NCBI GenBank assembly: GCA_017536475.1
Contig: JAFXHH010000007.1
Coordinates: forward strand, 55,609-119,608
Direction of reading: 5' to 3'
DNA from: Clostridia bacterium
Lineage (GTDB): Bacteria > Bacillota > Clostridia > Oscillospirales > CAG-272
Length of the DNA: 64,000 nt
The notes beneath the pieces are model-generated. The model saw nothing but the letters and a program-made list of their open reading frames with translations, made no database searches and had not been told where the DNA came from. Positions 1-64,000 of this stretch are shown piece after piece (positions within the stretch are counted from its first letter, which is position 1; each line of letters opens with the position of its first letter). A program made the position numbers and the translations under genes.

Positions 1-1786
1 CGTCGACGACTATACCGCCGTTCGACTTGAGATGCTTGGGTTTCTGGCTCTTCTGAACCATCGTCTCCTCTGTAACGACAGCAGGTTCAGCGTTCACCAC
101 AGTCATCTTGGATATCTCTTCCTTAAGCTTGTTCGCAAGCTTGTTAAGTGCAACGCCTCCGTAACCGACGGCATTATAAAGATCGTCGGCACTCGTAAAG
201 CCGGTTCTTTGTGCCACAACGGCAACCATATCGTTCTTCTGCTGATCGGTAAGCTTAACGTTGTACTTTTTAAACTCACCGTCAAGAATGGCGCGACCAA
301 GCACGATGTTCTCGGGTCTCGACTCCTTCTTAAACCACTGCCTTATCTTCGATCTTGCCTCGCTCGTCTTGACGATATTCAGCCAATCTCGGCTCGGTCC
401 CTTGGTGCTCGACGATGTAAGAACCTCGACAATTTCTCCATTCTGAACCGTGCGGTCAATAGGAACGATCATGCCGTTGATCTTGGCACCTATCATCTTG
501 TTTCCGACTGCAGAGTGTATAGCATAAGCAAAGTCAATTACAGTAGCACCCTGCGGCAGAGGAATTATATCACCCTTGGGTGTGAACGCAAAGACCTCGT
601 CGTGCAAAATATCGGTCTTGATCGCGTCCATAAACTCGTCGGGATCGCGCGTGCCATCCTCGGTCTCTATAAGACGCGATATCCACTCAAGCTTCTTGTC
701 CAGCTCCTGCTTAGAGGATGCACCGGACTTATACTTCCAGTGCGCCGCGATACCGTATTCCGCGATATGATGCATCTCTCTGGTCCTTATCTGGACCTCA
801 AAAGGAATACCCTCGCGCCCGATGACCGTGGTATGCAGGGATCTGTACATATTGGGCTTAGGAGTTGAAATATAGTCCTTGAAGCGTCCGGGAAGCGAGT
901 TGAACATCTCGTGAATGATACCGAGCGTAGCGTAGCACTCAAGCTCGGTGTCAACGATAACACGCAACGCGTAAAAATCGTATATCTCATCGAAGCTCTT
1001 GTTCTGGTTGTACATCTTTTTGTACACGCTGTAGACTGTCTTTATTCTTCCCTCAAGGTAGAAATTGATACCGTTCTCGTTGAGCTTATCCGAAATAACG
1101 GCTCTGATATGCTCGATCAGATTAAGGCTCTTTCCGTATTTGCCCTCGATATCGTTTCTGACCTCGTTATATCCGATCGGGTCAAGATGCTGAAGACTGA
1201 GATTTTCAAGCTCCTGCTTGATCTTCTGCATACCGAGTCGGTGAGCGAGAGGAGCGTATACGTGCATAGTTTCAAGCGCGGTAAGTCTTCTCTTGTTCTC
1301 TTTTTTCGCATCAAGAGTCCTCATATTGTGAAGTCTGTCGCAAAGCTTGATAAAAATGACTCTGACGTCCTTCGACATCGCAAGCAGCATCCTTCTGAGA
1401 TTTTCGATGTGCTGCTCCTCTTTGTCCTCGATCTCAAAGTAAACGAGCTTCGTAAGACCGTCAACGAGCAGAGCCACCTCGGGTCCAAAAAGCTTTTGTA
1501 TTTCCTTGAGGTCGGTCTTGTCGGAGCAGTCCTCGACCGTATCGTGAAGCAGAGCCGCGCATATCGAGTCGGTGTCAAGCTCGAGGCTTGCAACTATCTC
1601 CGCGACCGCCAGAGGATGCGAGATATACGGCTCACCGCTTGCGCGGAACTGTCCGACGTGAAGCATTGCCGCATAATCGTATGCTCTTTGTATTTTTTCA
1701 AGGTCGTAATTCTTTCCCGTGACCCTGAGCAGATCTATCAGCTTTTTAGCTGTAAAATCATTCGTTTGTACCGTGTTGTTGTCCAT
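1..1786 (-). CDS. relA: Bifunctional (p)ppGpp synthetase/hydrolase, RelA/SpoT family; C-terminal end lies beyond the window edge
   Basis: The minus-strand frame is open from ATG 1786 (GGGAGG SD upstream) to position 1, so it is absent from the M-to-stop ORF track. The + ORFs 32..868 and 911..1855 are its antisense shadows. My translation begins MDNNTVQTNDF and contains the HD motif LLHDTVED and synthetase motifs YRSLHTTVIG and EVQIRT, followed by a TGS-like region. Confidence 0.9.
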   Translation of the reverse strand, partial: MDNNTVQTNDFTAKKLIDLLRVTGKNYDLEKIQRAYDYAAMLHVGQFRASGEPYISHPLAVAEIVASLELDTDSICAALLHDTVEDCSDKTDLKEIQKLFGPEVALLVDGLTKLVYFEIEDKEEQHIENLRRMLLAMSKDVRVIFIKLCDRLHNMRTLDAKKENKRRLTALETMHVYAPLAHRLGMQKIKQELENLSLQHLDPIGYNEVRNDIEGKYGKSLNLIEHIRAVISDKLNENGINFYLEGRIKTVYSVYKKMYNQNKSFDEIYDFYALRVIVDTELECYATLGIIHEMFNSLPGRFKDYISTPKPNMYRSLHTTVIGREGIPFEVQIRTREMHHIAEYGIAAHWKYKSGASSKQELDKKLEWISRLIETEDGTRDPDEFMDAIKTDILHDEVFAFTPKGDIIPLPQGATVIDFAYAIHSAVGNKMIGAKINGMIVPIDRTVQNGEIVEVLTSSSTKGPSRDWLNIVKTSEARSKIRQWFKKESRPENIVLGRAILDGEFKKYNVKLTDQQKNDMVAVVAQRTGFTSADDLYNAVGYGGVALNKLANKLKEEISKMTVVNAEPAVVTEETMVQKSQKPKHLKSNGGIVVD

Positions 1787-1851
1787 AAAGATCCCGTGCC
1801 TCCCCCACTATTGCGAAAGAGCCCTCTAATAAAAAATTTATCTATCCAACC

Positions 1852-4053
1852 TTAAGCTCCGCATTGATTACAAAGTCGCTTATAGGTCTCGGATGTTTCA
1901 ATATTGGTTTTTGCGGCATTTTTATACACTTCTACCGAAACGACCTCGCTCGATTCTTCAGAAATGCCGCAAACGTTTATATCTCCGAGGATGGAGATCG
2001 CAAACCGAAGCTTAGGATAGCTTACGTTGACGCGCAAATGCTCGAAAAGCTGCGAGCGAAGCATTCGGTATGTAAAGGAGGTGTGCCCACTCATATTTTC
2101 GCGTCTGAAGAAGCGGTAAAGCTCGGCTATATCGGCTCTTGAAGGCAGAATATCCTCATCACAGGAGAACTCCGCGCCGTCAAGTATCTCGTGATATCTG
2201 TGGCGCTCGTGATCGTATTCGGTCTCGCACTCATCAGAAAGTCTGATGTCCTGAATGACGAGCTGTACCGTAGATACTCCCCTGAATTCGTTTATATTCA
2301 TCTGACAGAGCAGATCGACCTTCTCCCCTGGGTAAAAATCCACCGAGGATGCAGGCATGCCGAAGTAGACCGCTTGGAAATTGCGATTTTCCGAACCCAA
2401 AAGCAGCTTTGAGTGCTTTCCTGCGCCCATCGAAATGACCTTATTGAGCGTAAGTCCCTTGATTAGAAATACGGGAGTGGGGTTTGCGACTCCGAATGGC
2501 TCCAATACCGCAAGCTCGTTGGCTAAGGAGAGCTCAATCTCATCGCTATGTATCTCGCAATCGACATCGTATTTAATGCAGGAAAGATCCTCGGTCAGAT
2601 GCTCTCTTGCATACTCGTTGATCCTTTTTCTGAACTCGTCGAGATTACACCTCATGACCGAAAGTCCCGCCGCCAGCTCGTGACCGCCGAAGCGGACGAG
2701 AAGATCACGGCAGTAATCAAGTGCGCCGACGAGGTTCATACCCTTTATAGAGCGACCCGATCCCTTTCCAACGTCATCAAGACTGCTATATCCGCGCGTT
2801 GCACCGTCAAACGAGATAAGTATCGAGGGCAGACCGTATTTTTCGGTAATTCGTGAAGAAACTATACCGATAATTCCCTGCTGCCAGGTGTCGTCATCAA
2901 GCACGATAACTCGGTCGTTTTCAAAATCGTGCTTCTCCTCAATAGTCTTATATGCAGCCTCCGCAATAGCGTTCTCCTCTTTTTGTCTTCGGAGATTTAT
3001 CTGACAAAGCTCGTGCGCCTTCTCGGCAGCTCTGTCCTTATCCTCCTCAAGCAAAAGCTCGACCGCCTTTTGTGCGGAGCTGATCCTTCCCGCCGCATTT
3101 ATTCTCGGAGCAAGCGCAAAGCCGATAAATCCTGCGCTCATCTTTTTCTTTTTGACCTTTTCGGGCTCACCCACAGCGGGACGAGCGTTGCCCGAAGGCG
3201 CACTTGCCGCCTCTATAAGTGCCGAAAGACCGATCCTCTCGGTCTGTGACAGAGACGCAAGCCCTCTCTTAACTATTATTCTGTTTTCATCGATCAGGGG
3301 CATAACGTCGGCAACCGTGCCGATAGCCGCAAGATCTGAATATTCCTCAAACACACGCTCGATACAAGCCGTTTTATCCTCGTCGCTGTGACGGCTGATC
3401 TCACAAGCGCAGATCAGCTTGAATACGACGCCAACGCCCGCCAGCTCCTTGAAGGGATACTCGCAATCGGGTCTGTGAGGGTTGACTACCGCACAGGCAA
3501 CGGGAAGCTCACCGTGACACTCGTGGTGGTCGGTTATGACCATCTCCATTCCAAGCTCGCGCGCGTAATCTGCCTCCGCGTTCGCCGTAATACCCGTGTC
3601 GACCGTTATGATAAGCTGTGTACCCGAATTTTTAAGATTTTCAAGGGACATAGTCGAAAGACCGTACCCCTCCTTGCTTCTCGAGGGAATGTAATAATCA
3701 ATATCCGCGCCGAGCGACTTCAGGTAGAGATATATCAGCGTCACCGCAGTAACACCGTCCACGTCGTAGTCACCGTAGACCGTTATCTTCTCTCCTCTTT
3801 CAAGCGCTTCGTTTATACGGCGTACCGCCTTGTCCATATCCTTCATCAGATACGGATCGTGTGCCCTTTCGATCGACGGAGACAAAAAGCTCTCGACCGA
3901 CAATGCTGTCCTGTATCCTCTGTTGTATATAAGCTTCGCCGCCACCTCGGATATACCGTTTTCCGCCGCGATAGCACCGATCGCGCTATCAACGTCACTA
4001 TTCCCCGGCGTATACCTCAGCGACCAGACCTTCTTCTTCTCATTTAAATTCAT
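1852..4053 (-). CDS. recJ: Single-stranded-DNA-specific exonuclease RecJ
   Basis: 733-aa ORF with DHH motifs DYDVDGVT, ITVDTG and ITDHHE, and DHHA1 motif GGHELAAG. ATG is preceded by a GGAG SD. Confidence 0.92.
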   Translation of the reverse strand: MNLNEKKKVWSLRYTPGNSDVDSAIGAIAAENGISEVAAKLIYNRGYRTALSVESFLSPSIERAHDPYLMKDMDKAVRRINEALERGEKITVYGDYDVDGVTAVTLIYLYLKSLGADIDYYIPSRSKEGYGLSTMSLENLKNSGTQLIITVDTGITANAEADYARELGMEMVITDHHECHGELPVACAVVNPHRPDCEYPFKELAGVGVVFKLICACEISRHSDEDKTACIERVFEEYSDLAAIGTVADVMPLIDENRIIVKRGLASLSQTERIGLSALIEAASAPSGNARPAVGEPEKVKKKKMSAGFIGFALAPRINAAGRISSAQKAVELLLEEDKDRAAEKAHELCQINLRRQKEENAIAEAAYKTIEEKHDFENDRVIVLDDDTWQQGIIGIVSSRITEKYGLPSILISFDGATRGYSSLDDVGKGSGRSIKGMNLVGALDYCRDLLVRFGGHELAAGLSVMRCNLDEFRKRINEYAREHLTEDLSCIKYDVDCEIHSDEIELSLANELAVLEPFGVANPTPVFLIKGLTLNKVISMGAGKHSKLLLGSENRNFQAVYFGMPASSVDFYPGEKVDLLCQMNINEFRGVSTVQLVIQDIRLSDECETEYDHERHRYHEILDGAEFSCDEDILPSRADIAELYRFFRRENMSGHTSFTYRMLRSQLFEHLRVNVSYPKLRFAISILGDINVCGISEESSEVVSVEVYKNAAKTNIETSETYKRLCNQCGA

Positions 4054-4091
4054 TTCAACTCCAAAACTCTATATAACCAAAAATTATTTAC

Positions 4092-4133
4092 AAAAATCAG
4101 GTCAGATTGCCGAAAAGTGATCTCGGCAATCTG
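4092..4133 (-). terminator. Intrinsic terminator after the FAD-dependent dehydrogenase gene
   Basis: An 11-bp stem CAGATTGCCGA/TCGGCAATCTG, with UUUUU beginning 6 nt after the stem. Confidence 0.5.
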
Positions 4134-4158
4134 AAAAACGATCTTATTGATCAGCCGC

Positions 4159-5778
4159 CTATTCAAACGGCTTAAATCTTGAGGCGATAGCCATCGCCAC
4201 CTTAACGCCGTCAACCGCGGCGCTCGTAATACCACCGGCATATCCCGCACCCTCCCCGCAGGGATAAATGCTCTTTTTGCCAATGGCTCTCATATCCTCT
4301 CCGCGCAAAATTCTCAGCGGAGATGACGTCCTCGTTTCAGCACCCGATAAAAGCGCGGGATCCGAGGCAAATCCTTTTATTTTTTTATCAAAAGAGGCAA
4401 GCCCGTAACGCAACGAGTCACAAACGAAGGACGGCAGTACGTCATCCATTGATGCGACCTTGAAATTATTGCCTCCCATATAGGTCGGAAATACTGAACT
4501 TGGTTCACTTCCCGATCTTTTATTCATAAAATCTCCAACGGTCTGTACGGGCACGGCGTATCCGCCCCCGCCCGCCGCGAAAGCACGACGCTCTATCGAT
4601 CTTTGAAATTCTATTGCTCCGAGCGCGAGACTTCCGTCTACCGCCTCGTAATCCTCGACTCTGACCGAGACCGCGACTGCGGAGTTTGAGTTTTCACCGT
4701 CACGGGCAAAATGGCTCATTCCGTTGACGACTACTCCGCCCTCCTCGCTTGCCGCCGCGACGACCTCGCCGCCGGGGCACATGCAGAAGGTGTAAACTCC
4801 CCTCTCGCCTCGAGTATCGGAAAGCGCGTATTCAGCCGCGCCCAAAGCGGGCTCACCGGCAAACCGTCCGTACAAAGCCTCCTCGATAAAGCTTCTCTTG
4901 TGCTCTATTCTCACGCCGACCGATATCGGCTTGGGAATTATGTCAAACTGACTTTCAATAAGCGTACGGTAGGTATCACGAGCGCTGTGACCGAGCGCGA
5001 GCACGACAGACGAAGCAAGAAAATCGCCCTTGCTCGTCGAAGCCTCGACAAGCCCGTCGCTTCTCTCACGGATACCCGTCAGCTTGCAACGGTATATGAC
5101 CTCGCCGCCAAGCTTCTCTATCTGCCCGAGTATATTGCCGACCACCGTTCTCAAAACGTCCGTGCCCACGTGCGGCTTCGCCTTGACCGTTATCTCCTTC
5201 GGAGCACCGAATTTAACGAGCGTTTCAAGCACGTAAGCGCATTTGGGATCGTTGATCCTCGTTAGCAGCTTGCCGTCCGAAAACGTACCCGCGCCGCCCG
5301 CACCGAACTGAATATTAGACTCGGTGTCAAGAATATGCTCCGAATAAAATCTTTCAAGCGATGCCACTCTGTCGGCAACGCTGTCTCCGCGGTCGATAAT
5401 TATCGGCTTGTATCCGTTTTCGGCAAGTATCAGCGCGCAGAACATACCCGCAGGCCCCATTCCGACCACAAGAGGTCTTTTCTGCATCGTTTCGTTTCCG
5501 ACCTTGATCTCAAGCTCCTCGGTCGTCACAGTCCTTGCTCCAAGCTTGGCTATGCGGTCGCATTCCTTTTCTGCGAGATGATCGAAGCTGACGAGCACGG
5601 AATAGATCAATCGGATATCGTCCTTGTGCCTTGCGTCAACAGACTTTTTGCAGATTGCTAACCCACATCTGTCGCACGCTATCCCAATTCCCCTCAGCCT
5701 TTTCTCTACCACACGCAACGCATCGGAGGGATCGGCAGAAAACGGCAGGGATATTCCGTCAAATATATATTTTCTCAT
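4159..5778 (-). CDS. FAD-dependent dehydrogenase of unknown substrate (COG2509-like)
   Basis: 539 aa with dinucleotide-binding motif GMGPAGMFCALILAENG...IIDRG. Its ATG overlaps the cdaR stop (TAATG). Confidence 0.75.
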   Translation of the reverse strand: MRKYIFDGISLPFSADPSDALRVVEKRLRGIGIACDRCGLAICKKSVDARHKDDIRLIYSVLVSFDHLAEKECDRIAKLGARTVTTEELEIKVGNETMQKRPLVVGMGPAGMFCALILAENGYKPIIIDRGDSVADRVASLERFYSEHILDTESNIQFGAGGAGTFSDGKLLTRINDPKCAYVLETLVKFGAPKEITVKAKPHVGTDVLRTVVGNILGQIEKLGGEVIYRCKLTGIRERSDGLVEASTSKGDFLASSVVLALGHSARDTYRTLIESQFDIIPKPISVGVRIEHKRSFIEEALYGRFAGEPALGAAEYALSDTRGERGVYTFCMCPGGEVVAAASEEGGVVVNGMSHFARDGENSNSAVAVSVRVEDYEAVDGSLALGAIEFQRSIERRAFAAGGGGYAVPVQTVGDFMNKRSGSEPSSVFPTYMGGNNFKVASMDDVLPSFVCDSLRYGLASFDKKIKGFASDPALLSGAETRTSSPLRILRGEDMRAIGKKSIYPCGEGAGYAGGITSAAVDGVKVAMAIASRFKPFE

Positions 5779-6803
5779 TATTTCGACGCATCGGCGGTTG
5801 AATTGATCTGAATATATACGGATATAGGAGTTTCTCCAAAGCTGATACCCTCATCAATATCTTCGTTCGTTAAAACGACCTCTACCGTTTGACCGATCAT
5901 CACACTGTCAAGACCTATGGTGTATTTGTCTATTTCGGCAAGCACTGCAGGATCTCCGTAAAGAGTAACCTTTTCGGTACTCATCGTAGCAAACCATTCC
6001 CCATCCTCAAGTCCCGCAACCGTTACAGATAGCGGCACCTCTTTCTTACCGATAGCGAGAACGTCTACAACGATATCATTGGAAGAATAAGAGATCAACC
6101 CTGCATCATAAGTGACAAAATCTCCGTTTTTATCACAGAAAACCAAAGAACAATTCGAAAAGCTCTTGCCCATACGTATATCACCCTCGATACAGTATTT
6201 GGCAGACTCAACCGTGTCGATCAACTGCTTGGGACCCGTGATCTCAACAAAATCGACCGATTTAACAACGCTGTGATATCCTTCGGATTCGGGAAGCATT
6301 ATCGCGTTTTTGCCGTAAAAGGTATCAAACGGAACAGTTTTGGTTAATACGGTGTCTGAATAAAAGGTTACGTTGGAAGAATCCATCGAAACAAGACTTA
6401 TATTTGCTCCTGCGGGAAGCTGTATTGAGATCGGCAGCGTATGCTTTCCGCTGTCCGATATATCGCTGACGTTCACCGTCGCACTGTAATCCGAATCGTG
6501 ATGCTTTCTCAGCTCTCTGTTAGAGCCCTTCACGGTAATGGTCACAGTTCCCTTGTCCATACCGTATATCATCATATCTTCGTTTGCGTTCAGAATGTCC
6601 GCGCCTACTACGTTGATATTCAGAGTTATCTTCTCGGTCTTATCAACAACGTTGACGTTCACCATATATATCCAGATCAGGAGAGCTATAAGAAAGCAAA
6701 CCACTCTGGCTCCGAGATCAATATTTTTCTTTTTTGATCGCTCAACGACTATCGAACCGTCTTTTTTCCCGTCCGCGTCGTTTATAAAGCTGAATTTTTT
6801 CAT
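5778..6803 (-). CDS. cdaR: YbbR-domain protein, CdaA regulator CdaR
   Basis: 341 aa with an N-terminal TM helix followed by repeated beta-rich YbbR-like modules. Start overlaps the cdaA stop (ATGA), the position conserved downstream of cdaA. Confidence 0.8.
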   Translation of the reverse strand: MKKFSFINDADGKKDGSIVVERSKKKNIDLGARVVCFLIALLIWIYMVNVNVVDKTEKITLNINVVGADILNANEDMMIYGMDKGTVTITVKGSNRELRKHHDSDYSATVNVSDISDSGKHTLPISIQLPAGANISLVSMDSSNVTFYSDTVLTKTVPFDTFYGKNAIMLPESEGYHSVVKSVDFVEITGPKQLIDTVESAKYCIEGDIRMGKSFSNCSLVFCDKNGDFVTYDAGLISYSSNDIVVDVLAIGKKEVPLSVTVAGLEDGEWFATMSTEKVTLYGDPAVLAEIDKYTIGLDSVMIGQTVEVVLTNEDIDEGISFGETPISVYIQINSTADASK

Positions 6804-7759
6804 TCCTTACGCTCACCTCCGTTCTCTGTATTTTCAGGATCAGCGCCGTTTCCGCTTGTCGCAGAGCTCTTTCCCGTAGTGCTCTCGGCAACCGTGCGTC
6901 CCGTAAGCAGCTTGAAAAGATCGTCCTTCAGGTCTCCCGATTTGTGCACACTTTCCTTTTCGTAATGTCTCTTAAGAAGCTTATTGTTTGCAACGGATAT
7001 AGTTCCCGTCTCCTCGGAAACGACGACCACGATAGCGTCGCTGACCTCGCTTATCTTGAGTGCGGCACGGTGACGTGTGCCAAGACCCTCAACCATCGGT
7101 CCGTTTTCGGCAATGGTCTTCGATTTGCTTGAAGCACAAACTATTCTTCCGTCTCTGATGATGACTGCGCCGTCGTGAAGCGGAGATTTATTAACGAAAA
7201 TATTACAAAGCAGCTCGTGCGACACTACGGCATCGATAGGAGTGCCCTCGGACATCTGATTTCTCAGAGTTCCCTGTCTTTCGATAACGATCAGCGCGCC
7301 CTCTCCCTTACCCGAGAGATCGAATGCCGCCTTACATATCTCGTTTACGTAGTGAAGTATCCTCTCATCGTCGGTGATGTGACGGTTTCTGAATCTTTTT
7401 ATATTGTCGGACGTAGTCGCACCGAATTCCTCGAGAACGTCGCGAAGCTCGGGCTGAAACAGTACGCAAAGCGCAATAATACCGACCGCATAGAAATTCT
7501 TCAGTATCGAGTTTATCGCCACCATATTGAAAATATCGCTTATAACGTACAGTACGATCAGTAATCCCAGACCGATAACGGCTCTTCCCGCATGTCTGTC
7601 CCTTATGAACTTGTAGACGATATAGATCAGACCCGAAAGCAGCAATATATCCACTACGTCCACGAACGTTATCTGGGATACCGAAAACCATACGTAGTCC
7701 TTAAAAAGCTGGACGATATTATCCCATAGTGATATCGAAAGTTTTATGTTTTGAAGCAT
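6800..7759 (-). CDS. cdaA: Diadenylate cyclase CdaA (DisA_N domain)
   Basis: Three N-terminal TM helices, then DAC-domain motifs LHDGAVII and GTRHRAAL. The track ORF starts at a TTG (7780). I prefer ATG 7759, which has GAAAGGA 8 nt upstream. Confidence 0.88.
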   Translation of the reverse strand: MLQNIKLSISLWDNIVQLFKDYVWFSVSQITFVDVVDILLLSGLIYIVYKFIRDRHAGRAVIGLGLLIVLYVISDIFNMVAINSILKNFYAVGIIALCVLFQPELRDVLEEFGATTSDNIKRFRNRHITDDERILHYVNEICKAAFDLSGKGEGALIVIERQGTLRNQMSEGTPIDAVVSHELLCNIFVNKSPLHDGAVIIRDGRIVCASSKSKTIAENGPMVEGLGTRHRAALKISEVSDAIVVVVSEETGTISVANNKLLKRHYEKESVHKSGDLKDDLFKLLTGRTVAESTTGKSSATSGNGADPENTENGGERKE

Positions 7760-7861
7760 CTTTTCGATCCTTTCTGTCAAATTACGGTTGACTGCGGAGA
7801 CTTATAGCCGAAAACACCTTGCGGCGCAGATCTCCGAGCAATCCTTACAATATTTGCGGCA

Positions 7862-9328
7862 TTACTTGCCCGTCTTATTTGAGTTAGCCCCCGCTTTGAG
7901 CATATCGTTCTTTATTCCCCAAAGCTTCTCCGAAAGATCCACATAGTAGTTGTGCGGATTGGTAAAGCGTTTTACCTCTTCCCACATTCCCTCTATCTCT
8001 TTTGCGTGGTGCTCTCTGATCTCCTTCAAGGAGGGGAGCTCGTATACCTGCTTGCCGTCCTTGAATATCGGAACGAGCAGCTCGGTGGCGGTGAAGTTTT
8101 CAATAGTCTTGCGCTTCCATGTGTGCTCGGGATCGAACACCTCGAGAGGCTTGGAGTCGTCGATCACCTCGTCGTAAAGACAGATGAGGTCGACCTCCGC
8201 TTTGCCCGTATCTCTGCCGCGCAATCTGTATATCTTTTTAAAATGCGGAGTGGTGATCTTGCCAACGTTTTCGCTGATCTTGATCTTCGGTCTTATATTT
8301 CCGTCCTCGTCCTCGACCGCACAAAGCTTATATACCGCACCGAAAACGGGATGGCTCTTTGCGGTGATAAGGCGCTCACCAACGCCGAAGCCGTCGATCT
8401 CCGCGCCCTGTCTGATAAGCTCGCGGATTATATATTCGTCAAGCGAATTCGATACGATGATACGGCATTCCGTCCAGCCCGCGTCGTCAAGCATCTTGCG
8501 GCATTTCTTGGAAAGATAGGTGATATCTCCCGAGTCGATACGGATACCGCACTTGGTGATTCCGCGAGGTCTCAACACCTCGTTAAATACCTTTATCGCA
8601 TTCGGAATTCCCGATTCGATCACGTTATAAGTATCTACGAGAAGCGTCGCGTTATTCGGATATATCTCGCAATAGGTCTTGAACGCCTCGTATTCGGTAT
8701 CAAACATCTGCACCCAGGAGTGCGCCATGGTTCCCGTTGCGGGAACGCCAAATACCTCGTCGGTAATAGTACAGGCCGTAGCGCCGCAACCGCCTATGTA
8801 AGCCGCGCGTGCACCGAGTATTGCCGCGTCCGCGCCCTGCGCTCTGCGAGATCCAAACTCACTCACAAGCCTTCCCTTTGCCGCGCGAGTAATGCGCGCC
8901 GCCTTCGTGGCGATCAGCGACTCGTGGTTGATGATCATAAGAATGTAGGTCTCGATGAACTGCGCCTCGATCGCCTTGGCTCTGACAGTCATCAAGGGCT
9001 CGCCCGGGAAAACGACCGTTCCCTCGGGGATCGCCCATATATCTCCCGTGAACTTGAACGTGCGGAGATATTCGAGAAATTCCTCGTCAAAGCAATTCTT
9101 TGAACGGAGATATTCGATATCGTCCTCGTCAAAGTGAAGGTCGTTGATATATTCGACTATCTGCTCAAGACCCGCAACTACGGCAAATCCGCCGCCGTCG
9201 GGATTATCGCGGTAAAAGACGTCAAAATAAACGGTCTTATCCTTGATACCGCATTTAAAGTATCCGTTGCTCATAGTCAGCTCGTAAAAATCGCAAAGCA
9301 TCGTAAGGTTTCTGCTTATATCCTTCAT
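7862..9328 (-). CDS. pncB: Nicotinate phosphoribosyltransferase
   Basis: NAPRTase-like throughout (NLTMLCDFYELTM, GTMAHSWVQ). The track start at 9379 has no SD. I prefer MKDISRNLTML at 9328, which lies downstream of AAGGAAAGGA. The start remains uncertain by 17 codons. Confidence 0.85.
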   Translation of the reverse strand: MKDISRNLTMLCDFYELTMSNGYFKCGIKDKTVYFDVFYRDNPDGGGFAVVAGLEQIVEYINDLHFDEDDIEYLRSKNCFDEEFLEYLRTFKFTGDIWAIPEGTVVFPGEPLMTVRAKAIEAQFIETYILMIINHESLIATKAARITRAAKGRLVSEFGSRRAQGADAAILGARAAYIGGCGATACTITDEVFGVPATGTMAHSWVQMFDTEYEAFKTYCEIYPNNATLLVDTYNVIESGIPNAIKVFNEVLRPRGITKCGIRIDSGDITYLSKKCRKMLDDAGWTECRIIVSNSLDEYIIRELIRQGAEIDGFGVGERLITAKSHPVFGAVYKLCAVEDEDGNIRPKIKISENVGKITTPHFKKIYRLRGRDTGKAEVDLICLYDEVIDDSKPLEVFDPEHTWKRKTIENFTATELLVPIFKDGKQVYELPSLKEIREHHAKEIEGMWEEVKRFTNPHNYYVDLSEKLWGIKNDMLKAGANSNKTGK

Positions 9329-9450
9329 ATCCGTTAAGTTCCTTTCCTTCGTCTTTAGTCCAAATAGTTCTCGGAGCATTTAACGATCCATATCGGTTGA
9401 ATTTCCGATGATTTGGGCACTAATACTCCAATTTTAATATAACATATATT

Positions 9451-9480
9451 ATTATAACAGAAAAACGGCAGTAAAGTCAA
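9451..9480 (-). promoter_or_regulatory. Sigma-A-type promoter of pncB (TTGACT-18-TATAAT)
   Basis: Hexamers and spacing read directly on the minus strand. Confidence 0.5.
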
Positions 9481-9552
9481 GGGTTTTTCCAAATTATATA
9501 AGGCTTTTTTTGCATTTTCGGGAACATTTTTGCAATTATTTACAAAAAAGAT

Positions 9553-9580
9553 AAAAACGGTCAAAAATTGACCGTTTTTT
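9553..9580. terminator. Bidirectional intrinsic terminator
   Basis: Stem ACGGTCAA-AAA-TTGACCGT flanked by an A-run and a T-run. Confidence 0.7.
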
Positions 9581-9652
9581 CGTTGTATTCAGACACCAAA
9601 AGGGCTTGGAATTTGCCTTGTGAGTTTTTAGGGGATTCGTTCGGTGACAACG

Positions 9653-10438
9653 TCACTCTACAGCGGGAGTTTCTCTTTTATTATGAGCATTTTCGAGCTT
9701 GTCCGCACAGAGATTGAGCGCCAAGAACATAATAAAATAGCATATCACCGCAAGCACGACCTCCGCCAGATAAGCGACGATCATAAGCAGCGGATCGAGG
9801 ATCTTTTCGATCGTCAGAATATCATTGATCGCTTGTGTCATAAGGCTTATAAGCAATATAACGATCGAGCACGCGAGGGTGGATCGAAGCAGACAATTCT
9901 CCTTATCGTAGAGCTTTTTGAACGGGAAGATCTCGGGAATAAGGTGATCCTTGCCCACCTTTTTGCAGAACTCAACCGCCCTCCAGTGACGCGAAATAAG
10001 CGCGCAAACGATTGCCAAAACGAGCGCAAGCTGCAAAATTTCAAGGATCGAGTAGTACAAAACGTACAGGATATCGACGAGCCAGGTGGTCGGGATACCG
10101 CCGTTATTTACCCAGTCAACGATAGCATTTAGTGAATATTTATACAAGGTTGCGCCCATAAATATTCCTACTCCGCCCTTAAAATTCGAGAGAGCAAATC
10201 GGTATATTCCATAGATGAAGATCGCGTATGCTACCGCAACGGCGACCAGCTCGAGCAACCGTCTGAGATAAAACAAAATATCAACCAGCACGGAGCCGTC
10301 ATACATGATATCACTTATCACACCAATATATATCGGGGATACCACGAGTCCGTTAAGCGTGTATATCGCCGCAAGCGCGATCGCGCTGAACAGATACAGC
10401 TTTTTTCTTAATGCTTTTTTATTATCGTCTAATTTCAT
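9653..10438 (-). CDS. Polytopic membrane protein, function unknown
   Basis: About 6-7 hydrophobic helices by eye and no motif I recognise. ATG 10438 (GAGG SD) is preferred over the TTG at 10453. Confidence 0.6.
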   Translation of the reverse strand: MKLDDNKKALRKKLYLFSAIALAAIYTLNGLVVSPIYIGVISDIMYDGSVLVDILFYLRRLLELVAVAVAYAIFIYGIYRFALSNFKGGVGIFMGATLYKYSLNAIVDWVNNGGIPTTWLVDILYVLYYSILEILQLALVLAIVCALISRHWRAVEFCKKVGKDHLIPEIFPFKKLYDKENCLLRSTLACSIVILLISLMTQAINDILTIEKILDPLLMIVAYLAEVVLAVICYFIMFLALNLCADKLENAHNKRETPAVE

Positions 10439-10451
10439 CAAATACCTCGTC

Positions 10452-10483
10452 AAAAACGCAGATCGTCAGCGATCTGCATTTTT
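10452..10483. terminator. Bidirectional intrinsic terminator after the Lrp-aminotransferase operon
   Basis: Stem GCAGATCG-TCAG-CGATCTGC flanked by AAAAA and TTTTT. It lies only about 14 nt upstream of the next gene's SD. Confidence 0.65.
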
Positions 10484-10548
10484 GCATATTTTTTGTATAT
10501 TTTAGTGAATATTCATTTTCGCTTATTGTGGTCTGAAACCACTGACAT

Positions 10549-11733
10549 TCAAGCCTTTGGACAGACCTCTTCCAAAAATTCTTCTATTCTCGAAAGCGCC
10601 TCTTTGATGTGGTCTGTGGAGTAGCAATACGACACACGGACGAACCCTTCCCCACTCTTTCCGAACGCGCTTCCGGGCACGACGGCGACCTTCTTGGAGC
10701 GAAGCAGCTCCTCGCAAAATTCTTCGCTGGTCATCCCCGTGCGCTTTATCGACGGGAAGCAATAGAACGCACCCTTGGGCTCGAAGCAATCCATTCCGAT
10801 CTTATTGAAGCCGTTGACCACGAGTCTGCGGCGCATATCGTACTCCGCGACCATCGTCGCTACGTCGTCGTCACCGTTTCGGAGTGCTTCGACCGCCGCA
10901 TACTGCGAGGTCGTAGGTGCGGACATGATCGCAAACTGATGTATCTTGGTCATCTGTGCGATTATAGGTGCGGGAGCGCAGGCGTAGCCCATTCTCCAGC
11001 CCGTCATCGAGTAGCTCTTTGAAAAGCCGTTTATAAGCACAGTCCTCTCTCTCATGCCTTCGACCGAAGCGATAGACACGTGGCGTTTTCCACCGTAGGT
11101 CAGCTCGGAATATATCTCGTCGGAGAGCACGCAGATATCAGTATCACGCAACACATCTGCGATAGCCTCGATATCCTCCTTTTCCATGACCGCACCCGTA
11201 GGATTGCATGGGAAAGGAAAGACAAGCAGCTTTGTCTTGTCGGTTATTGCGCCGCGGAGCTCGTCCGCTGTAAGACGGAACTCATTCTCTGCCTTGAGCT
11301 CGATGATAACCGGAGTGCCGCCTGCGAGTCTGACTATCGGCTCGTAGCACACGAAGCTCGGCTGAGGTATGATTACCTCGTCGCCCGGCGCGACGAGTGC
11401 ACGGATAGCCCCGTCTATTCCCTCGCTTCCGCCGACCGTAACGAGAACCTCGTTATCTGCCTCGTATCTGACACCGTAGCGACGCGCGATATACTTGCTG
11501 ATCTCCTGTCTCAATTCGATAAGGCCCGCGTTCGACGTATATCTCGTTTTACTGTTTTCGAGGGACTTTATTCCCTCTCGTCTTATATGCCACGGCGTAG
11601 GAAAATCGGGCTCACCAACTCCAAGAGAAATGACACCCTCCATGCCTGCGGCAATATCGAAAAATTTTCTTATTCCCGACGGCTTTATATCGTTGACGAC
11701 CGTGGGATTAAGTATGCGATCGTAATCTATCAT
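10549..11733 (-). CDS. Class I/II PLP-dependent aminotransferase (aspartate/aromatic type)
   Basis: 394 aa with PLP-lysine motif NGFSKSYSMTGWRMGY. Start overlaps the stop of the upstream Lrp gene (ATGA). Confidence 0.88.
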   Translation of the reverse strand: MIDYDRILNPTVVNDIKPSGIRKFFDIAAGMEGVISLGVGEPDFPTPWHIRREGIKSLENSKTRYTSNAGLIELRQEISKYIARRYGVRYEADNEVLVTVGGSEGIDGAIRALVAPGDEVIIPQPSFVCYEPIVRLAGGTPVIIELKAENEFRLTADELRGAITDKTKLLVFPFPCNPTGAVMEKEDIEAIADVLRDTDICVLSDEIYSELTYGGKRHVSIASVEGMRERTVLINGFSKSYSMTGWRMGYACAPAPIIAQMTKIHQFAIMSAPTTSQYAAVEALRNGDDDVATMVAEYDMRRRLVVNGFNKIGMDCFEPKGAFYCFPSIKRTGMTSEEFCEELLRSKKVAVVPGSAFGKSGEGFVRVSYCYSTDHIKEALSRIEEFLEEVCPKA

Positions 11734-12212
11734 AAGGAATAAGCTCCTCTGTCATCCTGCTCTCCGTCCACGAGCTCTACGTCAAGCTCCTTATAGCGAC
11801 GGAGAACGAAATGCGTTGCCGTCGAGGTCACCTCGCGCATAGTTGCAAGCTCCTTTGCTACGAATCTCGCGACCTCCTGAAAGGTCTTGCCCTTTACGAT
11901 GACGCAAAGATCGTATGAGCCCGACATAAGATAAACGGTCTCGACCTCTTTATATTTCATTATAGTTTCGGCAATATTCTCAAATCCGAATCTGTCCTGA
12001 GGAATTACCTTAAGCTCAATAAGCGCGGAAACAGAAGCGTTATCAAGCTTTTCCCAGTCGATAACCGCCTTATAGCCTCTTATAAGTCCCGCCGACTCGA
12101 GCTCACCGATCTCGTCCGCGACCTCTTTGAGCGAAAGCCCCGTCATAGTTGCGATATCCTCTATCGAGCAGCGCGCGTTATCCGCGAGTATTTTAAGAAC
12201 CTTTGTATTCAT
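11730..12212 (-). CDS. Lrp/AsnC family transcriptional regulator
   Basis: 160 aa with an N-terminal HTH (CSIEDIATMTGLSLKEVADEI) and an AsnC-type ligand domain. GGAG SD present. Confidence 0.85.
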   Translation of the reverse strand: MNTKVLKILADNARCSIEDIATMTGLSLKEVADEIGELESAGLIRGYKAVIDWEKLDNASVSALIELKVIPQDRFGFENIAETIMKYKEVETVYLMSGSYDLCVIVKGKTFQEVARFVAKELATMREVTSTATHFVLRRYKELDVELVDGEQDDRGAYSL

Positions 12213-12234
12213 ATTTCTTCTCCGTTTGGTTTTA

Positions 12235-12274
12235 AATAAATTTCAGGGGCGCAAACAAAGCTGCCTGCACCCCT
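12235..12274 (-). terminator. Intrinsic terminator after the P-loop NTPase gene
   Basis: Stem AGGGGTGC...GCGCCCCT (one G-U pair) followed by a U-rich tract. Confidence 0.5.
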
Positions 12275-12336
12275 CAAAATTCGGTCAGCCCATTGCAAGT
12301 CAAAAGATTGCCGATGGGGCACCAACTTAATATCTA

Positions 12337-12744
12337 TCAAAGATACTTCTTTACGATATCGCTTGCTTCCTCTGCGGGAATAGAGGACGTGATAACTACG
12401 TTTACGCCGATCTTGCTTGTGAGCTCGTCAACTTCCTTAAGGAATGCCTCAAAGCCTACCATATCGTTGTTTGCTATCTTGAGTGCGGAATCTATAAAGA
12501 GATCGGTGACGTCGTGGTTGCTTGCAAGGATACCTGCAACGAATCCGTACAGAGCTTCTGCATCGAATACGAGATACTCGTTGGTATTGATAAGACGTAC
12601 GCTGTGCTTGATATCAAAACGGAGACCTACTCCCTTTTCGATACAAACGACGGTTCCCTCAGTTTTTGCTGCTGCCTCATTTACCATAGAAATGAGAGTC
12701 TTAGTCTTGCCTGTTCCCTTAACGCCGATGATAAGTTTAACCAT
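12337..12744 (-). CDS. Stand-alone 135-aa P-loop NTPase, function unknown
   Basis: Walker A GVKGTGKT at residues 7-14 and a Walker-B-like VTDLFIDS. It has a strong SD (GGAAGGAG) and its own promoter and terminator. Confidence 0.7.
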   Translation of the reverse strand: MVKLIIGVKGTGKTKTLISMVNEAAAKTEGTVVCIEKGVGLRFDIKHSVRLINTNEYLVFDAEALYGFVAGILASNHDVTDLFIDSALKIANNDMVGFEAFLKEVDELTSKIGVNVVITSSIPAEEASDIVKKYL

Positions 12745-12818
12745 AAATGGCTCCTTCCTGCCGCCTATGCGGAAATGTATTTTTAAGATTCATATAAAAC
12801 TTTGAATACCTTGGGTAT

Positions 12819-12847
12819 ATTATAGCATATCTTACAGATTTTTGCAA
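12819..12847 (-). promoter_or_regulatory. Sigma-A-type promoter of the small P-loop NTPase gene (TTGCAA-17-TATAAT)
   Basis: Hexamers and spacing read directly. Confidence 0.5.
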
Positions 12848-12872
12848 GTGGTATACAAAAATTTGTAAGAAA

Positions 12873-14210
12873 TTATTTTAATTTTTCTTCAAGCTCTGCG
12901 CGAAGCTCCTCATATCCGGGCTTTCCGAGTAGCGCGAACATATTTTTCTTATACGCTTCTACTCCGGGCTGATCGAAGGGGTTGACTCCGAGCATATATC
13001 CCGAAAGCGCGCAGGCGATCTCGAAGAAGTAGATAAGGTAGCCGAGCGAATACGCACTTCTGTCCTTCATTTCGATGAGGATATTGGGCACGCCGCCGTC
13101 CACGTGGGCGAGCAAAGTTCCCTGCATAGCGGTCTTCTTGACCTTATTGAGATCTACTCCCGAGAGGAAGTTGAGTCCGTCGATATTGTTGGGATCGTGA
13201 GGGATCTTGAACTCGATGCCGCTATCCTCGACCGAGATAACGGTCTCAAAGAGGTTTCTGTTACCCTCCTGAATGAACTGACCGAGCGAATGGAGGTCGG
13301 TGGAAAAAATTACGGATGCGGGGAAAATTCCTCGATTGTCCTTGCCCTCGCTCTCGCCGTAGAGCTGCTTCCACCACTCGTTGAGCATTCTCGAGTATGA
13401 CTCGTAGCCTACGAGTATTTCGGTGACCTTTCCCTTGCGGTAAAGGATATTTCTGATCGCCGCGTACTTATAAGCGTCGTTATTTTCGAGGTCCTCACAG
13501 CTATACGCTACTCTCGCGTCGTTCGCGCCCTGCATAAGCGCGTCGATATCTACGCCTGCTACTGCAACGGGCAATAGTCCCACTGCGGTGAGCACCGAGA
13601 AGCGACCGCCGACGTCATCCGGAACAACGAAGGTCTCGTATCCCGCCTTGTCGGAGAAGCCCTTGAGCGTACCTCTCGCGCGGTCGGTGGTTACGAATAT
13701 TCTCTCTCTTGCGCCGTCCTTGCCGTACTTTGCTTCAAGCATCTCACGGAAGACTCTGAAGGCTACCGCAGGCTCTGTGGTCGTACCCGACTTCGAGATA
13801 ACGTTGATGCAGACGTCCTTGCCCTCGCAGATCTCGACGAGCTCTGCAAGAGAAACCGCGCTTATATCACAGCCCGCGAAATAGACGTCGGGTGTGTCCT
13901 TTTTGAGATTGTTATAATTGGGAGATTTCAAGAATTCGATGACCGCGCGTGCACCGAGATAGGAGCCGCCGATACCGATGACGACGAACACGTCGCAGGA
14001 CTTTTTGATCCTTTCGGACGCCGCCTTGATCCTTGCAAATTCTTCTTTATCGTAGTTTTCGGGAAGGTCTATCCAACCGAGGAAATCGTTGCCTGCGCCG
14101 TTTCTTTGGGCGATCATTTTGTGCGCCGCGCTGACTGCGGGCTTGATGTTTTCATACTCGTGCGCCGAGATGAATCGGGAGAGATACTTATCACTGAGCT
14201 TAATTGCCAT
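12873..14210 (-). CDS. pgi: Glucose-6-phosphate isomerase
   Basis: 445 aa with motifs [11 protein letters not shown] and [17 protein letters not shown] present. Confidence 0.93.
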
Positions 14211-14242
14211 TTTTAAACCTCCGTATATCTTTTATTAATTTA

Positions 14243-14271
14243 AGTATATCACAATTTTTTTGCTTTTGCAA
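14243..14271 (-). promoter_or_regulatory. Sigma-A-type promoter of pgi (TTGCAA-17-TATACT, TG-extended)
   Basis: Hexamers and spacing read directly. Confidence 0.5.
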
Positions 14272-14315
14272 TAGGTTTTTGCATGTATACGAGGTGGATT
14301 TTGCAGATTTTTTCG

Positions 14316-15515
14316 CTATTTGAGCAGATATTTGCCAAGCATTCGAAGCCAGACGTCAAAATAGCCGATCTTTTTGACATTCTCGGTCGCGAGGATATCG
14401 GCTCTGCCGAGCTCCTTGCCGTCGCAGGTGAATATCACCTCTCCTATTTTATCCCCCTCGTTGACGGGCGCTATGACCGCATCGGGAATATCGATCTTAT
14501 ACTCGATCTTTGAGGTCATAGACTTATCGATCACGCAGGAAAAGTCGTTATATTTGGCTTGAGTGGTAGTCTTTATTCCGCCTGACACGCTGACGTCTTC
14601 AAGTGTCTCACCTTCATGCGTATAGACTGCATAATTGGCAAAGCCCCAATCGAGAAGTCTTGTTGCCGCGGCGTTTCTGATATCTCTGGTTTCGGCGCCC
14701 ATTATAACGCAGACCAGGCTCAATCCCTCTCGCTCGGCAGTCGCGCTGATACAAAAGCCCGCCTTTGAGGTCGAGCCTGTTTTTAGTCCCGTACAGCCAT
14801 TATAATAACGGACGAGGCGGTTGGTATTGGTCAGACCGAACTCACCGTTCCGTATGGTATCCATCCAGATAGAGCTATACTCCAATATTTTTTCATATTT
14901 TATCAGCTCGGAGGACATTATGGCGATATCTCGTGCGCTGATGACGTGGTTTTCGGCAGTATCGTCGAGTCCGTTGGTGTTTTCAAAGACGGCGCTCTTC
15001 ATTCCGAGCTCCTTTGCACGTTCATTCATAGCCTTGACAAAAGCTTCCTCACTTCCCGAGACGAATTCCGCAAGCGCGCATGCCGCGTCGTTCGCCGAGG
15101 CGATCACGACGCTTTTTATCATATCCTCGACGCTCATCTGCTCGCCTTCCTCGAGATATATCTGCGAGCCGCCCATGCTTGCCGCGTGAGCGCTGGTCGT
15201 TACCATATCGTCGAGCTTTATCTTGCCCGACTCTATTGCCTCCATCACAAGAAGGAGCGTCATTACCTTGGTCACCGACGCGGGCGGCAGTGCTTCGTCG
15301 GCGTTTTGCTCGTAAAGGACTCTTCCCGTGCTTGCTTCCATCAATATTGCGCTCTTGCAGTCAAGCTGCAGAGTGTCCTTGGCGGGAATTTCTTCATCAT
15401 TTGCAGTATTGTTGATAGGCACGACCTCGTCCGCGGCAAGAGCGCCGATAAACGAAAACAGAAGCAACGGCGAGAGCAAAATTGCCGTCAGCTTGATCAA
15501 AAAACTTTTCTTCAT
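14316..15515 (-). CDS. D-alanyl-D-alanine carboxypeptidase (low-MW PBP, PBP5 type)
   Basis: Signal peptide followed by SxxK (SVTK), SxN (SAND) and KTG (LKTGST). Confidence 0.88.
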   Translation of the reverse strand: MKKSFLIKLTAILLSPLLLFSFIGALAADEVVPINNTANDEEIPAKDTLQLDCKSAILMEASTGRVLYEQNADEALPPASVTKVMTLLLVMEAIESGKIKLDDMVTTSAHAASMGGSQIYLEEGEQMSVEDMIKSVVIASANDAACALAEFVSGSEEAFVKAMNERAKELGMKSAVFENTNGLDDTAENHVISARDIAIMSSELIKYEKILEYSSIWMDTIRNGEFGLTNTNRLVRYYNGCTGLKTGSTSKAGFCISATAEREGLSLVCVIMGAETRDIRNAAATRLLDWGFANYAVYTHEGETLEDVSVSGGIKTTTQAKYNDFSCVIDKSMTSKIEYKIDIPDAVIAPVNEGDKIGEVIFTCDGKELGRADILATENVKKIGYFDVWLRMLGKYLLK

Positions 15516-15568
15516 AAAAAATCACCTCTTACCCGATTATATTTCGGCAAGAGGTGATATTATGATGA

Positions 15569-16108
15569 TTATTTTCTTTTTCGCGCGTTTTTGTTGATTT
15601 TTTTGATATGGGCAAAGGTCTCCCTCTCGCCTCTCTCGGCAAGCATCGTCAACCATTCCTCGAGAACATCTGCGGTCTCGGAATGCATCTTCGAGCGTGC
15701 GTTTCCGCGCAGAAAATACTCGAGCGCCGCGCTGTCGGTGTAGTCCTTGCCGCGATAGATCTTACAAGCCGCGACTCTGTCGCAGAACATTTCGGTGATA
15801 TATCTAAGCGGCATCGGGACGGGCTCGTAGCGCTTGGTTTGGGGATTTATATCGACCCAATACTCAAAATGGTGCTTGTTTCTGCCCTTATGGTGCATCC
15901 AGGCGAGCGAATAGCCGAAAAGCTCTCTTTCCTTTTCATTCGGGCTTCTCGTTCCGAGATAATATTTTGCGCCCGGGATAAATTCGGTCGGGCTATACTT
16001 TGAAAGGTCGTGAAAAAGCCCCTGCAGGCCGATTCCCGTCTTGAAGCAGTGGTAGATCACCTTATGGCGATGCCTTGTTATTGTGTGAAAATGTTTGAAT
16101 GGGTGCAT
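15569..16108 (-). CDS. Conserved His-rich protein (DUF5662-like)
   Basis: 179 aa with HF.TI..H...V and GL.HDLSKY..EF motifs. I remember these from DUF5662-family proteins; the family name is from memory. Confidence 0.55.
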   Translation of the reverse strand: MHPFKHFHTITRHRHKVIYHCFKTGIGLQGLFHDLSKYSPTEFIPGAKYYLGTRSPNEKERELFGYSLAWMHHKGRNKHHFEYWVDINPQTKRYEPVPMPLRYITEMFCDRVAACKIYRGKDYTDSAALEYFLRGNARSKMHSETADVLEEWLTMLAERGERETFAHIKKINKNARKRK

Positions 16109-16113
16109 AGTTA

Positions 16114-16911
16114 TTACCTTACGGGTTTGAATTCGATCTTTTCAAGGAGATTGAGCTTGGGCGACGAATCTATCAGACCTTGGGCATATTTCAAGGCAGT
16201 TTTATTGAGCAGGTGATTTGGAGTATGTGCGTCGCTTCCGAGCACCACGTCACATCCGATATCCGACGCTATCTGCCAGAACGCAATATTCGGGTAGCGT
16301 CTGAGCTCCGAGAGCCCGTACAGATTCATCTCAAGGGGCACGTTATGCGCGTTTGCGCTTCGTATAAGGCGCGCCATATGTCTTTCATAGACCTCGATAT
16401 CTCCGTAATACGCCGCAAGATCGGGGTGCGCGACGTAGGTTATCTTGTCCGACTCTATTCCCTTTATTACTTGATCAACGTAGCTTTTCAATGTTTCCTC
16501 AGAGCTCGTTTGCGCTCCGTAATATGCAAGCGGAATACCCTCCACCTCGCCGAAATGCTGTCCTTGAATCAAGTAATCTATCGGATAATCCGAGATGAAA
16601 CGGAGAAAGTTATCAAAGCAGGCAGAGTAATATTCGACCTCAAAGCCGATGTGTATCTTTATATCTCGCTCATACTCTTTGCGCAGATCGAGCAGAGTGT
16701 TGACGTAGTCTTCGGTCTCCTCGAGTCCCATGCGTATTCCCTCGATCGTTACGTAATTATTCGGGTGAAGTCCTTCGGGCAGAGGCATCGGTGCGTGGTC
16801 GGCAAAGCCGAGCTCAGTAAAACCCAGCTCTATGGCTTTTTCTACGTATTCTCTCTCGCTTCCCACGGCGTGCTTGCAGCGCGGGGTATGGGTATGGTAA
16901 TTGGCTATCAT
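16114..16911 (-). CDS. HisJ-family histidinol phosphatase (PHP domain)
   Basis: 265 aa with N-terminal NYHTHTPRCKHA and the spacing of PHP metal ligands. Confidence 0.82.
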   Translation of the reverse strand: MIANYHTHTPRCKHAVGSEREYVEKAIELGFTELGFADHAPMPLPEGLHPNNYVTIEGIRMGLEETEDYVNTLLDLRKEYERDIKIHIGFEVEYYSACFDNFLRFISDYPIDYLIQGQHFGEVEGIPLAYYGAQTSSEETLKSYVDQVIKGIESDKITYVAHPDLAAYYGDIEVYERHMARLIRSANAHNVPLEMNLYGLSELRRYPNIAFWQIASDIGCDVVLGSDAHTPNHLLNKTALKYAQGLIDSSPKLNLLEKIEFKPVR

Positions 16912-17016
16912 TTCGTTACCTTCTTTTTGGATTTATGCTTTAAGTATAGCACTTTTTTGCCGATTTGTCTGTAGCGCGGCGAAATTTTGTGAAATTTCGC
17001 CGCGCAGGGTTATTTT

Positions 17017-19854
17017 TTAACGGTTGAGCCATTTTTTGAGGTACTGTCCCGTGTAGGAGCCTTCGACCTCTGCGACCTGTTCGGGTGTGCCCTCCGCGAC
17101 GATCGTGCCGCCGCCGTCACCGCCCTCGGGACCGAGATCTATGATGTGGTCGGCGGATTTTATTACGTCGAGGTTATGCTCTATAACGAGAACGGTATTT
17201 CCTCCGTCGCAGAGCTTCTGGAGCACCTCGAGCAGCTTCGCCACGTCTGCAGTATGCAGTCCCGTGGTGGGCTCGTCGAGGATATATATCGTTTTACCCG
17301 TGCTGCGCTTTGCAAGCTCGGTCGCGAGCTTGACTCTCTGCGCTTCGCCGCCCGAGAGAGTGGTCGAGGACTGACCAATCTTGATATATCCGAGTCCTAC
17401 GTCATAAAGCGTCTGCAGCTTGCGGCGGATCTTGGGAAGTCCGTCGAAGAAGCTGAGGCCCTCCTCGACCGTCATATCGAGCACGTCGAAGATATTTTTG
17501 CCCTTATATTTGACGTCGAGGGTATCGGCGTTGTATCTTCTTCCCTTACACACGTCACAGGTAACGTAAACGTCGGGCAAAAAGTGCATCTCTATACACT
17601 TAACTCCGTCGCCCTCGCAGGCTTCACATCGTCCGCCCTTGGTGTTGAAGGAAAATCTACCTGCGGCATAGCCCTTGGCTTTTGCGTCCTTGGTGGAGGC
17701 AAAAAGATCTCTGATATCGGTGAAAACTCCCGTGTAGGTTGCGGGGTTGGAGCGCGGTGTGCGTCCGATCGGGCTTTGGTCGATGCAAATGACCTTATCG
17801 AGATTTTCAATGCCCTCAATGCCGTCACACTTGCCGGGATAGGCGATCGCGCGGTTGAGGTCGTGAGCGAGCTTGGGATACAGAATTCCGTTTACGAGCG
17901 AGGATTTTCCGCTTCCCGAAACGCCGCTGACACAGACGAATTTGCCAAGGGGGATATTTACGTCGATATGCTTGAGGTTGTGCTCGGCTGCGCCCTTGAC
18001 TGTGATATATTTGCCGTTGCCCTCGCGTCTTTTTTCGGGGATATCGATCCTTTTTCTGCCTGAGAGATATGCGCCCGTGATCGAGTCGGGGCTTTGTCTG
18101 ATCTCGTCGGGAGTACCTGCGGCGACGATATTTCCGCCGTGTATGCCCGCACCGAGTCCGACGTCGATGATGTAGTCGGATTCCTCCATGGTCTCCTCGT
18201 CGTGCTCGACGACGATGACCGTGTTTCCAAGGTCGCGGAGCTTTTTGAGGGTGCTTATCAGCTTGGAATTATCGCGCTGGTGGAGTCCTATACTGGGTTC
18301 GTCGAGGATATAGAGCACGCCGACGAGCGACGAGCCTATTTGTGTGGCAAGTCTTATTCTTTGCGCTTCTCCGCCCGACAGCGTGCCTGCTTTTCTTGCC
18401 ATCGTGAGATATTCAAGTCCTACGCTGACAAGGAAGCCGAGGCGCGCCTTGATCTCCTTGAGGATCTCGCGCGCGATCGCATACTCGGTATCGGTCAGCT
18501 CGAGCGAGTTGACGAAATCGAGTGCTTTTTGAATGGACAGTGAGCAAAGCTCGTGGATATTCAGACCGCCGACGGTTACCGCGAGCGACATTGGGTTGAG
18601 GCGCTGTCCGTTGCAGTGCTCGCAGGGGGCTTCCTCTACGAACTGCTCGTAGTAGTCGGCGCTCATGCCATATTGCATTCTCTGCTCTATCATGGCGATA
18701 AGGCCTTCAAATTTTGCGGCTTTTTTATGAGCTTCGCCTCCGAAATAGCGAACCACGTCGTAGGTGTCGTCGCCCGTGCCGTAAAGCAGTGCGCGATACG
18801 CCGTGTCGGTGAAGCTTTCGATCGGCATTTCAAGCGAAAAGCCGTGTTTTTCGCCTACGGCAGCGAAAAGAGGTCCGTTCCAGCTCTCCTCCTCGAGAGT
18901 TTTGAAGCCGTTTACGTTTATCGCGCCCTGTGAAAGCGAGAGCTTTCTGTTTGGGATCAATCGATCGACTGATATGCGTCTTGTGTCTCCAAGTCCCGAG
19001 CAATGCGGACACGCGCCCTGCGGATTGTTGAACGAGAACATTCTCGGCTCAAATTCGCCGACTGAAATGCCGTGCTCCTCGCAGGCGTAGGACTGCGAAA
19101 AGGTCAGAACCTCGCCGTCGGTCTCCTCGCCGTCACGCGGCACGGGAACGATGATAAGATGCCCGTCGGCAAGACTCAGCGCATTTTCGACCGAGTCGGC
19201 AAGGCGGGGTCTGATGCCGTCGCGCATTACGAGACGGTCTACGACGATCTCTATGGAGTGCTTTTTGTTTTTATCGAGCTTTATTTCTTCGGAGAGGTCG
19301 TAGAGGTTGCCGTCCACGCGGACGCGTACGTAGCCACTCTTTTTGGCGCTCTCAAAGACCTTTTCGTGCATTCCCTTTTGCGCTCTGACTACGGGGGCGA
19401 CCACGAGGAATCGCGTGCCCTCGGGCAGCTTCAGTATTCGGTCGATGATCTGGTCGACGGTCTGCTGTCTTATCTCCTTGCCGCAGATCGGGCAATGCGG
19501 GATGCCGATGCGAGCATAGAGAAGACGGAGATAGTCGTATATTTCGGTGACCGTGCCCACGGTCGAGCGCGGGTTTTTCGAGGTGGTCTTCTGGTCTATG
19601 GATATGGCGGGAGAAAGCCCGTCTATCGAGTCGACGTCGGGCTTGTCCATCTGTCCGAGGAACATTCTCGCGTAGCTTGACAGCGACTCGACGAAGCGGC
19701 GGTGTCCCTCGGCGTAGATGGTGTCAAACGCGAGCGACGATTTTCCGCTTCCCGAAAGTCCTGAAAGGACCACGAGCTTATCGCGCGGGATGGTGACGTC
19801 TATATTTTTGAGATTGTGGACGCGTGCGCCCTTGATTACTAAGTTTTTTTCCAT
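17017..19854 (-). CDS. uvrA: Excinuclease ABC subunit A
   Basis: Two ABC modules ([28 protein letters not shown] twice) and Cys4 zinc modules. I prefer ATG 19854 ([17 protein letters not shown]) over the TTG at 19884. Confidence 0.95.
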
Positions 19855-19880
19855 CTTACCTTTCTTGAAAGAAAGGTAAG
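19855..19880 (-). promoter_or_regulatory. 10-bp hairpin whose 3' arm is the uvrA Shine-Dalgarno region
   Basis: mRNA sense is CUUACCUUUC-UUUCAA-GAAAGGUAAG-AUG, a perfect inverted repeat ending at the start codon. Confidence 0.4.
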
Positions 19881-20023
19881 CCAAAGAACTTCCCGAAGGA
19901 TAGTCTTACCCTCTTTCGCATATTCATCTGAATCTAAAATTAATTAATGATCATGTATATTTATCGGAGTTTTTTGAAGAGCTCGAGAAACTTTTTTTCA
20001 AAAAAGTTTCTCGACCGCATCCC

Positions 20024-22000
20024 CTATTTGCCCTCGCGGAGCTTTTGGATCTCGTCGCGGAGGTAAGCGGCTTTTTCGAATTCGAGGGTACGGGCGGCGT
20101 CCTTCATCTCGCGGGTCAGCTTTTCAATGAGCTTTTCGCGCTCGGAGGCGGTGAGTTTCTTCGGCTTCTTAGCCTTGCCCGTCTTGCTCTGCTCGTCGTC
20201 GCGTGCGCCGACGTCGATAATATCGCGGACTCCCTTGATTACGGTCTTGGGAACTATGCCGTTGGCTTTGTTGTATTCGTCTTGAATTTTGCGGCGGCGG
20301 TTGGTCTCAGAGATCGCACGCTCCATTGAGCGAGTGACGGTATCGGCGTACATTATGACCTTTCCGTTCGCGTTTCTTGCGGCTCTACCGATGGTCTGTA
20401 TCAGCGACCGTTCAGCGCGCAAAAATCCTTCCTTATCGGCATCGAGTATCGCAACGAGCGAGACCTCGGGGATATCAAGTCCCTCGCGGAGCAGGTTGAT
20501 GCCGACGAGGACGTCGAAAACGCCAAGTCGCAGGTCGCGGATTATCTCCATTCTTTCGATCGTGTCGATATTGAAGTGGATATAACGCACCTTTATTCCG
20601 TTGCCCTCGAGGTAATCGGTCAGGTCCTCTGCCATTTTCTTGGTGAGGGTGGTGACGAGCACACGCTCGCCCTTCTCGGCTCTTATGCGTATCTCGCCCA
20701 TCAGGTCGTCGACCTGACCCTCGATCTTTCGCACCTCGACCTCGGGATCAAGCAGACCCGTGGGGCGAATTATCTGCTCGACGGTCTGCTCGCTGTATTC
20801 CGCTTCGTAGTCGCCGGGGGTGGCACTGACGAAGACGGTCTGATTGAGCTTGTTTTCAAATTCATCGAAGAACAATGGTCTGTTATCGTATGCGGACGGC
20901 AGGCGGAAGCCATAGTCCACAAGGTTTTTCTTTCGGGCGAGGTCTCCGCCACTCATACCGCGAACCTGCGGCAAAGTTACGTGGGATTCGTCGACGAAAA
21001 GCAGAAAATCGTCGGGCATATAGTCAAGCAAAGTATACGGCGTCGAGCCCGCGGGTCTACCCGAGAGGACTCTTGAATAGTTCTCTACTCCCGAGCAGAA
21101 GCCGACCTCACGGAGCATTTCCATATCGTATTTTACGCGTTCGGTTATTCTTTGCGCCTCGATAAGCTTGCCTTCGGACTCAAAATAGGCGGCACGCTGT
21201 ACCATTTCCTCGTATATTTCCTTGATCGCGGCATCTCGCTTTTCGTCGGAGACAGCATAGTGAGTTGCGGGATATATCGGATAATACGAGAGATTACGGA
21301 TAAGCTCGCCCGTGACTATATTTATCTCGGAAACGCGGTCTATCTCCTCATCGAAGAATTCCACGCGGATAGCTTTACTGTCCATACTTGCGGGGATTAT
21401 CTCGACGGTATCTCCGCGCACGCGGAAGGAATCACGGACTAAATTCAGGTCGTTTCTCGTATAGCTTATCGCGATGAGTCGTCGGATAAGCTCCTCGCGC
21501 GACATATACGCGCCCGGGCGCAGAGAAATGACGAGATCCTTATAATCGTCGGGCTCGCCGAGCGAATATATGCAGGAAACGCTGGCGACGATGATGACGT
21601 CTCTGCGTTCAAACAGCGAGCTTGTCGCAGAATGGCGCAAGCGGTCTATTTCATCGTTTACGAGGGCGTCCTTTTCGATATACATATCCTTGCCCGGAAT
21701 GTATGCCTCGGGCTGATAATAGTCATAATAGGAAACGAAGTATTCGACGGCGTTTTCGGGGAAAAACTCGCGAAACTCTGTGCAGAGCTGTGCGGCGAGA
21801 GTCTTATTGTGCGCGAGGACGAGGGTGGGCTTATTGATCTGCTCTATGACGTTTGCCATAGTGAAGGTCTTACCCGAGCCCGTTACACCCAAAAGGGTCT
21901 GCATTTTTTTGCCCTCCTTGAGTCCTCTGACGAGCTCCTCTATCGCTTGGGGCTGGTCACCCGTGGGCTTATATTCACTTTTCAGCTTGAATCTATCCAT
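20024..22000 (-). CDS. uvrB: Excinuclease ABC subunit B
   Basis: 658 aa with GVTGSGKT, the VDESH box and a C-terminal UVR motif ([12 protein letters not shown]). Confidence 0.95.
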
Positions 22001-22029
22001 AGGTAACTCCTTCCCGAATTTCCAAAAAT

Positions 22030-22043
22030 GAAACTTCCGTTCT
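22030..22043 (-). promoter_or_regulatory. Candidate LexA (Cheo) box downstream of the uvrB promoter
   Basis: The minus strand reads AGAACGGAAGTTTC, which fits GAAC-N4-GTTYC. It lies 15-30 nt downstream of the -10 hexamer. Confidence 0.45.
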
Positions 22044-22058
22044 CTTTTTGACTATATT

Positions 22059-22087
22059 ATTATATCACATTTTATTGCATAAGTAAA
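22059..22087 (-). promoter_or_regulatory. Sigma-A-type promoter of uvrB (TTTACT-17-TATAAT, TG-extended)
   Basis: Hexamers and spacing read directly. A LexA-like box lies just downstream. Confidence 0.5.
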
Positions 22088-22119
22088 TAGATTTTTATAT
22101 TTTTTTGCGATTTTAGGGC

Positions 22120-22161
22120 AAAAAAATACCCGACGGAGATAAAAATCTGTCGGGTATTTTT
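22120..22161. terminator. Bidirectional intrinsic terminator after cdd
   Basis: Stem TACCCGAC...GTCGGGTA flanked by A7 and T5. Confidence 0.7.
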
Positions 22162-22171
22162 ACAAGGCGTA

Positions 22172-22582
22172 TCAGCAAACGACCGGCTGCCACGCGAAAG
22201 GCAGGAGATCACGAGCCTTTACCTTGATGAGATTTCCGCTTTCGTCATTTACGATGACCTTGATATCGGGGCAGTATTCATAAAGCATTTGTCTGCAATT
22301 TCCGCAAGGAGAGAACACGCCGTTGGGGGCTTTTTCGTGGACAGCCACGATGGTATCAAATTCCCTCTCACCTGCCGATATTGCGATTCCCATAGTTACG
22401 TATTCGGCGCAGGAACCGTGTATTCCGTCGCAGTTTACGCCCTTATAGATATTGCCGTTCTTGCACAAGATCGCGCATCCGACGGTATGGTTATATATGC
22501 CGTCGTCAAAATTCTTGCTTAAAACGTCAAGGGCGATCTCTATAAGCTTTTTGTCGGTGTCGTTTAAATTATATCTTTCCAT
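22172..22582 (-). CDS. cdd: Cytidine/deoxycytidine deaminase family protein
   Basis: 136 aa with zinc motifs HGSCAE and PCGNCRQ. Confidence 0.82.
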   Translation of the reverse strand: MERYNLNDTDKKLIEIALDVLSKNFDDGIYNHTVGCAILCKNGNIYKGVNCDGIHGSCAEYVTMGIAISAGEREFDTIVAVHEKAPNGVFSPCGNCRQMLYEYCPDIKVIVNDESGNLIKVKARDLLPFAWQPVVC

Positions 22583-22626
22583 TTAAGTTCTCCCATTTGT
22601 CAGCACCGTATGCGGCATTTGACCTA

Positions 22627-23250
22627 TCAAAATCCAAACAAATCAAGCCACGGATACGACCAATAAAGCGGAAAATATCTCGCCGCCCAAACCGAACAAA
22701 TTTGTTCATCTCCCATATAATTCGGGTAGTCGTGATTGATAAGGACAAAGCTGCCGTTCGAATTTGTTACGATAATGGTATCAAACTTCGTCGGCTCGTT
22801 TTCGTAAGGACCCGGAAGCTTTTCTCCGCAGGGCTTGTATTTTATTTCAAGTCTGAATACTTCATTGACGACGTCTTCTCCGAGATCGGTATCCGATAAA
22901 TAAGACAGCAAGTATGAGCATTTATCATAGCAAAGAGTATTGTTGAAAAAATTGACCAATCTGATAAGTCTCGGATCGCTTACGTCGATAGATACAGCCT
23001 CTCCGTCTTTATACAGCGTTGCAGAAACGGGAACGTTCTGCAACACGGGATATGCCTCGTATTGATCGGACGGGATCGTTGAAATGACGGAGCTTACGTT
23101 TTTATCATTCGGGTGGGGATCTCCCTCTTCTATATCAAAAAAGGACGAGGAAGAATAATTTGGATTCAACAGCTTCTTTTCGGTATTGGCACATCCAACA
23201 AGGGAAACCAACAGCAAGATAGAAGCAACAAGAACGGACAGCTTTTTCAT
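22627..23250 (-). CDS. Lipoprotein, function unknown
   Basis: Signal peptide with lipobox LVGC. AGGAGG SD present. No recognisable domain. Confidence 0.65.
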   Translation of the reverse strand: MKKLSVLVASILLLVSLVGCANTEKKLLNPNYSSSSFFDIEEGDPHPNDKNVSSVISTIPSDQYEAYPVLQNVPVSATLYKDGEAVSIDVSDPRLIRLVNFFNNTLCYDKCSYLLSYLSDTDLGEDVVNEVFRLEIKYKPCGEKLPGPYENEPTKFDTIIVTNSNGSFVLINHDYPNYMGDEQICSVWAARYFPLYWSYPWLDLFGF

Positions 23251-23303
23251 AATATCCTCCTATTGATGATTTCTCCGGAGAGACTTTACTTAATTCCATT
23301 ATA

Positions 23304-23344
23304 ACACAAAATCCGCAGAAAGACAAGTCTCTCTGCGGATTTTA
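23304..23344. terminator. Intrinsic terminator after the DUF308-like gene
   Basis: Stem ATCCGCAGA...TCTGCGGAT with U-rich flanks. Confidence 0.6.
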
Positions 23345-23360
23345 GCAATATTGGTTTTAA

Positions 23361-23960
23361 TTATTCTGCCTGAGCTTCCTCTGCGGTGGTCTCTACGGGT
23401 GCTGCTGCTTCAACGTTCTTTACTGCCTTGATATAGGAAACAAGGGAGAGGACGAAGAAGAGCACGGAAAGTCCGATAACTACCCAACCTGCGATAAGTA
23501 TGAGAAGGCTTACTACGGAATCTGCTGCTGCGAGAAGTCCGGGAAGGAATACGAGCAACAATACGCCGATGAGCATCTTGATCCATTCCTTCTTGATCTG
23601 ATCCTTCCAGCCTGCACCGCCTGCGAGAATGATGCGAACGATCGGGAATGCGATGAGATATACCGATACGATAACCGTGATAACGGTTCCCTGCATGAAG
23701 ATCATCATACAGCCGAGAACGATTCCGAGTATCGAAAAGATCAGGTCGATAATACCCGCTGCCTTGGTAATATTTACGATACCGTTAACAAGCGAGGGAA
23801 CGTTACTGATGATGGTGATGATTCCTACTACGATAAGTCCCCACTTGATAAGGAAGGACACGTCGAGAATGCTTGAAAGCACTACGAGAAGTGTTCCAAG
23901 AATAACTCCGATGATCAGCGAAATGATAATATTCGCCAACACGTTTTTCTTGTTAGACAT
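23361..23960 (-). CDS. Integral membrane protein (DUF308/HdeD-like), function unknown
   Basis: 199 aa, about 6 TM helices and an acidic Ala/Glu tail. GGAGG SD present. Confidence 0.6.
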   Translation of the reverse strand: MSNKKNVLANIIISLIIGVILGTLLVVLSSILDVSFLIKWGLIVVGIITIISNVPSLVNGIVNITKAAGIIDLIFSILGIVLGCMMIFMQGTVITVIVSVYLIAFPIVRIILAGGAGWKDQIKKEWIKMLIGVLLLVFLPGLLAAADSVVSLLILIAGWVVIGLSVLFFVLSLVSYIKAVKNVEAAAPVETTAEEAQAE

Positions 23961-24027
23961 AAATTGCCTCCGTTTGTATAAATTTTGTAATTTTATGTTA
24001 CAACAGTTTTATTAACTAAATGTTAAC

Positions 24028-24537
24028 TCAACGTCTGTTTTTTAGCCATTCGAGCGTTTTTTTGTGAATTACGCCCTCAAGAGCTTCAAAATTCTTTTCC
24101 GATATCAACTGACGGACTGCCGTGGAGCTGACCGAGCAAAGCTTTTCATCGGCGGGAAGGAACAAGGTCTCGGCGCGATCGTTGTGCTCCTTGTTCCATT
24201 TTGCGTGTATCATCTCGTATTCGAGGTCCTTTTCGTTGCGTATTCCCTTCACGATGGCGGTTGCGCCAAGCTCGTCGAAAAGGTCTATGAGCAGTATTCC
24301 TTCTCCGTAGATCGCCTCGACGTTTTCCAAATGAGAAACGCTCAAGCCCGCCATCAGCAATCGCTCCTCGGCGGTAAACGTATAGGTCTTGGAGGAAAGG
24401 GACGAGGAATACTTTGAGGAATCGTTATTCATTACGGCAACGTAGACCTTATCAAACATTTTCGAGGCGCGCTCGATCACGTTGAGATGACCGAGGGTTA
24501 TCGGGTCGAAGCTGCCCGGGATAAGAGCTATCTTCAT
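24028..24537 (-). CDS. coaD: Phosphopantetheine adenylyltransferase
   Basis: 169 aa with N-terminal PGSFDPITLGH nucleotidyltransferase motif. Confidence 0.93.
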   Translation of the reverse strand: MKIALIPGSFDPITLGHLNVIERASKMFDKVYVAVMNNDSSKYSSSLSSKTYTFTAEERLLMAGLSVSHLENVEAIYGEGILLIDLFDELGATAIVKGIRNEKDLEYEMIHAKWNKEHNDRAETLFLPADEKLCSVSSTAVRQLISEKNFEALEGVIHKKTLEWLKNRR

Positions 24538-24569
24538 CGTTTTGTCTCCTGAATTTTTGATTTTGGGAG

Positions 24570-25133
24570 TTAGATCAGCGGTTTCAATACAGTTATATGC
24601 GCGACACCGTATTTTGCGCGCTTGATCATCTCGAATTTTGCCGCGAGGTCGGGGTTATTTTCAAAAATATCCTCCTCGGCGCTCTCGCAGACCAAAATTG
24701 AGGTCGGCTTGAGCAGATCTGCGCTCAAAAGCGCCTCGAGCGTGGGCGGCACGGCGCGGAGGCTATACGGCGGGTCGATAAATACGATATCGAACCTTCT
24801 TCTGCCCTTCACGGTGCGGATATAGTCCGAGACGTCGGCGGTAAAGAGCCGACACTGCGCGTCGAGGTGTGTTTTTTCGATATTCTTGGCAATAATTGCG
24901 GCGGCATCCTTTGATCTGTCGACAAGGGTTGCGCTTGCCGCGCCGCGTGACACGGCTTCGAGTCCCATCTGACCCGAGCCTGCAAAAAGGTCGAGCACCT
25001 CTCTGCCCTCAAGATCAAACTGGAGCATTGAAAATACTGCTTCCTTGGCGCGCTCCGAGGTCGGTCGGGTATTTTCGCCCTCGAGCGTTAAAAGCTTTAT
25101 TCCTCGGGCCTTGCCCGTAATTATTCGCATCAT
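24570..25133 (-). CDS. rsmD: 16S rRNA (guanine966-N2)-methyltransferase RsmD
   Basis: 187 aa with SAM motif LDLFAGSG and IDPPY. Confidence 0.9.
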   Translation of the reverse strand: MMRIITGKARGIKLLTLEGENTRPTSERAKEAVFSMLQFDLEGREVLDLFAGSGQMGLEAVSRGAASATLVDRSKDAAAIIAKNIEKTHLDAQCRLFTADVSDYIRTVKGRRRFDIVFIDPPYSLRAVPPTLEALLSADLLKPTSILVCESAEEDIFENNPDLAAKFEMIKRAKYGVAHITVLKPLI

Positions 25134-25135
25134 AA

Positions 25136-26974
25136 TCAGTCCTTATCGTTGAAATATTCCTTTATTTTTGCTGCGTCCTTGGCGCTGATTCCCTTGACGG
25201 CGGCTATCTCGCTCTCGGATGCGGTCTTTATCGCTCCGATGCCTCCAAAGTGCTTTAAGAGCAGCTTTGCCTTGACGTCACCAATTCCGCTTATTTTCGT
25301 GAGCGACGACTTGGTCAGGGTCTTGCGCTTTGCGCTATCCATCTTCGAGACGGTAAAGCGGTGGACCTCCTCCTGTATCTTATAGATGAACACGAAGAGC
25401 GCGTTTTCCTTGGCTATGCTTATCTCCTCGGTATCGGTACAGAGCGCACGAGTTTTATGGAAGTCATCCTTTACCATGCCGAAAACGGCGATGTCGAGTC
25501 CTCTTTCTTCGAGCAGCTCTCGAACGGTCGAAACGTGTCCCTTACCGCCGTCGAGCAATATCAGGTCGGGAAGCTCGGAGAATGAGCCGCTTTCGTCGTC
25601 AAGATGATCGAGTCGGCGCGAGATCGCCTCGCGCATGCTTGCGTAGTCGTCGGTGCCGTCCTTGACCGAGGTTATTTTGAACGAACGGTAGTCGCTTTTC
25701 TTGAAGCTCGTGCCGTCGGTCACTATCATTCCTGCGGTAATATGTTCTTTGCCGAGATTTGATATATCGTAGGCTTCGATTCTTTCGGGATAGGTCTCGA
25801 GCGAAAGGAGCTCGGCGAGTCGGGTAAGCACCTTTTCATCCTTCTCCGCCGCGTTTTTATACGCCTTTGCCTTCTCCTCTGCATTATCTCTTACCATATC
25901 GCAAAGCGCCTTATTATCTCCGCGCTCCGCCGTTCTGACGGTGACCTTTCTGCCTGCACGCTCGGAGAGGTATGTGCTGAGGGTCTCTCTGTCCTCGTCG
26001 TCGAGCTCGAAGGAAAGCAATATGCTTTTCGGGATATATTCTCTTATCTGATAAAGCTCGCAGATGAACGCAGAAATGTTCTGCTCGTCCACGATGCGCT
26101 CCGCGCCGTAGACGAATTCCTGCTTATCGCTGACTGCTCCGTCGCGGATGAAGAATACCGATATACAGGAGCAGACGTCGTCGTTATATAGCGCGATCAC
26201 GTCGTGCTCGGTATCGGAGGGCGCGACCACCTTTTGCTTTTGTCCGAGTCGGTCGAGCGCCGCTATCGTGTCTCTGCACCTTGCCGCCGCTTCAAATCTT
26301 TCGTTCTCGGCGTACTCGTACATCTGCTCGGTCAGCTTGTTTTTAACCTCTTTGGTGTGTCCACGCAACACGTCGGTCGCATATTTTATCTTTTCAAGAT
26401 ACTCGTCGGGCTCTACGTTGCCCGTGCAGACTCCGCAGCATTTCTTCATTTGATAATATAGGCAGGGGCGCTCCTTGCCGATATCTCTCGGGAATTTTCT
26501 TTTACAGGTCGGGAGTCCGAGCACTGCGGAGAGCGTATTTATGACCGAAAAGACGGTCGACGTGCCCGAATAGGGTCCGAAATATCTGCCGCCCTCGCCG
26601 CGCTTTCGCGTCATTACGAGTCTTGGATAGAGCTCGTCGGTCAGCTTGATATATGGGTAGGATTTTGCGTCCTTAAGTCTTATGTTATATTTGGGTGAAT
26701 ACTGCTTTATCAGGGTGTTTTCGAGCGAGAGCGCCTCGATCTCGGTGTCGCAGACGTAATAGTCGAAATCCTTGACGGCTCTTACCATTCCCGCGGTTTT
26801 GACGTTCTTTTCGCTATTCTGAAAATACTGCGAAACGCGGTTCTTCAGCTTGCGTGATTTACCTACGTATATCACCGTTCCCGCGGCGTTTTTCATAATA
26901 TACACGCCAGGGCGCAGAGGCAGAGAGTTCGCCTTTTCGAGCAACGCTTTTATTTCGTTTTCTTTTATTGGCAT
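25136..26974 (-). CDS. uvrC: Excinuclease ABC subunit C
   Basis: 612 aa with an N-terminal GIY-YIG module (GVYIMKN...IYVGKS), a UVR domain and a C-terminal HhH region. Confidence 0.94.
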   Translation of the reverse strand: MPIKENEIKALLEKANSLPLRPGVYIMKNAAGTVIYVGKSRKLKNRVSQYFQNSEKNVKTAGMVRAVKDFDYYVCDTEIEALSLENTLIKQYSPKYNIRLKDAKSYPYIKLTDELYPRLVMTRKRGEGGRYFGPYSGTSTVFSVINTLSAVLGLPTCKRKFPRDIGKERPCLYYQMKKCCGVCTGNVEPDEYLEKIKYATDVLRGHTKEVKNKLTEQMYEYAENERFEAAARCRDTIAALDRLGQKQKVVAPSDTEHDVIALYNDDVCSCISVFFIRDGAVSDKQEFVYGAERIVDEQNISAFICELYQIREYIPKSILLSFELDDEDRETLSTYLSERAGRKVTVRTAERGDNKALCDMVRDNAEEKAKAYKNAAEKDEKVLTRLAELLSLETYPERIEAYDISNLGKEHITAGMIVTDGTSFKKSDYRSFKITSVKDGTDDYASMREAISRRLDHLDDESGSFSELPDLILLDGGKGHVSTVRELLEERGLDIAVFGMVKDDFHKTRALCTDTEEISIAKENALFVFIYKIQEEVHRFTVSKMDSAKRKTLTKSSLTKISGIGDVKAKLLLKHFGGIGAIKTASESEIAAVKGISAKDAAKIKEYFNDKD

Positions 26975-27006
26975 TTCTTACCCTCCCATCTGCGTTTTTA
27001 AGGTTG

Positions 27007-27043
27007 AAAAAATGCGGAGCAGCCGATATCGACCGTCTCCGCA
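27007..27043 (-). terminator. Intrinsic terminator after ptsH
   Basis: Stem TGCGGAG...CTCCGCA followed by UUUUUU on the minus strand. Confidence 0.75.
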
Positions 27044-27064
27044 CCCCTTGGCACCGTTCTGTTA

Positions 27065-27328
27065 TTATTCGTTGAACCCTGAATTTACGAGGGATACGAG
27101 GCCGTCCAATGCTGAATCCTCGTCCTGTCCTTCTGCCGTGATCTTAACAGTCATTCCCTTTGCAATTCCAAGAGACAGAACACCGAGAAGACTTTTTGCA
27201 TTTACCTTACGGTCGTCTTTTTCAATAAGGATCGTGCTTTTATAACAATTCGCCTTCTGAATAAAGAAGGTTGCAGGTCTTGCGTGGAGACCGCTGGCAT
27301 TTGTTATTACGACTTCACGAGTTTTCAT
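27065..27328 (-). CDS. ptsH: Phosphocarrier protein HPr
   Basis: 87 aa with the His15 motif GLHARPA and the Ser46 region KSLLGVLSLG. Confidence 0.93.
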   Translation of the reverse strand: MKTREVVITNASGLHARPATFFIQKANCYKSTILIEKDDRKVNAKSLLGVLSLGIAKGMTVKITAEGQDEDSALDGLVSLVNSGFNE

Positions 27329-27416
27329 CGATTTTTACTCCTGTCTGTATGTATCTCTGATTTAGATCGTTCTCAAAAATTCGTCGGCAATAAAACCGAG
27401 AACTTCGGTTACTAAT

Positions 27417-27445
27417 AGTATAACAAAAATACAAACTAAAATCAA
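27417..27445 (-). promoter_or_regulatory. Sigma-A-type promoter of ptsH (TTGATT-17-TATACT)
   Basis: Hexamers and spacing read directly. Confidence 0.5.
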
Positions 27446-27530
27446 GAGCAAATATTGTATATTTTTCACGCAAATTTCATGCGTTTTTTTGGCAAAATAC
27501 ACAAATCCGTGCCGATTTTCTTTCTCGTCG

Positions 27531-28073
27531 TTACTTAGTGACGGCTATATTCGTTATAGTTATTGTAAATTCTGCGTCGTCCGTATACACGTTTATAACG
27601 CTTCCCTTTGAGAAATTGATATCACCCAACGAATAATAATTACCTTCCTTTGACGCTGTAACTTCCGTATTCAGCTTTAGCTTGCCCGTCATTTTCGCTA
27701 TTCTGTACGATACGGCGGTTTCTTCTTCGGACTGCTCTGCGTCCGCTGCGGACGTAGTCTGCTCCGTAGTCTCAGCGTCGGGGTACTCGACCGATATTGC
27801 CTGAGTTTCGTTCCAGCCCTTGTACAGCTCGCCGAGCAATCTGCCGTTCGACGAAAGATATACCGATTCCCCTGCCTCGAGGTATTTCGCAAGGCTATCG
27901 TAATCCTCACACTCAAACTCGATCATATATTTTGAAGTGATGCCCGCTTTGTCGTTGGTAGTTTCGGTATAAACTCTGTACACGACCGTTGCGGCAAGGC
28001 AAAGCACGAGCAGTATCACCAATATGTCAAACGCGGTTATTCTTCCACCCGATCTTTTTTGCTTTTCTGACAT
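27531..28073 (-). CDS. DUF4330-like single-pass membrane protein (paralog A)
   Basis: One TM helix followed by a beta-rich domain, with architecture similar to the upstream paralog. ATG 28073 (GGAG 6 nt upstream) is preferred over the GTG at 28157, which would run through a repeat element. Confidence 0.65.
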   Translation of the reverse strand: MSEKQKRSGGRITAFDILVILLVLCLAATVVYRVYTETTNDKAGITSKYMIEFECEDYDSLAKYLEAGESVYLSSNGRLLGELYKGWNETQAISVEYPDAETTEQTTSAADAEQSEEETAVSYRIAKMTGKLKLNTEVTASKEGNYYSLGDINFSKGSVINVYTDDAEFTITITNIAVTK

Positions 28074-28079
28074 TTTAAT

Positions 28080-28189
28080 CTCCATTCCTCCGCGCGCGGC
28101 GGCACAAATATGATTGACGAATCTTGCCAACGGCAAAATTCTCGCGTGAAAAAGCACAATTACCTGACGGCATCAATCAATTTTCACGC
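28080..28189 (-). repeat. Element E copy between the two DUF4330 genes
   Basis: It has the same three-hairpin order, with stem 1 GCGTGAAAA/TTTTCACGC and stem 2 GAATTTTGCC/GGCAAGATTC. The 5' arm of stem 1 overlaps the last codons of paralog B, and the 3' end supplies GGAG 6 nt upstream of the paralog A ATG. Confidence 0.75.
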
Positions 28190-28776
28190 AAATCTCCCGA
28201 CAGTTCAACGACGGTTCCGTTTACTATCCGATCGTCGATCCTGAGAGTATAATCGCTTCCGACCGCCACTCTTTCGTCGCCGAGATAATACCCCTCGTCG
28301 CCCTTATGATTTGCAGTTACCTCTACGGTCAGAACCGCAAGGCAGTTATCTTCAGAAACTTCAACGGCAGTGATCTTTCCAAAGTATACGGTACTGCCGT
28401 CGATATCGAAATAGAGCTCTTTATTCTCTATTGACAGATATTCTTCCGCGTTTTCTTCGCACGGAACGGCAAACGAATATTCAATGCCGACGCTTTCATA
28501 ATCCGTTGAGAAATATCTGAACAGATGGTACGCACCGACTATTACTCCCGCAACTATAGCGAGCATCAATACGGTTATGATGATGTCAACTATCAAGGGA
28601 AGCTTTTTGCGTGACTTTGAATTGCGGCTTTTTTCACTTTCCGAGGGGTCCTTTGCTTTTACTGTGCGAAGTCCCACTATGTAATCGAGCTGTGCGCCGC
28701 CTGACGATTTTTCGGAATCCGCTTTTTTCAGATTCTTTGCGGTCTCGCTCTGATCATTTTTCTTGAGTTCAGGCAT
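28177..28776 (-). CDS. DUF4330-like single-pass membrane protein (paralog B)
   Basis: 199 aa with a basic/Ser-rich N-terminus, one TM helix and a beta-rich C-domain. Confidence 0.65.
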   Translation of the reverse strand: MPELKKNDQSETAKNLKKADSEKSSGGAQLDYIVGLRTVKAKDPSESEKSRNSKSRKKLPLIVDIIITVLMLAIVAGVIVGAYHLFRYFSTDYESVGIEYSFAVPCEENAEEYLSIENKELYFDIDGSTVYFGKITAVEVSEDNCLAVLTVEVTANHKGDEGYYLGDERVAVGSDYTLRIDDRIVNGTVVELSGDLREN

Positions 28777-28794
28777 TTTTTCAGATCCTTTCGA

Positions 28795-30777
28795 TTATTT
28801 GTAAAATCTCACTTCAACGTCAAAATCCGTTTCGTTGCCGAAGTATTCGATCTTGTTCTTTTGTTCCTCTTCTCTTCCGACTCTGACGTATCCTGCAAGC
28901 AGGCCTGCCGCGGTCCAGAAGATATAAAGCATTCTGGCATCGTCCCACAGACAGCTGACTGCTCCGAATACGAGAGATACGAAGATCCCTACGGTGAGCG
29001 CCAACGCCTCTCTTCTGTTTTCGTGACTGCGCGTGCCTGCTACGTATCCCAAGCCGTTACGCAACATGATAAAGCAGAAGACGATGAACGCTACTGCTCC
29101 GCCTACGCCTGACCAGCAGAGTAATTGCAGCCACAGCGAGCCGGACGAAGCTGCTCCCTCGGAAACGGCGTTTGCGTATGCCGAATGTGCCGACACGAAT
29201 GCGTGCTCTCCCGCGCCAATACCCACGAAATTACCGCCACGAAGCATCTCCCAGACGCTTTCGAAAACGCTCATTCTTATCGGTGCGTTTGCAGATTCGG
29301 CGGGCAATATCCAAGAGATAGAATTCAATGCTTCGCCAAAATCCACGTACGACGATACGTACGGATAAAGCACCGCAAATATGCCGATGGGCAGGATCAA
29401 CACTATAAGTGCGGTCAGCGTTTTATGGCTATAGAGCAGCCAGAACAGACAAAATTCTATAAGTATCGCAACAGCCGCCTCGTAAGTGCCGCATATAAAC
29501 ACCGATACGATGACCAGCGCAAACATGATCACTCTTAAAACCACACCTCTGATAGTGCGCGGCTTTGACATATAAGCAAGCAACACAGGCGTTACGATCA
29601 CGGCGAGGACTCCAAAGACCTCGGCGCTGTCCGCTATATTGATAGTCTGTCCTTCGAATATCGGGCGGGCGTATTCGTGTATAGAATAGATAAAGCCGTC
29701 TGCTATGGCGTTGTAAAATACGTTCCATAAGCCCACGACAGCAAGAATGCAATAGCTTACTGTCAGAATTTTTACACAGGAGTTGAGTCTCTTTCTGTCT
29801 CTTATGAGATTGTACGTCATAAAAAATCCGCCGAGGATAACGGCTACCGTATACACCGAATCCAAAACGGTCTGCCAGCCGCCTGCGGAAAAGAAGCCCG
29901 TGACCAATATAAATCCACAGAAAATAAATACTATAACGCTTTCTGCCGAGAATGAAACAACCCGTCTATGCTTGATGACCTTTGCTGCGTACGATACTGC
30001 CGTCAGAGCGATCAAGGCAATGAGAACTATATCCGCTACACCCAGATATCTGAGAAAAGGTGTTGCCGCAAGCGTGATAGCCACGCCCGTTTCGGTCGTC
30101 GAGGTCACGAGTCCGAACACGATGACCGCGAGGATCACGAAAAGAATATACGACGAGTGGACGAAATAGGTCAGCACACCGCAAACGATAGCTATCGCAG
30201 AGGCGGCGAACATTCCCGCCACTCCTCCTCGTTTTTTCTCGATCGATGCCAGTTTCTCCTCGGGTATGCCCAAAAAGGACAGGAAGATCTTTTTTAACGA
30301 TCTGTGCTCGTAGACCGTTGCCGCAAGAGTCTTTGACGACATAAGCAACGGGAGCGAGCAGATTATAATCGTGACGGAGGTGAACAAAGAGGATACGGCG
30401 TGGTTGCTTTCTCCATACAGCAATATCGGAACGAAATAAACTGCCGCCGAGATCATTCCGTACATAAGGAAAAACATTCCGTACACGTTGACCTTGAGCG
30501 AGGACATCAGTTCTCTGAACGAATCCAACATCCGCAAGCCGCGGCTTTCCTTGAGCACAAGATCGGCTTGCTTTTTGAGCGCGCCGTGCTTCTTTGAGCG
30601 TGCCGTATTATTCAAAAGCCGAGCGCAGCTGCTATTCTGATAAGACTCGTCTGCTACGGACATCCAGCTTCCGACTCTGCCGTGCGCGAACAACGAATAT
30701 ATGAACGCTGTGAACGCGTTTATGGCGTTAAGAATAAACGAGCCCTTTCGCTGCTTTTCTTTTTTTCTCGTTGCCAA
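28795..30777 (-). CDS. Large polytopic membrane protein, O-antigen-ligase (Wzy_C)-like
   Basis: 660 aa with at least 12 hydrophobic helices by eye. TTG start follows GGAGGAG. The family assignment is from memory of similar clostridial proteins, not from a specific motif. Confidence 0.55.
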   Translation of the reverse strand: MATRKKEKQRKGSFILNAINAFTAFIYSLFAHGRVGSWMSVADESYQNSSCARLLNNTARSKKHGALKKQADLVLKESRGLRMLDSFRELMSSLKVNVYGMFFLMYGMISAAVYFVPILLYGESNHAVSSLFTSVTIIICSLPLLMSSKTLAATVYEHRSLKKIFLSFLGIPEEKLASIEKKRGGVAGMFAASAIAIVCGVLTYFVHSSYILFVILAVIVFGLVTSTTETGVAITLAATPFLRYLGVADIVLIALIALTAVSYAAKVIKHRRVVSFSAESVIVFIFCGFILVTGFFSAGGWQTVLDSVYTVAVILGGFFMTYNLIRDRKRLNSCVKILTVSYCILAVVGLWNVFYNAIADGFIYSIHEYARPIFEGQTINIADSAEVFGVLAVIVTPVLLAYMSKPRTIRGVVLRVIMFALVIVSVFICGTYEAAVAILIEFCLFWLLYSHKTLTALIVLILPIGIFAVLYPYVSSYVDFGEALNSISWILPAESANAPIRMSVFESVWEMLRGGNFVGIGAGEHAFVSAHSAYANAVSEGAASSGSLWLQLLCWSGVGGAVAFIVFCFIMLRNGLGYVAGTRSHENRREALALTVGIFVSLVFGAVSCLWDDARMLYIFWTAAGLLAGYVRVGREEEQKNKIEYFGNETDFDVEVRFYK

Positions 30778-30814
30778 GCTATCTCCTCCCTTCCGTGAAT
30801 CTTTCGTGGCTTTT

Positions 30815-31519
30815 TTATTTTTTCCCTTCCAAAAGGTCGGGGCGATTTTTTTCGGTCAGCTCTCTCGCAGTTTCGTCGCGCCATTTATCGATATTGGCGT
30901 GGTGTCCCGAGATAAGTACGTCGGGAACCTTAACTCCATGGAATTCATAGGGCCTTGTGTACTGCGGATATTCAAGCATACCCGACGATATGCTTTCCTT
31001 TTCGTAGCACTCGGGATCTGACAGAACTCCCGGTAAAAGACGGGAAACTGCATCCACGAGTATTGTTGCGGGGATCTCGCCGCCCGTGAGCACGAAGTCG
31101 CCTATCGAGATCTCCTCGTCGACGATCTCGTCGATTATTCTGCGGTCGACTCCCTCGTAGTGACCGCAAAGAATGATAACGTTATCAAGCTTTGAAAGCT
31201 CCTCGGCTTTTTTCTGATCGAGCACCTTTCCTGCAGGCGACATGTATACGACTCTGCGGCTTTCGGGCTCAAATCCGACCTCCTTTTGCTTCTCAAGGAT
31301 AGCCGAATAGCAATTATATATCGGGGGCGCCATCATAAGCATTCCCTTACCGCCGCCGTAGGGTGTATCGTCGACTCGGCGGTGCTTGTCCTCGCTATAA
31401 TCGCGAATATTATAGGTATTTATCTCGACCGCGCCACTTTTCTGCGCTCTGCCGATGATGCTCTCGCCCAGCACCGTATTTACAAGGTCGGGAAAGAGGG
31501 TCATTATATCAAATCTCAT
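30815..31519 (-). CDS. trmD: tRNA (guanine37-N1)-methyltransferase
   Basis: 234 aa with RVDDTPYGGGKGM and SIGDFVLTGGE. Confidence 0.94.
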   Translation of the reverse strand: MRFDIMTLFPDLVNTVLGESIIGRAQKSGAVEINTYNIRDYSEDKHRRVDDTPYGGGKGMLMMAPPIYNCYSAILEKQKEVGFEPESRRVVYMSPAGKVLDQKKAEELSKLDNVIILCGHYEGVDRRIIDEIVDEEISIGDFVLTGGEIPATILVDAVSRLLPGVLSDPECYEKESISSGMLEYPQYTRPYEFHGVKVPDVLISGHHANIDKWRDETARELTEKNRPDLLEGKK

Positions 31520-31542
31520 AATTTGTCCTTTATTTGTCTTTA

Positions 31543-32058
31543 TCAGTCGTCGCTGAGCAGCCCCGGGATCGTTTTGACGAATATTCCTTTATCGAGGTCC
31601 ACCTTTTTGACGAATTCCTCGACTGCGGGCATCATTCGCTCGCCGTTTGGAGTTTTAACGACGTATATATCCGACGCGCCGCGGTTGATGACCTCTTTTA
31701 CCGTGCCGTAGGTCTTTCCGTTCTCTACGTCAATTATCGGGAGTCCGATGAGATCGGCGATAAAATAATCGCCCTCTTCAAGCTCAAAATCGTCGCGGGA
31801 GGCGTACAGAGTCGTTCCCTTCATTGCCGCCGCCTGATCCATATCGGTCACTCCCTCGAGCGAGGCAAGCACGAACTGCTTGAATATCGAAGCATGAGTC
31901 ACTTTTATTTCTCTGTATTTTCCGTTTTCGAGCACGAAAACTCGCTTAAGATCTGCAAGCACCTCGGGGCTATCGCACAAGGACTCCAACTTGACGTCGC
32001 CGCGCACTCCGTGGGTATTTATAATTATCGCACATTCAAGATACTGTTTCTTTTCCAT
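31543..32058 (-). CDS. rimM: 16S rRNA processing protein RimM
   Basis: 171 aa with RimM N-domain plus PRC-barrel architecture, located directly upstream of trmD. Confidence 0.88.
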   Translation of the reverse strand: MEKKQYLECAIIINTHGVRGDVKLESLCDSPEVLADLKRVFVLENGKYREIKVTHASIFKQFVLASLEGVTDMDQAAAMKGTTLYASRDDFELEEGDYFIADLIGLPIIDVENGKTYGTVKEVINRGASDIYVVKTPNGERMMPAVEEFVKKVDLDKGIFVKTIPGLLSDD

Positions 32059-32153
32059 AATTTATTGCGTTCAGCCTCGACCTTTCAATATATTTCCAAG
32101 GTTTTTTCACCGAGATGCCAAAAAAGGCACAGTTTGGCATAATAATTATTTAC

Positions 32154-32182
32154 ATTATAGCACAATTATATCTAAATTGCAA
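32154..32182 (-). promoter_or_regulatory. Sigma-A-type promoter of rimM-trmD (TTGCAA-17-TATAAT)
   Basis: Hexamers and spacing read directly. Confidence 0.5.
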
Positions 32183-32282
32183 GAGATAGTGTAATTTTTT
32201 TGTTTTTTGCTGACGAAAGGACTAAAAGGCAGCGTTTCGAGGCAAAAAGCGGGGATATTGAAAAAAATTTACAAATACAAGG

Positions 32283-32311
32283 TTGACAGACACTCGGTTT
32301 ACGGGTACAAT
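32283..32311 (+). promoter_or_regulatory. Sigma-A-type promoter of yajC (TTGACA-17-TACAAT)
   Basis: Hexamers and spacing read directly. Confidence 0.55.
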
Positions 32312-32353
32312 ATATAGGTATGCAAAATAAATTCAAGAAAGGGTAATCATATT

Positions 32354-32686
32354 ATGCTCAATACAGCTCTTTTGCTCACATCGGGCTCTACGGGAGGCAA
32401 CAACGGTGGCGGTCTGATCATGACAATTATCATGATCGTAGCATTTATTGCAATATTCTTCTTCAGCACTCGCAGTCAGAGAAAGCAGGAAAAGGAAACT
32501 GCGGCTATGCGTAACAATCTTCAGGTTGGCGACGAGATCACGACCATCGGCGGTATCATCGGCAAGATCGTAAGCATAAAGGAAGAGACCTGCGTTATCG
32601 AGACCAGCCGCGACGGCACCAAGATCCGTATTCTTAAGACTGCCGTCAGCCGCGTTGACGTTAAGGCTGAGGACTCTATCGACTGA
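32354..32686 (+). CDS. yajC: Preprotein translocase subunit YajC
   Basis: 110 aa with a single TM helix, then the RKQEKE...L.VGDEI.T.GGI.G.I pattern typical of YajC. Confidence 0.85.
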   Translation: MLNTALLLTSGSTGGNNGGGLIMTIIMIVAFIAIFFFSTRSQRKQEKETAAMRNNLQVGDEITTIGGIIGKIVSIKEETCVIETSRDGTKIRILKTAVSRVDVKAEDSID

Positions 32687-32770
32687 TCGATCAGATCTTT
32701 AAAAAGTAATAAAAACGCTTCCGGCGGCATATATTTCTATGGAAATATACGTTACGGAGGCGTTTTTATT

Positions 32771-33268
32771 ATGAACAGAAATCAAAGAAGTTCCGCGCTC
32801 GTGCGCTCGCGCACGGCTCCCGTTGCCGCGCGGACGCGGTCGGTTGACGAATCGCCGCTTTTTACAACTGTGCTGAAATGCTCTCTTTGGGGACTTCTCG
32901 CCACGTTTATCTCGGGGCTTATTCTTATCAGCGCACTATCCGCGGCGGCGCTTGCAAGTCCCGATCCCTCGGGGCTTATTACGCCGCTATCGCTTATTGC
33001 GCTGTTCCCCTCTGCGTTTATCGGCGGATTTGTGACGGCAAAGAAGGTCAAGGATGCGCCCGCGCTTTGTGGGATCATTTGCGGTGGATTTGCGACGGCT
33101 TGTGCAATGTTACTTTCTATTGTGCTCAAGGGGCTGTCGTCCTCGAGCTTTGAGCTTTGGCAGTCCTTGCTTTTGCATGCGTTGGTAATAGTTTTCTCGG
33201 TGCTTGGGGCACTTGCGGGGAATGTTAAGAGGGTTGCTAAGCGTGGAAAACGGAGGTTTGGGAGATAG
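32771..33268 (+). CDS. Small 4-TM membrane protein (TIGR04086-like), function unknown
   Basis: 165 aa with a basic N-terminus, four hydrophobic helices and a basic tail. GGAGG SD present. The family name is from memory. Confidence 0.55.
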   Translation: MNRNQRSSALVRSRTAPVAARTRSVDESPLFTTVLKCSLWGLLATFISGLILISALSAAALASPDPSGLITPLSLIALFPSAFIGGFVTAKKVKDAPALCGIICGGFATACAMLLSIVLKGLSSSSFELWQSLLLHALVIVFSVLGALAGNVKRVAKRGKRRFGR

Positions 33269-33280
33269 ACAGAAGGAGAC

Positions 33281-33345
33281 GTGTTCATTTTCTGCCCACG
33301 TCGGCAGAAAACGAACCAAAAGAACGCCGCTCAAGGGGGAGAGGG
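33281..33345 (+). repeat. 65-nt dispersed repeat, copy 1
   Basis: GTGTTCATTTTCTGCCCACGTCGGCAGAAAACGAACCAAAAGAACGCCGCTCAAGGGGGAGAGGG matches 40972-41036 at 62 of 65 positions. It contains the hairpin TTTTCTGCC-N5-GGCAGAAAA. Confidence 0.85.
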
Positions 33346-33564
33346 CTGATGATTCGGTAACAAGGCGCTTCGGTTTGAAAGCTTAAAGCCCGAATCATTG
33401 CGCCATTCCCCCCTGAGAACCCCCATCCGCCTTCGGCACACTGTGTTTCCGAATTTGAAGCCGTGAAGTTGAACTTCCTGATGGGGCTCTTTCGTCCATT
33501 TGGGGCGAAAGTAATGCTGTGTTGCTCGCACACGCTTGTGCTTCGCAAGGTTACGCCAAACACC

Positions 33565-33589
33565 GTAGGGGCGGATTCTATATCCGCCC
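33565..33589 (+). repeat. REP-like GTAG-headed palindrome
   Basis: GTAG-GGGCGGAT-TCTAT-ATCCGCCC. Confidence 0.7.
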
Positions 33590-33597
33590 TTTTTTTC

Positions 33598-33622
33598 GGG
33601 AGCATATAGAATGCTCCCCTAC
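33598..33622 (-). repeat. REP-like GTAG-headed palindrome, inverted copy with compensatory arm changes
   Basis: The reverse complement reads GTAG-GGGAGCAT-TCTAT-ATGCTCCC. Two arm positions differ from the neighbouring copy and both are compensated in the opposite arm. Confidence 0.7.
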
Positions 33623-33646
33623 GCTAACACGTGCAAAAACAAAAAC

Positions 33647-33671
33647 GTAGGGGCGGATTCTATATCCGCCC
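33647..33671 (+). repeat. REP-like GTAG-headed palindrome (identical to 33565-33589)
   Basis: GTAGGGGCGGATTCTATATCCGCCC. Confidence 0.7.
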
Positions 33672-33758
33672 GCCGTCGGTTTAACCCAAAAAGCCTCTCC
33701 TTATAGGAGAGGTGTCAGCGGAGCTGACGGAGAGGTCGCAAGGTGGAGGGTAAGAATT

Positions 33759-33797
33759 AACGGGAGCAGAACGTATCGTTCTGCTCCCGTTGTTTTT
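33759..33797. terminator. Bidirectional terminator between the repeat-rich region and recO
   Basis: A 15-bp stem AACGGGAGCAGAACG-TAT-CGTTCTGCTCCCGTT with a T-run on the + strand. It abuts the recO stop codon. Confidence 0.7.
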
Positions 33798-34590
33798 ACA
33801 TTACTGCTTTATAGAAATCGAGTGAATCGAAGCTTCGTCCGAGGTGGTTGAGGATATATGCTTCGGCGGCTTTGGAGAGGTCGCGGATATCGGAATCGTC
33901 CTTAAGGTCAAAGGAAAAGACTTTATTTGCGGGAGCGTACGCGATATATCGCAGAGCCGCAAGAGTTGACGGTGAGATGCCGCAGAGCACGGTTGCTGAG
34001 GGCATATCGTCGAATTCCTTTGAAATGTTCGGGCGCTTCTCTCCTCTTTTGGAAAGGCAATCGGTACAGATAAGTCTTCCGCCCATTACGTCAAGATATA
34101 TCTGATCGGCGCTGTCGCTTCCGCAATACACACATCCCGAGAGCTCGGGGAGATATCCCGAATTTGCCGCGGTGCGAAACTCAAAGACCGATTTTATTAT
34201 CGCCTGATCCTTTTCTCCCTTGCCTATAAGGAAAAGCGAATTGAGCAACAATCGGAGCAGCTCGTCACACTCCTCGTCCTCATCGGTCAGCTCGTTGGCG
34301 AGGTCGCAAAGATACGCCGCAAGCGCGACCTTCGAGACGTCGGTGGAGAGATTATAAAAGGAATTGGTGACCGAGCCGCCGCGGAGCCAATACATTGAAT
34401 TTTTTTCGTAGATCTCGAAATTTCCGTACGTAAAAAGCTGCGATATTGCGGTCAGCTTACTGTTTGGAGAACGTCCGCCCTTGACCATCACGCCGATTCG
34501 TCCGCGCGAGTGGGTTATGATATTTACAAGCTTGTCCGACGCGCCTACGTCGATCACGCGGGTGATGAGCCCGTCGGTTGCGAAGGTCAT
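33796..34590 (-). CDS. recO: DNA repair protein RecO
   Basis: 264 aa with an N-terminal OB fold and a Cys4 motif (CVYCGS...CTDC), located downstream of era as in Bacillus. Confidence 0.9.
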   Translation of the reverse strand: MTFATDGLITRVIDVGASDKLVNIITHSRGRIGVMVKGGRSPNSKLTAISQLFTYGNFEIYEKNSMYWLRGGSVTNSFYNLSTDVSKVALAAYLCDLANELTDEDEECDELLRLLLNSLFLIGKGEKDQAIIKSVFEFRTAANSGYLPELSGCVYCGSDSADQIYLDVMGGRLICTDCLSKRGEKRPNISKEFDDMPSATVLCGISPSTLAALRYIAYAPANKVFSFDLKDDSDIRDLSKAAEAYILNHLGRSFDSLDFYKAVM

Positions 34591-34626
34591 ATCCTTACTC
34601 CTCTTACATTGTTTTTTGATTGCTGA

Positions 34627-35511
34627 TCAGTCCTCGGTGAAGCCGAAGTCGGTGATCCCTCTCTGGCTATCACGCCAATTTTCTTTGACCTTTACCCAAA
34701 GGTTGAGGTAGACCTTTGCGCCGAATATGGCTTCAAGGTCAGCGCGCGCGTACGATCCGACACGCTTGAGCTCTTCTCCGTTCTTGCCGACGATGATACC
34801 CTTATGAGATGCCTTTTCGCAGAAGATCTCGGCGCGGATACTGACGAGGCTTCCCTCGTCCTTGAACTCCTCGATCGCGACGGCGATACCGTGGGGGATC
34901 TCTTTATTGAGTGTTCTCAAGAGCTTTTCGCGAATGACCTCGGCGGCTACCTGACGCTCGGACTGGTCTGTGACCATATCCTCGGGGAAAAAGAAGTCGG
35001 ACTCGCCAAGGAAGGCTTTACACTCGTCGAGCACTTCATCTACTCCCTTTCCGTTCTTCGCGCAGATCGGGACTACCGCGTCAAACGAGTGGAGCTCGCT
35101 ATACGCGGCGATAGTCTCGGCTATCTGCTCGCGGCGGTAAAGGTCGATCTTATTGAGCACGAGCACGCCGGGGGTCTCGGTTCTTTTCAGATACGTGATC
35201 ACGTTTTTCTCGGTCTCGCTTATCGGCTTACCCGTATCGACTACGAGAATGACCGCATCGGCATCCTGCATCGAGGAATTTGCCGTTTTTACCATATAAG
35301 AGCCGAGGCTGTTGCGCGGCTTGAAAATACCGGGGGTATCGAGGAATACGTACTGATCGTCGCCGACGGTATGTATTCCGATAATTCTGTTTCTCGTGGT
35401 CTGCGGCTTGGAGGAGACTATCGCCACCTTTTCGCCGAGTATGCTATTGAGAAGCGTGGATTTGCCTACGTTAGGTCTTCCTACTATTGCTATAAATCCT
35501 GTTTTTTTCAT
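34627..35511 (-). CDS. era: GTPase Era
   Basis: G1 GRPNVGKST, G3 DTPG, G4 NKID and a C-terminal KH domain. Confidence 0.95.
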   Translation of the reverse strand: MKKTGFIAIVGRPNVGKSTLLNSILGEKVAIVSSKPQTTRNRIIGIHTVGDDQYVFLDTPGIFKPRNSLGSYMVKTANSSMQDADAVILVVDTGKPISETEKNVITYLKRTETPGVLVLNKIDLYRREQIAETIAAYSELHSFDAVVPICAKNGKGVDEVLDECKAFLGESDFFFPEDMVTDQSERQVAAEVIREKLLRTLNKEIPHGIAVAIEEFKDEGSLVSIRAEIFCEKASHKGIIVGKNGEELKRVGSYARADLEAIFGAKVYLNLWVKVKENWRDSQRGITDFGFTED

Positions 35512-35529
35512 TATTCTTTTCCTTGCTTT

Positions 35530-36024
35530 TTATTTGACCTCAAGGCCCATTATTCTCATTATTTCGGTCTGCTTGGATCTCATTTCGACGTCATCCTCGT
35601 CGCTCGTTTCGTGGTCGTAGCCGAGCAGGTGGAGCATTGAATGAACGCAGAGGAATGCCACCTCGCGCTCGAAGGAATGTCCGTATTCCTCTGCCTGCTC
35701 CTTTGCTCTCTCAAGAGAAATGACGATGTCACCGAGGTTGCTCATTATCTCGTCGACAGGAGGCTCGTCGGTCTCGCCCTCAAAGTCGAAAAGGGGGAAC
35801 GAGAGCACGTCGGTGGGCTTGTCTACCTCGCGGAATTTCTTATTGAGCTCGTGTATTCCCTCGTTATCCGTGAAGGTCACCGAGACCTCGCAATGATTCT
35901 GAAAATCCTCGAAATCAAGCGTGGTTTCGACTGCCTCTCTGATGAGCATTTTCATTTTATAGGTCAGCGGAAGCTTGTCCTGTGCATTTTCAAAATAGAT
36001 CTTTAGTCCCATTTTTCTGTTCAT
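35530..36024 (-). CDS. ybeY: rRNA maturation endoribonuclease YbeY
   Basis: Zinc motif HSMLHLLGYDH. ATG 36024 (AAGGAA 9 nt upstream) is preferred over the TTG at 36033. Confidence 0.9.
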   Translation of the reverse strand: MNRKMGLKIYFENAQDKLPLTYKMKMLIREAVETTLDFEDFQNHCEVSVTFTDNEGIHELNKKFREVDKPTDVLSFPLFDFEGETDEPPVDEIMSNLGDIVISLERAKEQAEEYGHSFEREVAFLCVHSMLHLLGYDHETSDEDDVEMRSKQTEIMRIMGLEVK

Positions 36025-36029
36025 ATCGG

Positions 36030-37106
36030 TCAATTCCTTGAGGGGCGGTAGCTGTGCTTGCCGTCCGTTTCCTTTCTGTCGTTATGCTTTTTATCGTCGT
36101 TGCGCGAGTATTTCTCTCTGCGCTCCTTGTCGTATTTTTCGTATGCGAGTATTATCTTCTGCACGAGCTTATGTCTTACCACGTCGCGCTCGCTGAAGCT
36201 ATGGATCGCGATATCATCGATGTCGGTGAGGATCTTGACCGCCTCGGCAAGACCGCTTTTCTGTCCGTACGGCAGGTCGGTCTGAGTCAGGTCTCCCGTT
36301 ACGACCGCCTTTGAATTAAAGCCGAGTCGGGTCAAAAACATTTTCATTTGCTCGGGGGTGCAGTTTTGCGCTTCGTCGAGGATTATGAAGGAATCGTCGA
36401 GCGTTCGTCCTCTCATATACGCCAGCGGCGCGACCTCGATAACTCCCTTCTCGACCTGTCGCTGATAATTCTCCGCGCCCATCATTTCGTAGAGCGAGTC
36501 GTACAGCGGACGGAGGTAGGGGTCGATCTTGCTTTGCAGGTCACCCGGCAAAAATCCGAGCTTTTCGCCCGCCTCGATAGCGGGTCGGGTGAGGATTATT
36601 CTCGACACCTGCTTTTCGCGGAGTGCCTTGACCGCCATTGCGACCGCCAGAAAGGTCTTACCCGTTCCTGCGGGTCCGATGCCGAGTACGATGGTGTTCT
36701 TTTTGATCGCGTTGACGTACTGCTTTTGTCCGACGGTCTTTGCCTTGATCGGCTTGCCCTTCATCGTGACACAGATAGTATCGTCGCCAAGCTCCTCGAG
36801 CTCGCCCGAGTTGCCCGAGCTCACCGTGTCGCAGACGTATATCACGCTTTGATCGTTGATGTTTTCGTTATATTTTGCCATTTTGACAAGGTACGCCACG
36901 GCGCTTGCCGCCTGACTGACCGCCGTGTCCTGATCGCCCGAGACGACGATTACGTCCTCTCCGCTGTCCGCGATGCGATTATGCACGGCGACGCCGAATT
37001 TCTTTTCGATTATCTTTACGTTTGAATCGCAGCTGCCGAAGACCGTTGCCAGCACGTCGGGGCTTTCTATTTTGATTATTTTACTGCTCACTTTTTGTCC
37101 TTTCAA
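36030..37106 (-). CDS. phoH: PhoH-family ATPase with N-terminal KH-like extension
   Basis: Walker A GPAGTGKT and the PhoH core. TTG start. Confidence 0.9.
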   Translation of the reverse strand: MKGQKVSSKIIKIESPDVLATVFGSCDSNVKIIEKKFGVAVHNRIADSGEDVIVVSGDQDTAVSQAASAVAYLVKMAKYNENINDQSVIYVCDTVSSGNSGELEELGDDTICVTMKGKPIKAKTVGQKQYVNAIKKNTIVLGIGPAGTGKTFLAVAMAVKALREKQVSRIILTRPAIEAGEKLGFLPGDLQSKIDPYLRPLYDSLYEMMGAENYQRQVEKGVIEVAPLAYMRGRTLDDSFIILDEAQNCTPEQMKMFLTRLGFNSKAVVTGDLTQTDLPYGQKSGLAEAVKILTDIDDIAIHSFSERDVVRHKLVQKIILAYEKYDKERREKYSRNDDKKHNDRKETDGKHSYRPSRN

Positions 37107-37109
37107 GTG

Positions 37110-38285
37110 TTACTCGACCTCGAACTCCACCGTTTTCGCGATATCCTCGATGGCTATCACGGTACAGTAAAGCGCAAAGGAGCCGTCCTTTATTTGCGGA
37201 ACGATTATTTTGCGGAGGATCGTCGTTCCCTCTGCCGCCGCTGCAAGTCTTTGAGAAAGCTCGAAATACGCGAGCTCCTCGGCTTCGGCTGCGGTACGGG
37301 TCAGCGTGACCGATTCATATTCCAAATGCTTTACGGTCCGCATCTCAAACGGGGTCTCGGTCCCGTCGGGAAGGCAAAGGCTCTCCACTATACTTATTGT
37401 ATCATATAATGCGCCCTCTTTTCCACTATTTTTCGAAATGTTAATCGAATAGTCAAAAAAATTTAAATATTTATCGCAATATTCTGCCCCCGTGTAAACG
37501 GTTGCCTCGTATTCGTAGGGGATCTCGATATAATATTCGGTGACGGTCTTTGCCATTATGCTGCCTTTGGCGCGTGTGTAGCGGAAGCCGAGCGTTTTGC
37601 TGTCGTACAGACCGCTTACGAGCAGCTCTCCTTTATTGACGTGCTGACCCGACACGACGACCACGTTTCCGTTATAGACCTTGACCTCCTGCACGATGCC
37701 CGATTTTGAGGCGACGAGGTTGGCGGGCTTTGTTGACGCTTCCTCGTCGGTCTTGCCGCGGTACTCTCTGATCTGCACCTCGGCGACCGTGCCGATCAGG
37801 TTTACCGATATCCACGAGACCCTTTCGGAATCAAGCAAAAATTCGTTCTCTATCCTGTCGGTATTAAGCGACGGGATATACGAGCCGACTCCAAGCCCGT
37901 AATTTTTTAAGGCTTCGCAGATCTCGGAGGTGGTGATGCTCTCGTTGCCCGTGACTTCTATGTCCCAGACGAAGCGGTGAGAAAAAAAGATAAGTGCGGC
38001 GGCGATGAGCATACCCATCGCGATGCCGTATCTGTGCTTATAGCGCGACAGCAGCGTGGGAATTCCGCCTTTTTTGACGGTGTCAAATTCTATTTCTCTC
38101 GCTTTTGCTTCTTTTTCGAGTTTCTTTTTTGCAGAGAGGCGCAGAGTCAGATAGACGCCGTCGCTCTCGGTTTTGAAGTCCGAGTAGGGTATGCAGTAGT
38201 ACATACAGAGGTTTAGAAGCGGGGTGATATTATCGTAATTCGCTTTTATCGTGACGTAGCCGCAAATAAAGTAGGATATGTTCAT
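37110..38285 (-). CDS. yqfD: Sporulation protein YqfD
   Basis: 391 aa resembling YqfD, in the conserved position between yqfC and phoH. Start overlaps the yqfC stop (ATGA). Confidence 0.85.
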   Translation of the reverse strand: MNISYFICGYVTIKANYDNITPLLNLCMYYCIPYSDFKTESDGVYLTLRLSAKKKLEKEAKAREIEFDTVKKGGIPTLLSRYKHRYGIAMGMLIAAALIFFSHRFVWDIEVTGNESITTSEICEALKNYGLGVGSYIPSLNTDRIENEFLLDSERVSWISVNLIGTVAEVQIREYRGKTDEEASTKPANLVASKSGIVQEVKVYNGNVVVVSGQHVNKGELLVSGLYDSKTLGFRYTRAKGSIMAKTVTEYYIEIPYEYEATVYTGAEYCDKYLNFFDYSINISKNSGKEGALYDTISIVESLCLPDGTETPFEMRTVKHLEYESVTLTRTAAEAEELAYFELSQRLAAAAEGTTILRKIIVPQIKDGSFALYCTVIAIEDIAKTVEFEVE

Positions 38286-38605
38286 TTGTTTTTTTCCTCA
38301 TCGTGTGGCAGGTCAAAGCGGACTGCCAATATATTTCCCTCCACCGTTACCGTGCCGCCGTGATAGGTCGAGCAGATCAGTCTCTCGCCCTCGATCACCA
38401 CGGCAAAGCCGCGCGCCGACATTATCATTTCGTCGGGGGAATATTTCAAGATCCTGCGGCAGCCCTGCATAAAGAGCGTGTTTCTGCCCCTCAATTCTAC
38501 GCGGAAGTCGCTTCCCAACACGTCGCTCGGCAGCTCCGCCTTGACTGCTAAAAGCTCGAGAAATCCCCTTTTTTCCTTATGACCTTTATTTTGCTCTGCA
38601 CTCAT
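38282..38605 (-). CDS. yqfC: YabP/YqfC-family sporulation protein
   Basis: YabP-like core (RVELRGRNTLFMQGCRRILKYSPDEM). The internal ATG 38605 is preferred over the extended ORF start at 38683. Confidence 0.8.
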   Translation of the reverse strand: MSAEQNKGHKEKRGFLELLAVKAELPSDVLGSDFRVELRGRNTLFMQGCRRILKYSPDEMIMSARGFAVVIEGERLICSTYHGGTVTVEGNILAVRFDLPHDEEKNK

Positions 38606-38664
38606 ATTATGACCTCGGACAAAATATATTTTACTGAAAATCATTCGCTTTCGGGAGGGTAAAA

Positions 38665-39762
38665 ATGGCGTCTGCAGAGGCAAAAAAACGTAGATTTCCG
38701 ATCTTTGCTGTGATCGCCTCGGCGGCTTTCCTGCTTTTCCTTATCCGTTCGAGCGTTGCAATCAATTATATGAAAAAAGGGCTTCAACTATGCGCGGGGG
38801 CGGTCATTCCGTCGCTTTTCCCTTTTATGATTATTTCCGAGCTTCTGATACACAGCGGTGTCGGGCAACGCGTGGGCAGGCTGCTTGCCAAGCCGACGAG
38901 GCTTTTATTCGGCATCAGCGAGGCGGGAGCTTGCGCCTTCGTGCTTGGTGCGATCTGCGGATTTCCCATAGGGGCGAAGACCTTATGCTCTCTTTATGAC
39001 CGCGGCGAGATATCCGACCGCGAGTTTTCGCGTGCGCTGACCTTTTGCAACAATCCCGGGTCGGCGTTCGTGATAAGCGCGGTGGGGGTGTCGCTCCTTG
39101 GCAGTGTGGAGCTTGGGGTCACGCTATACGGGTGCGTTTTGCTGTCGGCGGTCATTGTTGGCGTTTTTGAGAGGATATTTTTCGGGAAGATCGGGGATGG
39201 GCGGTCAAAATCGGGGTGCGGGGCTGTAATTTTTGAGAGAAAAGGCGCGATCGAGGTCTTTACGTCGGCGATACAGAGCTCGGCTATCTCGATGATAACG
39301 GTATGCGCGTACGTGGTGTTTTTCTCGTCGTTCGTCGGGTGCATCGGGTCGCTGCTTGCCGAGATCGATATTCCGCGAGTGGTGACGGCTATGATATTTG
39401 GATTTTTTGAGATATCAAGCGGAATGGGGGCGGCGGTTGAGGTCGGCGCTCCATTGGCGGCGGTCTTGCTTTGCGCGGCGGGCGCGGGGTGGTCGGGGTT
39501 ATCGGTGCATTTTCAGATAATTACGATCTGCTCGGGGCGAGGGGTGTCGTTCAAGCCGTTTTTTATTACCAAGGCGGCGCAGGGTGTGATATGTGCGGCG
39601 ATTATGTGGATTGCGTTGAAGATATTTCCCTTTTCGGAGGAGGCTTTGGCGAGGTTTCCCGCCGTTGACGGAGTGGGGCGAGGATACTCGAACGCGGCGT
39701 TCGTTTGCTGCATATTTTTCTTGGCGGCGGTGTTGCCGATTGTGTTAGGGAGGAAGAAATGA
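38665..39762 (+). CDS. ylbJ: Sporulation integral membrane protein YlbJ (nucleoside-recognition/Gate domains)
   Basis: 365 aa, polytopic, with N-terminal ...GLQLCAGAVIPSLFPFMIISELL typical of YlbJ. GGGAGGG SD present. Confidence 0.8.
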   Translation: MASAEAKKRRFPIFAVIASAAFLLFLIRSSVAINYMKKGLQLCAGAVIPSLFPFMIISELLIHSGVGQRVGRLLAKPTRLLFGISEAGACAFVLGAICGFPIGAKTLCSLYDRGEISDREFSRALTFCNNPGSAFVISAVGVSLLGSVELGVTLYGCVLLSAVIVGVFERIFFGKIGDGRSKSGCGAVIFERKGAIEVFTSAIQSSAISMITVCAYVVFFSSFVGCIGSLLAEIDIPRVVTAMIFGFFEISSGMGAAVEVGAPLAAVLLCAAGAGWSGLSVHFQIITICSGRGVSFKPFFITKAAQGVICAAIMWIALKIFPFSEEALARFPAVDGVGRGYSNAAFVCCIFFLAAVLPIVLGRKK

Positions 39763-39766
39763 AAAA

Positions 39767-39798
39767 GCGCAACGCCGATGGCGTTGCGCAGTTTTTTT
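39767..39798 (+). terminator. Intrinsic terminator after ylbJ
   Basis: Stem GCGCAACGCC-GAT-GGCGTTGCGC followed by A-G-T7. Confidence 0.8.
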
Positions 39799-39814
39799 AT
39801 TGGTAATTTTGCTG

Positions 39815-40180
39815 TTATACGATTGATATAACAACGAAAACGATCGCGGCGGTTGATACTAGAGCAATCAATGAATAAAAAACGAAAAAGCCGATGGAAA
39901 TTCCCTTCAGGACGCGACTTGGGGCGATTTTAATTGCCAAGATGGAACCGGCAAATCCTATCATAGAAACGATGAACTCACCCAATATGAAGCCTAACCA
40001 TACTGTCAGCGAGCCAATAATTGTTGCCAGAACAGATGCTCCCGGTAATTGATCGTTGGAAGAATCAACGTTTTGTAAATTGTCCAATGAGTTTTGAGTC
40101 GAAAGGAAGATTGCTACTGAAATTATCAGCAGAATAGTTAAGATACATATTACAGCTATTGATCCTGCTTTATTGCTCAT
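39815..40180 (-). CDS. Small 4-TM membrane protein, function unknown, AT-rich
   Basis: 121 aa and 39% GC by hand count (144/366). No recognisable motif. Confidence 0.5.
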   Translation of the reverse strand: MSNKAGSIAVICILTILLIISVAIFLSTQNSLDNLQNVDSSNDQLPGASVLATIIGSLTVWLGFILGEFIVSMIGFAGSILAIKIAPSRVLKGISIGFFVFYSLIALVSTAAIVFVVISIV

Positions 40181-40238
40181 AAGTTCACCGCCTTTCTGTA
40201 ACTATGGTAGCATAGTTTGAAGAAAATGTCAAGGAAAA

Positions 40239-40266
40239 CAAAAAATCCACCGCTTTTGCGATGGAT
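40239..40266 (-). terminator. Duplicate of the tRNA-Thr terminator after the degenerate tRNA copy
   Basis: Sequence is identical to 40397-40424, shifted by 158 bp. Confidence 0.7.
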
Positions 40267-40268
40267 TT

Positions 40269-40391
40269 TGGAGCTGGTAATCAGAATCGAACTGATGACC
40301 CGATAATTGCGAAGCAATTTCGCACAGTGAGCGCAGCGAACGTAGGTCTTCATTACCATGACGTGCTCTACCGACTGAGCCGTGGCGAAGC
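40269..40391 (-). pseudogene. Degenerate second copy of tRNA-Thr (D arm to CCA) with a 45-nt net insertion in the anticodon arm and a non-pairing 5' end
   Basis: It is identical to the intact gene over the T arm, 3' acceptor and CCA (32 nt) and over the D arm (24 nt). The anticodon stem 3' strand is replaced and the 5' acceptor strand is GCTTCGCCAC instead of GCTGGTA, so no cloverleaf can form. Confidence 0.75.
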
Positions 40392-40396
40392 AGAAA

Positions 40397-40424
40397 CAAA
40401 AAATCCACCGCTTTTGCGATGGAT
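40397..40424 (-). terminator. Intrinsic terminator directly after tRNA-Thr
   Basis: Minus strand reads ATCCATCGC-AAAA-GCGGTGGAT followed by UUUUU. Confidence 0.75.
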
Positions 40425-40426
40425 TT

Positions 40427-40502
40427 TGGAGCTGGTAATCAGAATCGAACTGATGACCTCGTCATTACCAATGACGTGCTCTACCGACTGAGCCATACCA
40501 GC
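40427..40502 (-). tRNA. tRNA-Thr (anticodon GGU), CCA encoded
   Basis: Hand-folded 76-nt cloverleaf: acceptor GCTGGTA/TACCAGC, D arm GCTC-AGTCGGT-AGAGC, anticodon arm CGTCA-TTGGTAA-TGACG, T arm ATCAG-TTCGATT-CTGAT, then TCCA. Confidence 0.9.
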
Positions 40503-40644
40503 AAATATTCACTTCGTCTTGACGACTTGTCTATTATATCAAACAATTTTCGATTTGTCAACCCCTTTTTTCAATTTTTTTAAATTATTTTTTTGATATT
40601 TTTCATCAGTTCAAATTTATCGGCAAAAAACTATGGTAAAACGG

Positions 40645-40673
40645 TTGACAAATCGGGAAACAAGTGTTATAAT
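40645..40673 (+). promoter_or_regulatory. Sigma-A-type promoter of the valS T-box leader (TTGACA-17-TATAAT)
   Basis: Both hexamers are perfect consensus with 17-nt spacing. The T-box 5' end begins about 18 nt downstream. Confidence 0.7.
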
Positions 40674-40690
40674 GTGTTATCATATTTAAA

Positions 40691-40956
40691 CGCGATGACC
40701 AAGAGGAGTAGGTCGCAGGTCTCTTTCAGAGAGTGGATGGTTGGTGAAAATCCACAGGGGCGGCGGTTGAAGGTAGCTTGCGAGTGGTGCGGGTGAAGGC
40801 TTTTTTGCTGAGTAGTCTGCGACGGTGGCGACGTTAGAGCTTTTGAGTGGTGTTTGTCCGATTTTTCGGGCGGATATGGAATCCGCCCCTACGGCAGATG
40901 CAAATTAGGTGGTACCGCGTGTTGACGTCCTGATGTTTTTACATCGGGGCTTTTTT
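40691..40956 (+). promoter_or_regulatory. T-box riboswitch leader of valS (stem I, T-box sequence, terminator/antiterminator)
   Basis: The 5' end is GCGATGACCAAGAGGAGTAG. It has an AGAGA box, GGTGAAAA, T-box motif AATTAGGTGGTACCGCG (40903-40919), and a terminator CCTGATGT-TTTT-ACATCGGG followed by a T-run (40929-40956). The candidate specifier is GUA (Val) within GAAGGUAGC; that assignment is tentative. Confidence 0.88.
40868..40892 (-). repeat. REP-like GTAG-headed palindrome inside the valS T-box leader
   Basis: The + strand reads GGGCGGAT-ATGGA-ATCCGCCC-CTAC. The arms match those at 33565 and the loop differs. Confidence 0.65.
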
Positions 40957-40971
40957 GTTTGTATGGGTTAT

Positions 40972-41036
40972 GTGTTCATTTTCTGCCCACGGCGGCAGAA
41001 AACGAACCAAAAGAACGCCGCTTAAGGTGGAGAGGG
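40972..41036 (+). repeat. 65-nt dispersed repeat, copy 2
   Basis: Same sequence as 33281-33345 with 3 substitutions. It starts 16 nt after the T-box terminator. Confidence 0.85.
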
Positions 41037-41401
41037 TTTCGCAAGAAAAAACGCAGCGAGCCGCATTTTCTCTTGCTTCAACATTCTCTCCCCCTTAAGA
41101 ATTCCCCTCTCCGTTTTGATGATGGAGTGTCTTTTAATTTTAAAAGTCGGCTTCGCCGACCGGGCGGGTTGATTATTGGTTTTAAGACGGGCGAGATGGC
41201 TTGGGTTCAACACCTTATAAGTAAGAAACGATAGAGAGGAATTTTTTCGAGGCTTGCCGCTGAAAAAATTCTACGGCACTGTAAAAGGACCCAAAATATA
41301 GGGGAAGTTTTTTGCCAAGCTTTTTTACCAAAAAAGCTTGCCGCCGGAGGCACGCATCCTCCGCATAACACAATGTAAATAACAGAAAGGAAATATAAAA
41401 A

Positions 41402-44047
41402 ATGAACAGTTACAATGAATTACCGAAGACGTATTCGCCGTCCGAGTTTGAGGACAGGATATACGCCGAGTGGTGTGAAAAGGGATATTTCACGCCCGAC
41501 AAGAACAACAACAATCCCTCTTTTTCGATAGTAATTCCCCCTCCCAACGTCACGGGTCAGCTCCACATGGGTCACGCACTTGACGAGACCTTACAGGACA
41601 TTCTCGTTCGTTACAAGAGAATGCAGGGCTTCAACACGCTTTGGGTTCCCGGCACCGATCACGCGGGCATTGCTACGCAGATCAAGGTTGAGGAGAGACT
41701 TCGCGTTGACGAGGGATTGACAAGATACGATCTTGGTCGTGAGAAGTTCCTTGAGCGCGTTTGGGGCTGGAAGGACACATACGAGGCTCGCATTACGGGT
41801 CAGCTCAAGAAGCTCGGCGCTTCGTGCGACTGGACAAGACAGAGATTTACCATGGACGAGGGCTGCTCAAAGGCGGTTCGCGAGGTCTTCGTAAATCTTT
41901 ACGACAAGGGACTGATCTATCGCGGTCACCGTATCATCAACTGGTGCCCTCGCTGTCTGACTGCGCTTTCCGACGCGGAGGTCGAATACAAGGATCAGCC
42001 CGGATATTTCTGGCACATCAAGTATCCCATCATCGGTGAGGACGGCTACGTTGAGGTTGCTACCACCCGTCCCGAGACTATGTTCGGTGATACTGCGGTC
42101 GCGGTCAACCCCGAGGATGAGAACACCAAGCATCTTATTGGCAAGAAGGTTCTTCTCCCCATCGTTAACAGAGAGATTCCCGTTATTGCGGACGATTACG
42201 TTGAGATCGGCTTCGGTACGGGCTGCGTTAAGATCACGCCCGCGCACGACCCCAACGACTTCCTCGTCGGTCAGAGACACGACCTTGAGCAGATCAAGGT
42301 CATGAACGACGATGCGACCATGAACGCTTACGCGGGCAAATACGAGGGTATGGACAGATACGCTTGCCGCAAGGCTCTCGTTGCCGATCTTGAGGCGCAG
42401 GGTTATCTCGTTAAGGTTGAGCCTCACGACCACAACGTTGGCGTTTGCTACCGCTGCGGTACGACGGTCGAGCCTCTCACAAGCGACCAGTGGTTCGTTA
42501 AGATGAAGCCTCTCGCAAAGCCTGCGATCGAGGCGGTTGAGTCGGGTGAGATCAATTTCGTTCCCGAGCGTTTCTCGAAGAACTACTTTAACTGGATGAA
42601 CAATATTCTCGACTGGTGCATCTCCCGTCAGCTCTGGTGGGGTCACAGAATTCCTGCCTTCTACTGCGACGAGTGTGGCGAGATGACGGTTTCCAAGGTC
42701 GACATCGATACCTGCCCCAAGTGCGGCGGCAAGGTTCATCAGGACGAGGACGTGCTTGACACCTGGTTCTCGTCGGCTCTTTGGCCCTTCTCTACTCTCG
42801 GTTGGCCCGAGCAGACCGAGGATCTCAAGAGATATTATCCCACCGACGTGCTCGTTACGGGCTACGATATAATCACCTTCTGGGTATCGCGTATGATCTT
42901 CTCGGGTCTTGAGCACATGGATGCAAAGCCCTTCTCCACCGTATTTATTCACGGTCTCGTACGCGACGCGCAGGGCCGCAAGATGTCCAAGTCGCTCGGT
43001 AACGGTATCGATCCTCTCGAGGTCATCAAGCAGTACGGCGCGGATGCGCTCCGCTTTGCTCTTGCTACGGGCAACTCCCCCGGAAACGATATGAGATTCT
43101 CCGACGAGAAGATCGAGGCGGCGAGAAACTTTGCTAACAAGCTCTGGAACGCGTCACGATTCGTTCGTATGAATCTGACGATTGATGAGATCAAGCTCCC
43201 CGACGCCGACAAGCTCGCGATCGAGGACAAGTGGATACTCAACGAATTCAACGCGCTTTGCGAAAACGTCGTTACCAATCTTGACAACTTTGAGGTTGGC
43301 GTTGCGCTTGGTGCTATCTACAGCTTTGCTTGGGATATCTTCTGCGACTGGTATATTGAGCTCGCAAAGGCTCGTCTTAACGAGAAGGACACCGAGGCAA
43401 ATCTCGTCTGCCAGAACGTTATCGCATACGTTCTTGAGGGTATTCTCAAGCTGCTCCATCCCTTTATGCCCTTTATTACCGAGGAGATATATCAGGCTCT
43501 GCCTCACGAGTGCGAGAGCATCATGATCTCCGAGTATCCGAAGGCTTGCGAGTCGCTCTGCTTCTCTGCCGATGCCGAGAAGATGACCAAGATCATCGAC
43601 GCTATCAAGGCGATCAGAGCGCGCAGAAGCGAGATGAACGTTCCTCCCTCCAAGAAGGCTAAGGTTTATCTTGCTACGAGATACGCTGACGTATTTGCTA
43701 CCGCAGAGGCGTTCTTTGCGCGTCTTGCGTCCGCTTCCGAGCTTATCGTTGCCGATAAGTTTGCCGAGGACGAGGTCAGCGCAGACAACGCAGTACAGAT
43801 AATAACCGACTCCGCTACGATCTTCCTTCCCCTTTCCGATATCATTGATTTTGAAAAGGAAAAGGCTCGTCTTGAGGGAGAAAAGAAGAAGCTTGAGGGC
43901 GAGATCGAAAGAATCGAAAAGAAGCTTTCCAACGAGGGCTTCGTTGCAAAGGCTCCTGCCGCAGTCGTTGAGGGCGAGAGAGCGAAGATGGCAAAATACC
44001 GCGAAAATCTCGAGGGTATTCTCGCGGCTATCGGCAAGCTGAAGTAA
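41402..44047 (+). CDS. valS: Valine--tRNA ligase
   Basis: 881 aa with HIGH-type LHMGHAL, KMSKS and a C-terminal coiled coil. A T-box leader lies upstream. Confidence 0.97.
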
Positions 44048-44081
44048 AATGCTCGTCTGTATCTGCTGAAAAATCAAATTG

Positions 44082-44116
44082 TTATTTGTGCCGCTAATGC
44101 GGCGGAAGGAACTAAT
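44082..44116 (+). repeat. Partial element E (3' module only: TTTGTG + GC hairpin + SD) upstream of the serine hydrolase gene
   Basis: TTATTTGTGCCGCTAATGCGGCGGAAGGAACTAAT-ATG compares with CTGTTTGTGCCGCCGTAAACGGCGGATGGAGTTCGAA-ATG at the DUF3737 gene. Confidence 0.6.
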
Positions 44117-45592
44117 ATGAACAAGGATAATTTTGGATTTGCCTCCCCCGCCGAGTGCGGTGTTCATTACGAAAATATTCATGCTTTTATTGACGAGCTT
44201 GAGGCTCGCGGCATAATGATGCACGGCTTCGCCTTTCTTCGTAACGACAAGATCTTCGCTGAAGGATATTATGCTCCCGTAGACGAGAAATTTCTCCACA
44301 GAATGTATTCAACAAGCAAAACCTACACCTCAATGGCAATAGGCGCGCTTATCGCCGAGGGCAAGGTCTCGCTTGACGATCCCGTTTACAAATATTTTCC
44401 TGATAAGCTTCCCGAAAATCTTCATCCTTATATAGCCGAGGCAACTGTACGACACCTTCTGATGATGGCAACTCCGTTTGATCAGGAGACATACGGCCGC
44501 TTCGTTCCCGATTGGGAATACAGCTTCTTCAACAAGCCCCCTCAGGTGCGTCCCGGAACAAGATTTATTTACGACACCTGCGGAACCTATATGTTGGATT
44601 GTATAGTCGAGCGTGTGACGGGCAAGCCCTTCCTTGAATATCTGAAGGACGTATGTCTGCGCGAGATCGGATTTTCGGAGGACGCTTGGTGCATACAGTC
44701 ACCTGACGGACACTCCTGGGGCGGCTCGGGCGTGCTTGCATCTCTGCGCGACACCGTTCGCTTTGCAACTCTCGTTAAAAATCGCGGCGTAGCGCACGGA
44801 AAGCAGCTTTTGCCCGCTGATTACATTGACGAGGCAACCAAATATCAGATCGCCAACACCACTCAGTATCCTCATCCCGACCTGCTCCACGGCAATGGCT
44901 ACGGATATCAGGTATGGGTAACACAATGCGGAGGCTACGCTTTTCTTGGAATGGGTTGCGAGTGCGCTTGGATATTGCCCGAAAAAGATCTCGTAGCGGT
45001 CTTCATTGCCGACACTCAAGGTGAGCCTAACTATGCAGACGTTTTTGAAATCGCAAAGAAGCATATAGTTGATAACCTCTGTGAGCCCTATGCTCCCGAC
45101 GATGCCGCACAGGCTCTCCTCTCCGAGAGACTTGCGGGACTGAAGGTCACCTCGCTCCACGGCGCGACCACCTCGCCTGCAGCACAGAGAGTAAACGGAG
45201 TAGAATATTCCCTTTTCAACAACCCGATGCAAATGACATCCGTCAGCTTTGAATTCAACGGTGAAGAGGGTGCAATGCACTATGACACCTTGAGAGGAAA
45301 GAAAACCTTGCCCTTCGGCATGGCGAAGAACATATTCTTCGAGTTCCCCGAGAATCATTATTACGACTATCAGATCAATCTGCCCGCAAACCGCGGTCTT
45401 AACGCCTTTGCTTCGGCAGAGTGGATCAACGATAGCACCTTGCACATTCGCGTTTACATCCTCGATAACAGCCTTGGAAATATGCACGCGTACGTCACAT
45501 TTGAGGGCGACAAGATCGCTATCAAGATGTCCAAGGTTGCCGAATGGTTTATGGATGAATATCAAGGCGAGGCATACGGTGTTCAAAAATAA
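44117..45592 (+). CDS. Serine hydrolase, beta-lactamase/transpeptidase-like family
   Basis: 491 aa with the SxxK motif YSTSKTYT. Confidence 0.75.
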   Translation: MNKDNFGFASPAECGVHYENIHAFIDELEARGIMMHGFAFLRNDKIFAEGYYAPVDEKFLHRMYSTSKTYTSMAIGALIAEGKVSLDDPVYKYFPDKLPENLHPYIAEATVRHLLMMATPFDQETYGRFVPDWEYSFFNKPPQVRPGTRFIYDTCGTYMLDCIVERVTGKPFLEYLKDVCLREIGFSEDAWCIQSPDGHSWGGSGVLASLRDTVRFATLVKNRGVAHGKQLLPADYIDEATKYQIANTTQYPHPDLLHGNGYGYQVWVTQCGGYAFLGMGCECAWILPEKDLVAVFIADTQGEPNYADVFEIAKKHIVDNLCEPYAPDDAAQALLSERLAGLKVTSLHGATTSPAAQRVNGVEYSLFNNPMQMTSVSFEFNGEEGAMHYDTLRGKKTLPFGMAKNIFFEFPENHYYDYQINLPANRGLNAFASAEWINDSTLHIRVYILDNSLGNMHAYVTFEGDKIAIKMSKVAEWFMDEYQGEAYGVQK

Positions 45593-45679
45593 TCAAATGG
45601 CTTAAACGTGAATCGTGAAGGATAGATTTCCAAAAAAAAATATTTTTTTAGAAAAAAACTGTAACCTTTCACAAAAAAC

Positions 45680-45742
45680 AGCGACTTTATAGGTAGAAGG
45701 CGAATAATTGCTTCAAATCCTGCTTATAAAGTCGCTTTTTTG
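45680..45742 (+). terminator. Intrinsic terminator (long-loop hairpin) after the serine hydrolase gene
   Basis: A 12-bp stem AGCGACTTTATA...TATAAAGTCGCT followed by TTTTTT. Confidence 0.6.
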
Positions 45743-45805
45743 CGTTCTGTTGGTTTTGGATATGCAACGTCTCACTAAAAATTGTCTGAAAGGACGGATA
45801 TTATT

Positions 45806-46732
45806 ATGAAGAAAAGAATTTTTACTGTTGCAATGTGTTTTGCTATGGCACTTATGCTCGTGCTTGCCTTCGCTTCTTGCGATGCAAAAAGCGGAAACGG
45901 CTTTGCAGAGGACTACGAGTCTGCGCCGTCGATCAAGGACGACTCCTATCTTGACGTCGACCTCGGCGGCAACGGGATCGAGAACGACTCGGAATACGAG
46001 CGCAAGATAATCAAGACCGCAAACATATCCGCGCAGGCGACCGACTTTGAAGAGGCGGTCAAAATGATCGAGCAGCTCTGCATCGACCTCGGCGGATACG
46101 TCGAAAGCTCCTCCGTATCGGGCAAAAGCCTTACGAACAAAGGAACTTACCGCTATGCAAATTATACTCTGCGTATTCCTGCACAAAGCTTTGACGGCTT
46201 CAGCAAGGGCATCGACGGTATCGTCAACGTTACCTCCTCCTCCAGCTCGTCCGACGAGGTGACCTCTACCTATTACGACATAAAATCCCGCATTGAAGTG
46301 CTCGAGATGCAGAAGGAATCCTTGCAGAAGCTTTACGACGAGTACACCGAATACGGAGACATAAACTATCTGCTTGAGCTTCAGGATAAGCTTTACGAGG
46401 TCATCGCGGAGATCGAGGCTTACGAAACACAGATCCGTTTGTACGACAGCAAGGTTGCTTATTCCACGATCCACCTCAATATCAGTGAGGTCAAGGAATA
46501 CACCGAAGAAGATGAGGAGACCTTCGGAGAGGCTCTGTTAGGTGCTCTCACAGGCGGTTGGGATTTCTTCCTGACGATATGCCAGGGCATTCTTATCGTT
46601 TTCGTTGCTTGCCTTCCCTTTACGGTATTCTGCGGTGTGGTCTCCGCTGTGATCGTGATAATATGCGTATCCTCGGCAAAGAAAAAGCGCAAAAAGAAGC
46701 TTGAGGCACAGCAAGATCAGAACAAGCAGTAA
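45806..46732 (+). CDS. DUF4349-like lipoprotein with C-terminal TM anchor
   Basis: Lipobox LAFASC, a central coiled-coil region and C-terminal TM helices with a KKKRKKK tail. ATG 45806 is preferred over the TTG at 45782. Confidence 0.7.
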   Translation: MKKRIFTVAMCFAMALMLVLAFASCDAKSGNGFAEDYESAPSIKDDSYLDVDLGGNGIENDSEYERKIIKTANISAQATDFEEAVKMIEQLCIDLGGYVESSSVSGKSLTNKGTYRYANYTLRIPAQSFDGFSKGIDGIVNVTSSSSSSDEVTSTYYDIKSRIEVLEMQKESLQKLYDEYTEYGDINYLLELQDKLYEVIAEIEAYETQIRLYDSKVAYSTIHLNISEVKEYTEEDEETFGEALLGALTGGWDFFLTICQGILIVFVACLPFTVFCGVVSAVIVIICVSSAKKKRKKKLEAQQDQNKQ

Positions 46733-46758
46733 GATCTTCGTCTTTTCCACGTTTCATC

Positions 46759-46787
46759 TTGACATCCGACGAATAATTTGATATAAT
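46759..46787 (+). promoter_or_regulatory. Sigma-A-type promoter of the Cof-type HAD gene (TTGACA-17-TATAAT)
   Basis: Perfect consensus hexamers. The -10 is bracketed by the inverted repeat TCCGACG...CGTCGGA. Confidence 0.6.
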
Positions 46788-46824
46788 TTGTCCGTCGGAG
46801 CGTCGCTCTGAATACCACAAGGAA

Positions 46825-47658
46825 ATGATGAAAATGGAAACGAAATATATTTTTCTTGACGTTGACGGAACGCTCGTCAATTTTATGGGCGAGATACCCG
46901 AGTCCGCCGTTTGCGCGCTGAAAAAAGCGCAGGCTAACGGGCATAAAGTAATGCTTGCCACGGGCAGACAGAAGTCACAGATACACAAATTCTTGTTTGA
47001 AAAGATAGATTTTGACGGTATGGTCGCTTCGTCGGGCGCGTACATCGAATACGGCGGTAAGGTGATATTCGAGAGCCGTCCGTCGCGCGAAAAGCTGTCG
47101 GAAATGATAGATTTCTTCGACAAGTATAAGATCCCGTATTTTTTGCAGAGCACCGATCGCTTGATCGCTTTGAGGTGGTGCTACGACCGGATATACGCGC
47201 ATTTTGAGTCCGAGGGTGCGGGCAAGGTCACGCTCGACAGCGTTTTCGGAAACACCGAGATCGTTGAAGACCCCAAGGCGCTCGAATGTGTTGAAAAAGC
47301 CGCTTATTACTATTCCCCTCTCTCGATCGAGGAGGTCAGAGCCGAGCTTGGCGATTATTATTACGTCGTCAGCTACAGTCTTGGCTCGGGGCAGAGCTTA
47401 TATCACGGCGAGATAACCTTTGACGGAGTCAACAAGGCGGTAGGCATCGAAAAATTTATGACGGCGGTAGGCGCACCGATGAAAAATTCGATCGCCGTGG
47501 GCGACAGCGGAAACGATCTTGAGATGATCAAGGCGGCGGGAGTCGGCGTTTGTATGGGAAACGGCTCGGACGACGTCAAGGCGGCGGCCGATATCGTCAC
47601 GACTCACATTAATGACGATGGCATTTACAATGCTTTTGTCAAGTTGGGGTTGATTTAA
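46825..47658 (+). CDS. Cof-type HAD-IIB phosphatase
   Basis: Motif I FLDVDGTL and motif IV GDSGNDLEM. The start may instead be the third ATG (46834). Confidence 0.88.
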   Translation: MMKMETKYIFLDVDGTLVNFMGEIPESAVCALKKAQANGHKVMLATGRQKSQIHKFLFEKIDFDGMVASSGAYIEYGGKVIFESRPSREKLSEMIDFFDKYKIPYFLQSTDRLIALRWCYDRIYAHFESEGAGKVTLDSVFGNTEIVEDPKALECVEKAAYYYSPLSIEEVRAELGDYYYVVSYSLGSGQSLYHGEITFDGVNKAVGIEKFMTAVGAPMKNSIAVGDSGNDLEMIKAAGVGVCMGNGSDDVKAAADIVTTHINDDGIYNAFVKLGLI

Positions 47659-47662
47659 TAAT

Positions 47663-47694
47663 AAAAAACCGAGTGCGATGCACTCGGTTTTTTG
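47663..47694. terminator. Bidirectional terminator between the convergent HAD and yloV genes
   Basis: Stem CCGAGTGC-GAT-GCACTCGG flanked by A6 and T6. Confidence 0.8.
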
Positions 47695-47695
47695 T

Positions 47696-49357
47696 TTATT
47701 CAACAGAAATTATATAATCGTAAAGGGGCTGGCCGCCGTAAAGAACTGCTACTTCGCAGTCCTCTCCGACTTTATTCGAGATCATTTCAGCGACCTTGTT
47801 TGCGGTCTCCTCGCTTACGTCCTCGCCGTAAAATACGGTGACGTACACGGCGCCCGTCATTCCTCTGGTGAGCTGCTTTACGCAATCGAAGCTCTCGTTG
47901 CTCACGCAGGCGATCTTGTTTTCAACAAGACCGAGGAACTGTCCTTTTTTGATCTTGAAGCGGTCGATCTCGGTATCTCTGACGGCAAAGGTTACCGACA
48001 TTGACGTTACCATCTTTGCCGCGTCGTTCATTTCCCTTTCGACGTCCTCTGCCTCTGCATCGGGGTTGTACGCGATCATAGCCGCCATACCCTGAGGCAC
48101 GGTCTCCGTGGGAATTACAACGACCTTGCGCTCGGTGATGATCTCCGACGCTTGTCTTGCTACCATACAGATATTCTTATTGTTAGGCATAACGAAGACG
48201 TACTCGGAGGGGGTCTTCATTACTGCGTCGATAATATCCTGCGTGCTGGGATTCATAGTCTGTCCGCCCGTGATGATATTATCAACTCCGACGTCGCGGA
48301 ACATCTCGCTTACGCCTTCGCCCATACATACGCTGACAAATCCGTACTTCTTCTCAATAGCTACCTTTTTCTTGTCGGTCTTGTTGCTCTCGGATGCAGC
48401 CGCCTCGCTCGTAAGCGCGGTGTGCTGATTTCTCATATTCTCGATCTTTACCGTTGCAAGACTTCCAAATTCGATAGCCTTTGTGAGAACTGCGCCCGGA
48501 TCGTTCGTATGTATGTGGAGCTTGATGATGCTCTCGTCATCTACGAACACGGCGCTGTCTCCGATGCTCTTTATAAACTCGTAAAGCTCGCCCGAGGTGT
48601 CCTCGCCGAGATACTTTTCGTTTTTGTCAACTATACATTCGGTACAATAGCCGAAGGTGATGTCCTCGGTATTGAAGTCCGCAAAATCCGCGCCTGCGAC
48701 CTCTGCGGGTGCGCTGCTCTCGTCCACGGGAGCATTCTTGGCTACGTAAGGATCTCCCTCAAGTGCCATTCTCATTCCCTTAAGCACGCAGACAAAGCCC
48801 GCGCCGCCTGCGTCGACGACTCCCGTCTGCTTAAGCACGGGAAGCATATCGGGGGTCTGCGCCAATGCTACCTCGGCGCTGTCGATGAGAACCTTGAAGA
48901 GCTCGTTTACACTGATGCTCTTATTCGCAGTGTATGCCTTTTCAGCTCCCTCGCCCGCTACTCTCATAACCGTGAGAATCGTGCCCTCGGTGGGCTTCAT
49001 TACTGCGCGGTATGCTTCGGTAGTACCTCTCTTGAACGCCTCAACGAGCTCCTTGGGCTCTGCTTCGGATACGCCCTTGAGTGCTTTTCCTATTCCTCTG
49101 AAGAACAGAGAGAGGATCGCGCCGCTGTTTCCTCTTGCCGAACGAAGCATAAGTCCTGCAACCTTATCGGCACACTCGCCTACGGGGAGCTCTGCGGACG
49201 CCTGTCCTACCGTGCTCATCGTAAGGCTCATATTTATACCCGTATCTCCGTCGGGAACGGGAAATACGTTCAGATTGTTTATCTCTTCTTTTCTATCGCT
49301 CAGCATTGCCGCGCCCGAAAGCACCATACTGCGATATAATTGTCCTGTTATACCCAT
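47696..49357 (-). CDS. yloV: DAK2-domain protein YloV
   Basis: Dak2 motif PVPDGDTGINM plus a C-terminal DegV-like/DhaL fusion domain. ATG 49357 (GGAG 7 nt upstream) is preferred over 49402, which would run into a repeat element. Confidence 0.88.
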   Translation of the reverse strand: MGITGQLYRSMVLSGAAMLSDRKEEINNLNVFPVPDGDTGINMSLTMSTVGQASAELPVGECADKVAGLMLRSARGNSGAILSLFFRGIGKALKGVSEAEPKELVEAFKRGTTEAYRAVMKPTEGTILTVMRVAGEGAEKAYTANKSISVNELFKVLIDSAEVALAQTPDMLPVLKQTGVVDAGGAGFVCVLKGMRMALEGDPYVAKNAPVDESSAPAEVAGADFADFNTEDITFGYCTECIVDKNEKYLGEDTSGELYEFIKSIGDSAVFVDDESIIKLHIHTNDPGAVLTKAIEFGSLATVKIENMRNQHTALTSEAAASESNKTDKKKVAIEKKYGFVSVCMGEGVSEMFRDVGVDNIITGGQTMNPSTQDIIDAVMKTPSEYVFVMPNNKNICMVARQASEIITERKVVVIPTETVPQGMAAMIAYNPDAEAEDVEREMNDAAKMVTSMSVTFAVRDTEIDRFKIKKGQFLGLVENKIACVSNESFDCVKQLTRGMTGAVYVTVFYGEDVSEETANKVAEMISNKVGEDCEVAVLYGGQPLYDYIISVE

Positions 49358-49364
49358 TTTATAT

Positions 49365-49483
49365 CTCCACAAATAATAATCGGTGAATTTTGCCATCGGC
49401 AAAATTCGTGTGTGAAGCAGTTGAATTGCCTATAAATGCAAAGTGCCTTTCACGCTGAACTCCACTACGCCGCTTGTGCGGTA
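49365..49483 (-). repeat. Element E copy between degV and yloV (one unit lacking hairpin 3, plus hairpin 3 of a second unit)
   Basis: It aligns to the 55336-55566 unit across ...CACGCTGA / GTGAAGCAG / GAATTTTGCC-N3-GGCAAAATTC / TAATCG.TG. Its end supplies GGAG 7 nt upstream of the yloV ATG. Confidence 0.8.
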
Positions 49484-49518
49484 TCTCAAATATTTTTTGA
49501 CTTCGGTAGTATACCGTA

Positions 49519-50382
49519 TTATCTTTCTCTTCCGATGAAGAACAGCGCAAGAGTGCCGGGACCCGAATGAGCTCCGATAACGGGACCTACGTAGTCGATA
49601 AGTATATCGGTGATGCCGAATTCAGCGGTGACCATATCGGCAAGCTTCTTTGCATCGTCATAGCAGTCGCCGTGGCAGATATATACGGTCTGCCTTTCGG
49701 GATCAATCACGGTCTGCTTCATTCTTTCAACGAGAGCCTTGATAGATGCGTCTCTGCCCCTCGCCTTTGCCATATTGATAAGCTTTCCGTCGTTATCAAC
49801 GTGCATTACGGGCTTGATCTGAAGGACAGTTCCCATAACTGCGGTCGCAGCGGATACGCGTCCGCCGCGCTTGAGGAAGAAAAGATCCTCGACCGTGAAC
49901 CAGTGTGCAAGGTTGAGCTTAAGTCCCTCGACGTACGCCGCAAGCTCCTCGAGAGTTGCTCCCATGTTTTTCTTATCCACCGCATATTTTACAAGCAGAC
50001 CCTGACCGAGTGCCGCGCAGAGCGAGTCGACCGTGAGGATCTTACATTCGGGGTGCTTTTCCATTACCTCCTCGGCTGCGTTCTTTCCTGCAACGTAGGT
50101 CGCGGAAAGTCCCGTGGAAAATCCTATATAAAGGATATCCTTGCCCTCGGATACTATTTTCTCAAATGCATTTACGAAGCCCTCCATATTTGCCGCAGCA
50201 GTCTTTACGGGGCGCTTGTCTCGAAGGTATCCGTAAAATTTTGCGGGCTCGATCTCGTGGTTAAGGAAGGTTCCAATACCCTCGATGTTTACTTCAAGCG
50301 AGAGCATTTCTATTCCCCATTCCTTTACCAAGGAAGTGGGAAGATCGCAGGACGAGTCTGTAAAAATTACGTAATCTCTCAT
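49519..50382 (-). CDS. DegV-family fatty-acid-binding protein
   Basis: 287 aa with N-terminal IFTDSSCDLP typical of DegV. Confidence 0.9.
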   Translation of the reverse strand: MRDYVIFTDSSCDLPTSLVKEWGIEMLSLEVNIEGIGTFLNHEIEPAKFYGYLRDKRPVKTAAANMEGFVNAFEKIVSEGKDILYIGFSTGLSATYVAGKNAAEEVMEKHPECKILTVDSLCAALGQGLLVKYAVDKKNMGATLEELAAYVEGLKLNLAHWFTVEDLFFLKRGGRVSAATAVMGTVLQIKPVMHVDNDGKLINMAKARGRDASIKALVERMKQTVIDPERQTVYICHGDCYDDAKKLADMVTAEFGITDILIDYVGPVIGAHSGPGTLALFFIGRER

Positions 50383-50473
50383 AAAATCTCCATTTCTTTT
50401 TGCGACGCATTACGTCGTTTGCCTCGCATATCTTATACATTATTTATACTATAATGTCAGCACATACAAATTA

Positions 50474-50502
50474 ATTATACTATAATTTGCTTAACTTGTC
50501 AA
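50474..50502 (-). promoter_or_regulatory. Sigma-A-type promoter of degV-yloV (TTGACA-17-TATAAT)
   Basis: Perfect consensus hexamers on the minus strand. Confidence 0.6.
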
Positions 50503-50619
50503 TGCTTTCCCGCCAAAATTTCCACGTCCCGACAGGACAAATTCAACAAAGATTATTTCCGACAATCAGTTAATTTACACATATTTTATTGACAATGAAC
50601 AAACAAGGGGCTTTTTTTG

Positions 50620-50648
50620 TTGACAAATACTCGGCACTATGATAAAAT
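50620..50648 (+). promoter_or_regulatory. Sigma-A-type promoter of topB (TTGACA-17-TAAAAT, TG-extended)
   Basis: Hexamers and spacing read directly. Confidence 0.55.
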
Positions 50649-50684
50649 GATAGTATCAGAAAAATATCTTCGGACGGATAGATC

Positions 50685-52847
50685 ATGACGTTAATAATTG
50701 CTGAAAAGCCGAGCCTTGCGCGAAATATCGTTGCGGGTATCGTCGAAAACGGCGGCGCGGCTTTATCAAAGAAAAACGGATATTTTGAGGGTGGCGACTA
50801 CGTAGTTACGTGGGCGTTCGGTCACCTTTTTTCTTTGTGCGATATTGAGGATTACACGGGCGGAGACGCAAGCGCGAGATGGACGCTTGACAATCTTCCC
50901 TGCTTCCCCTCGGAATTCAAATACAAGCTTCGCGCAGGGGCAGACAAAAAGGTCGATGCCGGGGTTGAGCGACAGTTTGAAACGATAAAATATCTTTGTC
51001 TGAGACCCGACGTTACCTGTATAGTAAACGCGGGAGACTCGGACCGCGAGGGTGAGATAATCATTCGTCTTTGTGTGATGAATACCGGCGCTCTTGCCGA
51101 TCCGAGCAAGAAATTTATGCGGCTCTGGCTGCCCGATCAGACTCCCGAGACGGTCGGAAAAGCACTTATCGAGATGAAGGGCGAGGATGAGTATCAGAAT
51201 CTCGCCGACGAGGGCTTTGCGAGGACGTATATCGATTGGCTTTACGGTGTTAATCTTACCCGATTTGCAACGCTTAAATGCGGCACGCTTTTGCGCGTTG
51301 GCCGAGTTATAGTACCTATCGTTCGCGCGATATACGACAGAGATATGGCGATACGCAACTTCGTTCCCGATATCTATCTCGCCGCAGTCTCCAAGGAGGC
51401 GACGAAGGGCGAGGAGATCGAGCTCGTCAGCAAAGAGAAATTCGACAAGGACAAGCGTGCCCGGGCTGAAGCGCTCTGTGCCAAATACAACGCGAGCAAG
51501 GCTATCGTAATATCCAAAAAGACGAAAAAGGAGACAGTCAACCCAGGAAAGCTCTTTTCACTATCAAAGCTTCAAAATCTTCTTGGCAAAAAGTACAAAA
51601 TGTCGATGGCGGAGAGCCTTGCGATAGTTCAGAAGCTTTACGAGGAGGGATATCTCACCTATCCCCGTACAAACTCGGAATATCTTGCTACAAATGAAAA
51701 GGACAAGATCAAAAAGATCATTTCAAACATCAAGCACTTGGGCTATCCCGTCGTTTTCAAGGACAAAAAGACGATCTTCGACGACTCGAAGATCGAAAGC
51801 CACTCGGCGCTGACTCCGACCTACAAGATACCCAAAAAAGAGCATCTTTCCGAAAAGGAGATGCAGGTATATCAGACGGTTTTCCGCCGATTCGTTTCGG
51901 TATTCTGCGAAGAAGAATGTCTTGCTCAAAAGACCGAGATCGTCATTGACGTTGGCGGATACGAGCAATTTACTCTCAAGGGAATGATGATAATCCAACG
52001 CGGATTTTTGCGATTCGACGACAGCGAGAGAAAGGATAAGATCCTGCCGCCGCTTGAAAAGGGTGACGAGGTGAATATCAACTTCCATCCCGTCGAAAAG
52101 CAGACCTCCCCTCCCCGTCACTACACCATAGAAACGCTCAACAACTATCTGAAAAATCCCTTCCGTGAAGACAAGGCGGCGCTTGCCGAAAAGGAAAAAG
52201 CCGCCGCGGAATCGGGCGAGGAGCTTTCCTCCGAGGTCGAAAACGACGAGGAGGATTACAGAGCGATATTCGAGGGTCTTGAGCTTGGCACCGAGGCGAC
52301 GCGCACGGGTATTATCGACAACGCGCGCAAGTCGGGATACATTGAGCTCAAAAAGGACGTTTACACGATCCTGCCCGGCGGCGAATATCTCATCGAGCAG
52401 CTCTCGCAGATGAACATTTCGATGGACAAATACAAGACCAGCGTGCTTGGTCAGGCACTCAAAAAGGTCTATCGCGGTACGATGACCGTCGACGAGAGCG
52501 TCAAGCAGGCGTGCGACGAGATCTCCGCGGTCTTTGACCGCCGCGAAGCCCCGATCGAGCTTGACACCGACACGGGATTCTACGGCGATCTCGTAGGCAA
52601 ATGCCCCGTGTGTCAAAGGGACGTTGTCCGCGGAAGATACGGTTACGGCTGTATGGGATACAAGGAAGGATGCAAATTCCGATTTGGCAGCTTTATTTGC
52701 AAGCGCCCGATCTCGATCAGCAACGCACGCAAGCTGCTTGCCGAGGGAAAGACCTCTGAAATACAAGGATTTACCTCCAAAAACGGCAAGCTTTTCAACG
52801 CAAGACTCAAGATTGAGGGCGACAAGGTCGTGTTTGATTTTAAATGA
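50685..52847 (+). CDS. topB: DNA topoisomerase III (type IA)
   Basis: Toprim motifs IIAEKPS and DSDREGE, the active-site Tyr context GYLTYPRTNSEYL, and a C-terminal Cys-rich zinc ribbon. Confidence 0.92.
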   Translation: MTLIIAEKPSLARNIVAGIVENGGAALSKKNGYFEGGDYVVTWAFGHLFSLCDIEDYTGGDASARWTLDNLPCFPSEFKYKLRAGADKKVDAGVERQFETIKYLCLRPDVTCIVNAGDSDREGEIIIRLCVMNTGALADPSKKFMRLWLPDQTPETVGKALIEMKGEDEYQNLADEGFARTYIDWLYGVNLTRFATLKCGTLLRVGRVIVPIVRAIYDRDMAIRNFVPDIYLAAVSKEATKGEEIELVSKEKFDKDKRARAEALCAKYNASKAIVISKKTKKETVNPGKLFSLSKLQNLLGKKYKMSMAESLAIVQKLYEEGYLTYPRTNSEYLATNEKDKIKKIISNIKHLGYPVVFKDKKTIFDDSKIESHSALTPTYKIPKKEHLSEKEMQVYQTVFRRFVSVFCEEECLAQKTEIVIDVGGYEQFTLKGMMIIQRGFLRFDDSERKDKILPPLEKGDEVNINFHPVEKQTSPPRHYTIETLNNYLKNPFREDKAALAEKEKAAAESGEELSSEVENDEEDYRAIFEGLELGTEATRTGIIDNARKSGYIELKKDVYTILPGGEYLIEQLSQMNISMDKYKTSVLGQALKKVYRGTMTVDESVKQACDEISAVFDRREAPIELDTDTGFYGDLVGKCPVCQRDVVRGRYGYGCMGYKEGCKFRFGSFICKRPISISNARKLLAEGKTSEIQGFTSKNGKLFNARLKIEGDKVVFDFK

Positions 52848-52957
52848 TCATACGGTTCTCGGTTTCAAATAATTATGCCGATCGGCTCTTGACATACCAG
52901 CCATTTCATATTATAATGAGTTCAGAGAAACCAAAAAATACAAGCGGAGGAACTTTT

Positions 52958-54427
52958 ATGAAACTTAAGCTTAAAACATTGGCTCTTATATTAGCGATCC
53001 TTTCTGTTTTTTCTGTCTTTGCCGCGTGCGACGCGTCAAATTCGACCGACGAAACAACTGCTTCGGGCGGAGGCGGAAACGGTGCCTCGGACGATACCTC
53101 GGAGCAGGTCACCGAGGCGGCTCCCGACGTTCCCGACATTGAAAAGAAAAATTACGACGACATATTTTATCTTTATCTTGAGGGCGCTTGCAATCCTATC
53201 GGTAACTATTGGGTAGAGGAAAGCGGAAACGACGTTTTGTCGGCGGCATTGTTTGCCCGTCAGGAAGATATCCGCAATTATCTCGGAGTCGAGCTCTACG
53301 CTTGGTACAACACCGAAGCGGATTATTCCGAGGCGTTCAAGAACTCCGTCAAGACCAAATCGGGCGCTATAGACCTTATGATGACCCACGTCAGCATCAA
53401 CGTCGCAGGCCTTGTTTCCGACGGATTCCTGTATCAATTCAACGATATGCCCGGTATAGACCTCGACGCTGATTATTGGAATCAGGAATTTATGGATTCG
53501 CTGGCGATCAACGATATGTATTTTCTTGGATTCAACGACTTTAACATTCTCGACACTCACGTGATCTCGTTCAACAAAACTATTCTCGAAAAGTACGACG
53601 ACGTGCTTGACAAGAGCCTTTACCAGATGGTCGACGACTACGAGTGGACGATCGATCAGATGATCGATCTTGCCAAGGTGGCGTATATAGACAACGGCAG
53701 CGTTGAGAAGAACCAATACGGCTTTACGGGACTTCAGTGGGTTCCGTGGTGCGGTTTCCTTGAGGGATGCGGTATCAATCTCGTTGAGCTGAACGATCAA
53801 GGCAACTACGCGGTCTCGTTCTACAACGATGAAAACAAGGACAAGACAATAGCTCTTGTCGGTAAGCTCAAGGATCTTGCCTCGTCTGATTACGCTTGCG
53901 TGGATTATTGGTCCTTTGAAATTACGGTCCCGTTCACGTCCAACCGAGCGCTTATGACGCTTTCGTCTACCAATCAGCTTACCGAATATCTCAATTACGA
54001 TATCGATTTCGGCGTAGTTCCCTATCCTTTATACGACACAAATCAGACCGAGTACCATTCATTGCAGTGGGGCGGATATCTTGCTATCCCCGCATACCTT
54101 GAAAACGCGGAGATGGTTGGAGAGACGATCGAAATGCTCGCATATTACAGCGACGGCGTAAAGGTCGCCTTCTACCAGAAGCTTCTCGGCAAGCAGGTCG
54201 CCGACAATCCCGACGACAGACGTATGCTTGAGGTGGTTTGGGACAGCGTTTGCACTGATTTCGGTCAGACCTTTGAAAACGCCGCGGGCGACATACTCTA
54301 CATGCTCCCCTACGTTACCAGCGAGACCAGCGGATACGAGCTCGCAGGATACTACGACAGTAAAGCAGGCGCCGCTAACAGATCCCTTGAAAATTTCGTA
54401 AAAAGAGTATTGAAGAAGAACAAATAA
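52958..54427 (+). CDS. Extracellular solute-binding lipoprotein (ABC-type, family 1-like), orphan
   Basis: Lipobox VFAAC followed by a Gly/Ser/Asp linker. ATG 52958 (GGAGG SD) is preferred over the 38-codon 5' extension of the track ORF. No permease or ATPase gene is adjacent. Confidence 0.7.
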   Translation: MKLKLKTLALILAILSVFSVFAACDASNSTDETTASGGGGNGASDDTSEQVTEAAPDVPDIEKKNYDDIFYLYLEGACNPIGNYWVEESGNDVLSAALFARQEDIRNYLGVELYAWYNTEADYSEAFKNSVKTKSGAIDLMMTHVSINVAGLVSDGFLYQFNDMPGIDLDADYWNQEFMDSLAINDMYFLGFNDFNILDTHVISFNKTILEKYDDVLDKSLYQMVDDYEWTIDQMIDLAKVAYIDNGSVEKNQYGFTGLQWVPWCGFLEGCGINLVELNDQGNYAVSFYNDENKDKTIALVGKLKDLASSDYACVDYWSFEITVPFTSNRALMTLSSTNQLTEYLNYDIDFGVVPYPLYDTNQTEYHSLQWGGYLAIPAYLENAEMVGETIEMLAYYSDGVKVAFYQKLLGKQVADNPDDRRMLEVVWDSVCTDFGQTFENAAGDILYMLPYVTSETSGYELAGYYDSKAGAANRSLENFVKRVLKKNK

Positions 54428-54432
54428 AGATC

Positions 54433-54478
54433 AAAAAGATCATCTCCCGTCCAAAGCAGGACGGGAGATGATCTTTTT
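54433..54478. terminator. Bidirectional terminator between the convergent SBP and DUF3737 genes
   Basis: A 16-bp stem AGATCATCTCCCGTCC...GGACGGGAGATGATCT flanked by A5 and T5. Confidence 0.8.
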
Positions 54479-54480
54479 CG

Positions 54481-55329
54481 TTATATTTTCACCGCGCACT
54501 CTATTTTGCAGGTGGATGATTTTTTATGCTTTTCGTCCCAGATGATCTCGCCGATGCTGTCTGCTCTGACAAAGCCGCTGACGGGATTCTTGACGCTGAC
54601 GATATCGCCGTTTACCGTCGCTCTGACCTCGCTGTTTTCAAACGAGAGGTCGCAGCCCTCGGTGGTGCAGTCCTCCAAGACAAGATTCTTGCAATAGCAG
54701 AGGGGCTGGGTGCCCTTGATATGACAACGGACGAGTCGCAAATTTTCGGAATACCAGCCGAGATATTCGCCTTCGATGACACTGTCGTAAACGGTGACGT
54801 CCTTAGCGTGCCAGAAGGCATCCTTGGTCTTGAGATTGGAATTTCTGATCTCGACGTTTTCGACGTACTGGAAGGAATACTTGCCAGAGAGGGTAAACTC
54901 GGAAAGCTGCATATTCTTGCACTCAAAAAATGGATATTGGGAGTTAACGGTGGTGTTTTTGACGGTAATATCCGAGCATCTCCAACCGAACTCCGCGCTA
55001 TCGACGTCGCACTCGGAAAGCGTGACGTTTTTGCACTCACGGAGCGCTTTTATGCCGTGGAGCGTGCTTTTTTCGATATTTACGCGATCGTCGTACCAAA
55101 GTGCAGCTCGGCAGGTCTCGGTCATGGTGATGTTGGATATTTCTGCGCCGTTTACGTGCCAAAAGGGGTAACGCAATTCAAACAGACAGCTCTCAACCTT
55201 GATGCGTCTGCACTCCTTTAGCGCACTTTCGCCGTCTGCTTCGCCTGCGAAGGTGCAATTTATGATCTCTGCATCCTCAACGCCGTACAGGGCGCGTTCT
55301 TCGTCGTAGTTTTGGTTTATGTATTTCAT
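54481..55329 (-). CDS. DUF3737-like beta-helix protein
   Basis: Repetitive beta-helix-like sequence with GESALKE and RYPFWH motifs. ATG 55329 (GGAG 6 nt upstream) is preferred over the TTG at 55362 inside the repeat. Confidence 0.7.
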   Translation of the reverse strand: MKYINQNYDEERALYGVEDAEIINCTFAGEADGESALKECRRIKVESCLFELRYPFWHVNGAEISNITMTETCRAALWYDDRVNIEKSTLHGIKALRECKNVTLSECDVDSAEFGWRCSDITVKNTTVNSQYPFFECKNMQLSEFTLSGKYSFQYVENVEIRNSNLKTKDAFWHAKDVTVYDSVIEGEYLGWYSENLRLVRCHIKGTQPLCYCKNLVLEDCTTEGCDLSFENSEVRATVNGDIVSVKNPVSGFVRADSIGEIIWDEKHKKSSTCKIECAVKI

Positions 55330-55335
55330 TTCGAA

Positions 55336-55566
55336 CTCCATCCGCCGTTTACGGCGGCACAAACAGTAATCGTTGAATTTTGCCGACGAGGCAAAATTCG
55401 TGCGTGAAGCAGTATAATTACCTATAAAAGTGACCTTACCTTCACGCTGATCTCCATCCGCCGTTTACGGCGGCACAAACAGTAATCGTTGAATTTTGCC
55501 GACGAGGCAAAATTCGTGCGTGAAGCAGTATAATTACCTATAAAAGTGACCTTACCTTCACGCTGA
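55336..55566 (-). repeat. Two perfect tandem copies (116-bp period) of a three-hairpin intergenic element (here called element E), ending in the SD of the DUF3737 gene
   Basis: Positions 55336-55451 and 55452-55566 match base for base apart from one junction base. Each unit contains hairpins GCGTGAAG...CTTCACGC, GAATTTTGCC-N5-GGCAAAATTC and CCGCCG-TAAA-CGGCGG (mRNA sense). Confidence 0.9.
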
Positions 55567-55589
55567 CTTCCTTGGTTTATAAAATCAGG

Positions 55590-55622
55590 TGAAAACAACT
55601 TATGGGCGAACAAGGTTCGCCC
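55590..55622 (-). terminator. Probable terminator after recR
   Basis: Stem GGGCGAAC-CTT-GTTCGCCC followed by AUAAGUUGUUUU. Confidence 0.5.
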
Positions 55623-55632
55623 GTTTAAGCTT

Positions 55633-56232
55633 TTAAAAATCTCGTCTTCCCTCGAGGGCACGGAACAGTGTTATTTCGTCCGCGTATTCAAGGTCGCTTC
55701 CCATCGGCACGCCGTACGCGAGCCTTGTGACCTTTATTCCAATCGGCTTGAGCAGTCGGGCAAGATACATTGCCGTGACCTCGCCTTCGACCGTTGGATT
55801 GGTCGCAACTATGACCTCCTCGATCTCTCCCTCGTTAAGTCTCGCGAGCAGCTCGCGTATCTTGAGCTTTTCGGGAGTGACGCCGTTGGTGGGCGAGATA
55901 ACTCCGTGGAGGACGTGATAAAGTCCCTTATATTCCCTTACCTTTTCCATAGATATGACGACCTTGGGGTCGGAGACTACGCAGACGGTTTTTCTGTCTC
56001 TTTGCAGGTCGGCACAGATCGGGCAGATCTCCTTGTCGGTTATATTCTGACAGATCGGGCAAAGGTGTATCTTCGCTTTCGCGTCAAGAATAGCTGCGGC
56101 GAATTCGCTTGCCTCCTCGTCGGTCATATCGAGCACCGAAAACGCCATTTTCATAGCGTTCTTTCTGCCCACGCCGTCAAGTCTGCCGAACTGCTCCGCA
56201 AGCTTCTGGAGCGACTCGATATATTCTGCCAT
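55633..56232 (-). CDS. recR: Recombination protein RecR
   Basis: Cys4 motif CPICQN...CPIC and a Toprim domain. Confidence 0.95.
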   Translation of the reverse strand: MAEYIESLQKLAEQFGRLDGVGRKNAMKMAFSVLDMTDEEASEFAAAILDAKAKIHLCPICQNITDKEICPICADLQRDRKTVCVVSDPKVVISMEKVREYKGLYHVLHGVISPTNGVTPEKLKIRELLARLNEGEIEEVIVATNPTVEGEVTAMYLARLLKPIGIKVTRLAYGVPMGSDLEYADEITLFRALEGRRDF

Positions 56233-56233
56233 A

Positions 56234-56581
56234 TCAGAACATTCCGGGCATATTCATACCCTTGGTGATCTTGTCCATTTCCTGCGCGTTGGTAGTCTCT
56301 ACTCTCTTGATCGCCTCGTTGACCGCCGCGGTGAGAATGTCGGACAGGGTCTCTACGTCGTCGGGATCGACGATCTCGGGCTGGATGTCGATAGAAAGGA
56401 TCTCCTTTTTACCGTTGATCTTTACGGCAACTACGCCGCCGCCTGCCTTGATCTCGTATTCGCGTGCGTCAAGGTCCTCCTGAAGCGCTGCCATATCCTC
56501 CTGCATCTTCTGTGCCTGACGAAGCATTGCCTGCATATTCTGGGCGCCGCCGCCCATTCCCTTCGGTATGTTTGCTCTCAT
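56234..56581 (-). CDS. ybaB: Nucleoid-associated protein YbaB/EbfC
   Basis: 115 aa resembling YbaB, located between dnaX and recR. Confidence 0.92.
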   Translation of the reverse strand: MRANIPKGMGGGAQNMQAMLRQAQKMQEDMAALQEDLDAREYEIKAGGGVVAVKINGKKEILSIDIQPEIVDPDDVETLSDILTAAVNEAIKRVETTNAQEMDKITKGMNMPGMF

Positions 56582-56608
56582 TTTTATGTCTCCTTTAATC
56601 GTTTTTAT

Positions 56609-58294
56609 TTATTCTTCTGCCGCTTCGAGAATCTTATCTATGACGCTGTCGGTCTTCTTCTCGGTATCGCATTCGCATACAAGATCTGCCTTTGTCAAGG
56701 CTCTGCCGAGGACCGACGAGGCAATCTTCAGGAAAAACGCCTCTCCGTCGAAAAAGGTCATATTGCTAAGGTCGAATTGGTTTTCAAATTTCAGAACTAT
56801 TTTGCCGCCCTCGTCGGTATACCATTTAGCGCGCTTGAAGAACGACGCTTGCATAGCGCTTGCCGCTTCCATTTTTTCGAGCACCTCGGCGCGATTTCTG
56901 AACGGCTTCAAGGTTCGTACGCTGCCCGTGGGTTCGGGCACTTGACGTGGCGTGCTTCTTCTCGCGGTCGGTGTTGTCGGGGCTACCTCTTTTTTAGGTG
57001 CAGATACCGTCATTCCCGGTGCGTCGCCGCGGAACATATCGTCATCGTCGTCCGAGGGTACGGGGGCTTGGGCTCTGCGCGGCTTTTTAGGCGCTTGCTC
57101 GGCTTCTGTTTGAGCTTGGGGCGCTGTCGTCTGTGCGGTAAAATTGCCCGTGGCTATATTCGATTCTATATTTGATATTCTTGCAAGCATCGCTTCGGGG
57201 GAGCTTGACAGTCTCTCGTCGCACATTCTCACGAGCGTGAGCTCGGCGGTGATCCTACGCACCGCGTTTGCCTTTTGCATCGCAAGCAGGGCGTCCTGAA
57301 GCATACCGCAATGATACGACAGTCTTTCGGTCGTAAATAGTGCGGCGAGGCTCGTGAGCGCTTGCGTTTCACTATCGGTCAGGTCAAGATAGCGCGTGGC
57401 GTTGCTTGACGTTTTAACGACGAGCAGGTCGCGATATACCGAAATGAGATCCTGCCAGAAAACCGTTATATCTCTTGACGATCTTACCGTTTCGTCGACT
57501 GCGGCGAAGATCGTTTCGTAGTCCTTTTGCGCGATCGCCTTGACGACGGCGAGCATATTTTCTCTGCCGATCTTACCTACCGTGAGGTTTACGAGCTCCT
57601 CGTCGATCCTCTCGCGGCTTCCCGCACAAAGATCGAGCAGGCTGATCGCATCTCGCATTCCTCCCTGCGCCTGCTTTGCAAGCAATATGGCGGCGGAGTC
57701 CTCGAGCTCGATGCCCTCTGCCTTGGCTATGCGAAGGAGGTGATTTCCCAGCACCTCGGTGGTGATACGGCGGAAATCGAAGCGCTGGCAACGCGAAATG
57801 ATGGTTGCGGGCAGCTTATGGAGCTCGGTGGTCGCAAGAATGAACACGACGTGCTCGGGAGGCTCTTCAAGCGTTTTCAACAGAGCGTTGAACGCGCTTG
57901 TCGAAAGCATATGTACCTCGTCGATGATATAAACTCTGTATTTGAGATTCGAGGGCGAATATACGACCTCGTCGCGAATGTCACGAATATTGTCGACGCC
58001 GTTGTTCGATGCGGCGTCCATTTCGAGCACGTCGGTCGCCGCGCCCGAGTCGATAGCCAGACAAGCCTCGCACTTACCGCAAGGATTGCCGTCCTTTGAG
58101 TCAAGGCAGTTGACCGCTTTGGCGAGTATTTTCGCGCAGGACGTTTTTCCCGTTCCGCGCGAGCCGCAGAAAAGATATGCGTGCGAGAATTTATTGTTGG
58201 CGACCTCGTATTTCAGTATGGAGGTTATATGCTCCTGTCCCTGAACCTCGTCAAAGCTGCGGGGACGCCATTTTCTATACAGTGCCTGATGCAT
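56609..58294 (-). CDS. dnaX: DNA polymerase III subunit gamma/tau
   Basis: Walker A GSRGTGKTS and IIDEVHML. ATG 58294 (AAAGGAGG SD) is preferred; the longer track ORF (to 58474) would read through the SRP RNA gene. Confidence 0.94.
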   Translation of the reverse strand: MHQALYRKWRPRSFDEVQGQEHITSILKYEVANNKFSHAYLFCGSRGTGKTSCAKILAKAVNCLDSKDGNPCGKCEACLAIDSGAATDVLEMDAASNNGVDNIRDIRDEVVYSPSNLKYRVYIIDEVHMLSTSAFNALLKTLEEPPEHVVFILATTELHKLPATIISRCQRFDFRRITTEVLGNHLLRIAKAEGIELEDSAAILLAKQAQGGMRDAISLLDLCAGSRERIDEELVNLTVGKIGRENMLAVVKAIAQKDYETIFAAVDETVRSSRDITVFWQDLISVYRDLLVVKTSSNATRYLDLTDSETQALTSLAALFTTERLSYHCGMLQDALLAMQKANAVRRITAELTLVRMCDERLSSSPEAMLARISNIESNIATGNFTAQTTAPQAQTEAEQAPKKPRRAQAPVPSDDDDDMFRGDAPGMTVSAPKKEVAPTTPTARRSTPRQVPEPTGSVRTLKPFRNRAEVLEKMEAASAMQASFFKRAKWYTDEGGKIVLKFENQFDLSNMTFFDGEAFFLKIASSVLGRALTKADLVCECDTEKKTDSVIDKILEAAEE

Positions 58295-58331
58295 ATTTAC
58301 CTCCTTTGAATGATTTTTTTGTGATAATAAA

Positions 58332-58645
58332 GCAACCGTCTGTTGCAAAACGAGACCATACACCGCAAAGTCGAACCTTATCTCCACGCGATCTTCATAC
58401 CCACTGCTCAAGGCAGGCACCCTCGCGGCACATCGGGTTAACCGCTTAATGCTGCTTGGTTCCCCATCTGACATGGTTCACAGCTCCCGATTGCGCAAGA
58501 CCCGCCTCTCAACACAGAGGATATGACTCAATTCGTAAAGACTCAGCCCTCAAATGCGGGATCCACCCCTGCTGTAGCGGATTTCAGGTACAGGGCTCCG
58601 CTAAATCCCCGGCTGGTATGACCTCGTTTCGCAGCACACGGCTGC
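58332..58645 (-). ncRNA. ffs: Signal recognition particle RNA, large Bacillus/Clostridium type with Alu domain (ends approximate, +/-15 nt)
   Basis: The minus strand contains GGAUUUAGCGGAGCCCUGUACCUGAAAUCCGCUACAGCAGGGG (Alu-domain helices 3/4) and CAUGUCAGAUGGGGAACCAAGCAGCAUUAAG...GAUGUGCCGCGAGGGUGCCUG (domain IV). The 5' and 3' ends pair over about 30 nt. It lies upstream of dnaX, as in Bacillus. Confidence 0.85.
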
Positions 58646-58687
58646 ATTTTCAGCTATTTATTTGTCGGTCGATCAAGACCTCTATAT

Positions 58688-58716
58688 ATTATAACAGATT
58701 CTTTCCCTATTTTCAA
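58688..58716 (-). promoter_or_regulatory. Sigma-A-type promoter of SRP RNA/dnaX (TTGAAA-17-TATAAT)
   Basis: Hexamers and spacing read directly, about 40 nt upstream of the predicted SRP RNA 5' end. Confidence 0.55.
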
Positions 58717-58765
58717 TAGGTTTTTGAAAAATTAACAATTTATATTTTGGCAACGGAAATATGCC

Positions 58766-59356
58766 TCAGATCTCGGTTGCCGTGTCCTCGATCTTCTTTT
58801 TTGGGACTATATAGTCGCAGTTTTCGTCGAGGCGGTATTTTACGTCGCCGTCGGCGCTGATCTCGGTGACGGTGCTCTTGTGAGTCGGGTAGCCGAAGCC
58901 GATGACACAGCTTATATCAAGGCTTTCGTCGATTTTAAGCAGGTCGCGGAGCTTCTCGGCGTTGACGCTTCCGAGAATACACGAGCCGACTCCGTGGGCA
59001 TAGGCGGAAAGCGTGAGATTGGAGGCGGCAAGTCCTTCGTCGAAGGCGGTATATTTTGATTGGAGTGCCTTTTCGGAGAGTATTGCCACGAACAGAGTCG
59101 GTCTTTCGCCTGCTTTGGGTCTTCCTTCTCCGTTCGGAAGTGCTCCGCCCCAGCTTGTGATGTCGAATACACGGTTGACGGTCTCGGGGGTGCGGATATA
59201 GATATAGCGGAGGGGCTGGCGGTTCATCGCGGAGGACGCGAGCTGTGCCGCCCTTTTCATATCGGCGACGACCTCGTCGGGTATTTGTCTGCTTTCGTCA
59301 AAGCGGCGGTAGGTTCTTCTCTCTTCGAGTATTTGCATTATTTCTTGTGAGTTCAT
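58766..59356 (-). CDS. Nitroreductase-family protein
   Basis: N-terminal RRTYRRF motif and nitroreductase-fold length (196 aa). ATG 59356 (GGAGAG SD) is preferred over the extended ORF. Confidence 0.82.
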   Translation of the reverse strand: MNSQEIMQILEERRTYRRFDESRQIPDEVVADMKRAAQLASSAMNRQPLRYIYIRTPETVNRVFDITSWGGALPNGEGRPKAGERPTLFVAILSEKALQSKYTAFDEGLAASNLTLSAYAHGVGSCILGSVNAEKLRDLLKIDESLDISCVIGFGYPTHKSTVTEISADGDVKYRLDENCDYIVPKKKIEDTATEI

Positions 59357-59393
59357 ATTCTCTCCGATCTGCCGTGGGGCGTGGTGATATATT

Positions 59394-59422
59394 ATTGTAT
59401 CATAAAAAAGATACGATGTCAA
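59394..59422 (-). promoter_or_regulatory. Sigma-A-type promoter of the nitroreductase gene (TTGACA-17-TACAAT)
   Basis: Hexamers and spacing read directly. Confidence 0.55.
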
Positions 59423-59423
59423 G

Positions 59424-59455
59424 AAAAACCCAGCGCCGCGAAGGCGCCGGGCGCT
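59424..59455 (-). terminator. Intrinsic terminator after the small lipoprotein gene
   Basis: GC-rich hairpin AGCGCC...GGCGCT followed by GGGUUUUU. Confidence 0.6.
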
Positions 59456-59468
59456 ATGTTTTATAAGA

Positions 59469-59825
59469 TTATGCCGGAATATACCAAGGGTATATAAATC
59501 GATATGCGCGGCCTTCTGAATCAAAATGGATTTGAAAATATACGGCTGGATCTGTTCCAAAAGGTCCAACGCGTTTCTCTTTCACTTCATAACAACAACC
59601 TGCAGAATAATAGTTTCCATCTTCGCTTTTTTCTTTATGACCTCGAATAAAGTCAAATGATCCGTATCTTTCTTCGATCTCAGAGGATGTTTTTCCAAGC
59701 ATCCATTCCATGTCATCCATGTCAAAGCGCCGTTTATTTGAACACGAAGCTAAGCAAATGAGAGTTGCGATTATTACACAAACAATTAAACAAGCAAATA
59801 TTCTTCTTTTTTTCTTATTATTCAT
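59469..59825 (-). CDS. Small lipoprotein, function unknown
   Basis: 118 aa with lipobox LASC. AGGAGG SD present. Confidence 0.6.
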   Translation of the reverse strand: MNNKKKRRIFACLIVCVIIATLICLASCSNKRRFDMDDMEWMLGKTSSEIEERYGSFDFIRGHKEKSEDGNYYSAGCCYEVKEKRVGPFGTDPAVYFQIHFDSEGRAYRFIYPWYIPA

Positions 59826-59920
59826 TTCCTAATCCTCCTACTTATGATTCTACGGTTACTTACCCTGCACTTTCATTATAACACGTTTTGGATAATTTTG
59901 CAAGTGATTGGCTGAATTAA

Positions 59921-59960
59921 TAAAAATTACGCCGAGCGGTGTGTTTGCAGCGCTCGGCGT
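59921..59960 (-). terminator. Intrinsic terminator after the EIIC-like gene
   Basis: A 10-bp stem ACGCCGAGCG...CGCTCGGCGT followed by AAUUUUUAUU. Confidence 0.65.
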
Positions 59961-59971
59961 ATGGATGTTTT

Positions 59972-61096
59972 TTATTCGGTTAAAAGCATATCATCCTTTT
60001 TGATCCAGCCGATCTTACGCAAGATTTCGCTGAAAAGCAAGGAGAGTGCCGCGGGGAGAACGATGCAGCAAAGGATGAGTCCTATCCACATCATAGGTGA
60101 GGATTTTGTATCTGCGATGATACCGATAGGGCCGACGAGACCGCAGGTTCCCATTCCTGCAGAAACGCCCGTGCAATAAAGCTTGAAGACCATTGTGGAG
60201 AGGGGTCCGACGATCGCTGCCGCGAGCGTGGGAGGTATCCAGATGCGAGGATTTTTACAGATGTTTCCCATCTGGAGCATCGAAGTGCCGAGTCCCTGTG
60301 AGATAATGCCGCCCCACTTGTTTTCTCTGAAGCTTGATGCGGCAAAGCCCACCATCTGCGCGCAGCATCCGACTGCCGCCGCGCCGCCTGCGAGCAAAAA
60401 TCCCTCACTCGTTCCGTTCATTACCGCGACCTCAAGGGCAGACGAGGAGAAGATCATAGCACATATCGCCGCGCTCGAGATCGGAAGAGTGAGAATGATT
60501 CCGACCACTACCGACACGACTATGCCCATAAGCAGAGGCTGGAAGGTGGTAGCCGTGGCGATGAATACGCCGAGATAATACATTACGTAGGATACGATCG
60601 GGCAGAGCAGCCAGCTTGCCGCAAAGCCCACGGTGAGAGTGACGACGGGGGTGACGAGTATGTCGACCTTGGTCTTTTTCGATACGAGCATTCCGATCTC
60701 GCAAGCGATTATTACCGCGAAGAACGCACCTGCGGGGCCTGCGCTGTAAAAGACTCCGTTGCCCGTGGTATTGGCGGTCACCGCCCAAGCTCCGATAGCG
60801 CCGCCGTTTACGACTGCGCCCATAGCGTTTGACATAGCGCCGACTGCCGCGCAGGAGAACATAACGAGGGGATGTGCGCCGAGCTTATACGCGATAGCGA
60901 CACCGATAGCCATTCCCGTTGCCGCCTTGGCATAGGTGGCTATGGTATTCAGCGCGTTTGCGAGCCACGCGATCTTGACGTAGCCGCCGACTGTGCCGAA
61001 GATCGTGCCGATAAGCAACGAGGCGAAAAGTCCGAGCGCCATAGCGCCCATAGCGTCGATAAAATACCGATGGAGATATTTTTTCAAGGTTTTCAT
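59972..61096 (-). CDS. PTS EIIC-like membrane transporter (PTS_EIIC_2 type), orphan
   Basis: 374 aa, Gly/Ala-rich and polytopic. It resembles stand-alone EIIC proteins. No EIIA or EIIB gene is adjacent. Confidence 0.65.
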   Translation of the reverse strand: MKTLKKYLHRYFIDAMGAMALGLFASLLIGTIFGTVGGYVKIAWLANALNTIATYAKAATGMAIGVAIAYKLGAHPLVMFSCAAVGAMSNAMGAVVNGGAIGAWAVTANTTGNGVFYSAGPAGAFFAVIIACEIGMLVSKKTKVDILVTPVVTLTVGFAASWLLCPIVSYVMYYLGVFIATATTFQPLLMGIVVSVVVGIILTLPISSAAICAMIFSSSALEVAVMNGTSEGFLLAGGAAAVGCCAQMVGFAASSFRENKWGGIISQGLGTSMLQMGNICKNPRIWIPPTLAAAIVGPLSTMVFKLYCTGVSAGMGTCGLVGPIGIIADTKSSPMMWIGLILCCIVLPAALSLLFSEILRKIGWIKKDDMLLTE

Positions 61097-61130
61097 AAGG
61101 TTTTTCCTCTTTTTGTTATTTATTGATTAG

Positions 61131-61159
61131 AGTATATCACTTTTTTGCGGCTGTGACAA
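61131..61159 (-). promoter_or_regulatory. Sigma-A-type promoter of the EIIC-like gene (TTGTCA-17-TATACT, TG-extended)
   Basis: Hexamers and spacing read directly. Confidence 0.5.
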
Positions 61160-61244
61160 GGTCAAAAATAGACCAAAATTTTGCGGTTTTGGGTCGATTT
61201 TTGTGTATTCTGTAAATACAAGTGTATATACACTTCGCTTTAAA

Positions 61245-61280
61245 GGAAAAGCATATTCCCCGACGAGTCGGGGAATATGC
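61245..61280 (-). terminator. Intrinsic terminator after polA
   Basis: A 14-bp stem GCATATTCCCCGAC-N-GTCGGGGAATATGC followed by UUUUCC. Confidence 0.6.
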
Positions 61281-61296
61281 TTTGTTTTTTGTTTTA

Positions 61297-63822
61297 TCAA
61301 TGGCATTCGAGCCAATTTTCGCCTATATGGGCGTCGACCTTAAGCGGAACTGCCAGCTTGACGGCATTTTCCATTTCGGTTCGGAGTATTTCAAGGATCT
61401 CCCCGGCGCATTCGCGCGGACTTTCGATGAGCAGCTCGTCGTGGACCTGCAGGAGCAGCTTTGCTCCCTTTCCGTGCTTGCGGAGCGCTTTGTCGACGTT
61501 TATCATGGCTATTTTGATGATATCGGCGCTGCTGCCCTGAATCGGGCTGTTTCTTGCGACTCGCTCGCCGAAATTCTGGAGATTTTTATTGGTCGACGAC
61601 AGCTCGGGGATATATCTGCGTCTGCCGAGCATTGTCGTAACGTATCCGTCCTCTCTTGCGTTCTTGGCGACGTTGTGCAGATACTCGTTGATGCCCGGGT
61701 AGCTTGCAAGGTAGCTGTCAATATACTCCTTTGCCTTGGCGCGAGATATCTTAAGGTCCTCCGCAAGCGAAAATTCGCCCATTCCGTAAAGGATACCGAA
61801 GTTAACCGCCTTGGCTCTCTTTCGCATCTCGATCGTGACCTCCGAGGGCGTAACGCCGAAGACGCGGCAGGAGGTTGCGGTGTGGATATCCTCGCCCGAG
61901 AGGAAGGCTTCGATCATATTTTCGTCACTCGAGACGTGCGCGAGCACGCGGAGCTCGATCTGTGAATAGTCGGCATCGATGAGCACCTTGCCGCTATCGT
62001 TAGAGATAAAATATTCACGGAAGCGTCTGCCTGCCTCGGTTCTTATCGGAATGTTCTGCAGGTTGGGGTTGACCGAGGAAAGACGTCCCGTTGCCGTTCC
62101 CGTTTGCTTGAAGGTGGTGTGGCATTTGCCGTTTTCGTCGGCGCTCTTTAAGAGACCGTCGACGTACGTGCTCTTGAGCTTGCTTACCTGTCTGTAATCG
62201 AGTATATCGTCGATGATCGGGTGGTATTTGCGGAGCTTTTCAAGCACCTCGGCGTTTGTGGAATAGCCCGTTTTGGTCTTTTTTGCGGTCGGGAGCATGA
62301 GCTTTTCAAAGAGAACCTCGCCGAGCTGCTTGGGGGAGTTTATATTGAACTCCTCGCCCGCCATTGAGTATATTCGCTCCTCGAGCGCTCTTGCCTGCTC
62401 CTCGAGCTCCTCGCCGTAGCGCGCTATGCCCTCGCGGTCGATCTTAAATCCTGCGTTTTCCATATCGCAAAGGACTGCGGCAAGCGGCATTTCGATATTA
62501 TAGAGCAGGTCGAGCTGACCGCTGTCGGCGAGTCTTTTCTCGATGATCTCCCACATTTTCGCGACGTAGTACGCTTCGGGAATGCTTTCGTCGGCGGTGT
62601 CGCCGAGGTATGAGCCGACGAGTCTTTCGAGCTCGTAGCTGCTCTGCGAGGAATCGTCGACGTACGCGCCGAGCATTACGTCAAAATAGCAATCGCGGAA
62701 ATGAACGCCCTTTGAGTCGAGGGATTTATAGAGGGATTTGCAATCCCATGCGATTATTTTCTTGGTATTTACAAAGCTTGCGAGCGCGTCCGAAAGGCTT
62801 GTGGCGATAACCGTCTCGCCGTCGGAAACGTACGCTTTTTCGTCGGTGAGGGAGAGGGCGTATATCTCGCCGCCAAGCGCGGTGAGGTCGGCGCTCTCGA
62901 TGACGGTAACGCTTGTTTTTCCGGTCTCCTCGGGCACACTTGAGGGCTCGTCCGAATCCTTATCGAGTCCGCAACGCTTTATTGCGGATAGGAGATTGTA
63001 GCGCAAAAACAGCTTTTTCGCCTCGGGGCGATCAATTCCCTTGTGGGCAATATCCGAAAGGGTGATGCCGAGGGGGACGTTGCGGATTATAGTTGCGAGA
63101 TTCTTGGACATATAGGCACTCTCTTTGCCGTTTTCCATCTTGGCTCTGACCGAGGGGGTGAGCTTGATATTGTCGAGGTTTTCGTATATGGCATCAAGGC
63201 TTCCCTGCTCTGCAATGAGTCTGAACGCGGTCTTCTCGCCCACGCCTGCGACACCCGGGATATTGTCCGAGCTATCGCCCATGAGCGCTTTGACGTCGAC
63301 GTACTGACACGCGTGGACTCCGTATTTTTCAAAGAATGCCGCGTCATCCATCGTGACGGTGTCGGTATTCGTGGCTAAAAGCACCTTCGTCTTGTCGCTG
63401 ATGAGCTGGAGCGAGTCGCGGTCGCCCGTGAGCACGTACGCCTCGGTATCGCCCTCGTTCTCTGCCCAAGCCGCGAGCGTGCCGAGGATGTCGTCTGCCT
63501 CGTAGCCTGCAAGCTCGAGCACGTGCAGTCCCATTGCGCGACAGATCTCCTTTGCCACGGGAAGCTGCTTTGCAAGGTCCTCGGGCATCGGCTTTCTGCC
63601 TGCCTTATATTCACCGTACATCTCGTGGCGGAAGGTGGGCGCTTTGAGGTCAAACGCTACCGCCGCGTAGTCGGGCGAGAGCCCCTCGAGCTGCTTTATG
63701 AGCACGTTTACCATACCGAAGATGGCGTTGGTGGGAAAGCCGTCGGGCGTGGAGAGAGGTCTGATGCCGTAAAACTGTCGGTTAAGTATACTGTTTCCGT
63801 CTATACAGAGTAGTTTTTTCAT
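61297..63822 (-). CDS. polA: DNA polymerase I
   Basis: 841 aa with a 5' nuclease domain, then polymerase motifs A DYSQIELRVLAH, B RKRAKAVNFGILYG and C QVHDEL. Confidence 0.96.
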   Translation of the reverse strand: MKKLLCIDGNSILNRQFYGIRPLSTPDGFPTNAIFGMVNVLIKQLEGLSPDYAAVAFDLKAPTFRHEMYGEYKAGRKPMPEDLAKQLPVAKEICRAMGLHVLELAGYEADDILGTLAAWAENEGDTEAYVLTGDRDSLQLISDKTKVLLATNTDTVTMDDAAFFEKYGVHACQYVDVKALMGDSSDNIPGVAGVGEKTAFRLIAEQGSLDAIYENLDNIKLTPSVRAKMENGKESAYMSKNLATIIRNVPLGITLSDIAHKGIDRPEAKKLFLRYNLLSAIKRCGLDKDSDEPSSVPEETGKTSVTVIESADLTALGGEIYALSLTDEKAYVSDGETVIATSLSDALASFVNTKKIIAWDCKSLYKSLDSKGVHFRDCYFDVMLGAYVDDSSQSSYELERLVGSYLGDTADESIPEAYYVAKMWEIIEKRLADSGQLDLLYNIEMPLAAVLCDMENAGFKIDREGIARYGEELEEQARALEERIYSMAGEEFNINSPKQLGEVLFEKLMLPTAKKTKTGYSTNAEVLEKLRKYHPIIDDILDYRQVSKLKSTYVDGLLKSADENGKCHTTFKQTGTATGRLSSVNPNLQNIPIRTEAGRRFREYFISNDSGKVLIDADYSQIELRVLAHVSSDENMIEAFLSGEDIHTATSCRVFGVTPSEVTIEMRKRAKAVNFGILYGMGEFSLAEDLKISRAKAKEYIDSYLASYPGINEYLHNVAKNAREDGYVTTMLGRRRYIPELSSTNKNLQNFGERVARNSPIQGSSADIIKIAMINVDKALRKHGKGAKLLLQVHDELLIESPRECAGEILEILRTEMENAVKLAVPLKVDAHIGENWLECH

Positions 63823-63866
63823 TAAATTTCACTCCGAAGTGTTTATTAGTGTTTATTTATGATAAT

Positions 63867-63896
63867 ATTTTACCACATTTTTAGGGGTCGTGTCAA
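63867..63896 (-). promoter_or_regulatory. Sigma-A-type promoter of polA (TTGACA-18-TAAAAT, TG-extended)
   Basis: Hexamers and spacing read directly. Confidence 0.55.
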
Positions 63897-63938
63897 CCGA
63901 ATTGGAGATTTATTTAAATTTTTGTGGGAGGGGGCATA

Positions 63939-63967
63939 TTGACTTTTTTTCGGAGAGGTGGTATAAT
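63939..63967 (+). promoter_or_regulatory. Outward-facing sigma-A-type promoter (TTGACT-17-TATAAT, TG-extended) for a gene beyond the window end
   Basis: Hexamers and spacing read directly. No ORF follows inside the window. Confidence 0.5.
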
Positions 63968-64000
63968 TAGTGTGTGGGTATATATTTTTCTCTAAATAAT

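Follow-up and report, generated by a model that had tools for sequence, protein, structure and literature searches.

A Shine-Dalgarno-supplying tandem repeat at a recR-DUF3737 junction in Clostridia: two copies of a probable site-specific insertion element

The recR-DUF3737 junction and related copies in the window

The window, the whole 64,000-nucleotide stretch of Clostridia DNA analyzed here, contains at 55336-55566, between recR and a DUF3737 gene, a tandem repeat for which Tandem Repeats Finder (TRF) reports a period of 116, 2.0 copies, 100% matches and 0 indels. The 115-nt unit pattern has exactly two matches, 55336-55450 and 55452-55566 on the minus strand, and none in shuffled sequences, and the two methods agree with the original prediction of two base-perfect 116-bp units, each a three-hairpin element, in tandem. 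In the sense direction (minus strand), the 5' part of the unit reads UCA-GCGUGAAG...CUUCACGC, then GAAUUUUGCC-N5-GGCAAAAUUC, and its 3' part UUUGUG-CCGCCG-UAAA-CGGCGG-AUGGAG, followed by TTCGAA and the ATG at 55329-55327. The final GGAG therefore lies, as had been proposed, 6 nt upstream of the DUF3737 start codon. The three hairpins fold at -43.3 kcal/mol (z = -4.1, sense strand), and the antisense strand of the unit folds nearly as well (z = -4.3). The tandem had also been thought to fill the whole space between the recR terminator and the DUF3737 gene; instead, ~38 nt separate the recR-distal hairpin from the tandem and include an AAGGAAG motif, presumed from its sequence to be the original ribosome-binding site of DUF3737. 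This recR-distal hairpin is terminator-like and conserved in relatives, and the terminator scan makes no call on it. The features of the junction are, in the order of transcription:

55604-55622, minus strand: GC-rich hairpin GGGCGAAC-CTT-GTTCGCCC, 3' of the recR stop codon (55633-55635)
55567-55573, minus strand: native SD-like (Shine-Dalgarno-like) AAGGAAG, directly 5' of the distal unit and 6 nt before the element's GTG
55452-55566, minus strand: distal tandem unit (TCAGCGTG...ATGGAG in sense), exact 115-nt match, TRF period 116 and 100% identity, family HMM score 99.9, E = 4e-30
55518-55563, minus strand: hairpin 1 of the distal unit
55538-55561, minus strand: distal copy of the putative mini-ORF
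55491-55515, minus strand: hairpin 2 of the distal unit
55474-55490, minus strand: A/U-rich linker of the distal unit
55451: single A joining the distal to the proximal unit
55336-55450, minus strand: proximal tandem unit, exact pattern match and family HMM
55402-55447, minus strand: hairpin 1 of the proximal unit (GCGTGAAG...CTTCACGC, apical part variable), from the fold
55422-55445, minus strand: putative mini-ORF GTG AAG GTA AGG TCA CTT TTA TAG (MKVRSLL*) in hairpin 1 of the proximal unit
55375-55399, minus strand: hairpin 2 of the proximal unit (GAATTTTGCC-N5-GGCAAAATTC), from the fold
55358-55374, minus strand: conserved A/U-rich single-stranded linker AACGATTACTGTTTGTG (AUUACUAUUUGUG) of the proximal unit
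55342-55357, minus strand: hairpin 3 of the proximal unit (CCGCCG-TAAA-CGGCGG), from the fold, with ATGGAG immediately 3'
55336-55339, minus strand: terminal GGAG of the proximal unit, the SD of the DUF3737 gene, with the 6-nt spacer TTCGAA
54481-55329, minus strand: DUF3737 gene, served by the element's SD (Pfam PF12541, E = 5e-118)

Related copies had been proposed at three further places, and all three are real, nhmmer finding 49368-49456 and 28080-28189 on the minus strand and 44070-44116 on the plus strand:

49460-49494, minus strand: decayed solo 3' module (TATTTGAG-ATACCGCACAAGCGGCG-TAGTGGAG) adjoining the 49.4 kb unit upstream, weak HMM match, positions 81-113
49368-49456, minus strand: copy without hairpin 3, HMM positions 1-90, E = 1.6e-20
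44082-44116, plus strand: solo 3' module (TTATTTGTG-CCGC-TAAT-GCGG-CGGAAGGAACTAAT), HMM positions 68-110, E = 0.004
28080-28189, minus strand: diverged full copy between two DUF4330 paralogues, HMM positions 2-113, E = 2.3e-24

The segment 49365-49483, described earlier as one related copy, does belong to the family, but it is really a 5'-truncated remnant (3' module only) followed by a unit without hairpin 3. This unit lies 3' of a DegV gene and 5' of a Dak2/FakA-like gene (Pfam assignments; ATG at 49357-49355), and in the ortholog L063 the 3' module stands alone at the Dak2/FakA-like gene site. The solo module at 44.1 kb is located 3' of valS and before the ATG, at 44117, of a gene for a beta-lactamase-fold protein. 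At 28.1 kb, the upstream ORF (28177-28776) runs into the element and finds its stop in hairpin 1, while the element's GGAG is 6 nt before the ATG at 28073-28071. The copies are 5-21 kb apart, both strands are represented, and each copy is co-oriented with the gene that starts just downstream, as had been reported; the downstream genes, DUF3737, Dak2/FakA-like, DUF4330 and beta-lactamase-fold hydrolase, were likewise correctly named. The versions of stem 3, which had been read as compensatory changes, are length variants of one GC-rich sequence.

Family census, junctions and empty sites

A degenerate pattern retrieved at least 113 loci in at least 26 species-level MAG assemblies of uncultured Clostridia, and these yield at least 130 copies of a ~113-118 nt unit at E < 1e-10. 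Because retrieval of every locus required an exact match within hairpin 2 and the hairpin-1 3' arm, decayed or off-target copies without this pattern would escape the census, and the invariance of the hairpin 2 and hairpin-1 3'-arm stems is partly built in. About 122 of the 130 listed copies are in sense orientation and either directly 5' of a start codon or part of a tandem that is. None of the 130 is antisense, and only five lie within an ORF; these represent a single old site, common to five species, at the very 3' end of a nagA-like ORF, in which hairpin 3 and the SD have decayed. By class, the listed copies comprise 83 canonical ones, 24 with a variant 3' end that retain the SD and start codon, 8 upstream units of tandems and 7 canonical copies with minor defects. 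The SD and the start codon are separated by 6 nt in 66 copies and by 7 nt in 10, and 80 of 82 start codons are ATG. The sense orientation, fixed distance to the start codon and provision of an SD that had been described in the window extend to the family, and random insertion of a repeat, already disfavored in the original prediction, is excluded.

Orientation tracks the gene and not the replichore: both orientations occur on JAZKYL010000113.1, on CAJGCF010000042.1 and in the window, and opposite orientations are found within 9 kb and ~120 kb on single contigs, each copy being co-oriented with its gene. Copies are scattered among housekeeping operons on many contigs. Among the 94 copies with a co-oriented upstream gene, 56 are at most 30 nt from the stop codon of that gene. 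As most copies thus lie between co-oriented, closely spaced genes, the element acts as an intercistronic spacer cassette. The downstream genes encode 79 distinct proteins with 135 Pfam families, none with more than 2 members, in line with the functional unrelatedness noted for the window.

The element starts, in sense orientation, 2-4 nt 3' of a native, gene-specific SD. This native-looking SD is degenerate; family-wide, the upstream flank has an anti-SD duplex energy of -6.65 kcal/mol, compared with a background of -2.07 kcal/mol. The 5' end of the element, Y-AGC-GTG-AAA-G, sets a GTG 6 nt after the native SD (spacing of 6 nt from the SD-like tract in 63 of 105 copies), as in the tandem, where the putative mini-ORF of hairpin 1 also starts 6 nt after the preceding SD. 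This GTG opens a putative mini-ORF of 6-7 codons that ends in hairpin 1: its frame stops within the hairpin in 90% of 114 distinct copies, 85 of them having an ORF of 6-7 codons. Stops come early in the GTG and +1 frames; a stop in all three frames was considered and dropped, the +2 frame being open through hairpin 1 in 61% of copies. At the other end (hairpin 3-AAT-GGAG-ATTA), a consensus SD is placed 6 nt 5' of the host start codon, so that presumably the element's own SD directs translation of the downstream gene.

The right junction is uniform, GGAGATTA plus 2 nt. Of the bases abutting the left end, -3 and -2 vary and -1 alone is constrained (Y). The 8-mers at the left and right match at 5.06 positions, compared with 4.88 after shuffling (p = 0.015), and the flanking 2-nt YA is weakly correlated between the two sides (Fisher p = 0.009, few independent cases). 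The flank comparison lends no support to an 8-nt target duplication (GGAGNTYA), and the GGAG differs in quality between the two sides, which argues against a simple target duplication. Terminal inverted repeats are absent, as the ends AGCGTGAAAG and AATGGAGATTA are non-complementary and every inverted repeat belongs to an internal hairpin.

Across related genomes, a given orthologous gene may have the element (filled site) or lack it (empty site), in which case an ordinary SD-spacer-ATG arrangement is seen. At least 11 gene pairs are polymorphic in this way, some of them reciprocally within a single syntenic block (L104 and L021 vs L052), with the polarity of gain versus loss assigned by parsimony only. 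In filled/empty pairs with conserved flanks (L101/L092 and L002/L016), the SD preceding the element is the same as the functional SD of the empty ortholog. At the DUF3737 locus, the unit number differs among close relatives, and more distant syntenic loci are devoid of the element: L115-L117 have no unit, L063 has one, preceded by the same flank and SD as the tandem of the window, the window and L114 have two identical units, L109 has a remnant and one unit, and L106 a remnant and two units. A search of metagenomes with the DUF3737 protein gave outgroup empty sites (best match, 76% identity) and returned no close strain variants and no same-species filled/empty allele; in an exact-protein look-up the sole match was a contig identical to the window. 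The perfect dimer of the window arose either by duplication in the very recent past or because a second unit inserted into the SD-spacer made by the first.

The family also has lineage structure. JAZNER copies share 0.88 identity within their genome and 0.77 with other genomes, the nearest neighbor of a copy is in the same genome in 27 of 54 cases (6.3 expected), and variants with an expanded hairpin 3 or a hairpin-1 insert each recur at several loci and genomes. Taken together, filled and empty sites, variable unit number, a lineage subfamily and recurring variants indicate an insertion element that is extremely selective for its target. Over the 1.08 Mb examined, there is neither an autonomous copy with a long ORF starting from the element's GTG nor a transposase or recombinase partner, and the unit has no match in plasmid and phage collections (blastn) or in viral contigs (pattern scan).

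RNA structure, constraint and expression signals

In 79 copies, the outer stem of hairpin 1 is paired in 97.5% of cells, and the stems overall are paired in 96% of cells with a nearly invariant sequence. A structured apical domain of hairpin 1 was considered and set aside, this part being weakly structured (mean z = -0.42). The hairpin-2 loop varies from 3 to 7 nt across copies. Sense folds better than antisense in 57 of the 79 copies (p = 8e-5), and one-sided changes in a putative hairpin-3 extension preserve G-U pairing that the sense strand alone allows. The structure-preserving variation put forward earlier is thin: double changes affect only 4 of 29 stem pairs (17 cells), a number that exceeds a shuffle control with relatedness uncontrolled, and the stems are otherwise essentially invariant.

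Orthologous copies reveal a constraint. Over 16 ortholog pairs, which are non-independent and come in many cases from the DUF3737 locus, identity is 95-100% in stems, linker and SD, as against 50-60% in hairpin loops and 73% at 4-fold sites of the neighboring gene; the linker reaches 97%, and hairpin 3 combines a 95.5% identical stem with a 60% identical loop. This conservation could reflect a host-level function, gene conversion or repeated insertion at hot spots. The original prediction had opposed a functional RNA module to a selfish repeat; the constraint signature does fit a function, but the choice is a false one since insertion-element behavior is seen at orthologous sites.

Partition-function folding gives the SD an accessibility of 0.40, compared with 0.36 in 173 control genes. 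The SD is therefore no more occluded than in ordinary genes, which argues against riboswitch or thermometer control and led us to rule out this logic. No copy in the window and 17 further loci matches an Rfam family (cmscan, gathering threshold), and E-value mode returns nothing for the tandem and the metG-leader copy, consistent with the earlier statement that the sequence belongs to no named RNA family. Likewise, the earlier argument against a classical metabolite riboswitch holds, given the unrelated genes, the lack of Rfam matches and the unsequestered SD. A consensus scan, which is weak evidence, detects neither a sense-strand sigma-70-like promoter nor a terminator in the tandem, so that a promoter cassette or an attenuator is unsupported.

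Proposed mechanism, rival explanations and known systems

The two tandem units are probably copies of a short (~113-118 nt), non-coding and non-autonomous insertion element whose targets are SD-start spacers, where it substitutes its own SD for the native one; a role of this element at the RNA level is possible in addition. Integration would be site-specific and asymmetric, and the recognized feature would be an SD-like purine tract rather than the ATG, since there is no start codon at the single off-target site, which does have an SD-like AAGGG. The joined ends of a unit, GGAGAT-YA-GCGTG, may mimic an SD-N6-start site; such mimicry would account for the high frequency of tandems and be consistent with a unit, excised or copied, recombining with SD-spacer targets. 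After insertion, the hairpins and the A/U-rich linker would be kept by selection, most likely for insulation of the two cistrons in the mRNA, hairpin 2 serving as a putative 3' protector, the linker as a nuclease or protein site, and hairpin 3 with the SD as a 5' protector and initiation site.

On a rival account, which we consider rather unlikely as a full explanation although it is compatible with insertion, the repeat is a host-beneficial cis-acting RNA module, an intercistronic or 5'-leader cassette for processing, stability or translation of the downstream cistron, which persists because of this function and whose spread is secondary; in essence, this is the view of the original prediction. 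The strict sense orientation at start codons, the conservation of stems, linker and SD relative to loops and 4-fold sites, the sense bias in folding and the sense-only G-U pairs of the hairpin-3 extension are all expected from such a module, as is the decay of the 3' module where its SD is unused; the succession of a hairpin, an A/U-rich linker and a hairpin with an SD also resembles known processing or stabilizer layouts. However, the downstream genes have no function in common, orthologs do well without the element, and the occurrence of one or two units at the same gene in close relatives suggests no dosage-critical role. Minimal covariation, an unsequestered SD, a barely structured hairpin-1 apex and the absence of an Rfam family also weigh against it. 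A leader that responds to a ligand or to temperature, or an operator bound as double-stranded DNA by a global regulator, is most improbable: the element is indeed structured, conserved and located at gene 5' ends, and hairpin 2 is a perfect 10-bp palindrome, but its half-sites are 3-7 variable nt apart, which a dimeric DNA binder would not tolerate, and most copies lie within operons and not at promoters. The unrelated genes, the lack of an Rfam match, the SD accessibility equal to that of control genes and the absence of a terminator in the tandem speak equally against a switch.

The copies might also have spread without any dedicated mobility, through illegitimate recombination, template switching or gene conversion between SD regions, tandems arising by slippage, in a passive propagation of leaders. 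GGAG-like direct repeats at both ends could mediate slippage, tandems and 5'-truncated remnants are common, no enzyme was found in the 1.08 Mb examined, and families of putative mobile promoters are thought to arise partly in this way (PMC3488235). Yet a 4-nt microhomology is an unlikely source of four full units and two remnants at four loci in 64 kb, and the uniform junctions (left, 2-4 nt after the SD; right, GGAGATTA plus 2 nt), the distinct structural subfamilies across many loci and genomes and the homogeneous, burst-like subfamily of one genome make passive spread very unlikely. We retain the insertion element as the preferred reading.

Several known systems share traits with this element. 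Palindrome-associated elements derived from IS200/IS605, and REP/REPIN-RAYT, have no terminal inverted repeats, produce no target duplication, possess hairpins near their ends, insert strand-specifically and give rise to non-autonomous high-copy derivatives. For IS200/IS605-derived elements and REP, the insertion point is 3' of a fixed tetra- or pentanucleotide, the left and right hairpins resemble each other and orientation follows the replication strand; REP, in addition, sits at gene 3' ends. In contrast, the bases abutting the left end of the present element vary, with no fixed 4-5 nt target, the stems of hairpins 1, 2 and 3 are unrelated, and its orientation is set by the gene. Intercistronic stabilizers (5' stem-loops and STAB-SD in Firmicutes, intercistronic expression elements in plastids) comprise hairpins flanking an A/U-rich single-stranded stretch and, as in processing elements of this type, a strong SD near the 5'-proximal hairpin; they are locus-specific and not dispersed repeats. 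The layout is similar here, but the element forms a dispersed repeat family, and a functional analogy with these processing or stabilizer elements is plausible by virtue of that layout.

The closest parallel concerns the putative mobile promoters (PMPs) of Matus-Garcia, Nijveen and van Passel (2012), which their survey defines as highly similar non-coding stretches 5' of non-homologous genes, within a genome and across related genomes (PMC3488235). Their mechanism is unknown, and large families are suspected there to be non-autonomous mobile elements (PMC3488235). The present family corresponds to that definition, with similar non-coding stretches upstream of non-homologous genes in one genome, and its geometry is that of the Treponema brennaborense PMP family, conserved from -120 to -5 relative to the start codon (PMC3488235). 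It differs in having no detectable sense sigma-70-like promoter (consensus scan, weak evidence) and in being mostly intercistronic; a retained native SD, a replacement SD, a mini-ORF and filled/empty junctions are not mentioned in the available part of the survey (PMC3488235). The pneumococcal BOX, RUP and SPRITE, the enterobacterial ERIC and the Correia elements of Neisseria are also small, structured, multi-copy, non-coding and co-transcribed with their neighbors; some have a modular build, expand in tandem or are specific to a lineage, and they can affect expression or mRNA processing (PMC3049150). These repeats have terminal inverted repeats, occur in both orientations and are enriched between convergent genes or at variable distances from genes, whereas the present family lacks terminal inverted repeats, is confined to one orientation and one position (the SD-start spacer) and brings its own SD. 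As compared with a MITE, the element is likewise small, non-coding, multi-copy and presence/absence polymorphic but lacks terminal inverted repeats, and unlike an integron attC array, its copies are dispersed and do not follow cassette ORFs in one integrase-adjacent array.

Literature searches on SD-associated repeat families gave no description of this element. More tentatively, it may represent a class of site-specific mobile elements, not described before, that seek out translation-initiation regions; the host SD would then drive a decoy ORF of 6-7 codons, the gene would receive a replacement SD, and host selection would retain the insert as an RNA insulation or processing cassette. If this is true, repeat insertion has replaced the ribosome-binding sites of a considerable share of the genes throughout a clade of uncultured Clostridia of the ruminant gut (translation of ~5-10% of their genes would start from a transposon-supplied site; in the window, four loci in ~60 genes' worth of sequence), and the family would be the clearest case yet of a bacterial repeat targeting the translation-initiation region itself. 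The mobile promoter or leader phenomenon would gain a testable anatomy, made up of a retained native SD, a decoy mini-ORF, a replacement SD and maintained hairpins and linker, and the question would arise as to which enzyme recognizes an SD-like tract in DNA. The element is also a natural portable hairpin-plus-SD cassette, and it causes gene-start mis-annotation and assembly breaks in these MAGs.

The tandem unit, its relatives in the window and the family

Tandem Repeats Finder reports a repeat of period 116 at positions 55336-55566 of the window (2.0 copies, 100% matches, no indels), and the 115-nt unit has exact minus-strand matches at 55336-55450 and 55452-55566 and zero in shuffled sequence, so the perfect 2 x 116-bp tandem ending in the Shine-Dalgarno (SD) of the DUF3737 gene had been described accurately. 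On the minus strand, each unit comprises hairpin 1 (TCA-GCGTGAAG...CTTCACGC), followed 3' by hairpin 2 (GAATTTTGCC-N5-GGCAAAATTC), an A/U-rich linker (AACGATTACTGTTTGTG) and hairpin 3 (CCGCCG-TAAA-CGGCGG), then ATGGAG. After the GGAG of the proximal unit come TTCGAA and the DUF3737 ATG. The unit folds into three hairpins (-43.3 kcal/mol, z = -4.1), and its antisense strand folds nearly equally well because the hairpins are palindromes. Analysis with nhmmer recovers all the relatives listed in the original prediction, at 49, 28 and 44 kb, the last as a 3' module only, that is, the 3' part of a unit on its own, and adds a decayed module:

28080-28189, minus strand: related copy; downstream gene, DUF4330
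44070-44116, plus strand: 3' module only; downstream gene, beta-lactamase-fold hydrolase
49368-49456, minus strand: related copy; downstream gene, Dak2/FakA-like protein
49460-49494, minus strand: decayed 3' module, found in addition

The upstream DUF4330 paralogue (28177-28776, minus strand) extends ~12 nt into the element at 28080-28189 (minus strand), its stop being a TGA inside hairpin 1. A GC-rich hairpin 3' of recR (55604-55622, minus strand) is kept in four relatives, and is not called by the terminator scan because its T-run is interrupted. DUF3737 could share a transcript with recR or use a promoter in the 38 nt ahead of the tandem. Rfam analysis also reports ordinary RNAs unrelated to the repeat:

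40430-40502, minus strand: tRNA gene
40686-40935, plus strand: T-box leader upstream of valS (41402-44047)
58356-58621, minus strand: large SRP RNA

These copies belong to a large family. A degenerate pattern covering hairpin 2 and the 3' arm of hairpin 1 matches at least 113 stretches from at least 26 assemblies in a species-representative genome collection; among the matches listed, every one is a MAG with a Clostridia, Eubacteriales or Oscillospiraceae label, most of them from ruminant and other animal guts. A family HMM built from 78 copies (E < 1e-10) finds 130 copies in the listed loci and the window; the 80 loci (230 kb) surrounding DUF3737 homologues of other gut bacteria yield none. 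Viral contigs, plasmids and phages return no element match, and no Rfam family matches any copy searched, in line with the remark that the sequence was not recognised as a named RNA family.

Position within the SD-start spacer

Over 130 copies (matches listed plus the window), the geometry claimed earlier, namely orientation with the downstream gene, supply of its SD and a fixed distance to the start, is strongly confirmed.

Position classes of the 130 copies
GGAG, then the start codon of a long ORF within 12 nt: 83
Variant 3' end (hairpin 3 longer by ~45 nt, or absent), with SD and start codon still following: 24
Upstream members of tandems: 8
Canonical except for a point mutation in the SD, a short ORF or a displaced start: 7
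One shared ancient insertion (nagA-like ORF site): 5
Reaching contig ends: 2
No clear class: 1

In the first class, the GGAG-to-start spacer has 6 nt in 66 copies and 7 nt in 10; ATG is the start codon in 80 of 82. None of the 130 lies antisense to the adjacent gene or between convergent genes. Opposite orientations occur less than 9 kb apart on CAJGCF010000042.1, less than ~120 kb apart on JAZKYL010000113.1 and likewise in the window, and therefore element orientation tracks the gene, not the replication strand. Where upstream sequence suffices (124 copies), the upstream gene is co-oriented in 94, its stop falling inside the element (18/94) or, with these included, no further than 30 nt from it (56/94); it is divergent in 20, while another unit lies upstream in 8 and no gene is found within 600 nt in 2. 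An element thus typically lies at a junction between two cistrons.

A purine-rich SD-like tract of varying sequence (aaggag, cggagg, aagagg, aaggac and others) stands just 5' of the AGCGTG of almost every copy, with a predicted anti-SD duplex averaging -6.65 kcal/mol versus -2.07 at random positions. In orthologous gene starts with (filled) and without (empty) the element whose flanks can be aligned, the empty allele uses this tract as its SD. Among loci from related genomes, designated by L numbers, empty L092 reads ...GGAAAGGAtggaatgat before ATG and filled L101 ...GGAAAGGAcgac, the element, attaaat and ATG; similarly, empty L016 reads ...cAGGTactgat before ATG and filled L002 ...aAGGTttc, the element, attaat and ATG. 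Left Y-AGCGTG and right GGAG-ATTA are conserved at 79-91% versus 35-57% in control genes, and the two bases 3' of the native SD and the two 5' of ATG have the composition of ordinary spacers, which agrees with the junctions seen in the pairs. Thus, the element sits within the SD-start spacer and carries its own SD. The empty L092 site (7300-7380, plus strand) reads GGAAAGGATGGAATGATATG, of which the segment GGAATGAT bears a faint likeness to the element 3' end GGAATGGAGAT that could be chance or a deletion footprint. Locus L016 also holds a lysine riboswitch (4883-5052, plus strand), with an element copy ~1 kb downstream before a different gene.

The native tract lies 6 nt from the element GTG in 63 of 105 copies, and this GTG opens a putative mini-ORF (consensus MKVTSxL). 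Its stop falls within hairpin 1 in 90% of 114 distinct copies, as compared with 39% for the +2 frame, and its length is 6-7 codons in 85 of them.

One copy, common to five species (L108, 1560-1765; L050, L069, L110 and L017), serves as a natural control since it does not adjoin a start codon. It is inserted after the SD-like AAGGGCAAC at the far 3' end of a nagA-like ORF, which now ends ...FKGN-SVKVTTF* inside hairpin 1; metG, with a hairpin and an SD of its own, lies 57 nt downstream of the copy. This location suggests that the target determinant is probably the left-hand SD-like tract, not the ATG. In all five species hairpin 3 and the SD are decayed (GGCGGAATGGAG to GGCGTAATAGAG, or lost), as if these parts decay where the element SD serves no start codon.

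Probable insertion, turnover and a possible role in the mRNA

For at least 11 genes, one genome has the filled state and another the empty one (protein identity 75-98%). In one syntenic block the pattern is reciprocal: L104 and L021 carry the element before a gene that lacks it in L052, and the neighbouring gene has it in L052 and lacks it in the other two. Three syntenic recR-DUF3737 junctions that are more distant (71-76% identity) measure 13-40 nt; they contain a plain SD and lack the element. Closer relatives differ in unit number.

Units at the recR-DUF3737 junction
L063: one, 98% identical to the window unit
Window and an identical ENA contig: two, identical
L109: 5'-truncated remnant and one unit
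L106: remnant and two non-identical units

The locus is thus unstable in unit number, and the perfect dimer of the window a recent local event. The solo 3' modules at 44.1 and 49.49 kb look like microhomology deletions of full units. Copies also resemble their genome mates: the 16 copies of JAZNER, an element-rich MAG, share 88% identity versus 77% to other genomes, and the nearest neighbour lies in the same genome for 27 of 54 copies (6.3 expected). Two structural variants, found inside elements only, each recur at several loci and in several genomes, the first before different genes in different genomes.

Structural variants
Variant 1, long stem extension within hairpin 3 (~45-nt structured insert, CGGGG-TT-CCCCGAAG-loop-CTTTTGGGG-TT-CCCG): L035, L057, L066, L077, L082, L083, L096, L103, L112; also L010, L015, L037, L073, L075
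Variant 2, ~45-nt insert in hairpin 1 (3' half), with CCACTACTCGCCTGTGGCGTAA at its end: L042, L046, L056, L080 (at least 3 loci)

Units devoid of hairpin 3 form tandems at L099 (740-1030, three units) and L065 (3490-3680, two units), each unit ending GGGAGATCAG and the array preceding a small membrane-protein-like gene.

The original prediction preferred a functional leader RNA to a selfish repeat. The sequence comparisons favour a site-specific insertion element. It has no terminal inverted repeats, its flanks give a weak YA correlation that does not demonstrate a target duplication, and no autonomous copy was seen in the sequence examined. Several results speak against a classical regulator. 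As had been noted, the downstream genes are functionally unrelated (79 distinct proteins, 135 Pfam families, at most two members per family); the scan of the tandem found no promoter or terminator signature, SD accessibility is 0.40 versus 0.36 in 173 control genes, and covariation is slight. The compensatory variation invoked earlier proved weak: 96% of cells pair, but double changes, chiefly A-U to G-C at the hairpin 1 base (54 versus 12, with 13 non-Watson-Crick), are confined to 4 of 29 pairs, stem invariance being largely imposed by the retrieval pattern.

The part of the prediction that may stand is a role in the mRNA, acquired in addition by an insertion element. In 16 non-independent orthologous pairs, identity is 73% at the 4-fold sites of the adjacent gene, as compared with 100% for the hairpin 1 5' arm and the SD, 97% for the linker, 95.5% for the hairpin 3 stem, 85% for the apical part of hairpin 1 and 50-60% for the loops of hairpins 2 and 3. 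Stems and linker stay fixed where loops vary freely, which speaks against neutral decay of the resident copies; such a pattern could arise from any one of host-level RNA function, gene conversion and repeated hot-spot insertion. In 57 of 79 copies, folding is better for the sense strand than for the antisense (p = 8e-5), and a hairpin, an A/U-rich linker and a hairpin with SD between cistrons would suit intercistronic processing and end protection.

Comparison with known repeats

We file the element among small dispersed repeats or mobile leaders. The closest described phenomenon is that of putative mobile promoters, which PMC3488235 presents as nearly identical sequences upstream of genes that are not related; one family, in Treponema, is conserved between -120 and -5 relative to the start codon. 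Unlike MITEs, the element has neither terminal inverted repeats nor clear duplication; unlike BOX, ERIC and Correia repeats (PMC3049150), it keeps one orientation and one position; and, in contrast to IS200/IS605-type or REP elements, it has no fixed flanking tetranucleotide, its hairpins are dissimilar and its orientation is that of the gene. Its distinguishing traits are the near-absolute targeting of the SD-start spacer and the replacement SD that it carries.
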